Under the pieces are notes generated by a model. It saw only the letters and a list, made by a program, of their open reading frames with translations, had not been told where the DNA came from and made no database searches. A stretch of 44,874 nt of DNA, from the sequence record SRR20825019_158; one strand, given 5' to 3'. Shown here piece by piece: positions 1 through 44,874 of this stretch; position 1 is the stretch's first letter; each line of letters begins with the position of its first letter. The position numbers were made by a program, and so were the translations under genes.

Positions 1-64
1 ACGCGCACAGGGACGTGCGCGTCCACCTGTGTAGTGAGGTGGATGGGCACGTCCCTGTGCCCAT
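1..64. repeat. Inverted pair of REP-like palindromes (GTGG-tagged), consensus AGGTGGA-YGSGCAC-GTCCCT-GTGCSCRT
   Basis: 1-28 acgcgcacagggacgtgcgcgtccacct and 37-64 aggtggatgggcacgtccctgtgcccat are inverted copies, each with an internal 8-bp stem. A third copy lies at 44847-44874. Confidence 0.8.
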
Positions 65-138
65 TTACGCCTCTCCCTCTTTATCTGTTTTATCGTTCCT
101 CTTTTCAATCAGCGACTCCTTAGTTTTTAATCCTTATC

Positions 139-1644
139 ATGACCGCACACCCCGATCCCGTCGCTCTCGGCACCCGTCGTGAACTGTTCATTGATGATGC
201 CCTCATCGCTCAATTGAGCGGCGGCGCCCAACAGCGGATGCATCATCCGCAGCCGCGTGAAATTGTCATCAAACACGACGCCCCTTGGGAAGGCACAGGC
301 ACCGGCTATCACAGCGTCTTTGCGGACAACGATGGCTATCGCATGTATTACAAAGGTTTCAACATTCAGCTCGAAACCGGAAAAAACGTGAATGAGGAAA
401 TCGATCACCGCTTCACTTGTTACGCCAAAAGTGCCGACGGGATTCACTGGGAAAAACCGGCACTCGGTCTCGTCGAATTCCAAGGATCGAGCGCGAATAA
501 TATCGTTCTAAAATCCGGCCCCTACGGCGACTTCAAACTCGATGCCGCCCATCCCGCCGTTTTTAAAGACACCAATCCCGATGCCACCCCGGAAGGACGC
601 TACAAAGCGATCGTCAGAATCAGCGAACCGGTCAAGGGCCTCGTCGTCATGCAATCGGCCGATGGTGAAAAGTGGTCTCTGTTCCACGACAATCCCGTCA
701 TTACTGACGGCGCCTTCGATTCTCAAAACCTCGCGTTCTGGGACGACGAGCGTGACGAGTATCGAGCTTATTGGCGCAGCTTCGAGATGCCCAGGGTTGA
801 GATGCCTCATTCTCATCCCGACGGGATTCGTTGTATCCGAACCGCCACCTCGCCGGACCTGATCCATTGGAGCCCACCGCAAAACATCACCTACACCGGC
901 GCCGACAATCCCGAGGAACTCTACGTCAATCAGATCAAACCCTATCATCGCGCCCCTCACCTGCTGATCGGGTTTCCGGCCCGCTATATCGAACGACCTC
1001 AGGGCGCGTCGATGGAAGCGTTGCCGGATGCCGTTCACCGGAAGATGCGCAGTGGTTCACATGAACGCTATGGCACCGCCATCACGGACAGTCAGCTCAT
1101 GTGCAGTCGCGACGGTGTCGAATTCACTCGCTGGCCCGAAGGGTTTTTGCCACCCGGCCCTGAACGTTCCGGCACTTGGAATTACGGCCACCAATACCTC
1201 GCGTGGCATCTCGTGGAAACCCCCTCAAGCGTCTCGCCCGACGGTCCCAATGAACTCTCACTCTACGCAGTTGAAAATTACTGGATGGGCGCCGGCAGCA
1301 CGTTGCGTCGCTATACGCTCCGTCTTGATGGCTTTGTGTCCATTCAAGCTCCCATGAGCGGCGGTGAATGTCTCACCGAGCTCGTGACATTCGAAGGCAA
1401 CGAACTGCACCTCAATTTCGCAACTTCCGCCGCGGGCGAGATCCGTGTCGAATTGCAGGATGAATCCGGCACGCCACTGCCGGGATTCGCCTTGGTTGAT
1501 TGCGAACCGCTGTTCGGCGACAACCCGGATCGCCTAGTCTCATGGCAGGGTTCGCCTGATCTGAAAAGCCACGCCGGCCAACCCGTGCGCCTGCGTTTTG
1601 TCTTACGTGATGCCCATCTGTATGCGTATCAATTCGGCGGGTAA
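139..1644 (+). CDS. Uncharacterised beta-propeller glycoside hydrolase-like protein (GH32/43/130-like fold) with a C-terminal beta-sandwich
   Basis: 501-aa ORF with repeated S-x-DG-x-x-W boxes (SADGIHW, SADGEKW, SPDLIHW, SRDGVEF), WEKPALG, FDSQN and a C-terminal LRLDGFVS...LYAYQF segment. No obvious signal peptide. Confidence 0.65.
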   Translation: MTAHPDPVALGTRRELFIDDALIAQLSGGAQQRMHHPQPREIVIKHDAPWEGTGTGYHSVFADNDGYRMYYKGFNIQLETGKNVNEEIDHRFTCYAKSADGIHWEKPALGLVEFQGSSANNIVLKSGPYGDFKLDAAHPAVFKDTNPDATPEGRYKAIVRISEPVKGLVVMQSADGEKWSLFHDNPVITDGAFDSQNLAFWDDERDEYRAYWRSFEMPRVEMPHSHPDGIRCIRTATSPDLIHWSPPQNITYTGADNPEELYVNQIKPYHRAPHLLIGFPARYIERPQGASMEALPDAVHRKMRSGSHERYGTAITDSQLMCSRDGVEFTRWPEGFLPPGPERSGTWNYGHQYLAWHLVETPSSVSPDGPNELSLYAVENYWMGAGSTLRRYTLRLDGFVSIQAPMSGGECLTELVTFEGNELHLNFATSAAGEIRVELQDESGTPLPGFALVDCEPLFGDNPDRLVSWQGSPDLKSHAGQPVRLRFVLRDAHLYAYQFGG

Positions 1645-1707
1645 CCATCCCGATCGCATTGGAGCTGGCCTCGCTGAGACCAGGGATGCCTCCCGGCCAG
1701 TCCCGAT

Positions 1708-1845
1708 TGTCTCGCGACGAGTGCGTTGGGGCGGATAAGGCGGGAAATAAAATCGGAAATGGGTTTCATGATTCAGATCACGGAATAACGCCACTCCTTC
1801 GAAGTTACCGAACATAATCCCTCTCGTCGCGTCCGTCGCGAGACA
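1708..1845. repeat. REP/MITE-like unit bounded by tgtctcgcgacg inverted repeats
   Basis: tgtctcgcgacg (1708-1719) and cgtcgcgagaca (1834-1845) form a perfect 12-bp IR. 1822-1845 is the exact reverse complement of 22772-22795. Confidence 0.7.
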
Positions 1846-1895
1846 TCTGGTCTGAGATAAATTCGCCGCCTCGGTGCGGCCGCTGATCGTTGGGA

Positions 1896-3068
1896 TCAAA
1901 CCGTCACTTGCACGCGACGCACCAAAATCGCTTTGCGAGTGTGACCGTCTTCCGTCGGTTGCTTGAACCACGAATAAGCCACGAGAAAGGTGTCATCAGT
2001 CAAGCCGAGCAATGAAGTATAGCCGCAGGAGTCGTCCTGATTCCCCGCACTGGTGATCGGCACGAGAGGTTGAGGTTCACTCCAGGATTCTCCGCGGCCA
2101 TCAGTCGAGAACAACAACTCGGCACCGGGCCTTCCCGTGCTCAGCACCAGCGTGCCATTCCCCAATCTCAGGAGGCGAGGCATCACTCCGTAGGGACGAA
2201 TAATTTCCGGCTCCGACCATGTGCGACCTCCATCGCGTGACCGGGTCTGATAGAGCGGGCCGTCCCCGAACCCATCCGTGGTGCGAAGAATCGCAAGAAT
2301 TTCTCCGTCAGGCAGCACGATACTGGCGGGCTCCGTAAAGCCGTCATGTTTCTCAGCCGACGGATCCTGCCGATACGGGATGCGTTTCTGCAGCGACCAC
2401 GACAAACCATGATCATCGGATCGATAACAGCCGCAATGCCACGAGTCGAATCCTTCGCCTTCGATTCGGCAGGGATAGGTCACTGCCAAGAGACCGCCAT
2501 CGGGCAGGAGGTGAACATCGCCCCACCACGTGACCGGAAATACACCTTCGGTCGTAAATCGCAATAAACCCGGATCATCCAAAGCCGCCCGAGAGGGCTC
2601 CCATCCATTGGCTCCGGCAGCCATCCGGGCGGTCGGCACACCCTGCAGTTCAACCGGTAATTCATGGTGCCGGTAGCACACGTAAGGTTGCTGACCGTAA
2701 CTGCCAATCGCAGTGCCTCGTTCCGCCGGCAATTCGCAATGGGTGGGATCCAGCGCCACGGGAGTCACTTCCGGACGCCCCGCCAGCAGACGTTCCCCGC
2801 TCGGCAAAAGGATACCCGCAACGGGATCCCCCGAACCCATGCGTTCCCAAGTCAGCCCATCATCGGTCGACACTCCACGATTGGGCTCCTCGGTCTTTTT
2901 GCCATAGGCGAGCGCACTGTCGGCATTGATATGAAAGGTGACCGCGATGCGACCGTCCAATAAGCGATCCAGGGTCGGAAATTGGTAGTAGCCCCACCGG
3001 TCCACCCCGGGCTCGTTCACAAATGACGATTCGGCGATCACCACCGGCTCAGATAATTTTAACGACAT
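1896..3068 (-). CDS. BNR/Asp-box sialidase-family (GH33-like) protein
   Basis: Four Asp boxes (STDDGLTW, SDDHGLSW, SRDGGRTW, STDGRGESW), TEP motif and C-terminal GYTSL. The usual FRIP motif reads YQFP. Confidence 0.75.
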   Translation of the reverse strand: MSLKLSEPVVIAESSFVNEPGVDRWGYYQFPTLDRLLDGRIAVTFHINADSALAYGKKTEEPNRGVSTDDGLTWERMGSGDPVAGILLPSGERLLAGRPEVTPVALDPTHCELPAERGTAIGSYGQQPYVCYRHHELPVELQGVPTARMAAGANGWEPSRAALDDPGLLRFTTEGVFPVTWWGDVHLLPDGGLLAVTYPCRIEGEGFDSWHCGCYRSDDHGLSWSLQKRIPYRQDPSAEKHDGFTEPASIVLPDGEILAILRTTDGFGDGPLYQTRSRDGGRTWSEPEIIRPYGVMPRLLRLGNGTLVLSTGRPGAELLFSTDGRGESWSEPQPLVPITSAGNQDDSCGYTSLLGLTDDTFLVAYSWFKQPTEDGHTRKAILVRRVQVTV

Positions 3069-5308
3069 GAATCTACCCCGTCATCCGCATCCCGGGCAGC
3101 CTCACTGCATCCCTTGAGGTCGAGCTTACCTGAACCAAGCACCGGAATCTCATTCACCCTGCGAATAGTTTTCGGCACCCACAAACTCGGGAGGCCGGCA
3201 GCGGACAGCTTATCACGCAGTTCCGTGGCGGTAACCTCTTTCGTCGTGAGCAAGACCAGGGCTTCACCCTTCGAACGATCAGGCACTCCCATCACCACCG
3301 CGCAGTAACCCTCGCTGTCATCCCATCCAAACAATTCCGTGATTTGTTGCTCAATGGTGCCGTGCGGAACCATTTCTCCGCCGATTTTTGAGAAACGTGA
3401 CAAGCGTCCTTCAATGAAGAGAAAACCCTCTTCGTCCAAACGCCCCAAATCCCCGGTCACGAACCAACCATCCTGAAAGGCGCCTCTCGTCTTTTCGACA
3501 TCATCGAGGTAGCCGCTGAAGACATTCGCGCCTTTGAACCAAACAATACCGGGGTCGCCGGCCGGCACTTCATCACCTGTTTCCGGATGAACAATCCTCA
3601 CGGTCATCCCGGGGAGCAGGCGCCCGACCGAACCCATTTTCTTTCCGGTTTGCGGCTCGGCGGTAAACGTCGTGACCGGTGGGTGCGGTTGATTAATATT
3701 ACTGGCCGGAGTGGTTTCAGTCAGCCCATAGCCCTGAAGAATCTCCAGATGGAATCGCTCCAAGAAGGCCTGATAAAGATCGTCCGGCAATTTTTCGGCA
3801 CCGGTGACCACCAGCTGCAGCGAGCGCAGCTCGCCCGGTTTCGCCTTGCGCAGGATCGGCCGGACAAAGGTCGGCGCTCCGAGCAAACAAGTGGCCTCCT
3901 CTTCCTTGATCGCATCGATGATCTTACGCGTGTCCAGCGGGCTGGGCACGGTGACGACCTGACAACCGCAAATCAGCGGATACCAGAGCGTAATCGTAAA
4001 TCCGAACGAGTGAAACACCGGCAGGCAGGCCAAAAGTTTGGATTTCACCGGAAGGATCGAGAGCGAGGAGACCTGTGCGCAATTGGCGAGGATGTTACGA
4101 TGCGACAGCGCGACTCCTTTCGGCTCACCGGAGCTCCCACTCGTAAACAAAAGTCCCGCCTCGGCGCGGTCACCTACTTTGGGTAACCCCAACACCGCGG
4201 GGATAAATTGATTCGGCAGCAACCATGCCGCGAGAAACCACGGCAAGATCGCTTTCTTTCCCCCCATCGACTCGATCACTTCCTTCAGGTCAAGTGTCCG
4301 CTCAGGCCACGGGAAATTGGGAATCTTCGGCTTCATCGCATTGGCCGAAATCACGGTCTTCACTCCACCGATTCGCATACTTGATTCCAAGGCCGCGCGC
4401 CCCGCCGTGAAATTGAGATTCACCGGCACTTTGCCCGCGCACGATACCGCGAGATTGGCGATAAACGCTCCGGCTCCCGGAGGCAGCACGATTCCCACCC
4501 GATGTTCCGGAACCGTGCGTTTGAGATATCGCGAAAGCGCCGCAGCGGCCGCCAGTAATTGGGCGGACTTCACCGGGCGTCTCTCCATCGTGTGATCTAT
4601 CACCTGCAGATGCCCCGGGCGTTTCGCGAGGGACCTCACGCATTCACGCGCCAGGTGACGCGTCAGCACCGGACGCTGCTCAAAAGCAACCGCACCTAAA
4701 TCGAGCATGGCCTTGCGCACCTTGTCCGGTTCTGCGTCTTCCGGACGAATCGGATCACCAATCGCCACAAATACGGATGTCGGCATCAGTCGGGGAGATT
4801 TCCAAAGGTAGGAATTTCCCGCGAAGGAAAATACCGATCCCCAGATCCCATCGATAAACATCGGAATGACCGGCACATTCGCTTTGCGGGCCAGCAGTTC
4901 AAAACCCCGCTTCATCGCCATGAACTGACCGGTTCGTGAAATGTGTCCCTCCGGAAAAACCGCCAGGACTTCGCCCGCTTTGAGCGCCTTGATTCCCTGT
5001 TTAATTCCATCCGACGGACTATCGCTGGAGATCGCCAGCGCCCCGCTCCAGCGGAAGGCCAAATCGAAAAACCAGTGAGTGCGTAGCCCCTTGTAACCCA
5101 TAAACCGGATCGGTCTCGGACAGGCCAGTTGCAACAAAATCGGATCCACGTAAGACAGGTGGTTGGCCACCAAAAGCACGCCGCCATCACGGGGAATATT
5201 GGCGGCGTCAGTAAAACGCACGCGATAAAGCAGGCGGGCAATCACCGAAGCGATCATCTCCAAAGGGCGCGGCAAATAGGAACGTTTGGTCATTCGCGGT
5301 AGGGGCAT
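3059..5308 (-). CDS. aas: Bifunctional acyltransferase (PlsC-like) / acyl-ACP synthetase, Aas-like
   Basis: N-terminal NHLSYVD and FPEGH acyltransferase motifs. C-terminal AMP-binding motifs LFTSGSSGEPKG, QGYGLTE, TGDLG, GRLSRFSKIGGEMV and GSGKLD. Confidence 0.85.
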   Translation of the reverse strand: MPLPRMTKRSYLPRPLEMIASVIARLLYRVRFTDAANIPRDGGVLLVANHLSYVDPILLQLACPRPIRFMGYKGLRTHWFFDLAFRWSGALAISSDSPSDGIKQGIKALKAGEVLAVFPEGHISRTGQFMAMKRGFELLARKANVPVIPMFIDGIWGSVFSFAGNSYLWKSPRLMPTSVFVAIGDPIRPEDAEPDKVRKAMLDLGAVAFEQRPVLTRHLARECVRSLAKRPGHLQVIDHTMERRPVKSAQLLAAAAALSRYLKRTVPEHRVGIVLPPGAGAFIANLAVSCAGKVPVNLNFTAGRAALESSMRIGGVKTVISANAMKPKIPNFPWPERTLDLKEVIESMGGKKAILPWFLAAWLLPNQFIPAVLGLPKVGDRAEAGLLFTSGSSGEPKGVALSHRNILANCAQVSSLSILPVKSKLLACLPVFHSFGFTITLWYPLICGCQVVTVPSPLDTRKIIDAIKEEEATCLLGAPTFVRPILRKAKPGELRSLQLVVTGAEKLPDDLYQAFLERFHLEILQGYGLTETTPASNINQPHPPVTTFTAEPQTGKKMGSVGRLLPGMTVRIVHPETGDEVPAGDPGIVWFKGANVFSGYLDDVEKTRGAFQDGWFVTGDLGRLDEEGFLFIEGRLSRFSKIGGEMVPHGTIEQQITELFGWDDSEGYCAVVMGVPDRSKGEALVLLTTKEVTATELRDKLSAAGLPSLWVPKTIRRVNEIPVLGSGKLDLKGCSEAARDADDGVDSCR

Positions 5309-5355
5309 ACGCTAGGGGGTTTACTATGCCGACAACGTCAGCGGATTTTTCAAAA

Positions 5356-8130
5356 CTATTCGGTCGGGTCGGATTCGCTCTGCTCTGTCACCAGATGCCG
5401 AAAACGATGATACGAAAATCCGACCCAGAGGAGAACGCCACCCAAGACCACGAATGCGATGATCCGGTGAAGCGTGGCATCCAGATCCACCAGAAAGACC
5501 CGGGGCACGCAAAGCACCAGACCGAGCAAGCCGATCAAGCGGTAGGCGCGAGCCCGTAAAAACAGTCCCAACCCGAAGATCACAATGGCGCCGAGCCCCC
5601 ACCCCACCGTCGCGTAGGAGGACAGCGGCTCACTCTGATTCGCCAACCAGCCAAACAATAATGCCATGGCCAGCAGCCCGTGTCCCCACAGGTTGCGACT
5701 CCCCCAGGCCTCTTTCACAAAACTCCGGGCGGCCAGCGGCAGCGCCAGGAGGGCCGCGATCAAGGAAAGAATCCCCACGATATTCAGCGCCAAATCCGTC
5801 GGCATGGCCGACGGATCGCTGCGAAACAACAGAGGGAAGGTCCACCAGGCACCAAATAACAAAACGACCGACGAGGCAGGCCACGCCACCTTCACTTTTA
5901 ATTTCCAAGCGAGCATGAATATCGCCACCGCTTCCATTGCGGTGAACAGATAAAGCAGCGCGCCATCAAAGTTGGATCGCAAGGCGAGGAGCAGAATCCA
6001 AGTTGCCAATCCGGCCTGCCACCAGGCCATTGATCGTCGCCATGAAGCGTTCACTACCGAGGTGCGACATTTCTCGAAATGATGCCAGATTACCGGCAAG
6101 ACCCAGGCCAAAGCCGCCGCGAGTAACATCATCGGATAACCTTCGCGCACCTCGAACGGACGATGCAGGTATAAGCCGAAGGCCAATCCCACCAGTCCCG
6201 CGATCGCCAGCGGCCAGCGTTTTGTCCACGGACTGACCGCGAGCAAAATCACCGCGGTCGCGGCCGCACACGCCACATCCTGCCCGTGTCGCAATCCTTT
6301 CCAAAAAACCATCTCCAAGGCCAAACTCGCCAGAATCACGAATGCTCCGCGCCACCAACGCGTGCGCTTCGAATCCTGCGGGTTTACGCGATCCCAAAAC
6401 AGAGCGATCAACACCACCACGAGCAACATCCCCGTGCCATTCGTCCAATGCTCCCAGGTTTCATGAGCTCGCGCGGGATATCGCCAAATCGCCATGAACA
6501 TCCCCAATACCGCAATCCCCGCCGCCACCCCGGCTCCACGCCAAGCTCGTGCGGGCCAACCCGCGGCGCAGAGGGTCAGCGCGACACCTCCAATCCAAAC
6601 GGTTTTCCACGGAGTGCCGTCGACAAGCTGCTGCGTGCCTAATGCCCCGATCCCAAGCAGAGCCCCGGCGAAGTAACTCAGGGCGGCCCGCGCTTTGTTC
6701 CAATGTTGATCAAAACTTAATATGGCAGCCGACAACCCCAGATAAAGTAACGACAAGATCGCGGGAACAGAGTCTCCCGGTCCCAAGGCATCGAGGAAAA
6801 GATACAGCGAATAGGTCCAGACCAAATAAACGATCACCCGCAACCCTCGCATTCCCGAGAGCCGGGATACCACCAGCATTCCGGCCACTTGGGCTAACAA
6901 TACTAACGCCGTGAGATGCCCTTGAAAATGCGTGACGAGCCCCAGCGCCAACATCGCGGAAGCCTGTGTGGCGGTCACCACAACCAGAGAATCCGCTTGT
7001 TTTGCCGTGCGCCAACCCCACGCGACCAGTAACAAAATCGCCATCATCCCGAAGTAAAAAGTTTCCAGAGAATCAGGCAGGTAGTGCCAGGTCACCAGCC
7101 AGCCCACGGAAATCATCAAACTCGAATTCAGATTTTGCAGCAGCCGATCCTCGTGCGCGATCACCACACCCCGCTTCCACGCGCCGATTGCATCGCGGCC
7201 CCAAAACACCACGAATGCCGCCAGCAACGGCAGCCAGAGATTCGCCGCCGACACGGGAGAATAATCCGGAACACTCCAATAATAATACGCCCCGTAGCTC
7301 GCATACATCAAAGGCACGGCCACGATCGACGGGCCGCGCCACGCTGATTTTAATTTCACCGCGACCGCCATGGCCGCCAGCCCGAGGGCGGACCATAACA
7401 CCACGCGATCCAGTCCGGCGTAGCACCCGGTGAGCGTCGTGCCGTAGCCCATCACTACCGCCAACGTCGCCGTGTTTTCCGAACGACGCCATAACGCGAA
7501 CCCCGTGATAAAAGCCACCACGAGCAATTGCACCACCAGCGCGATCACCGGATCAGCGATCACCCTGGTCGCGGGAATCGCATGCGCCGCGACAGACGCA
7601 AAATAGAGCAAGGCCAGGCCCAAACCGACGACGAGACGTGCAAACTTCGGCACGGAACGTTCCAGCCAAAGCCCCGCCCCCCCTAAGGCCAAGGCCACGA
7701 TAATCAACTCGCTCAATTTCACCCACGGCGTCGTATTGCGGGAAACATAGACCGCAAAAAACACCACGCCGATCACCGCCAGCAACGCGCCCAACCGTGT
7801 CGTCCACCAGGCCGCCAATCGCACCTCGACATTACCCCCATCGACCGGAGGCCAAAGGTTATGCTGCATCAACCAATCCCGCACCGATGGTTTTCTGGGA
7901 AGCGCGACCGGTTCGGCCAACCGAGGAGGCGTGGCCACGTCTGGAGCACTTACAATCGGCTCTACCGGTGGCGCAGCTGGTCGAGTGGACTCGAGAATCG
8001 GCGGCAACCCGACATCCGGGAGTTCGCTCGTTTCTAAGCGCGCCAGACTTTGCTTGGCTTCGGACAAATCGGCTTCGATTCGATCGATTTTACGGCGCAG
8101 GGCTTCTAGTTCGGGGTCAACGGGGTTCAT
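5356..8130 (-). CDS. Large polytopic membrane protein, DUF2339-like
   Basis: 924 aa: N-terminal coiled coil, Pro-rich linker, E-x-RLAAWWTTRLG start of the membrane part, many TM segments, C-terminal RVFLVDL...RIIAFVVLGGVLLWVGFSY. Confidence 0.75.
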   Translation of the reverse strand: MNPVDPELEALRRKIDRIEADLSEAKQSLARLETSELPDVGLPPILESTRPAAPPVEPIVSAPDVATPPRLAEPVALPRKPSVRDWLMQHNLWPPVDGGNVEVRLAAWWTTRLGALLAVIGVVFFAVYVSRNTTPWVKLSELIIVALALGGAGLWLERSVPKFARLVVGLGLALLYFASVAAHAIPATRVIADPVIALVVQLLVVAFITGFALWRRSENTATLAVVMGYGTTLTGCYAGLDRVVLWSALGLAAMAVAVKLKSAWRGPSIVAVPLMYASYGAYYYWSVPDYSPVSAANLWLPLLAAFVVFWGRDAIGAWKRGVVIAHEDRLLQNLNSSLMISVGWLVTWHYLPDSLETFYFGMMAILLLVAWGWRTAKQADSLVVVTATQASAMLALGLVTHFQGHLTALVLLAQVAGMLVVSRLSGMRGLRVIVYLVWTYSLYLFLDALGPGDSVPAILSLLYLGLSAAILSFDQHWNKARAALSYFAGALLGIGALGTQQLVDGTPWKTVWIGGVALTLCAAGWPARAWRGAGVAAGIAVLGMFMAIWRYPARAHETWEHWTNGTGMLLVVVLIALFWDRVNPQDSKRTRWWRGAFVILASLALEMVFWKGLRHGQDVACAAATAVILLAVSPWTKRWPLAIAGLVGLAFGLYLHRPFEVREGYPMMLLAAALAWVLPVIWHHFEKCRTSVVNASWRRSMAWWQAGLATWILLLALRSNFDGALLYLFTAMEAVAIFMLAWKLKVKVAWPASSVVLLFGAWWTFPLLFRSDPSAMPTDLALNIVGILSLIAALLALPLAARSFVKEAWGSRNLWGHGLLAMALLFGWLANQSEPLSSYATVGWGLGAIVIFGLGLFLRARAYRLIGLLGLVLCVPRVFLVDLDATLHRIIAFVVLGGVLLWVGFSYHRFRHLVTEQSESDPTE

Positions 8131-8792
8131 CGCTTTGTGTCAGATGAAGACCGATCTTTCGGTTTCCATTTCCTCAGATCATTGGCCAGCGCCCCGAAAC
8201 CTCCGGGAAAATCCGCTTCGAGTCGACGCACATCATTCCCATGCCGCGACACTTCCTTCACGGAGCAAACAATGGATTTTTTTAGAGAAGGCCGTGAAGT
8301 GCCGTAAACACGGCGTTTCAGTTCTGCCCGCGTATAAGGAAGCACCCCCTGTTCCTGCCCGATCCGCCAGGCTTCCTCAGTCACGGAATCATCCCGACCG
8401 CAAAGATACCATGCCTCAATCGCCGGCACAGCTAAACCAATGCAACGCATCACCCGCTTCCGTCCGTGAGCTGCGGGAAAACGCTTGGTGGTTTGCCGAA
8501 AGATGCTCCGCAATTCGCACAGCCGACACTGAGGGTGGAAATAGCCCTCCGCTTCGTGCTCAACCGTATGAACCACGCTATCATCACAATCCACCACCAC
8601 GATCAGCGCATCCGTATCCGTGTTGAAATGCAGATGCCTGATAATCGGAGGCAACACTTGCGCCACATTGGGCCACCCCCGGGCCCGCAGATGCGGACGC
8701 ACCCGTTTCACCTTTTGCCGTAACACGGCCTCCGCCAAGATCCGGATCCCCGCTTCATCCGCGGGTGATTCACTCAGCAGCGCAAGTTTCAT
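8127..8792 (-). CDS. Hypothetical protein with TOPRIM-like motifs (DUF4276/RloB-like)
   Basis: N-terminal LLSESPADE, central IVVVDCDD (DxD) and AVPAIEAWYL. 4-nt ATGA overlaps with both neighbours. Confidence 0.6.
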   Translation of the reverse strand: MKLALLSESPADEAGIRILAEAVLRQKVKRVRPHLRARGWPNVAQVLPPIIRHLHFNTDTDALIVVVDCDDSVVHTVEHEAEGYFHPQCRLCELRSIFRQTTKRFPAAHGRKRVMRCIGLAVPAIEAWYLCGRDDSVTEEAWRIGQEQGVLPYTRAELKRRVYGTSRPSLKKSIVCSVKEVSRHGNDVRRLEADFPGGFGALANDLRKWKPKDRSSSDTKR

Positions 8793-9781
8793 GATTCTTC
8801 GGGCACGCCTCCCAGAATGCCACTAAACCAGATGTCGCCGAGCGAACCTTCCGCCATCAGATCAGCCAGATCCTCTCGATCAGCAAGTGACTCGAATTGC
8901 GCGGCATTCCCCACTTTTTGTGAAATAACGACCTCCTCCGGATGATCGCGAAACAGATCCAGCAGATACGGCGAATGAGTCGTCGCAATCACTTGCACCT
9001 TCGCCCGCGTCTCCTCTTCGGGATAGCTCAACCGATAGAGCAAATCGCGCACCTCCCGCAACATCCGCGGGTGGATACCCCGGTCGATTTCCTCGATACA
9101 AACCACTGTCGGCGGAGTGGGATTCAGAGCCAAACACAGGATCCCCAGGAGGTAGAGCGTGCCTTGGGATAAATCCGTTGAAACAACGTCACCACTGCCA
9201 TCACTGAGAGGTAAGGCCACATCCAACATTGCCGCCGACGGCTCGACGATCTTGATACCGGAAAATTCGGGCATGATCCGCACCAGCTCGGACTCCAATT
9301 CGGCGAATGCTGCCGGATGCTCCGTCTGCATCACCGCCAAAACCGAAGCCAAATTCTTCCCATCGGAGGAGAGCTCCGCCGTATCAGCACGTTCGGAAGG
9401 TGCGGCCATCGCCCGGTGATCAAAATGAAACGCCCGGATCCCCGACAATTGGGACCGCAGTTGCGGCCAGTCTGGTGCATCGACGGGGTCCACCCTCAGC
9501 GCATCACATCGCAAATCCGAAATACAGGAAATCTCGGCGGCAATCGTTTCGTGCGGCGCGGTAAATTGAAACGTGATGCGTGGACCTTCTGATCGTGACG
9601 ACTCAGCTGACTCCGTCAGCACCTCCAGTTTCGACAGGGACCGCAATTGCAGCAGCGCCTGGATCAGACTGGTCTTTCCGCTGCCATTCGCACCGATCAC
9701 TAAATTAAAAGCTCGCAGGGCAAGATGCGCGTTACGCAAGGCCTTGAAATTTTGAAAGTCCACGTAAGCGATCACGGCCAT
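8789..9781 (-). CDS. AAA_21/AAA_15-type ABC-family ATPase
   Basis: NFKAL, Walker A GANGSGKT, signature LSQG, Walker B/D-loop CIEEIDRGIHP and H-loop TTHSPY. Start uncertain (ORF extends to 9805). Confidence 0.85.
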   Translation of the reverse strand: MAVIAYVDFQNFKALRNAHLALRAFNLVIGANGSGKTSLIQALLQLRSLSKLEVLTESAESSRSEGPRITFQFTAPHETIAAEISCISDLRCDALRVDPVDAPDWPQLRSQLSGIRAFHFDHRAMAAPSERADTAELSSDGKNLASVLAVMQTEHPAAFAELESELVRIMPEFSGIKIVEPSAAMLDVALPLSDGSGDVVSTDLSQGTLYLLGILCLALNPTPPTVVCIEEIDRGIHPRMLREVRDLLYRLSYPEEETRAKVQVIATTHSPYLLDLFRDHPEEVVISQKVGNAAQFESLADREDLADLMAEGSLGDIWFSGILGGVPEES

Positions 9782-9835
9782 CAGCATGAGCTTTATCTGC
9801 TGCATGCCAAGGTCTTCCGGACAGTCTATCGCGGA

Positions 9836-12800
9836 TTATCTACCTAGTAAGCGCTGCAGAAAGTCGTCCGCTCCGGTGCGCTCCATCGCAAGCCGGCGCA
9901 GGGCCGTTTCCAGTTCACTGGTATCAGGGCGCGCGAGGCTTCCTGCGATCTTCAGGGTCAGGGCACAGAGGGCATAGCCCAAATCGTCTTTCTCCTCTTT
10001 CAAGACACCCAGATAGCCAAAAGCAGCGCCGGTCTTTCCCCGCACTTTCATTTTCAATGAAAGGTGCAAAGGTTGCTCAAAAATATCCACGCCATCCTGC
10101 GCGGTGATTTTCCCATCCCCCGTTAATCGCACCTCCGGAGAAATCAGCGAAAAGTCCTTCAGAATCGTATTCAGATTATCCATCCGATACACCGAAACAT
10201 TGAGCTGATCATAAGGAATCGCCGTGAGCGTTTTCGAGAGTTCGGCGACTGCCTGTGACTTGCTCGCGAAATTCTGCGTCTCTTTGCCTCCACCCACTAC
10301 GTTGCCGATAAACGCGCCCAATGCCGCAATGCGTCCTGCATTTTCTACTTTCGCCGCTGCCTGCGGAGGAAGCACCCGAAACACCCCGCCGGTGCTCTTC
10401 AACTCAAGCTCACCCTGGGTGCGACGAACCAAGTCACCCGCGTTTTGTCCGGTCGCGGAAATCTGCGATTTAACATTGAAGACGCCTTCCACCTGCGGCG
10501 GGGCCCCCGGGCTCAATATTTGAAAAAGTGGTCCGGTTGCAAAATCGTTCACGACCATATCCGCCGCCAACGTATAGGGATGGGTCGCGGTGGCATCAAA
10601 GTCCAGTTTGCCCTGAAAACTCATCGCGCTCTCCCTGCCCACCCCGGCACGGAGATCCTCCAATTTCAGCCCGACCGGGGATACTTTGATCACCCCGCCC
10701 ACGTCACGCATTTCAAACGCATCAGTGTAGTGCAACACCTGCATGGCCAATTCGATTTCGCCGGCCAGGCCCGCCCAGAACGGACGTTCGTCCCGACCAC
10801 TCAGGGAAACTTCCTGCTGTGTCGCGGCCGAAGTGCCGGCCACAACCGCGCTCAGCAGTTCCAGATCATCGAGCCAAACTTCACGCCCACTCAATTTAGC
10901 CTCCAGGTGCAGACCTTCCCCTTTCGGAGTAAACGTGCCCTGCAGGATCAAATCAGAGACGCGCGATTCACGTGTAAAAGTGAGCGGCAAATTAAATCGC
11001 GTCTGCTTCGACCCATCAAACTGTGCGCGCAATTCCGCCATCATCGCAGGCAATTGCCCCGCTTCGGCGTTCACGAGATTATCGAGTGACACTTTGGCCT
11101 GAAGATCGCAGGTCTCCGCCCAAGAGCCCGAGAAATCCAATCGTAAGTTACCATCCTCCAAAAGCACCACCCCATCAGCGATCGGTTGTTTGAGTAAAGC
11201 CGGCAAAACAACTTCGGCGTGTCCTGTGCCGAGAATTGGCGCGCTTTTCGCCGCCGCCTGCCCGGCTTTTAACGAGAGCGACAATAGTCGCTCCTTCCCT
11301 GCCATCACTTCAATTGAGGTGATCTCCGTCTGCCAACCACGAGCCGTGTATTCGGCGGTGAAATCACTGCGCAGGTTTAAACCCTGCACCAAATCACGCC
11401 CGTCTTTTTCCAGCCCGATTTCATCAACCAGCAGCGGCGCGATCATTTTGGCACGCACGCCGCCATCGCGGGCATTCGCGGTAAATTTTCCGGAAATACC
11501 TCCGCCCGACAGACGATACTCGGAGATCAATGGAGCCAGCCACGCCACGGGGAGACCCAGCAGATCCACTTCGACGAGATCCAGCTCGGGATTCGCCACC
11601 TTTAATTCACCCGAGGCGGTATTTAACTCGAAGGTCTGGATCGCCGAGAGTTTGAGCACCGGTTCATCCTGGGTTGCCTCGAGCGAAAAGGTGTTGATCC
11701 GGCTCACTTCGCCATTCTGCAACACATCGAATTCCGCGAAGATTTTCAACCGGCCCACTTCGCGTAATTCCGGAGCGAGCGCTTCCAACCGATTCGCCGA
11801 AGCATTGATCCGCCCCGCGGCCTGAAATTCGCGAAAACCGATATCCGTTTCAAACATACCCGCCCCCACCGCATCAAATGTCGGGATCGGGTGTCCCAGC
11901 AAAAACGGTGTGATGTCAGTATCGCGCACATCCAACCGCCAGACACCACCCAGATGCTCGGAATCAGCCGGGAAATTCGCCTGCACATCCACGAGACGTT
12001 TGCCCACCGATTGCACGGTAAACGTATAATTCTCGCCACCTTTCACATTCGCCGCATCGGCCTGCACCGTGAGTTGCACCCCTTGCGGGAAAGCCGCCCC
12101 TCTCGCCTGTGCGTTCACGACCGAGGAAACATTCGCGAAAGTGCGCGGCGTATCCATCACCGCGTTCAACGTGCCTCGCATCGCAATCGTCTGCACCTGC
12201 GCGCCCACCTCATCGGTTTCGACCATGGCGGTCAGATCGAAAGCTCCTTCCCGACCAGCCGCAAATCCACCGCCGACCAAAGTCACTTGAATCGTCACCG
12301 GATGCTCTCCCGGACCCGCCAACATCATCACCTCCCCCTCCAAAACCACCCCATCTAGCGAAACATCCACAGGCAACTGCAGCTGCGATAACACGCCGCT
12401 AAAGATCATTTGCGCTACCGGTTGTGCTTGCGCGGCATACGCGGTTGACAGCAGGGAAATCGAAGGCGTGCGCGTCGGCCCCCAGGCCTGCACGATCTGC
12501 GCCGGACGATATTGGGTTAAATCCAGCGTCCACCCTCGCGCGACCAGCTTGCTCACCGCCACATTCCGTTTCCACGCCGCCGGCCACAGCGCAATCTCCG
12601 CTTCCAACTGAGGCAGGGTGAGCACGCCACCCTCATAATCGGCGCGGACATTCCGCATTTCGATTTGCCGCAACCCCACGGAGACCCGATCCACCGCCAG
12701 GGTTATTTCCGAATGTGATCCGGCGACCTGACGGACCACCCAGGTTTGCACGGACGACGTGAATGCCAAGCCCAACAGCAACAGCACCCCTCCGGCCATG

Positions 12801-12838
12801 ATCGCCGTCAGAGTGATAATTTTGCGAGAGGTAGTCAT
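9836..12838 (-). CDS. AsmA-like envelope protein
   Basis: ~1000 aa with a single N-terminal TM anchor, a long beta-rich body and a C-terminal LKIAGSLARPD typical of AsmA-like C-termini. Confidence 0.55.
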   Translation of the reverse strand: MTTSRKIITLTAIMAGGVLLLLGLAFTSSVQTWVVRQVAGSHSEITLAVDRVSVGLRQIEMRNVRADYEGGVLTLPQLEAEIALWPAAWKRNVAVSKLVARGWTLDLTQYRPAQIVQAWGPTRTPSISLLSTAYAAQAQPVAQMIFSGVLSQLQLPVDVSLDGVVLEGEVMMLAGPGEHPVTIQVTLVGGGFAAGREGAFDLTAMVETDEVGAQVQTIAMRGTLNAVMDTPRTFANVSSVVNAQARGAAFPQGVQLTVQADAANVKGGENYTFTVQSVGKRLVDVQANFPADSEHLGGVWRLDVRDTDITPFLLGHPIPTFDAVGAGMFETDIGFREFQAAGRINASANRLEALAPELREVGRLKIFAEFDVLQNGEVSRINTFSLEATQDEPVLKLSAIQTFELNTASGELKVANPELDLVEVDLLGLPVAWLAPLISEYRLSGGGISGKFTANARDGGVRAKMIAPLLVDEIGLEKDGRDLVQGLNLRSDFTAEYTARGWQTEITSIEVMAGKERLLSLSLKAGQAAAKSAPILGTGHAEVVLPALLKQPIADGVVLLEDGNLRLDFSGSWAETCDLQAKVSLDNLVNAEAGQLPAMMAELRAQFDGSKQTRFNLPLTFTRESRVSDLILQGTFTPKGEGLHLEAKLSGREVWLDDLELLSAVVAGTSAATQQEVSLSGRDERPFWAGLAGEIELAMQVLHYTDAFEMRDVGGVIKVSPVGLKLEDLRAGVGRESAMSFQGKLDFDATATHPYTLAADMVVNDFATGPLFQILSPGAPPQVEGVFNVKSQISATGQNAGDLVRRTQGELELKSTGGVFRVLPPQAAAKVENAGRIAALGAFIGNVVGGGKETQNFASKSQAVAELSKTLTAIPYDQLNVSVYRMDNLNTILKDFSLISPEVRLTGDGKITAQDGVDIFEQPLHLSLKMKVRGKTGAAFGYLGVLKEEKDDLGYALCALTLKIAGSLARPDTSELETALRRLAMERTGADDFLQRLLGR

Positions 12839-12918
12839 GGATATAAGGGACGCCTCCAATCTAAAAGAGTTGCCCCTGATGACACAATAAACATGCGCCG
12901 GACGGAATAAAACCGTCT

Positions 12919-14283
12919 TTATCCACTTACATAAGGATCAGCCTGACCAATCGCCTTCCGCATCGAGGCCAGCGCCACATGATAGCGGTAGTAAGCCTGC
13001 AGTTGATTCAGTTTGGCGCGGGTAAGATCTACTTGGCTGGTCAGGAGATCCAGCTGTGTAGCCGTGCCCGCATCGTAACGCACCTGGGCAAGACGCAGGG
13101 CTTCATCAGCCTGCTCAACTACCTTCCCGGATGCATCCACCAACTCCCACGCTTCAACCAGCGAGGAATGGCTGCGACGCACTTCCACATCGATCGCGAG
13201 GATCGTTTCTTCGATCACGAGCTTGGTTTGGCGGGTCAGCGACTGGGCCTGCACGACCCGGCCGGCCGCCGAACGACCGTCGAAAATATTCCACTGGGCT
13301 TGCACCCCTGCCGTCCAACCTTCGCGACGGTTATTCCAACCATTCGCGGTGAGCCCTTTGGCAAATTGATAACCTCCCACCAGCGAAACTTGCGGACGAC
13401 GGCCGGAACGCGCGACGGTAACCTGCTCTTCGCCGGCAGCATCGAGTTTTTCGAGGCGCTGCAATTCCGGGCGCTCCGCCCGGGCCGTGCGAACCGAGGT
13501 CAATAAATCATAATCCGTGCGGGAATCCACGACGAGTGATCCCACAAAATTAGGGATACTGTGCATGTTTTCCCCACTCACATTGGTAAATCCGAGCACT
13601 TGCCGGAGTTCCTCGACGGCGATCCGGAAATCGTTGCGCGCGGTGATCAGGGCAGGCTGACCGTTCGCGAGGGCGACCTCAGCCCGGAGCACTTCAAACT
13701 TGGAAATCGTGCCGGCCTCGAAGCGATTCTTCTCATTGGAGAGCTGCTCTTCGAGCAACTTCACATTCTCTTCCTGCACCGTGATCTTTTGCTGAGCGAG
13801 CAAGACGTTATAAAACCGCGTGCGCACCGCGAGCAGTTGCTCATTGATCACTCCTTTCAACTCCAGCTCGGCCGCTTCACGGGCCAGTGAAGCGCTCTTG
13901 CTCGACGCGATCACCCCGCCCCCCGCGTAGAGAACCTGGGTCGCCTGCACCTGCAGGGCCCAATCGCGATCCGAAGGACTGAATGAGGTCGTCAACCCTT
14001 CATCCAGTCGCGTGTAATTGCCGGCAGCGGCCACGGTGGGCAATCGCAGGGCGGATACCTCCAACACGACGCCTTCCTGCTGTTTGATCCGTTCCCGTGC
14101 CTGCCGGATAGCGTGATTATTATCGAGAGCAAATGAGAGTGCATACGAAAGATCCAACTCGGCGGGAACTTCGTAATCAGGGTCGGCGACACCATCATTT
14201 TGATAAGGCTCGACCGCGTTTGCAGCCACAGGCAACGAACCGGTTGAAAGTAGCGCGGCCAGAAATAAGCGGGAGAATTTCAT
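12919..14283 (-). CDS. TolC-family outer membrane efflux protein
   Basis: Signal peptide, two OEP repeats (RFEAGTISKFEVLRAEV; RYDAGTATQLDLLTSQ), WNIFDG motif, and position downstream of the RND pump. Confidence 0.9.
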   Translation of the reverse strand: MKFSRLFLAALLSTGSLPVAANAVEPYQNDGVADPDYEVPAELDLSYALSFALDNNHAIRQARERIKQQEGVVLEVSALRLPTVAAAGNYTRLDEGLTTSFSPSDRDWALQVQATQVLYAGGGVIASSKSASLAREAAELELKGVINEQLLAVRTRFYNVLLAQQKITVQEENVKLLEEQLSNEKNRFEAGTISKFEVLRAEVALANGQPALITARNDFRIAVEELRQVLGFTNVSGENMHSIPNFVGSLVVDSRTDYDLLTSVRTARAERPELQRLEKLDAAGEEQVTVARSGRRPQVSLVGGYQFAKGLTANGWNNRREGWTAGVQAQWNIFDGRSAAGRVVQAQSLTRQTKLVIEETILAIDVEVRRSHSSLVEAWELVDASGKVVEQADEALRLAQVRYDAGTATQLDLLTSQVDLTRAKLNQLQAYYRYHVALASMRKAIGQADPYVSG

Positions 14284-14298
14284 GACAGAATAAAAAGA

Positions 14299-17200
14299 TT
14301 AGGAGGCAAGTGATGGCTGCTGATCCACCGGATCAGGTTTTTTGTTTTTCGAATGATCGCGGGCCAACAACACGTAAAAAGCGGGCACCACGAATAGAGT
14401 AAAGATCGAGCCCACGGCCATCCCAATTACGAGGACATAGCCGATACTATTGCGGGCGGCCGCTCCGGGTCCCGTCACAAAGATCAACATCATGTGACCA
14501 AAAACAGTCGCGGCGGAAGTCATCAAGATGGGCCGAAGTCGAGTCGCCGCGGCGCCACGGATAGCATCAAATTTACTCATCCCTTGCTCCTGCAACGAAT
14601 TAGCAAATTCAACGATCAGAATACCGTTCTTCGCAATCAGACCCACCAAGGTAATCAAACCGATTTGCGAATAAATATTCAACGAGGTCTTCCAGAGGAA
14701 GATCGGCAACATCGCGCCAAAGAAGGCCAATGGCACCGAGCCAAGGAGAATAATAAAAGGATCGCGGAAGCTGTTAAATTGCGCCGACAGCACGAGAAAG
14801 ATCAGGAGAATGGCGAGACCCAAGGCCGGGATGAGTTTATCGCCCTCATTGCGAAGCTGACGCGATTGTCCGCCATAATCCAAAGAATAGCCCGGCGGCA
14901 GGATCTCAGCCGCTTTCGCCTCCAATTTTTTCAGCGCGCCATCCACACTCGGTCCAACTCCCGTGATCTTGATGGAATTCAGCTGTTGGAATCGATTCAA
15001 GCTTCGCGGCTGCACGGTGTGTTTGAGGGTCGCAATCGTCGAAAGCGGAATCAGTTCCCCGCCCGGACCGCGGACATGGTAATCAAGAAGTTGCTCAGCA
15101 TTCAGTCGCTCGCCCCGCTCAACCTGCGGGATCACGCGATAACTGCGACCTTCGTTGACAAAACGATTCACGTAACCGCCACCGAGCATCGACCCCATAT
15201 CGCGGGCCACATCGCTGAGATTCAGCCCCATTGAGGCAACCTTGTCCTTATCGATCTCGATTTCCACCTGTGGCAGATCAAATTTCAAATCGCTATCCGC
15301 GAAGTAAAATGTCGGCGCCCCTCCCCCTGCATTGGCCTCGGTATTGGCATAAAGCACAAGCTGGTTGGCGTAATCGACCATCTCGCCATGATCGGCGGTG
15401 GAACGAAGCACGAATTCAATCGGCATCGAGCCACCCGAAGGCAAAGGATCAGGGGTCGTCACCACGACATTCAGACCCGCGATCTTAGCGGCCGGCGCCT
15501 GAAAGGCTTCTTGGATTTGAACCGCCGATCGGCTGCGTTCCGACCAGGGTTTGAGAATGATTCCGGAAAAGCCGAAGGAAGCACCGGTGATTTGAAATGA
15601 GTTTTCATACTCATCAATCGAGGTGAACATATCCTGAACCTGCTTCGAGAAGATCACATTCTGATCAATGGTCGAAGTAGCCGAAGGCAGCATGATACTG
15701 AAGACCACGCCCTGATCCTCCATCGGAGCCAGCTCCTTATTGGCAAACATGAAGAAGGGCATCAGCAGAAGCGTCAGTAAAAACGCCGACACGGTGATCA
15801 CCGGCACCCAGACGGGCTGGCCTCCTGATCGCCGATCAGCAATGAACATCGCAGGGTAGATACTTCCCGCCGTAATCGCGCAGATCACCTTAATCGACAA
15901 GGCTTCGGCACCAAACACCCCGGCCGCTCCAAAACCAGCTGCAGCTGAAAGGAGCGCAAATATCAACACGAGCAGCCAATTGACTTTACGCGTCTCCAAC
16001 AAATTGCCGAGCACCCGCTCATAACGATTGCGGAGACGATCAAAGAGATGGTTGGTAAATCCGGTGAAACCCCGTTCCTCGGCATCCCCACCCTTGAGTA
16101 AAAAAGCACTCATCATCGGGGAAAGTGTCAGCGCGACAAAACCGGAAACCATCACGGCGCCCGCCAGAGTGAAGGCAAACTCACGGAACAACGCTCCGGT
16201 CAGCCCTCCTTGAAACCCGATCGGGGCATACACCGCCGCGAGCGTAATCGTCATCGAGATCACCGGTCCCACCAGCTCGCGCGCCCCTAAAATCGCTGCA
16301 TCCATCGGGGCCAGTCCTTCTCGAATGTGCCGCTCGATATTTTCGACCACCACAATCGCGTCATCCACCACGATACCCACCGCAAGCACGATGGCCAAAA
16401 GCGTCAGCAGATTAATGGTGAATCCCATCGCCATCATCACAAAGAGCGCTCCGATCAAGGAGAGCGGCATCGAAATGAGCGGGATCATCACTGAGCGAAG
16501 CGATCCCATGAACAGGAAAATCACCACGGCCACAATCAGCAGTGTCTCGAGCAATGTCTTCACGATTTCGCTCAGCGCATCATCGATGTATTTGGAGGCA
16601 TCATAGGCAATCTTTCCCTGCAAGCCACTGGGCAGCGCTGCCTGAATTTCCGGCATGACGGCGCGCACTCGATTGATCACCTCCACGGTGCTTTCGCTGG
16701 GCAATACCCAAATCCCCATGAAAGTCGCGGCCTGACCGCCAAATCTCACTTCCTCATCATAACTCTCCGCGCCCAGCACCACATCGGCCACATCCGAGAG
16801 ACGAATGATCGATCCGTTGCGCTCGGCCACGACCAAAGCACGAAATTCCTCCACATTTTTCAGATCGGTATCCGCTACCAGACTCACACTGATCATGGAG
16901 CCCTTGGTCGCCCCCACCGCGGCCAAGGCATTATTTGCGACGAGTGCACCACGCACTTCCGAAGGACTCAAGCCATGTGCGGCGAGCAAGTCCGGCTTCA
17001 ACCAAATCCGCATCGCGTAAACCCGCCCTCCGAGCAAATCCGCCCGCTGCACCCCTTTAACCGCCGACAATTGAGGCTGCACCATGCGGCTCAGATAATC
17101 GGTGATTTGATTTTGGTTCAGGGTGTCGGAGTAAAAACTCAGATACATGGAGGCGAATTGATTATCACTCGTCTCCACGCTGATCGTCGGCGCTTCCGAC

Positions 17201-17574
17201 TCCGGCGGCAGTTCATTACGCACCTGATCAATTTTCGCACTGATCTGGGCCAACGCGGCGTTGGTATCGAAATTCAGGCGCAGAAAAACTTTGATCGAAC
17301 TATATCCGGCCGCGCTGCTGGATTCGATATAATCGATACCATCGGCACTCGCGATCACCCGCTCCAATTGGGTGGTGATATAGCCACGCACGGTATCGGC
17401 ACTCGCGCCAAAATAGATCGTATTAACATTCACCACCGCACTGTCGCTGCGGGGATACTGACGGGTATTCAGCTGGAAATAAGCCACGAGGCCCAGCACC
17501 AGAATCACGATATTGACGACCAGAGCGATGACCGGCTTGCGGACAAAGAGGTCTGTAAAGCTTTTGGATATCAT
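14299..17574 (-). CDS. RND efflux permease (HAE1, AcrB/MexI/MexW-like)
   Basis: GIVVDDAIVVVENIERH, LIAKNGILIVEFA and RLRPILMTS motifs; 1091 aa. Confidence 0.95.
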   Translation of the reverse strand: MISKSFTDLFVRKPVIALVVNIVILVLGLVAYFQLNTRQYPRSDSAVVNVNTIYFGASADTVRGYITTQLERVIASADGIDYIESSSAAGYSSIKVFLRLNFDTNAALAQISAKIDQVRNELPPESEAPTISVETSDNQFASMYLSFYSDTLNQNQITDYLSRMVQPQLSAVKGVQRADLLGGRVYAMRIWLKPDLLAAHGLSPSEVRGALVANNALAAVGATKGSMISVSLVADTDLKNVEEFRALVVAERNGSIIRLSDVADVVLGAESYDEEVRFGGQAATFMGIWVLPSESTVEVINRVRAVMPEIQAALPSGLQGKIAYDASKYIDDALSEIVKTLLETLLIVAVVIFLFMGSLRSVMIPLISMPLSLIGALFVMMAMGFTINLLTLLAIVLAVGIVVDDAIVVVENIERHIREGLAPMDAAILGARELVGPVISMTITLAAVYAPIGFQGGLTGALFREFAFTLAGAVMVSGFVALTLSPMMSAFLLKGGDAEERGFTGFTNHLFDRLRNRYERVLGNLLETRKVNWLLVLIFALLSAAAGFGAAGVFGAEALSIKVICAITAGSIYPAMFIADRRSGGQPVWVPVITVSAFLLTLLLMPFFMFANKELAPMEDQGVVFSIMLPSATSTIDQNVIFSKQVQDMFTSIDEYENSFQITGASFGFSGIILKPWSERSRSAVQIQEAFQAPAAKIAGLNVVVTTPDPLPSGGSMPIEFVLRSTADHGEMVDYANQLVLYANTEANAGGGAPTFYFADSDLKFDLPQVEIEIDKDKVASMGLNLSDVARDMGSMLGGGYVNRFVNEGRSYRVIPQVERGERLNAEQLLDYHVRGPGGELIPLSTIATLKHTVQPRSLNRFQQLNSIKITGVGPSVDGALKKLEAKAAEILPPGYSLDYGGQSRQLRNEGDKLIPALGLAILLIFLVLSAQFNSFRDPFIILLGSVPLAFFGAMLPIFLWKTSLNIYSQIGLITLVGLIAKNGILIVEFANSLQEQGMSKFDAIRGAAATRLRPILMTSAATVFGHMMLIFVTGPGAAARNSIGYVLVIGMAVGSIFTLFVVPAFYVLLARDHSKNKKPDPVDQQPSLAS

Positions 17575-17595
17575 AGCGATGTCTCCTCGACCGGG

Positions 17596-18717
17596 TTAGG
17601 TATTATCCGGTGTCGGATTGGCACTACTCGATGGCAGTGCGGAATTATTCACCTGCACCGGTGCCCCGGGTCGCAGTTTAAAGACTCCGGCGGAAACCAC
17701 CTGTTCGCCAGGTTTTACTCCGGTGGTGATCGACACCAAGTCGCCTCGCGTCTGCCCCAAGGTCACGAATTGCTGGCGGGCGCCGAGATACTCCTCCCCA
17801 TCCTCGCCCTTCATCTTTTCCACAATATAAACCGAGTTACCGTAGGAGGCATAGGCAATCGCCGTAGCCGGAACAACGACCAGATCATTTTTTGCGGGTA
17901 ACTCCACTGCCACGCGAACAAACATGCCCGAGCGTAGTTTCTCGCCGGGATTGGCGAGGGTCGCCTGCACATTGATATTACGGGTCGAGGAATCGACCTG
18001 CGAATTGATCGCCGTGATCGTGGAAGAGAACTTTGTATTTTCAAAGGCATCCACCGTGACTTGGACTTTTTGCCCGACATGGAGAGAAGGAATATCCCTC
18101 TGCGGCACACTGAAATTCACATACATGGGATTGAGGCTCTGGAGCGGAAGCAGAGGAGCTCCGCGTGCAACGAATTGGCCAACATTGACCATTCGAATTC
18201 CGACCCGGCCGGCAAATGGCGCGATGATTTGCTTCTTCGCGATCTGCGCTTCGAGAGCGGAGACCGCGGCAAGGGATTGCTGGGCGGCCGCCTCCGCGGC
18301 GTCGTAGTCAGACTTGGCGATCGCCTGCCGCGCCCACAGATCGCTGGCCCGCTCCCGATTCACCCGATTCAATTCCGCTGTCGCGCGGGCCGCCTTCAAA
18401 TTGGCTTCTTCCACCGAGCTGTCGATTTCGACGAGCAAGTCCCCTTTATTCACGGTTGAACCGCTATCGGCTGCAATCCTCACCACCGTGCCATCCGCAT
18501 CTGCGCTAATCATCACTCCATTAACGGGAGCCAGTGTGCCAATCGCCCGAAGCGAAGGGTTCCAGCTCACTTCGCGCGCCTCATAGGTGGTGACAGCACT
18601 GGCCGGCTGCATATGCGGTGCCGACATCATTTCGTTGATTTGGGCAGCTTTGATCGCGGCAAGGGAGGCGACCACGAGTATAAATCCCCCGATGGCTATA
18701 ATGAATTTCTTTAACAT
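17596..18717 (-). CDS. RND efflux periplasmic adaptor subunit
   Basis: N-terminal anchor, biotinyl-lipoyl-like halves, IIAPFAGRVG, LRSGMFV and GVKPGEQVVSAG. Confidence 0.95.
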   Translation of the reverse strand: MLKKFIIAIGGFILVVASLAAIKAAQINEMMSAPHMQPASAVTTYEAREVSWNPSLRAIGTLAPVNGVMISADADGTVVRIAADSGSTVNKGDLLVEIDSSVEEANLKAARATAELNRVNRERASDLWARQAIAKSDYDAAEAAAQQSLAAVSALEAQIAKKQIIAPFAGRVGIRMVNVGQFVARGAPLLPLQSLNPMYVNFSVPQRDIPSLHVGQKVQVTVDAFENTKFSSTITAINSQVDSSTRNINVQATLANPGEKLRSGMFVRVAVELPAKNDLVVVPATAIAYASYGNSVYIVEKMKGEDGEEYLGARQQFVTLGQTRGDLVSITTGVKPGEQVVSAGVFKLRPGAPVQVNNSALPSSSANPTPDNT

Positions 18718-18758
18718 GGCAGGTATGAATAAAATATATGGGCCGAGCTAAATTAAGC

Positions 18759-19310
18759 TTAAGCAGACTTTAATGAGGTTCTTTGTAGAATTTTATTTAG
18801 TAAAGAGACCAGAGTTTTTCGCTCTGTTTCCGAAAGTGGATCCATCAGGTCTGAAATGAGATGGAAATAGCTGGGGAGAATCCGGCCGAGCAACGTCTTC
18901 CCTTCGTCGGTGAGTTCAACCGACATCATGCGCCGATCATTCGGATCAGGTTTGCGGCGCACAAAATCATCGCGTTCCAAAGTATCAATCAGCCCCGTCA
19001 TCGTCGCCCGGGATACTCCCGCGGCATCAGCCAGTTCCGCCGGAGTGCGCGGCCCGACCGGGGCTTCGTTCTCGCAAGCCGAATTTTCATCCCGATTCAT
19101 CGCTTTCCATAGCAGCATCAAAACACCGAAACGCCCTGACGATATTTGATGGTCCGCCAATGATTTATCCATAACCGAGACGACCTCATCACCCGTCCTT
19201 AACAAATTCAGATAGGCTTCGCAGGCCGATGGATCCAATTCGGGATACTTTTTGGCACCCTCAAGCAGGCACTCGTAACGCGGGAGATCTTTGATCAGTA
19301 AATGCGGCAT
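18759..19310 (-). CDS. MarR-family transcriptional regulator
   Basis: TPAELADAAGVSRATMTGLIDTLERDDFVRRKPDPNDRR winged HTH; first gene of the efflux operon. ATG at 19310 chosen (ORF extends to 19322). Confidence 0.92.
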   Translation of the reverse strand: MPHLLIKDLPRYECLLEGAKKYPELDPSACEAYLNLLRTGDEVVSVMDKSLADHQISSGRFGVLMLLWKAMNRDENSACENEAPVGPRTPAELADAAGVSRATMTGLIDTLERDDFVRRKPDPNDRRMMSVELTDEGKTLLGRILPSYFHLISDLMDPLSETERKTLVSLLNKILQRTSLKSA

Positions 19311-19344
19311 AATTTTGGACAATCTAAACGATCAGGCGGCTTAC

Positions 19345-19370
19345 AATTAGGAAGCTAACTATTATTGCAA
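19345..19370 (-). promoter_or_regulatory. Probable MarR operator next to a -35-like hexamer
   Basis: Imperfect palindrome aattag-gaag-ctaact (19345-19360) 35 bp upstream of the marR ATG, next to TTGCAA (19365-19370), in an AT-rich stretch. Confidence 0.55.
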
Positions 19371-19409
19371 GCCCGGTGTCATATTTTTTATTCCTCACTA
19401 TTACGGCAC

Positions 19410-19441
19410 AAAAAAGCGGCGAATCCCGAAAGATTCGCCGC
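19410..19441 (-). terminator. Intrinsic terminator of tkt
   Basis: Perfect 10-bp stem gcggcgaatc/gattcgccgc with an adjacent A6 run (U-tail on the minus strand), just after the tkt stop. Confidence 0.85.
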
Positions 19442-19455
19442 GATAAACTGGTTTC

Positions 19456-21444
<1,989 letters not shown>

Positions 21445-21503
21445 ATGATAAAGTTAAGAGTGTTAAGCATGGCCCGTGCTCGGGGAAGAAGAAACTTTGC
21501 AAC

Positions 21504-21532
21504 AAAAAGGCGAACCCCGGAAGGTTCGCCTT
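21504..21532 (-). terminator. Intrinsic terminator of trmD-rplS
   Basis: Stem aaggcgaacc/ggttcgcctt with an A-run at 21504-21508, just downstream of rplS. Confidence 0.8.
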
Positions 21533-21558
21533 GGAAAATGAGAATCGGTGGCCGGCGA

Positions 21559-21927
21559 TCAGCGTGCGGTGCGCTTGTCGGCCCGGACTTCGCGGATGGC
21601 CATCGCGGCCTTACCCTTACGACCGCGGAGGTAGTAAAGACGAGCGCGCATCGGCTCGGATTGACGATCGATTTCGATCTTGGCGACCATCGGGGAATGC
21701 AAAGGGAACACCTTCTCGACACCCTCGCCGTAGCTGATGCGACGAACGGTAAACGCTTCGTGGATACCATGCCCCTTACGAGCGATGACGATGCCGGCAA
21801 AAATCTGCACGCGCTCCTTGTCACCTTCGCTCACCTTGGTGTGCACCTTCACGCCATCACCTACGCGGAAATTAGGGATGTCCTGCTTCAATTGAGCAGA
21901 GGTGATCTCTTTGATAATCGGCTTCAT
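21559..21927 (-). CDS. rplS: 50S ribosomal protein L19
   Basis: [10 protein letters not shown]...[12 protein letters not shown]...[21 protein letters not shown]...RARLYYLR. Start taken at ATG 21927. Confidence 0.97.
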
Positions 21928-21938
21928 AATGTTAAAAT

Positions 21939-22607
21939 TTAATTGAGTAAATCTGGTCTGACCTGACGGGTTTTCTCCTGCTGTCGCGCCGTGCGCCACT
22001 TCTCTATTTCGGTATGATTTCCGGAAAGCAGAACCTCCGGAACGGACATACCTCGATATTCCGCGGGACGCGTGTATTGAGGAAAGTCGAGCAACTTGCG
22101 CGTGAAGCTTTCGTGCGTCAATGACTTTTCATCACCAAGCACACCCGGGATAAACCGGGCCAACGCATCGATCACGACCGCGGCGGCCAAAGTGCCATTG
22201 GTGAGCACATAATCACCGATGCTGATCTCTTCATCGATGATCGTATCGCGAATCCGCTGATCGATCCCTTCGTAGTGGCCGCTGAGCAAAACCAGGTGTT
22301 TTTCCGTGGAGAGCGCCTCCGCCTTGGCCGCGGTGAACGGCGCGCCGTCGGGAGTCAGATAAATCCTTCGACAACCGGGGGTTTGCACCGCTTCCATCGC
22401 AGCAAACACCGGTTCGCAACGCATGACCATCCCCGCTCCTCCGCCAAAGGGCCGATCATCCGTCACCCGGTGCTTATCCGTCGCCCAATCCCGGATATTG
22501 CGCACGTGGACATCGATCAGCTTCGATTCCTGGGCGCGCCCCAGCATACTCTCGGAGAGAAATCCATCGAGCATCGCCGGAAATAATGTGAGCACGTCAA
22601 TCTGCAC
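21939..22607 (-). CDS. trmD: tRNA (guanine-N1)-methyltransferase TrmD
   Basis: [41 protein letters not shown] and FPQYTRP. GTG start at 22607 inferred. Confidence 0.97.
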
Positions 22608-22674
22608 AGGAATGGGGAGAATACACGGAGCGAGGAAGAATCGCCAAGACCGGATTAGAACTTTCGTCTCCATC

Positions 22675-22732
22675 GTAGACCGCGAGCTTGCTCGCGCTTA
22701 GCAAACCCCGCGCCCGCAAGCTTTCCGCCTAC
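22675..22732. repeat. GTAG-tagged REP-like doublet
   Basis: gtagaccgcgagcttgctcgcg (stem cgcgagc/gctcgcg) followed by an inverted, decayed partner ending ...aagctttccgcctac. Confidence 0.6.
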
Positions 22733-22771
22733 CCATTGAAAAGAAAAACTAACGCGCCGATCCAGATGCAG

Positions 22772-22954
22772 TGTCTCGCGACGGACGCGACGAGATTGAT
22801 CAAACTCGAAAACACCACGCTACGGCGTCTGGCTCCATTTCGATTTTGCACCGAGCTAGGAGCGGCTTTATGCTGCGATCCGAATGGCAACCACCTCACG
22901 CTCCAAGTTTCACGCTCGGCAAAACCATCGTATGCGTCGCGGTCGTCGCGAGAC
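22772..22954. repeat. REP/MITE-like unit with ~20-bp inverted repeats, same family as 1708-1845
   Basis: Left gtctcgcgacggacgcgacg (22773-22792) vs reverse complement of the right end gtctcgcgacgaccgcgacg (22935-22954): 18/20 identical. Confidence 0.7.
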
Positions 22955-23016
22955 CTCTCCGGTTTTAAAACGCCAACAGTCCGATTAGACTAAGTGTCTC
23001 GTGAGACCTCCCCAAT

Positions 23017-23043
23017 AAAAAGGCCCCGGAAAAATCCGAGGCC
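23017..23043 (-). terminator. Probable intrinsic terminator after rpsP
   Basis: ggcc-c-cgga-aaaa-tccg-a-ggcc hairpin (G-U pair on the minus strand) with an adjacent A-run. Confidence 0.65.
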
Positions 23044-23086
23044 GCTTAATCGTCAGGAATCGCTTCCCGCGAAAATCGTTAATCGA

Positions 23087-23371
23087 TTAGGCGCTGGCTT
23101 CTTCGGCCACCGGAGCGGCGGCGGGAGCCTTGCGAGCCTTCTTGATCAAGGAGTTGAGCGTATCAGTAGGTTTCGCGCCTTTGCTGATCCAGTAATCGAC
23201 CCGGTCGAGCTTGATCGCGATTTGCTCGCTCTTGACCTTAGCGCAGGGTGCGTAAGTGCCGAGATATTCAACCGCTGCGCCATCACGACGCGAACGAGCC
23301 TCTGCTACCACGACGCGGTAGTGAGGGGTGTGGATCGCACCAGTGCGAGTAAGACGGATTTTGAGTGCCAT
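23087..23371 (-). CDS. rpsP: 30S ribosomal protein S16
   Basis: MALKIRLTR...PHYRVVVAEARSRRDG..VEYLGTY..WISKGAKPTDT. Confidence 0.97.
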   Translation of the reverse strand: MALKIRLTRTGAIHTPHYRVVVAEARSRRDGAAVEYLGTYAPCAKVKSEQIAIKLDRVDYWISKGAKPTDTLNSLIKKARKAPAAAPVAEEASA

Positions 23372-23474
23372 ATCTAAAGAGTTACAGAGCGTTACTTAAT
23401 TGAAAAGCCGGAAAGCACACCGCTCCATAATTACCTTGTCAAGCACTCTCTCCCCCGCCTCCCTCTGAGCACTT

Positions 23475-24575
23475 ATGAAAGCCGGTATCGTCGGTCTGCC
23501 CAATGTAGGCAAGTCCACTCTCTTTAACGCCCTCACTCGCTCACGCAAGGCCGAGGCCGCCAATTATCCCTTCTGCACGATCGATCCCAATGTGGGTGTC
23601 GTCACCGTGCCCGATGATCGCCTGGCGGTGTTGAAAGGCATTGCGAAAACCCAGGTGGTCATTCCCGCGGTAATCGAATTCGTCGATATCGCCGGTCTCG
23701 TCGCCGGCGCCAGCAAGGGAGAAGGCCTCGGCAACAAGTTCCTCGCCAACATCCGCGAGGTCGATTCCGTGCTCCAGGTCGTGCGCTGCTTTGAGGACGA
23801 AGATGTCGTCCACAACATGGGCAGTGTCGATCCTGTGCGTGATATCGAGGTGATCTCGACCGAACTCGTGCTCGCCGATCTCGAGGCCGTGACCTCCCGC
23901 ATCGACAAGACGCAGAAGAAAGCCAAAAGCGGTGACAAGGAAGCCCAGGCCGAGCTCGCCCTGCTTGAAAAGCTCAAACCCCATCTCAATGAAGGCAAAA
24001 CCGCCAATGTCATGGAGGCCACCGATGACGAGAAGGCGTTGATGAAACACTTTCAGCTCCTCACTGCCAAACCCGTGCTCTTCGCGTGTAACGTGGCGGA
24101 AGACGATCTTGCCGATGCCGAGGCCAATCCCTTCGTCCAAAAGGTCGCCGAATATGTGCGCACCCATCATGACGCGGCTTACGTGCCGATCAGTGCAAAA
24201 ATCGAATCCGAGCTGATCGACCTCTCCCCGGAAGAAGCCGGAGAATTTCTACAAGACCTCGGCGTGAAAGATTCCGGCGTCTCCAGTTTAATTCGCGCGA
24301 GCTACGATTTACTGGGACTGCAAACCTACTTCACCGCCGGTGAAAAAGAGGTGCGTGCCTGGACAATCGTCAAAGGTTGGAAAGCACCTCAGGCTGCCGG
24401 GGTGATTCACTCCGATTTCGAACACGGTTTCATTAAAGCCGAAGTCGTTTCCTACCATGACCTCTCCAGTCTCGGCAGCGTTTCCGCCGCCCGCGAAGCC
24501 GGCAAGTATCGTCTCGAAGGCAAGGAATATGTCTTCAAGGACGGCGATGTCGCCGTGTTCCGATTCAATAATTGA
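23475..24575 (+). CDS. ychF: Redox-regulated ATPase/GTPase YchF
   Basis: GIVGLPNVGKSTLFNALT, NYPFCTIDPN, DIAGLV..AS.GEGLGNKFL and TGS domain (FTAGEKEVRAW...YRLEGKEY). Confidence 0.97.
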   Translation: MKAGIVGLPNVGKSTLFNALTRSRKAEAANYPFCTIDPNVGVVTVPDDRLAVLKGIAKTQVVIPAVIEFVDIAGLVAGASKGEGLGNKFLANIREVDSVLQVVRCFEDEDVVHNMGSVDPVRDIEVISTELVLADLEAVTSRIDKTQKKAKSGDKEAQAELALLEKLKPHLNEGKTANVMEATDDEKALMKHFQLLTAKPVLFACNVAEDDLADAEANPFVQKVAEYVRTHHDAAYVPISAKIESELIDLSPEEAGEFLQDLGVKDSGVSSLIRASYDLLGLQTYFTAGEKEVRAWTIVKGWKAPQAAGVIHSDFEHGFIKAEVVSYHDLSSLGSVSAAREAGKYRLEGKEYVFKDGDVAVFRFNN

Positions 24576-24835
24576 GCCAACAGAGCAGAAGAGATCGAAG
24601 TAGGTAAACCTCTCCTCGATTTGCCATCGCCGAGACTTTTCCGATTCCGAACATCCAACGCTCCATCCAGCTGCTGGTGTCTCGCCGGTTCTGAGTAGGT
24701 ATCCACCCAAGTCCTCGAATTAGCCCCATCCGAACATCCCTGGCTGACAGGGGAATATCCACTAGGGCGCTCGTGGGTAATGAACCTCACATGCAAATTG
24801 TTGCCCCGCATTAATCCCGTTTTCATTCTCAGCGA

Positions 24836-25327
24836 ATGGTTTTAAACGGACGCAAATTTTGCGGATTACTCATCGCCCTCTGCTGTCCACTGCTCGCCTC
24901 TTCTGGTTTCGCCCGGTCCACTGTCAAAGCGACCTACATCGCGGGAAATTACGTTTCCTCGCCCACGGCGGAATTTGCCAGTCCGTCCATGGCTCGCACC
25001 AAAGCCTACCTACTCGCAACCACCATTCCCGGAGCCTACGTGGTTCATGGCCGGGGTAACTCGATGCAACCTCTCTACGTGAGCGGCACATTGCTCGTGG
25101 TTAAACCCACTCCCTTCAAAGAACTCAAGCGCGGCATGTCAGTCGTCTTCCGGTCCCGTGATCGCTCGATCACTCACGTGCTCGTCGCTAAAACCAAAGA
25201 TGGATGGCGCACCACCGGACTCAATAATCGTCGCCACGATTATGTGCCCGTGAATTCCGAGAACATTCACGGGGTGGTCGTCGCAGCGTTTACCCCCGTC
25301 GAAGGCACCACCGTCGCACTGCGCTAA
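24836..25327 (+). CDS. S24/S26-family peptidase-like exported protein
   Basis: Signal-peptide-like N-terminus. GNSMQP (Ser), ITHVL (His), TTGLNNRRHD and NIHGVV match the pattern of ER-type (SipW/Sec11-like) signal peptidases. Confidence 0.65.
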   Translation: MVLNGRKFCGLLIALCCPLLASSGFARSTVKATYIAGNYVSSPTAEFASPSMARTKAYLLATTIPGAYVVHGRGNSMQPLYVSGTLLVVKPTPFKELKRGMSVVFRSRDRSITHVLVAKTKDGWRTTGLNNRRHDYVPVNSENIHGVVVAAFTPVEGTTVALR

Positions 25328-26070
25328 TCAGCGCAGGGTAGAATCTCCACTCCGGCCCGGATGAGGGCCGCGCGCAATTCACGCACGTAGCCGACCGCCT
25401 GCACGCCATCGCCGTGCACGCAAATCGTATCCGCCACGACCGGCACCGCCGCGCCATCAACCGTCGGCACCATGCCATCGCAGATCATCGACATCGCTTG
25501 TCGCACCCCTGCGGTGACATTATCGATCAAGGCACCGGGATCATCCCGGGAAGTCAGTGATCCATTGCCTCGATAGGTGCGATCCACAAAGACTTCATTT
25601 ACCACACTCAATCCGCCCGCCTGCCCCGCACGGATCAACTCACTGCCCGCCAATCCGAATAATCGCAATTTATCATCCACCGCTTTGATCGCGGCCACGA
25701 TGGAATCGGCAATTTCACGATCCTTCGCCGCCTGTGTGTAAAGCGCACCATGCGGTTTTACATGTATCAATGGCACCTCGAATTCACTCGCGATCGAGTG
25801 CAGTGACTCGATTTGCGTGCGCACCAATTCGAAAATGGCCGCAGACGTCAGCGTCAGTTCACGCCGTCCAAAATGTTCGCGATCCGCATAGCCCGGATGC
25901 GCTCCCAACGCGACTCCGTAAAATCGGGCCTGCTTGACCGCCTCGCGCATCGTCTCCCGATCGCCGGCATGACCGCCGCACGCGATGTTGGCGGAGGTGA
26001 TCAATGCCATCAACTCCTCGTCATAAGCAGCCCCTTCACCCAAGTCACAATTCAGATCGACAGCGTTCAT
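25324..26070 (-). CDS. pxpA: 5-oxoprolinase subunit A (LamB/YcsF)
   Basis: DLNCDLGEG, SANIACGGHAGD, GAHPGY.DRE.FGRR, HVKPHGALY and TICVHGD. Confidence 0.95.
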   Translation of the reverse strand: MNAVDLNCDLGEGAAYDEELMALITSANIACGGHAGDRETMREAVKQARFYGVALGAHPGYADREHFGRRELTLTSAAIFELVRTQIESLHSIASEFEVPLIHVKPHGALYTQAAKDREIADSIVAAIKAVDDKLRLFGLAGSELIRAGQAGGLSVVNEVFVDRTYRGNGSLTSRDDPGALIDNVTAGVRQAMSMICDGMVPTVDGAAVPVVADTICVHGDGVQAVGYVRELRAALIRAGVEILPCAD

Positions 26071-26990
26071 CGCACTTTTCCCTTCAAGGCTTCCCGCAGA
26101 ATGTTCAGATCACGTTCACGCTGATTGGCCAGTCTTTGAGCTTCCCCCAAATTGATCTGCGTAAATGTCACGTGATCTCCCGGACGCAATTGCGCGAGCA
26201 GGGGCAGGTCCACTTGCGCGACATGCGCGACCCGTGGATACCCGCCAATTGTCTGCGCATCAGCCATCAACACAATCGGATCACCATCGGGCGGCACCTG
26301 CACAGTTCCCGGAATCACCGCCGAGGAGACCAGCTCGCGCGAGGTATTTCGCCGCAAGACATTGCCCTGCAGACGATACCCCATCCGGTCCGATTGTGCA
26401 CTGATGGCATACTCCTTTCCCCATAAAGTGTCGTCAAATTCCGACAGATCCGCTCCCGGAATCGCCCGCACTTGCGGAGCCGCGCTGTAGGCGGGCAGCA
26501 ATCGCGGCGAAAGTTTCCAACGAGCTTGCACCTCGCGCGGCACCACCTCCGCGTGCAAACTATCGCCCGCCGCTAAGGCCCGACCTTCGTGTCCGCCGAG
26601 CGCCGCGCGCAGATCCGTGCCGGCGCCTCCCAAAACCATTTTCGCTTTCAGTCCTCCGGCCACCGCCAGATAGCCACGTGAACCGTGTGTCGCGCCCCCG
26701 AATTTCACCCGTTCGCCCGCTTGCACCTTGAAAGGATGGAGGTGTTCGAGATCACCCATCTGCGCTCCGGCAATCGCAATCCACGCCTCTTCCGAAAACT
26801 CCAATTCAGGGCCCGTCAGGGTCATTTCCAAGGCGGGCAGATTCGGTTCGTTACCGACGAGCCGATTCGCCAGCCCAAGTGCAAATTGATCCATCGCCCC
26901 GCCCCCTGTCAGGCCGGTGCGCCGCATGCCGTGACGCCCCAAATCCTGCACGGTCGTCAACATGCCGGGGCTGATTACCTTTATTTCCAT
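26067..26990 (-). CDS. pxpC: 5-oxoprolinase subunit C (KipA-like)
   Basis: TTVQDLGR, GGAMD, SDRMGYRL and PGTVQVPPDGDPIVLMADAQTIGGYP. Confidence 0.92.
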   Translation of the reverse strand: MEIKVISPGMLTTVQDLGRHGMRRTGLTGGGAMDQFALGLANRLVGNEPNLPALEMTLTGPELEFSEEAWIAIAGAQMGDLEHLHPFKVQAGERVKFGGATHGSRGYLAVAGGLKAKMVLGGAGTDLRAALGGHEGRALAAGDSLHAEVVPREVQARWKLSPRLLPAYSAAPQVRAIPGADLSEFDDTLWGKEYAISAQSDRMGYRLQGNVLRRNTSRELVSSAVIPGTVQVPPDGDPIVLMADAQTIGGYPRVAHVAQVDLPLLAQLRPGDHVTFTQINLGEAQRLANQRERDLNILREALKGKVR

Positions 26991-27652
26991 GCCGTAAACT
27001 CCTTTTCGCTGATTGCCTTAAACAGCACTTGGTCTCCCACTTTCAACAGGGCCGGATACTCCTCCTGCGCGTTAAACAACCGCAAAGGGGTGCGACCGAT
27101 CAGCTGCCATCCTCCCGGCGAAGCCTGCGGATAGATCCCGGTTTGCGCACCGCCAATCCCTACACTGCCGGCCGGCACAGTCGTGCGCGGCACTTTTTTC
27201 CGCGGAGTGTGCAGTTTCTTTGATAAACCCGCGAGATAGGGAAACCCCGGGGTAAAGCCGACCGCGCCCACGATATATTTGGGACGCGCATGCAGGGCAA
27301 TCGCGGCTCGCTCGGATAGTTTTCCGCGCTGGGCGACCAACCCCAGATCCGGTCCGTAATCCCCGCCATAGCAAACGGGAATGGTGACCGTCGTCACCAT
27401 TCGCCGGCGTGAACTCTTCACCGTATTGAGACACGCGACCAAATTGGCGTGAAACACTTCATAGCCTCCCGGAGTCGTCGGATCATAAATCACTGTCACC
27501 GTGGTAAATGCGGGCACGATATCCACGGTGCCCGGAGGTGGATTGGCTTCCAGAGCCGAGGTCGCAGCACGCACCTTCGCCAACGTGGTCGAGCCGATCA
27601 CGTTTCCATACTCCACCACCACGGCGGCATCACCCATCGGCTGAAGATGCAT
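26981..27652 (-). CDS. pxpB: 5-oxoprolinase subunit B (KipI-like)
   Basis: PMGDAAVVV, IPVCYGGDYGPDL, GFTPGFPYL and VPAGSVGIGGAQTGIYPQASPGGWQLIGRTP. ATG 27652 chosen. Confidence 0.93.
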   Translation of the reverse strand: MHLQPMGDAAVVVEYGNVIGSTTLAKVRAATSALEANPPPGTVDIVPAFTTVTVIYDPTTPGGYEVFHANLVACLNTVKSSRRRMVTTVTIPVCYGGDYGPDLGLVAQRGKLSERAAIALHARPKYIVGAVGFTPGFPYLAGLSKKLHTPRKKVPRTTVPAGSVGIGGAQTGIYPQASPGGWQLIGRTPLRLFNAQEEYPALLKVGDQVLFKAISEKEFTAWK

Positions 27653-27930
27653 AATTCCCCATTTTCTCCACCGGACGATGCAATGCAAGTGCTGAGCTGC
27701 ACTCCTAATCCGGATATTTCACCGGTGTAAACCTGGATAAAAAAATATCCGTTTTGCCTCTGGCAAAAGCGACGATCTCGCGGTTGGCCCCAGCGTAGTC
27801 GGCCTGAACGGGTGCCTGATTCGCATTTCCTCGTGCGAAACATGCAGGCTAATTCGTCGCACGTCCCCACCTGATACTTGTCCGGATAGGGTTGAAATTT
27901 GTCCTTAAACACGAGATTGCTTCTCTTCCT

Positions 27931-28518
27931 ATGCGTCTCCGCCACGCCATTCCCATCACTCTTGGCAGTCTCCTCTTGTTGAGCGCTTGTCGCAAAGCCG
28001 AGATCACTTCCTATCGTATTCCGAAGGAAATCCCGCCGGCTCCGCTCGAGGCACCCGATATGGCCAATACCGCCGTGCCTACCGCCACCGGTCACGATTT
28101 AACGTGGACGGCACCCGTTTCCTGGGAAGCCCAGGAGGCATCGGCCATGCGGCGTGGATCGTATCTCGTTCGTGGATCCGATGGCGCCACCGCCGATCTT
28201 TCAATCACCGCTTTCCCCGGTGATGTCGGCGGCGATCTCGCCAACGTCAATCGCTGGCGCGGGCAAATCTCCCTCGGCCCGATCGACGCAGCCACCCTCG
28301 CCAAGACAACGACTCAAGTTGCCGGACAGGATCTCACCCTCACCGTCGTCGAAATGGCTAATCCCACTCTCGCCGAGCCGCAGCGCATTCTCGGTGCTTT
28401 GGTGTTCTTCGAAGGCAATACGTGGTTTTTCAAACTCATGGGACCGGACGCCCTCGTCGCATCCGCGAAGCCCGATTTCATCGCTTTGCTAAAAACCGTC
28501 AAAGGACACAACCACTGA
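27931..28518 (+). CDS. Uncharacterised lipoprotein, first gene of the cytochrome c biogenesis operon
   Basis: Lipobox LLLSA-C; NVNRWRGQI and TWFFKLMG segments; ends 3 bp before the resB-like gene. Confidence 0.75.
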   Translation: MRLRHAIPITLGSLLLLSACRKAEITSYRIPKEIPPAPLEAPDMANTAVPTATGHDLTWTAPVSWEAQEASAMRRGSYLVRGSDGATADLSITAFPGDVGGDLANVNRWRGQISLGPIDAATLAKTTTQVAGQDLTLTVVEMANPTLAEPQRILGALVFFEGNTWFFKLMGPDALVASAKPDFIALLKTVKGHNH

Positions 28519-28521
28519 GCC

Positions 28522-29682
28522 ATGAGTGAAACCTGGAAAGCCTTTGTTGATTTCTTCACCTCGCTGAAGCTCACCGTCGTCCTGCTCGCACTGTCGATTA
28601 TCCTGATTTTCTGGGCCACCCTCGCCCAGGTGCAATTGGGAGTCTGGGGCGTGCAGGAGCATTTCTTCCGCACCTTTTTTGTACTCAACAATATCCCCGG
28701 CACCCATATACCCGTGCCGGTGTTTCCCGGTGGCTATTTCCTCGGCGGACTCCTGTTGATCAATCTCATCGCCGCTCACGTGCACCGTTTCAAGTTCACG
28801 TGGAGTAAGTCCGGCATCCAACTCACCCACCTCGGCCTGATCCTGCTGCTCATCGGCGAAATGCTGACCAGTATCTGGCAGGAAGAATATTCGATGCGCC
28901 TCGATGAAGGGCAGACCAAGAATTATTCGGAGAGCTATCGCGACAACGAACTCGCGATCATCGACATCACCGATCCCGATTTTGATGATGTCGTCGCGAT
29001 TCCCGACTCGCGTCTCGTGCCCGGCAAGGAAATCCAGCACGCCAAACTCCCTTTCCGCGTGCTCGTTCACGCCTTCTACCCCAATGCCTCGGTGCAAATG
29101 AGCAGTCAGGTGCCCAACGCTCCCGCGCCTATGGCGAATCAGGATATCGGAGCGCGCATCCACACCACGCCGCTTCCGCTCACCTACAAACAGGACGAAC
29201 GCAATCTCGCCGCCAGTTACATCGAGCTGATCGGTCCTCAGGGCAGCCTTGGCATTTGGTTGGCTTCCACCCAACTGATCAAAGCCCAGACCTTCGAATT
29301 CGAGGGGCGCACCTATTCACTCGGGCTGCGTTTCGCCCGTCACTACAAGCCCTACTCGCTCCATCTGATTGATTTCTCTCACGATGTTTATGCGGGCACC
29401 GATATTCCCAAGAATTTCTCCAGCCGGATTCGCCTGACCACTCCCGATGGTGTCGATGATCGCGAAGTGCTCATCTACATGAACAACCCGTTGCGCTATG
29501 CCGGACTCACGTTCTATCAGGCCGGCTTCGACAACAACGACCGCACGACAGTCCTTCAGGTCGTGCACAACCCGAGTTGGATCCTCCCTTATATTTCCTG
29601 CACCCTGATGGGGGTCGGTCTGTTGATCCAGTTCCTCATCTCCTTTTTCCGTTTCAGCAAACGCCGCCGCGCCCAAGCCTAA
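28522..29682 (+). CDS. resB: Cytochrome c biogenesis protein ResB/CcsB-like (System II)
   Basis: FFTSLKLTVVLL, THLGLILLLIG (TM His), periplasmic domain with PKNFSS and IYMNNPLRYAGLTFYQ, C-terminal TM; lies upstream of ccsA. Confidence 0.8.
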   Translation: MSETWKAFVDFFTSLKLTVVLLALSIILIFWATLAQVQLGVWGVQEHFFRTFFVLNNIPGTHIPVPVFPGGYFLGGLLLINLIAAHVHRFKFTWSKSGIQLTHLGLILLLIGEMLTSIWQEEYSMRLDEGQTKNYSESYRDNELAIIDITDPDFDDVVAIPDSRLVPGKEIQHAKLPFRVLVHAFYPNASVQMSSQVPNAPAPMANQDIGARIHTTPLPLTYKQDERNLAASYIELIGPQGSLGIWLASTQLIKAQTFEFEGRTYSLGLRFARHYKPYSLHLIDFSHDVYAGTDIPKNFSSRIRLTTPDGVDDREVLIYMNNPLRYAGLTFYQAGFDNNDRTTVLQVVHNPSWILPYISCTLMGVGLLIQFLISFFRFSKRRRAQA

Positions 29683-29729
29683 TGAATTTAAACGCGAAGG
29701 ACGCGGAGATCGCGGAGCCCATCTCATGA
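29682..29729 (+). CDS. 15-codon mini-ORF MNLNAKDAEIAEPIS encoded across the left IR (possible coupling peptide, or frameshifted N-terminus of GxxExxY)
   Basis: Its ATG overlaps the resB stop (TAATG, 29680-29684), and its TGA overlaps the GxxExxY ATG (ATGA, 29726-29729). Confidence 0.35.
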   Translation: MNLNAKDAEIAEPIS

Positions 29730-30148
29730 ATACCAACTCCCTCAATGATCTTTCCCATGAACTCATCGGCGCAGCGATTGAAGTGCATCGGGAGCTTGGC
29801 CCCGGGCTTTTGGAGTCAGCGTATGAAGGTGCCTATTCTCATGAGTTAGACCTTCGGAGTATTCCCCATGTCCGGCAAAAGACGATGCCAGTCCAATACA
29901 AAGGTGTGGTCATCGAGACCGGTTACCGAATCGATTTACTTGCTGAAAATCGCGTGGTCGTGGAATTGAAAGCTCTCGGACAACTCCTTCCTATTCATAG
30001 CGCTCAACTTTTGACCTACCTGCGGCTGGGGGAATTCCCCCTTGGCCTCCTCATCAATTTTAACGTCACGAAACTCGTCGATGGAGTCGAACGCGTGTCC
30101 AATCGCGCACCAAACCTCTCCGCGTTCTCTGCGTCCTCCGCGTTGAAA
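29687..30148. mobile_element. Putative GxxExxY cassette bounded by 31-bp imperfect terminal inverted repeats
   Basis: Left IR 29687-29717 tttaaacgcgaaggacgcggagatcgcggag vs reverse complement of 30118-30148 tttcaacgcggaggacgcagagaacgcggag: 27/31 identical. Each arm has three 9-bp subrepeats. Confidence 0.65.
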
Positions 30149-30169
30149 ACTCCGAATCCAAAATTGTGA
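29726..30169 (+). CDS. GxxExxY protein (PD-(D/E)XK nuclease-like fold)
   Basis: IGAAIEVHRELGPGLLESAYE (GxxExxY), RIDLL...VVELKA (D..ExK), AQLLTYL and GLLINFN. Confidence 0.92.
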   Translation: MNTNSLNDLSHELIGAAIEVHRELGPGLLESAYEGAYSHELDLRSIPHVRQKTMPVQYKGVVIETGYRIDLLAENRVVVELKALGQLLPIHSAQLLTYLRLGEFPLGLLINFNVTKLVDGVERVSNRAPNLSAFSASSALKTPNPKL

Positions 30170-32019
30170 AACGATTCATCCCTTTAATTGTTCTGCTCCT
30201 CGGGGCTGCTTGGTTGGTGAGCACCCTGGCTCCACGTGAGCCCAAGACGGAATTTGATGTCAACGGATTCGGACGCCTGCCGGTTTTGGTCAATGGTCGC
30301 GTCAAACCCATGGATACGGTCGCACGTTCCGCGTTGCTCCAATTTCAAGGGCGGCAACGAGTCACCACGCCGGACGAAAGCAAAGTCTCCCCGATCGAAT
30401 GGCTTATCGGCGTGTTCTTCGATTCTCAGACAACGGACACGTTCCGCACCTTTGAAATCGTGCACCCCGATGTCCTCACGCTGTTCAACCTGAAAGCCGA
30501 AGACGGTGATAAAAAGAAACGATTCTCGTTTAGCCAACTCGAGGAAGACCTGCCGGAATTGATGCGCCAATCCGAACTGGCCCAGCAAATCGAAGCACAG
30601 AAACGCACCCCTTTCCAACGCGGGATCGTGCAACTCCATCTGAAGATCGCCCGTTACCAGGAACTGAAACACTCGCTGATTCTCCCCGATTCGGATGATT
30701 TCCTCGGCGAACTCCTGCGATTTCAGGACGCCTTACCCGCCGGGATCGCCGCCGTGCGCGCCAAGCAACAGGGGCAGGACTACAGTGAGGATGCGTTTCA
30801 AGCCATGATCGTGATGGGGAAACGCTATGACCGGATGTCCGCCGGCACGCGTCTGCATCCGATTCCACCGGCAGCCAATGCCGAGGATCAAATGGTGTGG
30901 CACAACACCGGCCGTGCCCTCCTCGATACCTTCCAACGCGGCAGCGTTGATCCCACCGTGCTCTCCTACGCGGGTCTTGCCCATGCCTGGAACCACCATC
31001 AACCCGAACAGTTTAACAAGATCATCAGCCTGCTTCGTCCGGAGCTCGAGAAGCGTTACGCGCCGCAATTGGAAAAGTCCGACGTGGAAGTGCGCTTCAA
31101 TGCCGCGCAGCCATTTTACAACAGCATGATCCTCTACGTGCTGGCCTTTATTCTCGCGATCTTCTCGTGGCTTAAATGGCCGGATACCTTGGGTCGCTCC
31201 GCATTCTGGTTGATCGCCCTCGCCTTCATCGCGACGACCTTGGGAATCGCCACCCGGATGTGGCTCGAAGGCCGTCCACCGGTCACCAATCTCTACTCAT
31301 CCGCCCTCTTCGTCGGGTGGGGTGCCGTGCTGCTCTGTTTGTTCCTCGAGGCGATTTACAAAAATGCCATCGGCAGCGTCGCGGCCGGACTGGTCGGGTT
31401 TGGCACCTTGCTCATCGCGCATCATCTCTCGCTCAGCGGTGACACGTTGGAAATGATGCGTGCGGTGCTCGATTCCAACTTCTGGTTGGCCACCCATGTC
31501 GTCATTATCACGATCGGCTACTCCGCGACCTTCCTCGCCGGATTCCTTGCCCTTATTTATATCGTGCGCGGTCTGTTGACTCCCTCGCTGGACAAAGCGA
31601 CGGCCGATTCACTCGCGCGCATGGTTTACGGCATCGTCTGCTTCGCCACGTTGTTCAGTCTGATTGGCACCGTCCTCGGGGGAATCTGGGCGGATCAATC
31701 CTGGGGACGTTTCTGGGGCTGGGATCCCAAGGAAAACGGTGCCCTGATTATCGTGCTCTGGAATGCGATTATCCTCCACGCGCGCTGGGGCGGTCTCGTC
31801 AAACAACGCGGGCTCATGTGCCTCGCGATCTTTGGCAACGTGGTGACCAGCTGGAGCTGGTTCGGCACCAATATGCTCGGCGTCGGTCTGCACAGTTACG
31901 GTTTCATGGACGCCGCTTTCTGGTGGCTCACCGCCTTTATCGGCAGCCAGCTGATTCTGATCGCGATCGCCAATATCCCCTTGGAGAAATGGCGCAGCTT
32001 CCAAAATCGCCGAGCCTGA
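30166..32019 (+). CDS. ccsA: Cytochrome c biogenesis protein CcsA/ResC with a large N-terminal periplasmic domain
   Basis: WWD motif GGIWADQSWGRFWGWDPKE, WLATHV, ILHAR, GLHSYG and GRPPVTNLY; N-terminal GRVKPMDT segment. Confidence 0.92.
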   Translation: MKRFIPLIVLLLGAAWLVSTLAPREPKTEFDVNGFGRLPVLVNGRVKPMDTVARSALLQFQGRQRVTTPDESKVSPIEWLIGVFFDSQTTDTFRTFEIVHPDVLTLFNLKAEDGDKKKRFSFSQLEEDLPELMRQSELAQQIEAQKRTPFQRGIVQLHLKIARYQELKHSLILPDSDDFLGELLRFQDALPAGIAAVRAKQQGQDYSEDAFQAMIVMGKRYDRMSAGTRLHPIPPAANAEDQMVWHNTGRALLDTFQRGSVDPTVLSYAGLAHAWNHHQPEQFNKIISLLRPELEKRYAPQLEKSDVEVRFNAAQPFYNSMILYVLAFILAIFSWLKWPDTLGRSAFWLIALAFIATTLGIATRMWLEGRPPVTNLYSSALFVGWGAVLLCLFLEAIYKNAIGSVAAGLVGFGTLLIAHHLSLSGDTLEMMRAVLDSNFWLATHVVIITIGYSATFLAGFLALIYIVRGLLTPSLDKATADSLARMVYGIVCFATLFSLIGTVLGGIWADQSWGRFWGWDPKENGALIIVLWNAIILHARWGGLVKQRGLMCLAIFGNVVTSWSWFGTNMLGVGLHSYGFMDAAFWWLTAFIGSQLILIAIANIPLEKWRSFQNRRA

Positions 32020-32077
32020 TTCTTTGCGTAAATACCGCTTCGACAAATCGTCCCAATCGGACTAACTGCTAATCCCC

Positions 32078-32308
32078 ATGACCTCAAATACCCACAAAGA
32101 ACTCATGCAGAAAATCGTCGCCTGTGTGGGCGAAAAGGAAGCGATCAAACTGGTCTCCGATGCATTCAGCGCCGAAGTGCTGGCCAATCGCATGGGACGC
32201 CTGGAAAACGCGGGCAAACCCCTGCTCCGTAAAAAACGCAGCGCGATCGATCTCATGGAGCTGGCTCTTGAGCGGGTGTGGCAGATCTGTGAGTTGACGC
32301 AGGCTTAA
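32078..32308 (+). CDS. Small hypothetical protein (76 aa)
   Basis: ATG ORF filling the ccsA-recN gap with a helical-looking sequence. Its TAA shares the TTAA at 32305-32308 with the convergent recN stop. Confidence 0.45.
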   Translation: MTSNTHKELMQKIVACVGEKEAIKLVSDAFSAEVLANRMGRLENAGKPLLRKKRSAIDLMELALERVWQICELTQA

Positions 32309-33972
32309 CCAGCCGTCCCCAGCAGTTCCTCCGCGTGCGCCCGCGCGCTCTTTGCATTGCGATCTCCCAACATGCGGGCCAGTTCGCCGATGCGATTCTC
32401 GCGATTCTCCTGGATCGGCGCAATCGTCACGATGGCGCGATCCTTGGATTGATCCTTATCCACCACGAGATGATGGGCGGCCTGGGCGGCCACCTGCGGC
32501 AAATGGGTCACGCAAAGCACCTGATGGTTCTGCGCAATCGCAGCCATTTTCTCGCCCACCACCCGACCGATCTCGCCACCGACATTCGCGTCCACTTCAT
32601 CAAACACCAACAGCGGCACCCCATCCAGATCGGCGAGCACGGTTTTGAGAGCGAGCATCACCCGAGCTAACTCACCGCTTGAAGCGATCTTACTGAGCTC
32701 CAACGGAGCCTCTCCCACATTCGGTGAAAAGAGAAACTCGCAGGCACTGTCGCCCATCAAACCCGGTTCCTCCAACCCGACCACCTCGATCTGAAAATCC
32801 GCTTTCTTAAATCCGAGCATCGCAATCGAATCCGCCGCGACCTTCGCCAGCTGACCCGCCGCCTTCTCACGACTCTTCCGCAGGAGTTTCGCCGTCGCGG
32901 TCATCTGCTTCTCGGCCTCGAGGATTTGTTTTTCCAATTTGAGCAAGGTGCCCTCGATATCGCCCTGCACCTCCAATTGACGCCGCATGGCATCCCGCGC
33001 CTCGATCACGGCCTCCAGATCGCCGCCGTGCTTGCGCTTCATTGCCAACCACGAATCCATCTGCACTTGCAGCTGCTCGGCCTGCTCCGGATCAAATTGT
33101 AATTGCTCGCTCAGTCCCGCGACCTCCGCGGCGAGATCGTTGAGTTCCACCGAGGCACTCGTGAGTCGCTCCACCAAGGCACTGCTCGACGGATCCAACT
33201 GCTCGAGTTGGCGCGCCTCGCGCAGGACTGCCGACAGCTTAGTCTCAACCCCTTCCTCTCCGGAAAGCCCTTCGGCCATCGCCGAAGACAGTTCGATTAA
33301 CTCCTGCGCCTGACTCATGCGCTGAAAATCACGCTCCAATTCCGTGATCGATTCTTCGGTCAGCTCCAACTCGTCCAACCGATCCAGCTGCATTTGGAGA
33401 AAATCAATTTGTGCCCCCGATAATTTGGTTTCCTGGCTGATCCGTTCGCGCTCGGCCAACAAGTCCCGCCAGGCGCGATAGTTTTCCTGATAGCGGGTCA
33501 GTTCATTTTCCGTGCGGCCGAACAGATCGAGCAAGTCCAACTGACAGCTCCCTTTGAGCAAACGTCGAGGTTCGCTCGGTCCGTGGAAATCGATCCACGC
33601 TTCTCCGAGCTTTTGCAAAGACGACAAAGGCGACAATCCGCCGTTCACTGTGATCTTCGGAGCTTTCGCGCGAGCCACACTCCGCTTCAAAATCAACAGT
33701 CCCTCTTCGCAGGGAGGCAGATCCAACTCGGACAACAATGTTTCGATGGCTTCCGGCTTATCAAAATAGAGACTCGCCTCCACCTCGCAGCTATCGGCGC
33801 CCTGGCGGATGATGGTCTTATCAGCTCGCTCACCGGCCAGCAAACTGAGGGCGCCAAGCAGAATGCTCTTCCCCGCCCCGGTCTCCCCCGTCACGGCCGT
33901 AAAACCCGCCTCAAAATCCAGGGACACCTCTTCCAACAAGGCGAGATTGCGGATGCGAAGCGATTGGAGCAT
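32305..33972 (-). CDS. recN: DNA repair protein RecN
   Basis: MLQSLRIRNLAL, TGETGAGKS, coiled coil, KIASSGELARVMLALK, FDEVDANVGG and CVTHLPQVAA. ATG 33972. Confidence 0.96.
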   Translation of the reverse strand: MLQSLRIRNLALLEEVSLDFEAGFTAVTGETGAGKSILLGALSLLAGERADKTIIRQGADSCEVEASLYFDKPEAIETLLSELDLPPCEEGLLILKRSVARAKAPKITVNGGLSPLSSLQKLGEAWIDFHGPSEPRRLLKGSCQLDLLDLFGRTENELTRYQENYRAWRDLLAERERISQETKLSGAQIDFLQMQLDRLDELELTEESITELERDFQRMSQAQELIELSSAMAEGLSGEEGVETKLSAVLREARQLEQLDPSSSALVERLTSASVELNDLAAEVAGLSEQLQFDPEQAEQLQVQMDSWLAMKRKHGGDLEAVIEARDAMRRQLEVQGDIEGTLLKLEKQILEAEKQMTATAKLLRKSREKAAGQLAKVAADSIAMLGFKKADFQIEVVGLEEPGLMGDSACEFLFSPNVGEAPLELSKIASSGELARVMLALKTVLADLDGVPLLVFDEVDANVGGEIGRVVGEKMAAIAQNHQVLCVTHLPQVAAQAAHHLVVDKDQSKDRAIVTIAPIQENRENRIGELARMLGDRNAKSARAHAEELLGTAG

Positions 33973-34114
33973 GCCAGCATACGGCACAAAAACTCGTCCC
34001 GTTTCAAGCGAGGGATGAGCCCTTTCGATCAAAACATCCCCGGACACCGTAAAGATGCTAATTTTACTTGCGCCCGAGGCCCTGACTCGTGCTTACTTCG
34101 CAACTCCATTTTTT

Positions 34115-34191
34115 GGACCCTTAGCTCAGTTGGTTAGAGCGCTTCGTTGACATCGAAGAGGTCACAGATTCGAGTTCTGTAGGGTCCACCA
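34115..34191 (+). tRNA. tRNA-Val (anticodon GAC)
   Basis: 77-nt cloverleaf: acceptor GGACCCT/AGGGTCC, D stem GCTC/GAGC, anticodon arm CTTCG-TTGACAT-CGAAG, T arm ACAGA-TTCGAGT-TCTGT, encoded CCA. Confidence 0.96.
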
Positions 34192-34347
34192 TGCTTTGCT
34201 CAAAGAGCTACGCATGGCACGGCCATCCTAAATATTTGTCAGAGGTCGCCGGATGGACCTTGGATGCCAACGCAAAGCATGCCCTGCATAGCCTTGGCGA
34301 CGCAGGGCGGGTATTCGCTAGGATAACCCGAACCTGACGGTTTGTGG

Positions 34348-35133
34348 CTACTTCGCTCGCAGCGCAGCCAGACCTTTTCGGCAGGTCTCGGTCAGCATCG
34401 TGATATCCAGGCTATAGGCCAGTAATTGATACCCTTCGGCCAACCGCGCCTTCCCCTCCTGAGGATCGACCGCGACCACATGGATCCCGGAAATCGCCTT
34501 GTGCCGCACGCACGCGGCCTGAATCTCACCGAGCGCCGCGACATAATCGGGGTGATCAAATTGTCCGGCCAATCCCATCGAAGCGGATAAATCGTAGGGG
34601 CCGATAAAGACGGCATCGATCCCTGCTACGCCGAGGATTTCATCGATATTTTTCACGGCTTCAATGTGCTCGATCTGCACGGCGACCAGAATGTTTTCAT
34701 TCGCCCGCTTAAACTCGTCATCGATCCGCATGCCGTAGTCATTGGCCCGGCAAAACCCCAAGCCGCGCAGGCCTTCCGGTGGGTATTTACACGCCTGCAC
34801 CAAAAGTTCGGCCTCCGCTTTCGTTCGCACCAGGGGCGCAATCACGCCATCAGCTCCCGCATCCAGATAGCGTTTCACAAACGAGTAATCCACCCCGTGC
34901 AATCGCACCACCGCCGCGCACCCCGGACGTCCCGATTCCATCGCCTGAAACATCGGCTGCACCTGCGGCAGATCCACGGCGGAATGCTCCGCATCGACAC
35001 AGAGGAAATCAAAACCGCTCGCCGCCATCAGCTCAGCGACAATCGGGCTCCCGCTATTAATCCAGCTACCGATGACGGATTCACCCGCCAGTAAACGTTG
35101 ACGTAGCGAAATAGGGGAAGAGGCCTTACTCAT
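34348..35133 (-). CDS. HpcH/HpaI (GarL-like) class II aldolase
   Basis: GFDFLCVDAEHS, KRYLDAGADGVIAP, YPPEGLRG, VQIEH and FIGPYDLSASMG. Confidence 0.9.
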   Translation of the reverse strand: MSKASSPISLRQRLLAGESVIGSWINSGSPIVAELMAASGFDFLCVDAEHSAVDLPQVQPMFQAMESGRPGCAAVVRLHGVDYSFVKRYLDAGADGVIAPLVRTKAEAELLVQACKYPPEGLRGLGFCRANDYGMRIDDEFKRANENILVAVQIEHIEAVKNIDEILGVAGIDAVFIGPYDLSASMGLAGQFDHPDYVAALGEIQAACVRHKAISGIHVVAVDPQEGKARLAEGYQLLAYSLDITMLTETCRKGLAALRAK

Positions 35134-35228
35134 CTGAGCAGTCAAAGGGAGAGTAGGCCTAAAAATCGATTCTTTACTGAAAGAACCTTTTGTAACTACC
35201 TCGCCACGATCCAGTCTGTCCCCAATCC

Positions 35229-36191
35229 ATGCCTCGCATTCTTCTGACCACCACCTCCTTTCAGGACACCCCGGGGATCCATCACGAAAAACTCGCCGCG
35301 ACTGGTTTTGAAATCGTGCGACACCGTGGTCCGTTACCCGAAAGTGCGATGCTTGAACTCGCCGGCGAGTTTGATGCTTACCTCTGCGGGGACGATGCCC
35401 TCACCCGGCAGGTCATGGAAAAATCGCTTCCGCGTCTGAAGGTAATTTCGAAATACGGCATCGGCCTCGATCAAATCGACCTCCCGGCTGCCACCGCCCT
35501 CAAAATTCCCGTGCTCTTCACTCCCGGCGTGAATCACACCACGGTCGCAGAACACACCTTTGCCCTACTTCTCGGCGCCGTGCGCAATCTCGTGGTGGAA
35601 GCGAATCACACTGCGGCCGGACGGTGGGAACGCATCACGGGTCACGAAATTCACGGCAAGACCATGGCGATCATCGGCTTCGGTCGCATCGGGAAAGAAG
35701 TCGCCAAACGCGCCTCCGCTTTCGGACTCAATCTGATCGGCTACGGCCATTATTGGGATGAAGGCTTCGCTGATAAATATCAGATCACCCGAATCAACCA
35801 TTTCGAGGACGCACTTCGCCAGGCCGACATCGTTAGCCTGCACACCAAGCTCACTCCGGACACCAGGCACCTGATCAACGCCACCAATATTTCCCTGCTC
35901 AAAAAGGGCGCGATCATCGTCAACACGAGTCGGGGGGATCTCATTGCCTTGGACGCTTTGGTGAAGGCACTCAAATCCAAACACCTCCTCGCCTATGCGG
36001 CCGACGTGCTCGATCGGGAACCTCCGCCCGCAGACCACCCGCTTCTCGGATTACCCGGCGTCACGCTCACCCCGCACATCGGCTCCCGCACCCACGAGAG
36101 CGTGCAGCGACAGGCCAGTTGCGCGGTGGATAATCTCGCCCTCTTTCTCGCTGGTCATGAGCCGATCGCACGCGCGAATCCCGGTTTCTGA
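35229..36191 (+). CDS. D-isomer-specific 2-hydroxyacid dehydrogenase (phosphoglycerate dehydrogenase-like, no ACT domain)
   Basis: SKYGIGLDQID, TVAEHT, IIGFGRIG, VNTSRG, DVLDREPP and LTPHIG. Confidence 0.9.
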   Translation: MPRILLTTTSFQDTPGIHHEKLAATGFEIVRHRGPLPESAMLELAGEFDAYLCGDDALTRQVMEKSLPRLKVISKYGIGLDQIDLPAATALKIPVLFTPGVNHTTVAEHTFALLLGAVRNLVVEANHTAAGRWERITGHEIHGKTMAIIGFGRIGKEVAKRASAFGLNLIGYGHYWDEGFADKYQITRINHFEDALRQADIVSLHTKLTPDTRHLINATNISLLKKGAIIVNTSRGDLIALDALVKALKSKHLLAYAADVLDREPPPADHPLLGLPGVTLTPHIGSRTHESVQRQASCAVDNLALFLAGHEPIARANPGF

Positions 36192-36256
36192 TCAAGCATT
36201 CGATTCGCTCTACCTTCCGTGCGGGCACGAGACATTTGCCGCCTTGTCTTCGCCAA

Positions 36257-37201
36257 TCACTTTTTCGCAAACCAAGCTCGTGCCTGTTCGCGATCCTCGG
36301 AGATCTGTTTCGTCAGTGCCTCGACATCCGCAAACTTCATTTCCGGACGGAGGAAATGCTTCCATTCCACCGTCACTTCATCGCCCATGACATAAGGACA
36401 CTCGTCGAGCACATGCACCTCGAGTCGTGGCACATTCGTTTCCTCGACCGTCGGTCGCAGACCAAAATTGGCGACCGCCGGGAGCTTTCCCGCTTCCCCA
36501 CGGCGTCCTACTCGCACGACGTAAACTCCCAGCTTGGGCTGCAAATCAGGGGCCCACTTAATGTTCATGGTCGGAAACCCGATCGTGCGGCCCAGGCCTT
36601 TGCCCGCCTCCACGCTACCTTCGGAGAAATAGGTATAACCCAGCAGCGCATTCGCTTGTCGGATTTTCCCCTCCTGTAGCAATCGCCTCACCCGCGTGCT
36701 GCTGATCGCTTCGCCATCAAAGTTCACCCGTGGGATGCTCAGAATCGACAGGTCACATTTCCGCGCTTCGGCAACCAGCTTCGCGACATCACCCCGACGC
36801 CCGCGCCCAAATTTCCAGTTCTCACCCACATAGACTGCCGTCAACTGCGGCAAGCGTTGTTTCAGCATCGGCAGAAAGTCCTCGGCAGTGATCGCCGCAA
36901 ATTCCGGAGTAAATTCCTGAGTGATCAAGGCATCCACATTCCAACCAGCCAACACATGAGCCTTGGTTTCCGGCGACATGATCAGCGGCGTGGGATCTTC
37001 GCTGCGAAACAGCGCGCTCGGGTGTGGCCAAAACGTGAGCACCGCCGCCTGTCCGCCGTTTTCCCGGGCCGATTGCAGCGCCGTATCGATCACCGCGTGA
37101 TGCCCTAGGTGGAGTCCGTCAAACATACCGATGGCCAGATGTAACGGCACGGTGGATTCGGGCACCGCCTTCAACCCGGCATACTCAACCAACGTTTTCA
37201 C
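36257..37201 (-). CDS. ribF: Bifunctional riboflavin kinase / FAD synthetase
   Basis: [44 protein letters not shown] and LRPEMKF. Confidence 0.96.
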
Positions 37202-37926
37202 AGGGCGACACTCGGAGCTGCCTGATGGATCGGAATCAGACGCTTTTCAATTTCCGGCAAGGAAAGCGCCTGGATCTCATCCATCGTCAACGCCTCGGCG
37301 ACATTGAACTGATCGGTGGCAGTGCGGCGCAATGAAGAGAGATGCCCACCGCAGCCCAGTTTCTGTCCCAAATCGTGGGCCAGCGTGCGCACATAAGTGC
37401 CCTTGCTGCAGTGAACCCGAAAATCGATTTCCGGCAGAGCGAACCGGGTCATTTCGTATTCCGAAATCCGGATAAACCGGGGCTCCCGTTCCACTTCCTC
37501 GCCTTTGCGGGCCTTCTTGTAGAGGGGCACTCCCCCGATCTTAATCGCCGAGAACATCGGGGGCGTCTGGTATTGATCGCCCATAAATGATTTGATCGCG
37601 GTGCGCACCTGTTCCTCGGTGAAATCCGGCACCGGTCGGGTCTCCATCACCTCACCTTCAGCATCCTGAGAGTTGGTTACTTCGCCCAGTTTGATCGTGC
37701 CGGTGTAAACCTTATCAAGACTGATCAGGTATTGGGAAATCCGCGTCGCCTTGCCGATCAGCATGATCAACAGGCCCGTGGCCATCGGATCGAGCGTGCC
37801 GGCATGCCCGATCTTCTTCATTTTCAACTTACCGCGCAACCGCGCGACCACATCGTGCGAGGTATGGTCGGTGGGCTTGTCCACCAACAATACGCCCGAC
37901 ATTTCCTGTCCAGGAGCCTTGATCAT
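37198..37926 (-). CDS. truB: tRNA pseudouridine(55) synthase
   Basis: [34 protein letters not shown] and [15 protein letters not shown]. Confidence 0.97.
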
Positions 37927-38945
37927 TATGAGTTCGTCTTGCCTTCCACCGCGGCCATTTGCGCGATGATCGCCGCGATCAATCGAGCGCGGAAATTCTC
38001 AGTATCTTTCTTCAGATTCAATCCCGCTGCACAGGTGTGGCCACCGCCATTGAATTGGGCAGCCACCTGATCCAAACGATAAACCGGATCTTTCGCCCGC
38101 AGACTTGCCTTCACGCTGCCGTCGGCCCGCTCTTCGATCAGCACACCGACATCCACGCCATCAATCGAGCGCGCATAGTCCACCAATCCCTCGGTTTCCT
38201 CCGTCGTCGTATTCGTCTCAGCAAACATCTGCGGCGTGATGGTGCCCACACAGAGTCGTCCGCCGTTTTCCATCTGAAAGGACGCGAGAAACATCTGGAG
38301 CAATTGAATCTTTCCGAGCGATTCACGCTCATAGAGTTCATACCCCGCTTCGCTGGGCTTGGCCCCACGTTCGAAAAGTTCCGCCGCCAAAATAAAGGTG
38401 CGCTTGGTGGTCGCCGGAAACCGAAATTGACCGGTATCCGTCACGATCCCCGCATAAAGTGCCTGCGCCATTACGACATTGATCGGCAGATTCAAATCCA
38501 AACAAATGCCGGTCAAAATCTCCGTCGTCGAAGCGGATTCAGGCTCCATGAAATCATAGTCCGCATAACCCAGATTGGAGATGTGATGATCCACCATCGC
38601 GTAGGGTTTCGGAAATAGCTTTGCGAGACGTTCACCGCAGCGTGCGCCATCCGCACAATCCACAAACACGGCCGTGTATTCCGTCGCGATCGGCAGGATG
38701 TCATCCGTGCGCAAAAACGTGATCCCCGGCACGAGAAATTCCAGACGCTCAGGCACCGGATCGGCATTCACACAAACCGCTTCGATCCCCTGCGACGCGA
38801 GCATTTGGGCCATCCCCACCTGCGAGCCGATACAATCCCCATCAGGACGCGCGTGCCCGACCACCGCCACCTTCCGACCATGCAGACCCCGGAGCATCTC
38901 CTGAAAGCGTTCGGCAAATTGGGGATAAAACGGCGCCATGCTCAT
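37926..38945 (-). CDS. nrnA: DHH-family phosphoesterase (NrnA-like oligoribonuclease/pAp phosphatase)
   Basis: [23 protein letters not shown] and GGGH motifs; position between rbfA and truB. Confidence 0.88.
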
Positions 38946-39295
38946 GCGTCCTTCGGCGTGTTTTGCGCAACCTCCTCCAAAAGCTGCACAATCCTCGTGC
39001 CCCGTTCGGCCGATTCATCGAGGACATATTCCATCTTCGGCAGATATTTAAGAACGATGCGATTTCCCAGTTCCTTCCGAATCGCTCCGGATCGTTTGCG
39101 CAACCAGCGCATTTTCAAGACGGCTTCCTCCGGCTCGGCGATCACCGAAACAAAGACCTTCGCCTCCCGCAAATCCGGCGTCACCCGAACTTCCGTCACC
39201 GTAATGGCCACCGCGTCCTCGCGGTAGTGCTGACGCAAAATATCACCCAGCTCACGCTGAATCAGCTCGTTGACACGTAAGGTGCGACTACTCAT
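38942..39295 (-). CDS. rbfA: Ribosome-binding factor A
   Basis: RTLRVNELIQREL...ITVTEVRVTPDLREAKVFVS...LKYLP...DESAERG. Confidence 0.95.
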   Translation of the reverse strand: MSSRTLRVNELIQRELGDILRQHYREDAVAITVTEVRVTPDLREAKVFVSVIAEPEEAVLKMRWLRKRSGAIRKELGNRIVLKYLPKMEYVLDESAERGTRIVQLLEEVAQNTPKDA

Positions 39296-39356
39296 GGGAT
39301 TTTAGCCGGTGGCTATTTTTGGATAGGTGAACCGGCTTGGGGAAACACGCCTGCGA

Positions 39357-41750
39357 TTAGAGCGAGGCACGCACCTTCTCAATTTCGAAGACTTCGATGA
39401 TATCGCCTTCCTCGTAACCGTTAAATTCGTCCAGTTTGATACCACATTCGAGACCGGCACGAATTTCGTTCGCATCGTCCTTGAAACGTTTAAGCGTGCT
39501 GATCTTGCCTTCGTGCAACACTTCCTTCTTACGCCGAACACGCGCCGAGGCGTTTCGGGTGATTTTGCCTTCGGTAACGAGACAGCCGGCGACAAACCCC
39601 TTCCCTTGCGGGAAGACCTGACGAATCTCGGCGACGCCACGTTTCACTTCCTTGAGATCAGGCTCAAGCATATCAACCATCGTATCGCGCACCTTGTCGG
39701 CGAGCTCGTAAATGATATCGAAGGTCTCGATGCGCACACCGTGATGCTTGGCCAAAGGAGTCACGCCATTTTCCAGCTTGGTGTGGAAACCAATCACCAT
39801 CGCGTTTGAGGTGCCGGCCAACAGAATATCGTTCTTCGTGACCAGCCCGACGTCGTTGGCGACGATTTCGAGAGCAACCTTGTCGCTCTTGATACCTTCC
39901 AACAAATTGCGCACCGCTTCGGAGGAACCATAGACGTCCGTCTTAATGATGACCTTGAGTGTGTTGACCTGGGTCGCGGCGATATTGGCGAAGAGTTTTT
40001 CAACCGAGACTTCCTTCGGTTCAGCCGCCACGCGGGTTGCGACCTGCTTGAGACGCAGGGCTTCCTCTTCGGCCATCTTCTCGGCCGTGCGGGCATTTTT
40101 AACCGCCTTGAAATTCGCGCCGCTTTCGGGCGCACCGGACCAACCGATCACCCGAACCGGAGTCGAGGGAGGTGCCTCCTTCAAATTCTTGCCCTTGTCA
40201 TCAAACATCGCGCGCACCTTGGCATGGTAAGGACCCGAGACAATCGAATCACCCACTCGCAATGTGCCGCGTTGCACGATCACGGTCGCCAAAGGACCAC
40301 GGCCAAAATCGATTTCCGATTCCACAATGATGCCACTCGCTTCAGCCTTGGGATTGGCCTTGAGCTCGAGAACATCGGTCTGGAGGAGAATCATTTCGAT
40401 CAGCGTATCGAGACCGTCTCCCTTGATCGCCGAGACCGGCACCGTAATGGTTTCACCACCCCAATCTTCCGGTGCGATTTCACGTTGCTGCATCTGCGTC
40501 TTCACCTGCTCGATGTTCGCCCCCTTCACATCCATCTTATTGATGGCGACGATCAGAGCGACCCCGGCCTTTTGGGCGTGCTTCAGAGCTTCGTCCGTTT
40601 GCGGCATGAATCCGTCATCCGCCGCCACCACGAGAATCGCGATGTCGGTGACATTTGCACCACGGGCGCGCATCTTCGTAAACGCCGCGTGACCGGGCGT
40701 ATCGAGGAAAGTCAGTTTACGGCCTTCATGCTCAATCTGATAGGCACCGATATGCTGGGTGATGCCACCGGCCTCGCCCTTGACCACATTGGTGCGACGG
40801 ATCGCATCGAGGAGCGACGTCTTGCCATGGTCAACGTGACCTAAAATACAGACCACCGGCGGACGCATCTCGAGGTTCTTCTCATCGTCCTGATCGGCCT
40901 CATTAACATCATCCGAAGACTTCTTCTTTTTCTGCACCGGAGCAGATTCCCCGCGATGCTTGATGTCGAGAATCACGCCGTGTTTTTCCGCTACGGTAAT
41001 CGCGACGGCTTCTTCAATCGTCGAATTCATCGAAGCAAATCCACCGGCCTGATTGAGCTCGGAGATCAACTTGAAAGGCTTCATGCCCAAGGCCACCGCA
41101 AAATCGCGCACGATAATCGGTGGCTTGATTTGGATCGTTTTGATCTCACCTTCCGGAGCTTCGGGTGCAGTCGGCGCGGCCACGGCAGGAGGTCCTTTCG
41201 GGGATGATCCGGGAAGTGGTGGAGCCGCCGGGGCGGACGAAGCTGCGCGTGGCACCGGTGGTGGCACCGAAGCGGGAGATTTCGTAATCGGAGGCGGCGT
41301 GCTCGGCGCAGAGACCGTCGCGGGCGCCTTGGGCGCCGGCGGTGGTGGCGTCTTGGCGGCGGGTGCCGGAGCTGGAGTAGTTGGAGCCGCGGGGGCTGCC
41401 GGAGTTGCTTTGCTCTTCTCCGCCTCGGCCTTCTTCTGTTCTTCCTTATCCGCCTTTTCACGGGCGATATCCGCCGTCGATTTCACGAACACGCCGCTCG
41501 GCATATTCACTTTCGGCGGAGCATCTTTCACCGGCGCTTCCTTGACCGGTTCCTGAGCGACAACTTCGGGAGCAGCGGGTTCTTCAGCTGCTTCGGTCGA
41601 GGTAAATTCCTCCACAATCGCGTCCGCCGAGATATTATCGATCGTGCTGGAAACGCTCTTCACATCGAAATTGCGCTCTTTGAGCAGGGCCAACATTTCT
41701 TTGTTGTCCATGCCGATCTTCTTGGCGAGTTCGTGAATGCGGATGCTCAT
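39357..41750 (-). CDS. infB: Translation initiation factor IF-2
   Basis: IRIHELAK N-terminus, Pro/Ala-rich linker, [40 protein letters not shown] and NKMD. Confidence 0.98.
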
Positions 41751-41795
41751 GTGTAAGGTATCGTAACGGTCGGGGCTAGGCTTGGCAGATCAGGG

Positions 41796-43025
41796 TTATT
41801 GTTGAGCAGCGACGCTCGCGATGATGGTATTGGCCTCTTCTTCAGTGAATCCGGCATCGACCAAATCGTCGGCTTCCACTCCTTCAAAAGCTCCGGGAGA
41901 ATTGATTCCCATTTCGACCAGACGTCCGGCAATCGCGGCATCCAGCGAGAAAGTTTCCACCAGCAGGGCAATCGCAACCTGCACGGGGTCGTCGCTGACT
42001 TCCTTGTATTCTTCGATGTCGATGCGCCACCCGATCAAGCGGGAGGTCAGACGGGCATTCTGGCCCTTGCGGCCAATCGCCACGGCCAAATCGTCCGTCG
42101 CGACGCGAAGCAGGATGCGATGACTTTGCTCATCGATCACGATTTCCTTCGGCTCGGCAGGTTTGAGCGCTTCCAGAATCATTTCACGCGGATCTTCAAA
42201 GTAACGAATGATGTCGATCTTCTCCCCACCGAGCTCACGCACGATGGTCTTCACGCGGGCACCTCGGGCACCCACGCAGGCACCGACCGGATCCACCTTG
42301 GGATCGGCACTCGTCACCGCGATCTTCGTGCGGTATCCCGGCTCGCGGGCAAAGGCTTCGATTTTCACGGTGCCATCGGCGATTTCCGTGACTTCCAATT
42401 CGAAGAGACGACGCACAAATTTCGGGCTCGAGCGGCTCAACACGATTTCCGGTCCACGCGGGGTGGATTCAATCGAGAGCAACAGACAGCGAATGCGCTC
42501 ACCGGGTTGATACTCTTCTCCGGGCACTTGCTCGCGACCGGACATCACCGCCTCGGCCTTGCCGAGATCGACGTAAAGATCATTACGCTCACGACGACGC
42601 ACCGTGCCGGTAACCACGTCGCCCACCTGATCCTTGAAATCATCATAGATCCGGTCCTTCTCAAACTGACGCAGGCGCTGCATCACGGCCTGACGTGCCG
42701 TCTGCGCGGCAATCCGTCCGAGGCTGGAAGGATCGATTTCCTTCTCGATAAATTCGCCCAACAGGATGCCCGGTTGAATCGTCTGGGCGCGTTCGATATG
42801 GATCTCCGTCTTGGGATCACTCACCGAATCAACCACCTTCAGCAGGGACCAGGCATGCATTTGCCCGTTCTTCTCGTTGATCTCGATTTTGAGCTCCTGT
42901 CCGGAATTGATTCCCTTTTGGGCAGCAGTCTTCAGGGCATTGGTAATCGTGGAGATCATATCGGCCCGGCCGATACCCTTCTCCTTCTCCATATACTCTA
43001 GGACGGTCAAAATTTCGCTGCTCAT
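41796..43025 (-). CDS. nusA: Transcription termination/antitermination factor NusA
   Basis: [11 protein letters not shown]1 domain, [31 protein letters not shown] and [11 protein letters not shown]. Confidence 0.98.
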
Positions 43026-43042
43026 GGTCTTGTTAAAATGGG

Positions 43043-43071
43043 AAAAAAAAAGCAGGCCGCAGGGCCCACTT
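43043..43071 (-). promoter_or_regulatory. rimP-leader-like terminator/attenuator in the nusA 5' UTR
   Basis: The minus strand reads AAGTGGGCC-CTGC-GGCCTGCTT-TTTTTTT, ending 17 nt before the nusA ATG and lying downstream of a candidate promoter. Confidence 0.65.
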
Positions 43072-43101
43072 CACAATTTGTGAGTGTGATAAGAAAGGAT
43101 C

Positions 43102-43129
43102 ACGCTATTTTTACTCCTTCCCATGTCAA
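43102..43129 (-). promoter_or_regulatory. Candidate sigma70 promoter of the nusA operon
   Basis: Minus strand TTGACA (43129-43124), 16-bp spacer, TAGCGT (43107-43102). Confidence 0.5.
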
Positions 43130-43170
43130 GCAACCACCTTGGCAGGAGCCAAACCACTGAAAATCAGCCA

Positions 43171-44379
43171 TTAATCACCCGATTGAGACGCTCCAGTCAG
43201 CAAATGACCGAGCAAACCCTGCACCGCTCCATGGCAGGCCGGCGACTCCGGTGCGTTAAATCGCCCCATCTGCCGCAGCACTTTGAGCAACGCTGCCGGC
43301 GCATCTCCACTATACCAGTGATACCAGAGCCCCGAAAAATCGTTCCCGGTCCGGCTCGCCAACAACGGCCAGAAACCATCACAGATCATCGTGTCAAATC
43401 GTGTCCCGCTTAGCGCCTCCCCACAAATCTCGTCATGTAACTTCACTCGCCACGCGGTTAATCCGTGCTCGCGCCGCATCGAGGTCGTCTTGCCTCCAAA
43501 TTCAGGCTTCGGCAGTTGATCCGCTAACGCGCAAAGCAATCCCGGCCATGCAGGTCGCGCCTGCGTCCATTCCGCATACTGCCGCAAACGCCGCTTCGGA
43601 TGATTCGCCGGCCGCACCCCCGAAGCGCGCCACTCGCCCTCCCCGATCAGATCATCCACCGTGAAATCGGGATCCCGCCACGCCGCCAACGGATGGACCA
43701 TGGCCACCTGCAACATCGGCACGCGGTTATAGCGAAACCCGAGGATTTCCATCGCCGTTTGGTGACACGCCTCGTTCCAGCCCTCCTTCGCGATTCGCAC
43801 CCCCGCAAAATGCACCTTCTGTTTCCACCGCCTCTCCGCGCAAACATCCAGCAACTCTCGCAAATCCTCCTGCGGCAACTCGCCCAATTTTGCCAACGCC
43901 CACTTTTCCGGATGATTCGCCAACACCTCGACTGCATCCTCCGCCGCATATTCCTCCAAATCGTGATGCAACCACGGCAACAGCACCAAAGTCGGAATCG
44001 CCCGTCCGTTCCCATTTCGCGTGACCGCCCCGGCCTTCGGCGGAAACAACACCACGTGAAGTTTCACCTCCGCATACGCCGGATCTTTCGCGTGGCCGTG
44101 CGCCGACCAATCCTCGGCGCGCAGATGGAGTTCCACATCCCCCACCCACTCGGGTTCATCGCCGATCCGAATCCTCGCCTGCATGAAATCCGGCCCCGCC
44201 AACTTATTCCAGCGCCCCGTATTTCGAATCGTCACCTGCTGTCCATCGGTCGTCACAAGCTGCGCCCGATCAAACGAGCCCTCCGCCCAAATCTTCTGAA
44301 AGAGCAGCTCCGTAAAGGTAAACGGCCCATACAACCCCTGAATCTCTTCAACCAACGAGTCTGAGTGGGGCGTCCTCAT
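43171..44379 (-). CDS. DUF2851-like conserved hypothetical protein
   Basis: ELLFQKIW, GRWNKLAGPDF, GDVELHLRAEDW..HGH..DPAY..V.LHVV, LGFRYNRVPM and VRPANHP. Start at 44379 preferred because the upstream extension runs into repeat-like DNA. Confidence 0.75.
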   Translation of the reverse strand: MRTPHSDSLVEEIQGLYGPFTFTELLFQKIWAEGSFDRAQLVTTDGQQVTIRNTGRWNKLAGPDFMQARIRIGDEPEWVGDVELHLRAEDWSAHGHAKDPAYAEVKLHVVLFPPKAGAVTRNGNGRAIPTLVLLPWLHHDLEEYAAEDAVEVLANHPEKWALAKLGELPQEDLRELLDVCAERRWKQKVHFAGVRIAKEGWNEACHQTAMEILGFRYNRVPMLQVAMVHPLAAWRDPDFTVDDLIGEGEWRASGVRPANHPKRRLRQYAEWTQARPAWPGLLCALADQLPKPEFGGKTTSMRREHGLTAWRVKLHDEICGEALSGTRFDTMICDGFWPLLASRTGNDFSGLWYHWYSGDAPAALLKVLRQMGRFNAPESPACHGAVQGLLGHLLTGASQSGD

Positions 44380-44846
44380 AACCATCACAGCTTGAGCCCA
44401 ATCGTCCTCCGGAACAAGCGCCGCTTTTCCGAAAACACCGCAACAATCCCCGGACGCCGAAGCCGGTCCCTCCCACGACTCCACTTCATAATTGTAGGTG
44501 GGGTCGCCCTTCAATGTAACTCTGGGCTTGAGCCTGTCGAACGGCTGACCCCGCTTCCGAGTTAATCTGAAGCCCCCTGCCCAACTCTATCCCGGACTCT
44601 CACCACGGATTGCACCGATTACTCAGAAATTCCCTCTTCCCTTCATTCCGTGCACTCCTTGGTCTGTTACCTTCATTGTTCACAATAGAAACATTGGATC
44701 GCCATCCTGATTCCGCAGCAGCGGGAGAAGGATCCAGTGAGCGTCTCACTTCGCCTTTAAGTTGTAGGACAGTGTCCCTGACTCACCTCGGGATCCTTGG
44801 CTAAACTCAGGTGGTCACCATCCTGCTCACACCACCCACTGAAGCG

Positions 44847-44874
44847 ACGGGCACAGGGACGTGCCCATCCACCT
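44847..44874 (-). repeat. REP-like palindrome, same family as 1-64
   Basis: acgggcacagggacgtgcccatccacct differs from the reverse complement of 37-64 at one position. Confidence 0.8.

What the first reader, a model, noticed from the sequence alone, without database searches (positions are those of the whole stretch)
29687..30148. GxxExxY gene bounded by 9-bp-periodic inverted repeats, inserted between resB and ccsA: candidate minimal mobile element
Seen: a GxxExxY ORF interrupts a cytochrome c biogenesis operon. It is flanked by 31-bp IRs (27/31 identical). Each arm has three 9-mers (left aacgcgaag/gacgcggag/atcgcggag; right reverse complement aacgcggag/gacgcagag/aacgcggag). The right IR lies inside the ORF and encodes its low-complexity tail (SAFSASSALK). 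There is no transposase or integrase and no clear target-site duplication. Known: GxxExxY proteins have a PD-(D/E)XK-like fold (D..ELK present here) and no established function, and resB/ccsB and ccsA are normally adjacent. Inference: the protein may recognise the 9-mer arrays and mobilise or maintain its own cassette, or the IRs may pair in the mRNA and loop the gene out.
Basis: partly seen in the sequence, partly recalled or inferred. Interest (0 to 1): 0.8.

Follow-up and report, generated by a model that had tools for sequence, protein, structure and literature searches.

The report
Hairpin-bounded GxxExxY nuclease cassette in operon
A 487-base cassette holding one small nuclease gene between two mirror-image arms of a repeated 9-base word was inserted exactly between two cytochrome c assembly genes; it belongs to a widespread, apparently undescribed kind of selfish DNA.

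Summary
Window 29679-30165 is a 487-bp insert between resB and ccsA. It holds a GxxExxY gene (PF13366, E 8e-39) between 31-nt inverted arms (27/31), each of three 9-bp-phased words. The five closest relatives found have the empty site, a 4-nt ATGA stop/start overlap. Of 77 related junctions from genomes, 15 hold a GxxExxY gene of at least four arm-word classes, 10 hold gene-less or decayed hairpins, and 30 are overlaps. A host tree needs at least 18 gains or losses. Four other cassettes in one related genome are missing from three to five of its five nearest relatives at exact stop/start junctions. Arm words follow the protein tree. Gene-less arrays are about nine times commoner in Verrucomicrobiota genomes that carry the gene. 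In this lineage the gene reads through the right arm into an overlap with the ccsA start, which explains the low-complexity tail. The build matches ORF-bearing 23S rRNA intervening sequences and REP/RAYT units, but with a different protein. I found no published description. This scan has noted the same gene-plus-arms unit on other DNA many times.

The parts
28522..29682 (+). resB/ccsB-type cytochrome c biogenesis gene (upstream host gene). Its last 11 residues are identical to those of the closest relative, L111.
   Evidence: PF05140 ResB 1.4e-19; C-terminal alignment
29679..30165 (+). The whole inserted cassette (487 bp), defined against the empty site of the closest relative L111 (...caagc|ATGAaaaag).
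   Evidence: the same borders appear in the nucleotide alignment of L130 against L066/L037
29687..29717 (+). Left arm: TTTAAA cap plus three 9-bp-phased units with words CGCGAAG, CGCGGAG, CGCGGAG.
29682..29729 (+). 15-codon upstream ORF (MNLNAKDAEIAEPIS) that runs through the left arm. Its ATG overlaps the resB stop (TAATG) and its TGA overlaps the GxxExxY ATG (ATGA). Seen only in this window, not in the other class A loci.
   Evidence: read; whether it is translated is inference
29726..30169 (+). GxxExxY / PDDEXK_3 gene, 147 aa: core residues 1-124 plus a 23-residue tail encoded by the right arm and the spacer. Its stop TGA overlaps the ccsA start (GTGA).
30118..30148 (+). Right arm, the reverse complement of the left arm (27/31). 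It lies inside the ORF.
30166..32019 (+). ccsA/ccsB-type cytochrome c assembly gene (downstream host gene), with a GTG start in a 4-nt overlap with the cassette gene.
   Evidence: PF01578 1.4e-21, TIGR03144 4.4e-36 below its cut-off

Best explanation
Shown: window 29679-30165 is a self-contained cassette, one GxxExxY PD-(D/E)XK-type nuclease gene between inverted arms of a 7-base word repeated every 9 bases. It was added at the DNA level exactly at the stop/start overlap of resB and ccsA. It belongs to a large family of such cassettes that come and go at gene junctions. Inferred: it works like a REP/RAYT unit with a different enzyme. The nuclease recognises the phased words of its own arms, probably when the arms fold into a hairpin or cruciform. 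Cutting there leads to excision, insertion or recombinational copying of the cassette and of gene-less hairpin copies. The cassette has no promoter of its own and is expressed from the host operon. In this lineage it keeps the operon working by reading through its right arm into an (A/G)TGA overlap with the ccsA start.
For: Insertion:
- The five closest relatives (L111-L115, CcsA 69-84% identical) all have the ATGA overlap.
- The window's flanks match L111 up to the border, with no foreign tract.
- L130 carries the cassette, while L066 and L037, with flanks 93-98% identical over most windows and ccsA pS 0.18-0.25, have ...CAC|ATGAAACG.

Turnover:
- Of 77 junctions, 15 hold a gene, 10 hold hairpins or remnants, and 30 are overlaps.
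- A 75-row ResB+CcsA tree needs at least 18 changes; class A alone needs 7, all forced by starred branches.
- Four other cassettes of genome G002 are absent from 4/4, 4/4, 5/5 and 3/5 relatives at exact junctions.
- Cassette G+C is 5-16 points below the flanks in 18 of 18 loci.

Unit of gene plus arms:
- 20 of 28 paralogues have flanking phased inverted repeats above the null's 95th percentile.
- Word endings need 10 changes on the protein tree, against 21.1 in shuffles (0 of 200 as low).
- Class A arms are 85-88% identical between species and their spacers 68-72%, while synonymous sites of the gene are near saturation (pS 0.71). pS in the arm-encoded tail is 0.36.

Gene-less copies:
- 19-137 arrays per genome against 0-1 for the reversed pattern.
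- In 101 Verrucomicrobiota genomes the median is 11 arrays with the gene and 2 without; Spearman 0.65; the control pattern shows no difference.

The protein is under purifying selection, pN/pS 0.18. Neighbours are co-oriented: 20/25 upstream and 22/26 downstream. No promoter-like or terminator-like site lies inside the cassette.
Against: - No binding, cleavage or transposition is shown, and no structure could be predicted.
- No clear target-site duplication was found.
- No pair of cassettes is closer at synonymous sites than their hosts, so no recent transfer between sampled lineages is seen.
- Within classes, cassette identity tracks host identity (r 0.70 and 0.96), which fits long vertical descent with losses.
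- Word/protein co-variation is expected from co-inheritance alone.
- Four-helix-bundle (PF05635) genes, which are not nucleases, sit in the same kind of phased inverted arms, so a nuclease cannot be a general requirement.
- Four of 49 genomes without the gene still have 10 or more arrays, and 4 of 52 with the gene have none above control.
- The genome-level association is not corrected for phylogeny.
- The window's own genome is not held, so gene-less copies there could not be counted.
Confidence: 0.48

Rival explanations
1. An intervening-sequence-like RNA device. The arms matter as a double-stranded RNA stem in the operon transcript. RNase III cuts it, as in 23S rRNA intervening sequences. 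This releases or destabilises the cassette RNA and makes the insertion tolerable. The protein plays no part in spread, and the cassette moves by other means.
For: The build matches the Coxiella 23S rRNA intervening sequence: 428 nt, a 28-bp terminal inverted-repeat stem cut mid-stem by RNase III, and tandem heptamers just before the ORF start (PMC4990558, passages read). PF05635 genes in related Opitutaceae genomes carry phased inverted arms of about 7-bp period: 16 of 17 score 13 or more. Both strands of the window's cassette are predicted to form the long stem. Cassettes are co-oriented with their neighbours.
Against: - Arm mismatches do not favour G.U on the sense strand: 15 G.T against 43 A.C of 104 mismatches in 32 elements, and 11 against 24 outside class A.
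- In 8 of 11 class A loci by script, and 9 after reading L046 by eye, the gene is translated through the right arm into a 4-nt overlap with ccsA. Cutting there would sever both messages.
- An intergenic insert needs no RNA excision to be tolerated.
- This reading does not explain how the DNA arrives at exact junctions.
- No Rfam family matches.
Confidence: 0.2
2. Homing-type spread. The nuclease cuts the empty junction of a relative's allele, and the cassette is copied in by double-strand-break repair, as with free-standing homing endonuclease genes. The arms are secondary.
For: A nuclease gene sits between two conserved genes, with presence/absence at exact borders. The same junctions are hit repeatedly by different classes: resB|ccsA, the L105 junction, and the L083/L087 and L086/L095 junctions. 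The first 30-120 nt of ccsA are unusually diverged between close relatives with different alleles, and L073's first 30 nt are nearer to another class B host (80% against 73%).
Against: The window's flanks show no co-converted tract, and L130's upstream flank stays L066-like to the border. One family with thousands of members at many different junctions would need as many target specificities. Homing does not explain the conserved arms or the many gene-less hairpins.
Confidence: 0.12
3. A host-serving gene, such as a repair, defence or RNA-processing nuclease, kept in operons and lost repeatedly. The arms regulate its translation.
For: Strong purifying selection, pN/pS 0.18. Integration into the operon's chain of translational coupling. 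Cassette identity tracks host identity within classes. Weak, sub-threshold likeness to Cas4: 11 of 38 members, best E 0.014.
Against: - The gene is absent from the five closest relatives and from most junctions.
- Different classes and gene-less hairpins occupy the same site.
- Low G+C in 18 of 18 loci.
- Six proteins scanned: no hit in PADLOC apart from two weak ones (E 0.0016 and 0.0024), and none in PHROGs.
- Copy number is 0-12 per genome, and the gene was not found in 49 of 101 genomes searched.
Confidence: 0.1
4. An ordinary vertically inherited small gene with a chance inverted repeat.
For: None beyond the correlation of cassette and host identity.
Confidence: 0.02

Closest known systems
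REPtrons / TIRtrons: RAYT or TIRYT tyrosine (HUH Y1) transposase genes flanked by REP/REPIN or long inverted repeats (PMC3733652, passages read)
   Same: A single small gene is bracketed by inverted palindromic repeats. Gene-less copies of the same repeat are far more numerous in the genome. Repeat type is tied to gene lineage. Some cassettes are flanked by complete hairpins rather than single arms (L081/L238). Expression by read-through from upstream genes was also proposed for RAYTs.
   Different: The protein is a PD-(D/E)XK-type GxxExxY protein, not an HUH tyrosine transposase. The arms are arrays of a 7-base word in 9-bp phase, not GTAG- or CGTC-tagged palindromes. The cassettes sit exactly at stop/start junctions inside operons.
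ORF-bearing intervening sequences of 23S rRNA (S23p / PF05635 four-helix-bundle ORF; Coxiella, Leptospira; PMC4990558, passages read)
   Same: About 430-490 nt; one small ORF in the loop of a stem of about 28-31 bp made by terminal inverted repeats; tandem short words next to the ORF start; regarded as selfish, with unknown means of movement. In related Opitutaceae genomes PF05635 genes sit in the same kind of arms outside rRNA.
   Different: Here the host is an mRNA operon junction, not rRNA helix 45. The ORF is PF13366, not PF05635. The word period is 9, not 7. RNase III cutting is not shown, and it would cut the gene's own coding tail.
Free-standing homing endonuclease genes (intronless homing) and MITE/IS-type inverted-repeat elements
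   Same: A nuclease gene lies between conserved genes with filled and empty alleles. The ends are inverted, and shorter gene-less derivatives exist (L040, L139, L142, L069).
   Different: No recognised homing-endonuclease or transposase family, no clear target-site duplication, and no evident co-conversion tract in the window.
STRR short tandemly repeated repetitive sequences of cyanobacteria
   Same: Tandem heptamer-scale words in intergenic DNA.
   Different: I did not test any link. STRR are described as direct arrays, not as arms around a gene.

Membership tests
GxxExxY protein family (TIGR04256 / Pfam PF13366 PDDEXK_3) | Profile match above the curated cut-off | tested here: met
   PF13366 133.1 bits (cut-off 22); TIGR04256 136.6 bits (cut-off 35)
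GxxExxY protein family (TIGR04256 / Pfam PF13366 PDDEXK_3) | GxxExxY motif and D...(D/E)xK catalytic-type residues | tested here: met
   G27-E30-Y33, D70, E80-L-K82; G27, E30, D70 and K82 are invariant in 38 sequences
REPtron (RAYT + REP/REPIN) | Gene encodes an HUH Y1 tyrosine transposase | tested here: not met
   The only Pfam and NCBIfam hits are PF13366 and TIGR04256
REPtron (RAYT + REP/REPIN) | Gene flanked by inverted copies of a repeat that also occurs many times without the gene | tested here: met
   Met in relatives only: flanks; 19-137 arrays per genome against 0-1 for the control. The window's own genome is not held.
REPtron (RAYT + REP/REPIN) | GTAG or CGTC tag at the repeat end | tested here: not met
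   The arms end in TT(T)AA(A)C plus the word; no GTAG or CGTC tag is seen
23S rRNA intervening sequence with ORF | Inserted in a 23S rRNA helix | tested here: not met
   It lies between resB and ccsA; no rRNA or other Rfam match
23S rRNA intervening sequence with ORF | Terminal inverted repeats form a stem of about 28 bp around one small ORF, with tandem short words by the ORF start | tested here: met
   31-nt arms, three 9-mers ending 8 nt before the ATG; compare PMC4990558
23S rRNA intervening sequence with ORF | ORF of the S23p / PF05635 family | tested here: not met
23S rRNA intervening sequence with ORF | Excision from the transcript by RNase III | not testable with these tools
   Needs RNA end mapping or an enzyme assay
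IS / MITE-type transposable element | Recognised transposase in the element or nearby | tested here: not met
   No transposase or integrase family in 35 window ORFs
IS / MITE-type transposable element | Target-site duplication | tested here: inconclusive
   TGA or ATGAA recurs at both borders, but it is needed anyway to keep both genes; the other junctions show none
Free-standing homing endonuclease gene | Filled and empty alleles with exact borders between conserved genes | tested here: met
Free-standing homing endonuclease gene | Co-conversion of flanking sequence | tested here: inconclusive
   None in the window; a weak 30-nt hint in L073
Free-standing homing endonuclease gene | Cleavage of the empty site | not testable with these tools
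   Needs an enzyme assay
Integron gene cassette | A single attC at the 3' end and an integrase/attI platform | tested here: not met
   Arms lie on both sides of the gene; no integrase in the window

The most novel reading that the evidence does not exclude
GxxExxY cassettes are a new class of minimal autonomous mobile element. A roughly 120-residue PD-(D/E)XK nuclease reads the phased words of its own hairpin ends. It moves itself and gene-less hairpins into the stop/start junctions of tightly packed, translationally coupled genes, and can rebuild the coupling, as here by reading through its right arm to the old ATGA. A sister class with a four-helix-bundle protein and 7-bp words is the long-unexplained source of the intervening sequences of 23S rRNA.
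Probability: 0.3. Interest if true: 0.9.

Novelty: new variant of a known kind. Interest (0 to 1): 0.78.

Why it matters
Its function is listed as unknown (PMC3424549, table row read). Tying it to a repeat-plus-gene cassette gives the family a testable role. It also explains many short intergenic hairpin repeats in Verrucomicrobiota and probably elsewhere. It links them to the unexplained origin of rRNA intervening sequences. This window adds a natural experiment: one orthologous junction sampled in more than 130 species and metagenome contigs shows empty, filled, swapped and decayed states. That defines the element's ends to the base and shows how a cassette can sit inside an essential operon without breaking translational coupling.

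Tried and rejected
- Whole-genome tests on the window's own genome: none is held, so gene-less pairs in this genome could not be counted. Within the window only the two arms match the three-unit pattern exactly.
- The ESM Atlas lacks the window's protein. For a stored homologue it has no model and no usable feature hit.
- PDB sequence and profile searches found nothing.
- Recombination patch in the window's flanks: none; all 30-residue windows are nearer to the close relatives than to class A hosts.
- Recent horizontal transfer between sampled lineages: no cassette pair has lower pS than its hosts. Host pS is depressed by GC3 of 67-96%, so the comparison is weak.
- Sense-strand G.U test for RNA pairing: not supported. 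The A.C excess could instead reflect selection for A-rich sequence before the start codon.
- ATGA as a specific target: 7 of 17 downstream starts that I read by eye are ATGA, several at the same orthologous junction, so there is no clear preference.
- Vectors: the protein is found on 8 of 72,556 plasmid records, all non-mobilizable, and on 0 of 50,697 phage records.
- Defence or phage families: none, apart from two weak PADLOC hits.
- Rfam: only two chance-level hits.
- The script stopped with an error after L164, so junction gaps were printed for 52 of the 80 metagenome loci. One search rescanned all loci for the gene only.

Full report
**What is in the window.**
- ORF 29726-30169 (147 aa) lies between a ResB-like gene (28522-29682) and a CcsA/CcsB-like gene (30166-32019).
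- It matches PF13366 (7.8e-39) and TIGR04256 GxxExxY (4.5e-40).
- Two 31-nt arms, 29687-29717 and 30118-30148, are 87% complementary. Each is three 9-bp units built on the word CGCRRAG behind a TTTAAA cap.
- The two-unit pattern is found four times in 44.9 kb, all in these arms, against 0.35 expected.
- The rest of the window is ordinary chromosome: transketolase, TrmD, IF-2, NusA, an RND efflux operon, RecN and others. No transposase or integrase appears.
- No whole genome is held for the window.

**It is an insertion, and its ends can be set to the base.**
- CcsA relatives place the window in Opitutaceae (Verrucomicrobiota); the nearest named record is a Cephaloticoccus assembly at 77%.
- The five closest loci from metagenomes (L111-L115, CcsA 69-84%) and the closest from genomes (L001-L003, L005, L007) have resB and ccsA overlapping by ATGA.
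- L111 reads ...cgcgcccaagc|ATGAaaaag. The window reads ...cgcgcccaagc|CTAATGAATTTAAACGCG...AAAATT|GTGAaacg. The insert is therefore 29679-30165, 487 bp.
- The window's ResB C-terminus is identical to L111's. No 30-residue window of ResB or CcsA is closer to cassette-bearing hosts than to the close relatives, so no flanking DNA came in with the cassette.

**One junction, many states.** Of the 80 genome loci, 77 have both genes.
- 15 hold a GxxExxY gene.
- 26 have the ATGA overlap and 4 have a 1-nt overlap.
- 13 have gaps of 3-36 nt.
- 3 show no resB stop before ccsA.
- 16 have gaps of 50-319 nt without the gene. Of these:
  - Six are remnants of phased-arm cassettes: L031 has both arms but the gene is gone; L040 has arms plus the C-terminal end of the gene; L069, L077 and L063 are gene-less hairpins; L045 is one arm.
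  - Four carry inverted arrays with a 7-bp period.
  - Six show nothing I could recognise.
- 14 of the 15 occupied junctions gave matched arms (L029 gave none). The word differs by class:
  - CGCGGAG/CGCAGAG: class A, the window's class.
  - CACCAAG/CGCAAAG: class B.
  - CACGAAG: class C.
  - L079 is a further type.
- On a ResB+CcsA tree of 75 rows, occupied against not occupied needs at least 18 changes. Class A alone needs 7, all forced by well-supported branches.

A tight group shows the turnover at nucleotide level.
- L066 and L037 are empty (GCCAC|ATGAAACGC).
- L130 has class A, L073 has class B, and L057 and L131 have class C.
- L122 has a left arm of another word joined to a class A right arm.
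- L041 has a 7-bp-period hairpin. All of these share the same borders.
- L130 and L066 differ at only 18% of synonymous sites in ccsA.

**Gain, loss or swap?** The evidence is mixed.
- Within a class, cassette identity follows host identity (r 0.70 for 7 class A rows, 0.96 for 5 class B rows).
- No cassette pair is closer at synonymous sites than its hosts. So I see no recent transfer between sampled lineages.
- Against simple vertical descent:
  - The window's copy stands alone among a dozen empty relatives.
  - Close relatives carry different classes.
  - Several cassette pairs are far more diverged than their hosts, for example L130-L009 at pS 0.74 against 0.31.
  - Cassette G+C is 44-57% against 55-69% in the flanks in 18 of 18 loci.
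- Host pS is held down by GC3 of 67-96%, so these comparisons are rough.

Four other cassettes of one related genome (G002, the genome of L008) were compared with five relatives.
- L086: absent in 4 of 4. The empty site is again an ATGA overlap.
- L090: absent in 4 of 4. The insert lies between a TAA stop and the next ATG, which are 1 nt apart in the empty site.
- L081: absent in 5 of 5. A 78%-identical cassette lies about 5 kb away in the sister genome.
- L105: shared with the sister genome and empty in three. In the fifth genome the same junction holds a gene-less hairpin of another word.

Parsimony favours repeated insertion at the DNA level.

**Gene and arms form a unit.**
- In five related genomes, PF13366 gave 33 matches. 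Of the 28 fetched loci that I could score, 20 have flanking inverted repeats above the 95th percentile of mismatched flanks (null mean 7.7, 95th percentile 11).
- Each copy has its own word: CACGAAA, CACGAAT, CGCTAAT, CACGGAA, CACGGAT, CACAGAG and others.
- I assigned word endings by eye. They need 10 changes on a 34-row protein tree, against 21.1 in shuffles (0 of 200 as low). Shared descent would give this too.
- Class A arms are 85% (left, 11 loci) and 88% (right, 10 loci) identical between species. The pattern used to find them forces part of the word identity, but the free spacers are still 68-72% identical.
- Synonymous sites of the enclosed gene are near saturation (pS 0.71, 45 pairs). 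In the arm-encoded tail pS is 0.36. The arms are therefore constrained as nucleic acid.
- The protein is under purifying selection (pN/pS 0.18).

**Gene-less copies.**
- The three-unit pattern occurs 42, 116, 137, 102 and 19 times in the five genomes, against 0-1 for the reversed pattern. Most occurrences are plus/minus pairs tens of bases apart.
- In 101 Verrucomicrobiota genomes, 52 have the gene. Their median array count is 11, against 2 in the others; the sums are 1566 against 178. The control pattern gives 102 against 88. Spearman 0.65.
- Exceptions exist both ways, and the test is not corrected for relatedness.

**Fit to the operon.**
- In class A the gene's stop overlaps the ccsA start by (A/G)TGA in 8 of 11 loci by script, 9 after reading L046's junction by eye. 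Classes B and C stop before the right arm and leave 25-58 nt.
- So the window's SAFSASSALK tail is read-through of the right arm to the old junction. A 9-bp unit keeps the frame.
- In the window alone, a 15-codon ORF starts on the resB stop (TAATG), runs through the left arm and ends on the GxxExxY start (ATGA). This gives an unbroken chain of overlaps from resB to ccsA. Whether it is translated is inference.
- Cassettes in related genomes mostly point the same way as their neighbours: 20 of 25 upstream and 22 of 26 downstream, from crude ORF calls.
- No promoter-like or terminator-like site lies inside the window's cassette.

**RNA or DNA?**
- Both strands are predicted to form the long stem, so folding does not discriminate.
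- 104 arm mismatches were counted in 32 elements. On the sense strand, 15 are G.T and 43 are A.C (11 against 24 outside class A). This gives no support to pairing in the sense transcript. It may reflect A-rich sequence before start codons.
- The sister architecture is real. Of 17 PF05635 (four-helix-bundle, '23S rRNA IVS protein') genes in the same genomes, 16 have inverted arms built of 6-8-nt words (no separate null was run).
- The Coxiella 23S intervening sequence has a 28-bp terminal stem cut by RNase III and tandem heptamers before its S23p ORF (PMC4990558, passages read).
- A non-nuclease in the same packaging warns against assuming that the cargo protein does the cutting.

**Literature.**
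- 'GxxExxY' occurs in 3 papers, none about this.
- PF13366/PDDEXK_3 occurs in 2. One is the 2012 superfamily survey, which lists the function as unknown with multiple transfers.
- Searches for PDDEXK with inverted repeats and for Verrucomicrobia/Opitutaceae with REP or hairpin found nothing on this build.
- Supplementary files could not be read and might bear on this.
- Earlier notes of this scan describe the same gene-plus-arms unit in many other genomes. I used them as leads only.

**Verdict.** The cassette is an inserted, selfish-looking unit of a widespread and apparently undescribed kind, built like REP/RAYT units and rRNA intervening sequences but with a GxxExxY nuclease. Its means of movement remains inferred.

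Noticed in passing
L191-L210 (genomes G002-G005), e.g. L197, L199, L192: Four-helix-bundle genes (PF05635, '23S rRNA IVS protein') outside rRNA are also enclosed by inverted arms built of 6-8-nt words (GGATTGC, CCTGAAA, GTTGAGA, GGAGCAG, TTTTCGA). 16 of 17 scored 13 or more.
   Followed up: partly
L036, L038, L041, L055, L146: resB|ccsA junction: The same junction holds 68-78-nt hairpins whose arms are 7-bp-period arrays (GCTACYC / GRGTAGC). The left arm runs into the end of resB.
   Followed up: partly
L073 2589-2771, L008 2641-2798, L036 3069-3249: A 156-181-nt hairpin with AGCTCCA words in 7-bp phase sits at another minus-strand gene junction. That junction is an ATGA-type overlap in L066, L037 and L009.
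   Followed up: partly
L022 3469-3666 and 8235-8582; L008 753-931; L122 junction: A different palindromic repeat (GTCATTCTGAGCG.AGCGAAG.ATCC and its complement) is present or absent between close relatives, and is nested inside the L122 junction element.
   Followed up: no
L035, L078, L080, L129, L149, L151, L152, L155, L156: No resB stop codon is met before ccsA, so the frame runs on for about 1.9 kb. This looks like an in-frame ResB-CcsA fusion in one clade.
   Followed up: no
G001 contig C33, about 150-175 kb: About 25 of this genome's 42 phased arrays cluster within 25 kb around one GxxExxY gene (L084).
   Followed up: no
L081 1219-2070 and L238 (G106 C5:50238-50797): A CACGAAT-word cassette is flanked by complete hairpins, two on one side and one on the other, rather than by single arms. 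The related copies lie at different places in two sister genomes.
   Followed up: partly
window 44603-44660: An intergenic stretch, CCACGGATTGCACCGATTACTCAGA, followed about 20 nt later by ATTCCGTGCA, looks like a decayed phased-arm hairpin. It matches the three-unit pattern with one mismatch.
   Followed up: no
L064, L126, L026, L057, L131: left border: The resB stop codon is the TAA inside the element's own TTAA/TTTAAA terminus, so the cassette supplies the end of the host gene.
   Followed up: partly
window 8789-12859 (minus strand): An AAA_21/AAA_15 ATPase ORF (the AbiEii-type family name) lies next to a 1007-aa ORF with no Pfam hit.
   Followed up: no
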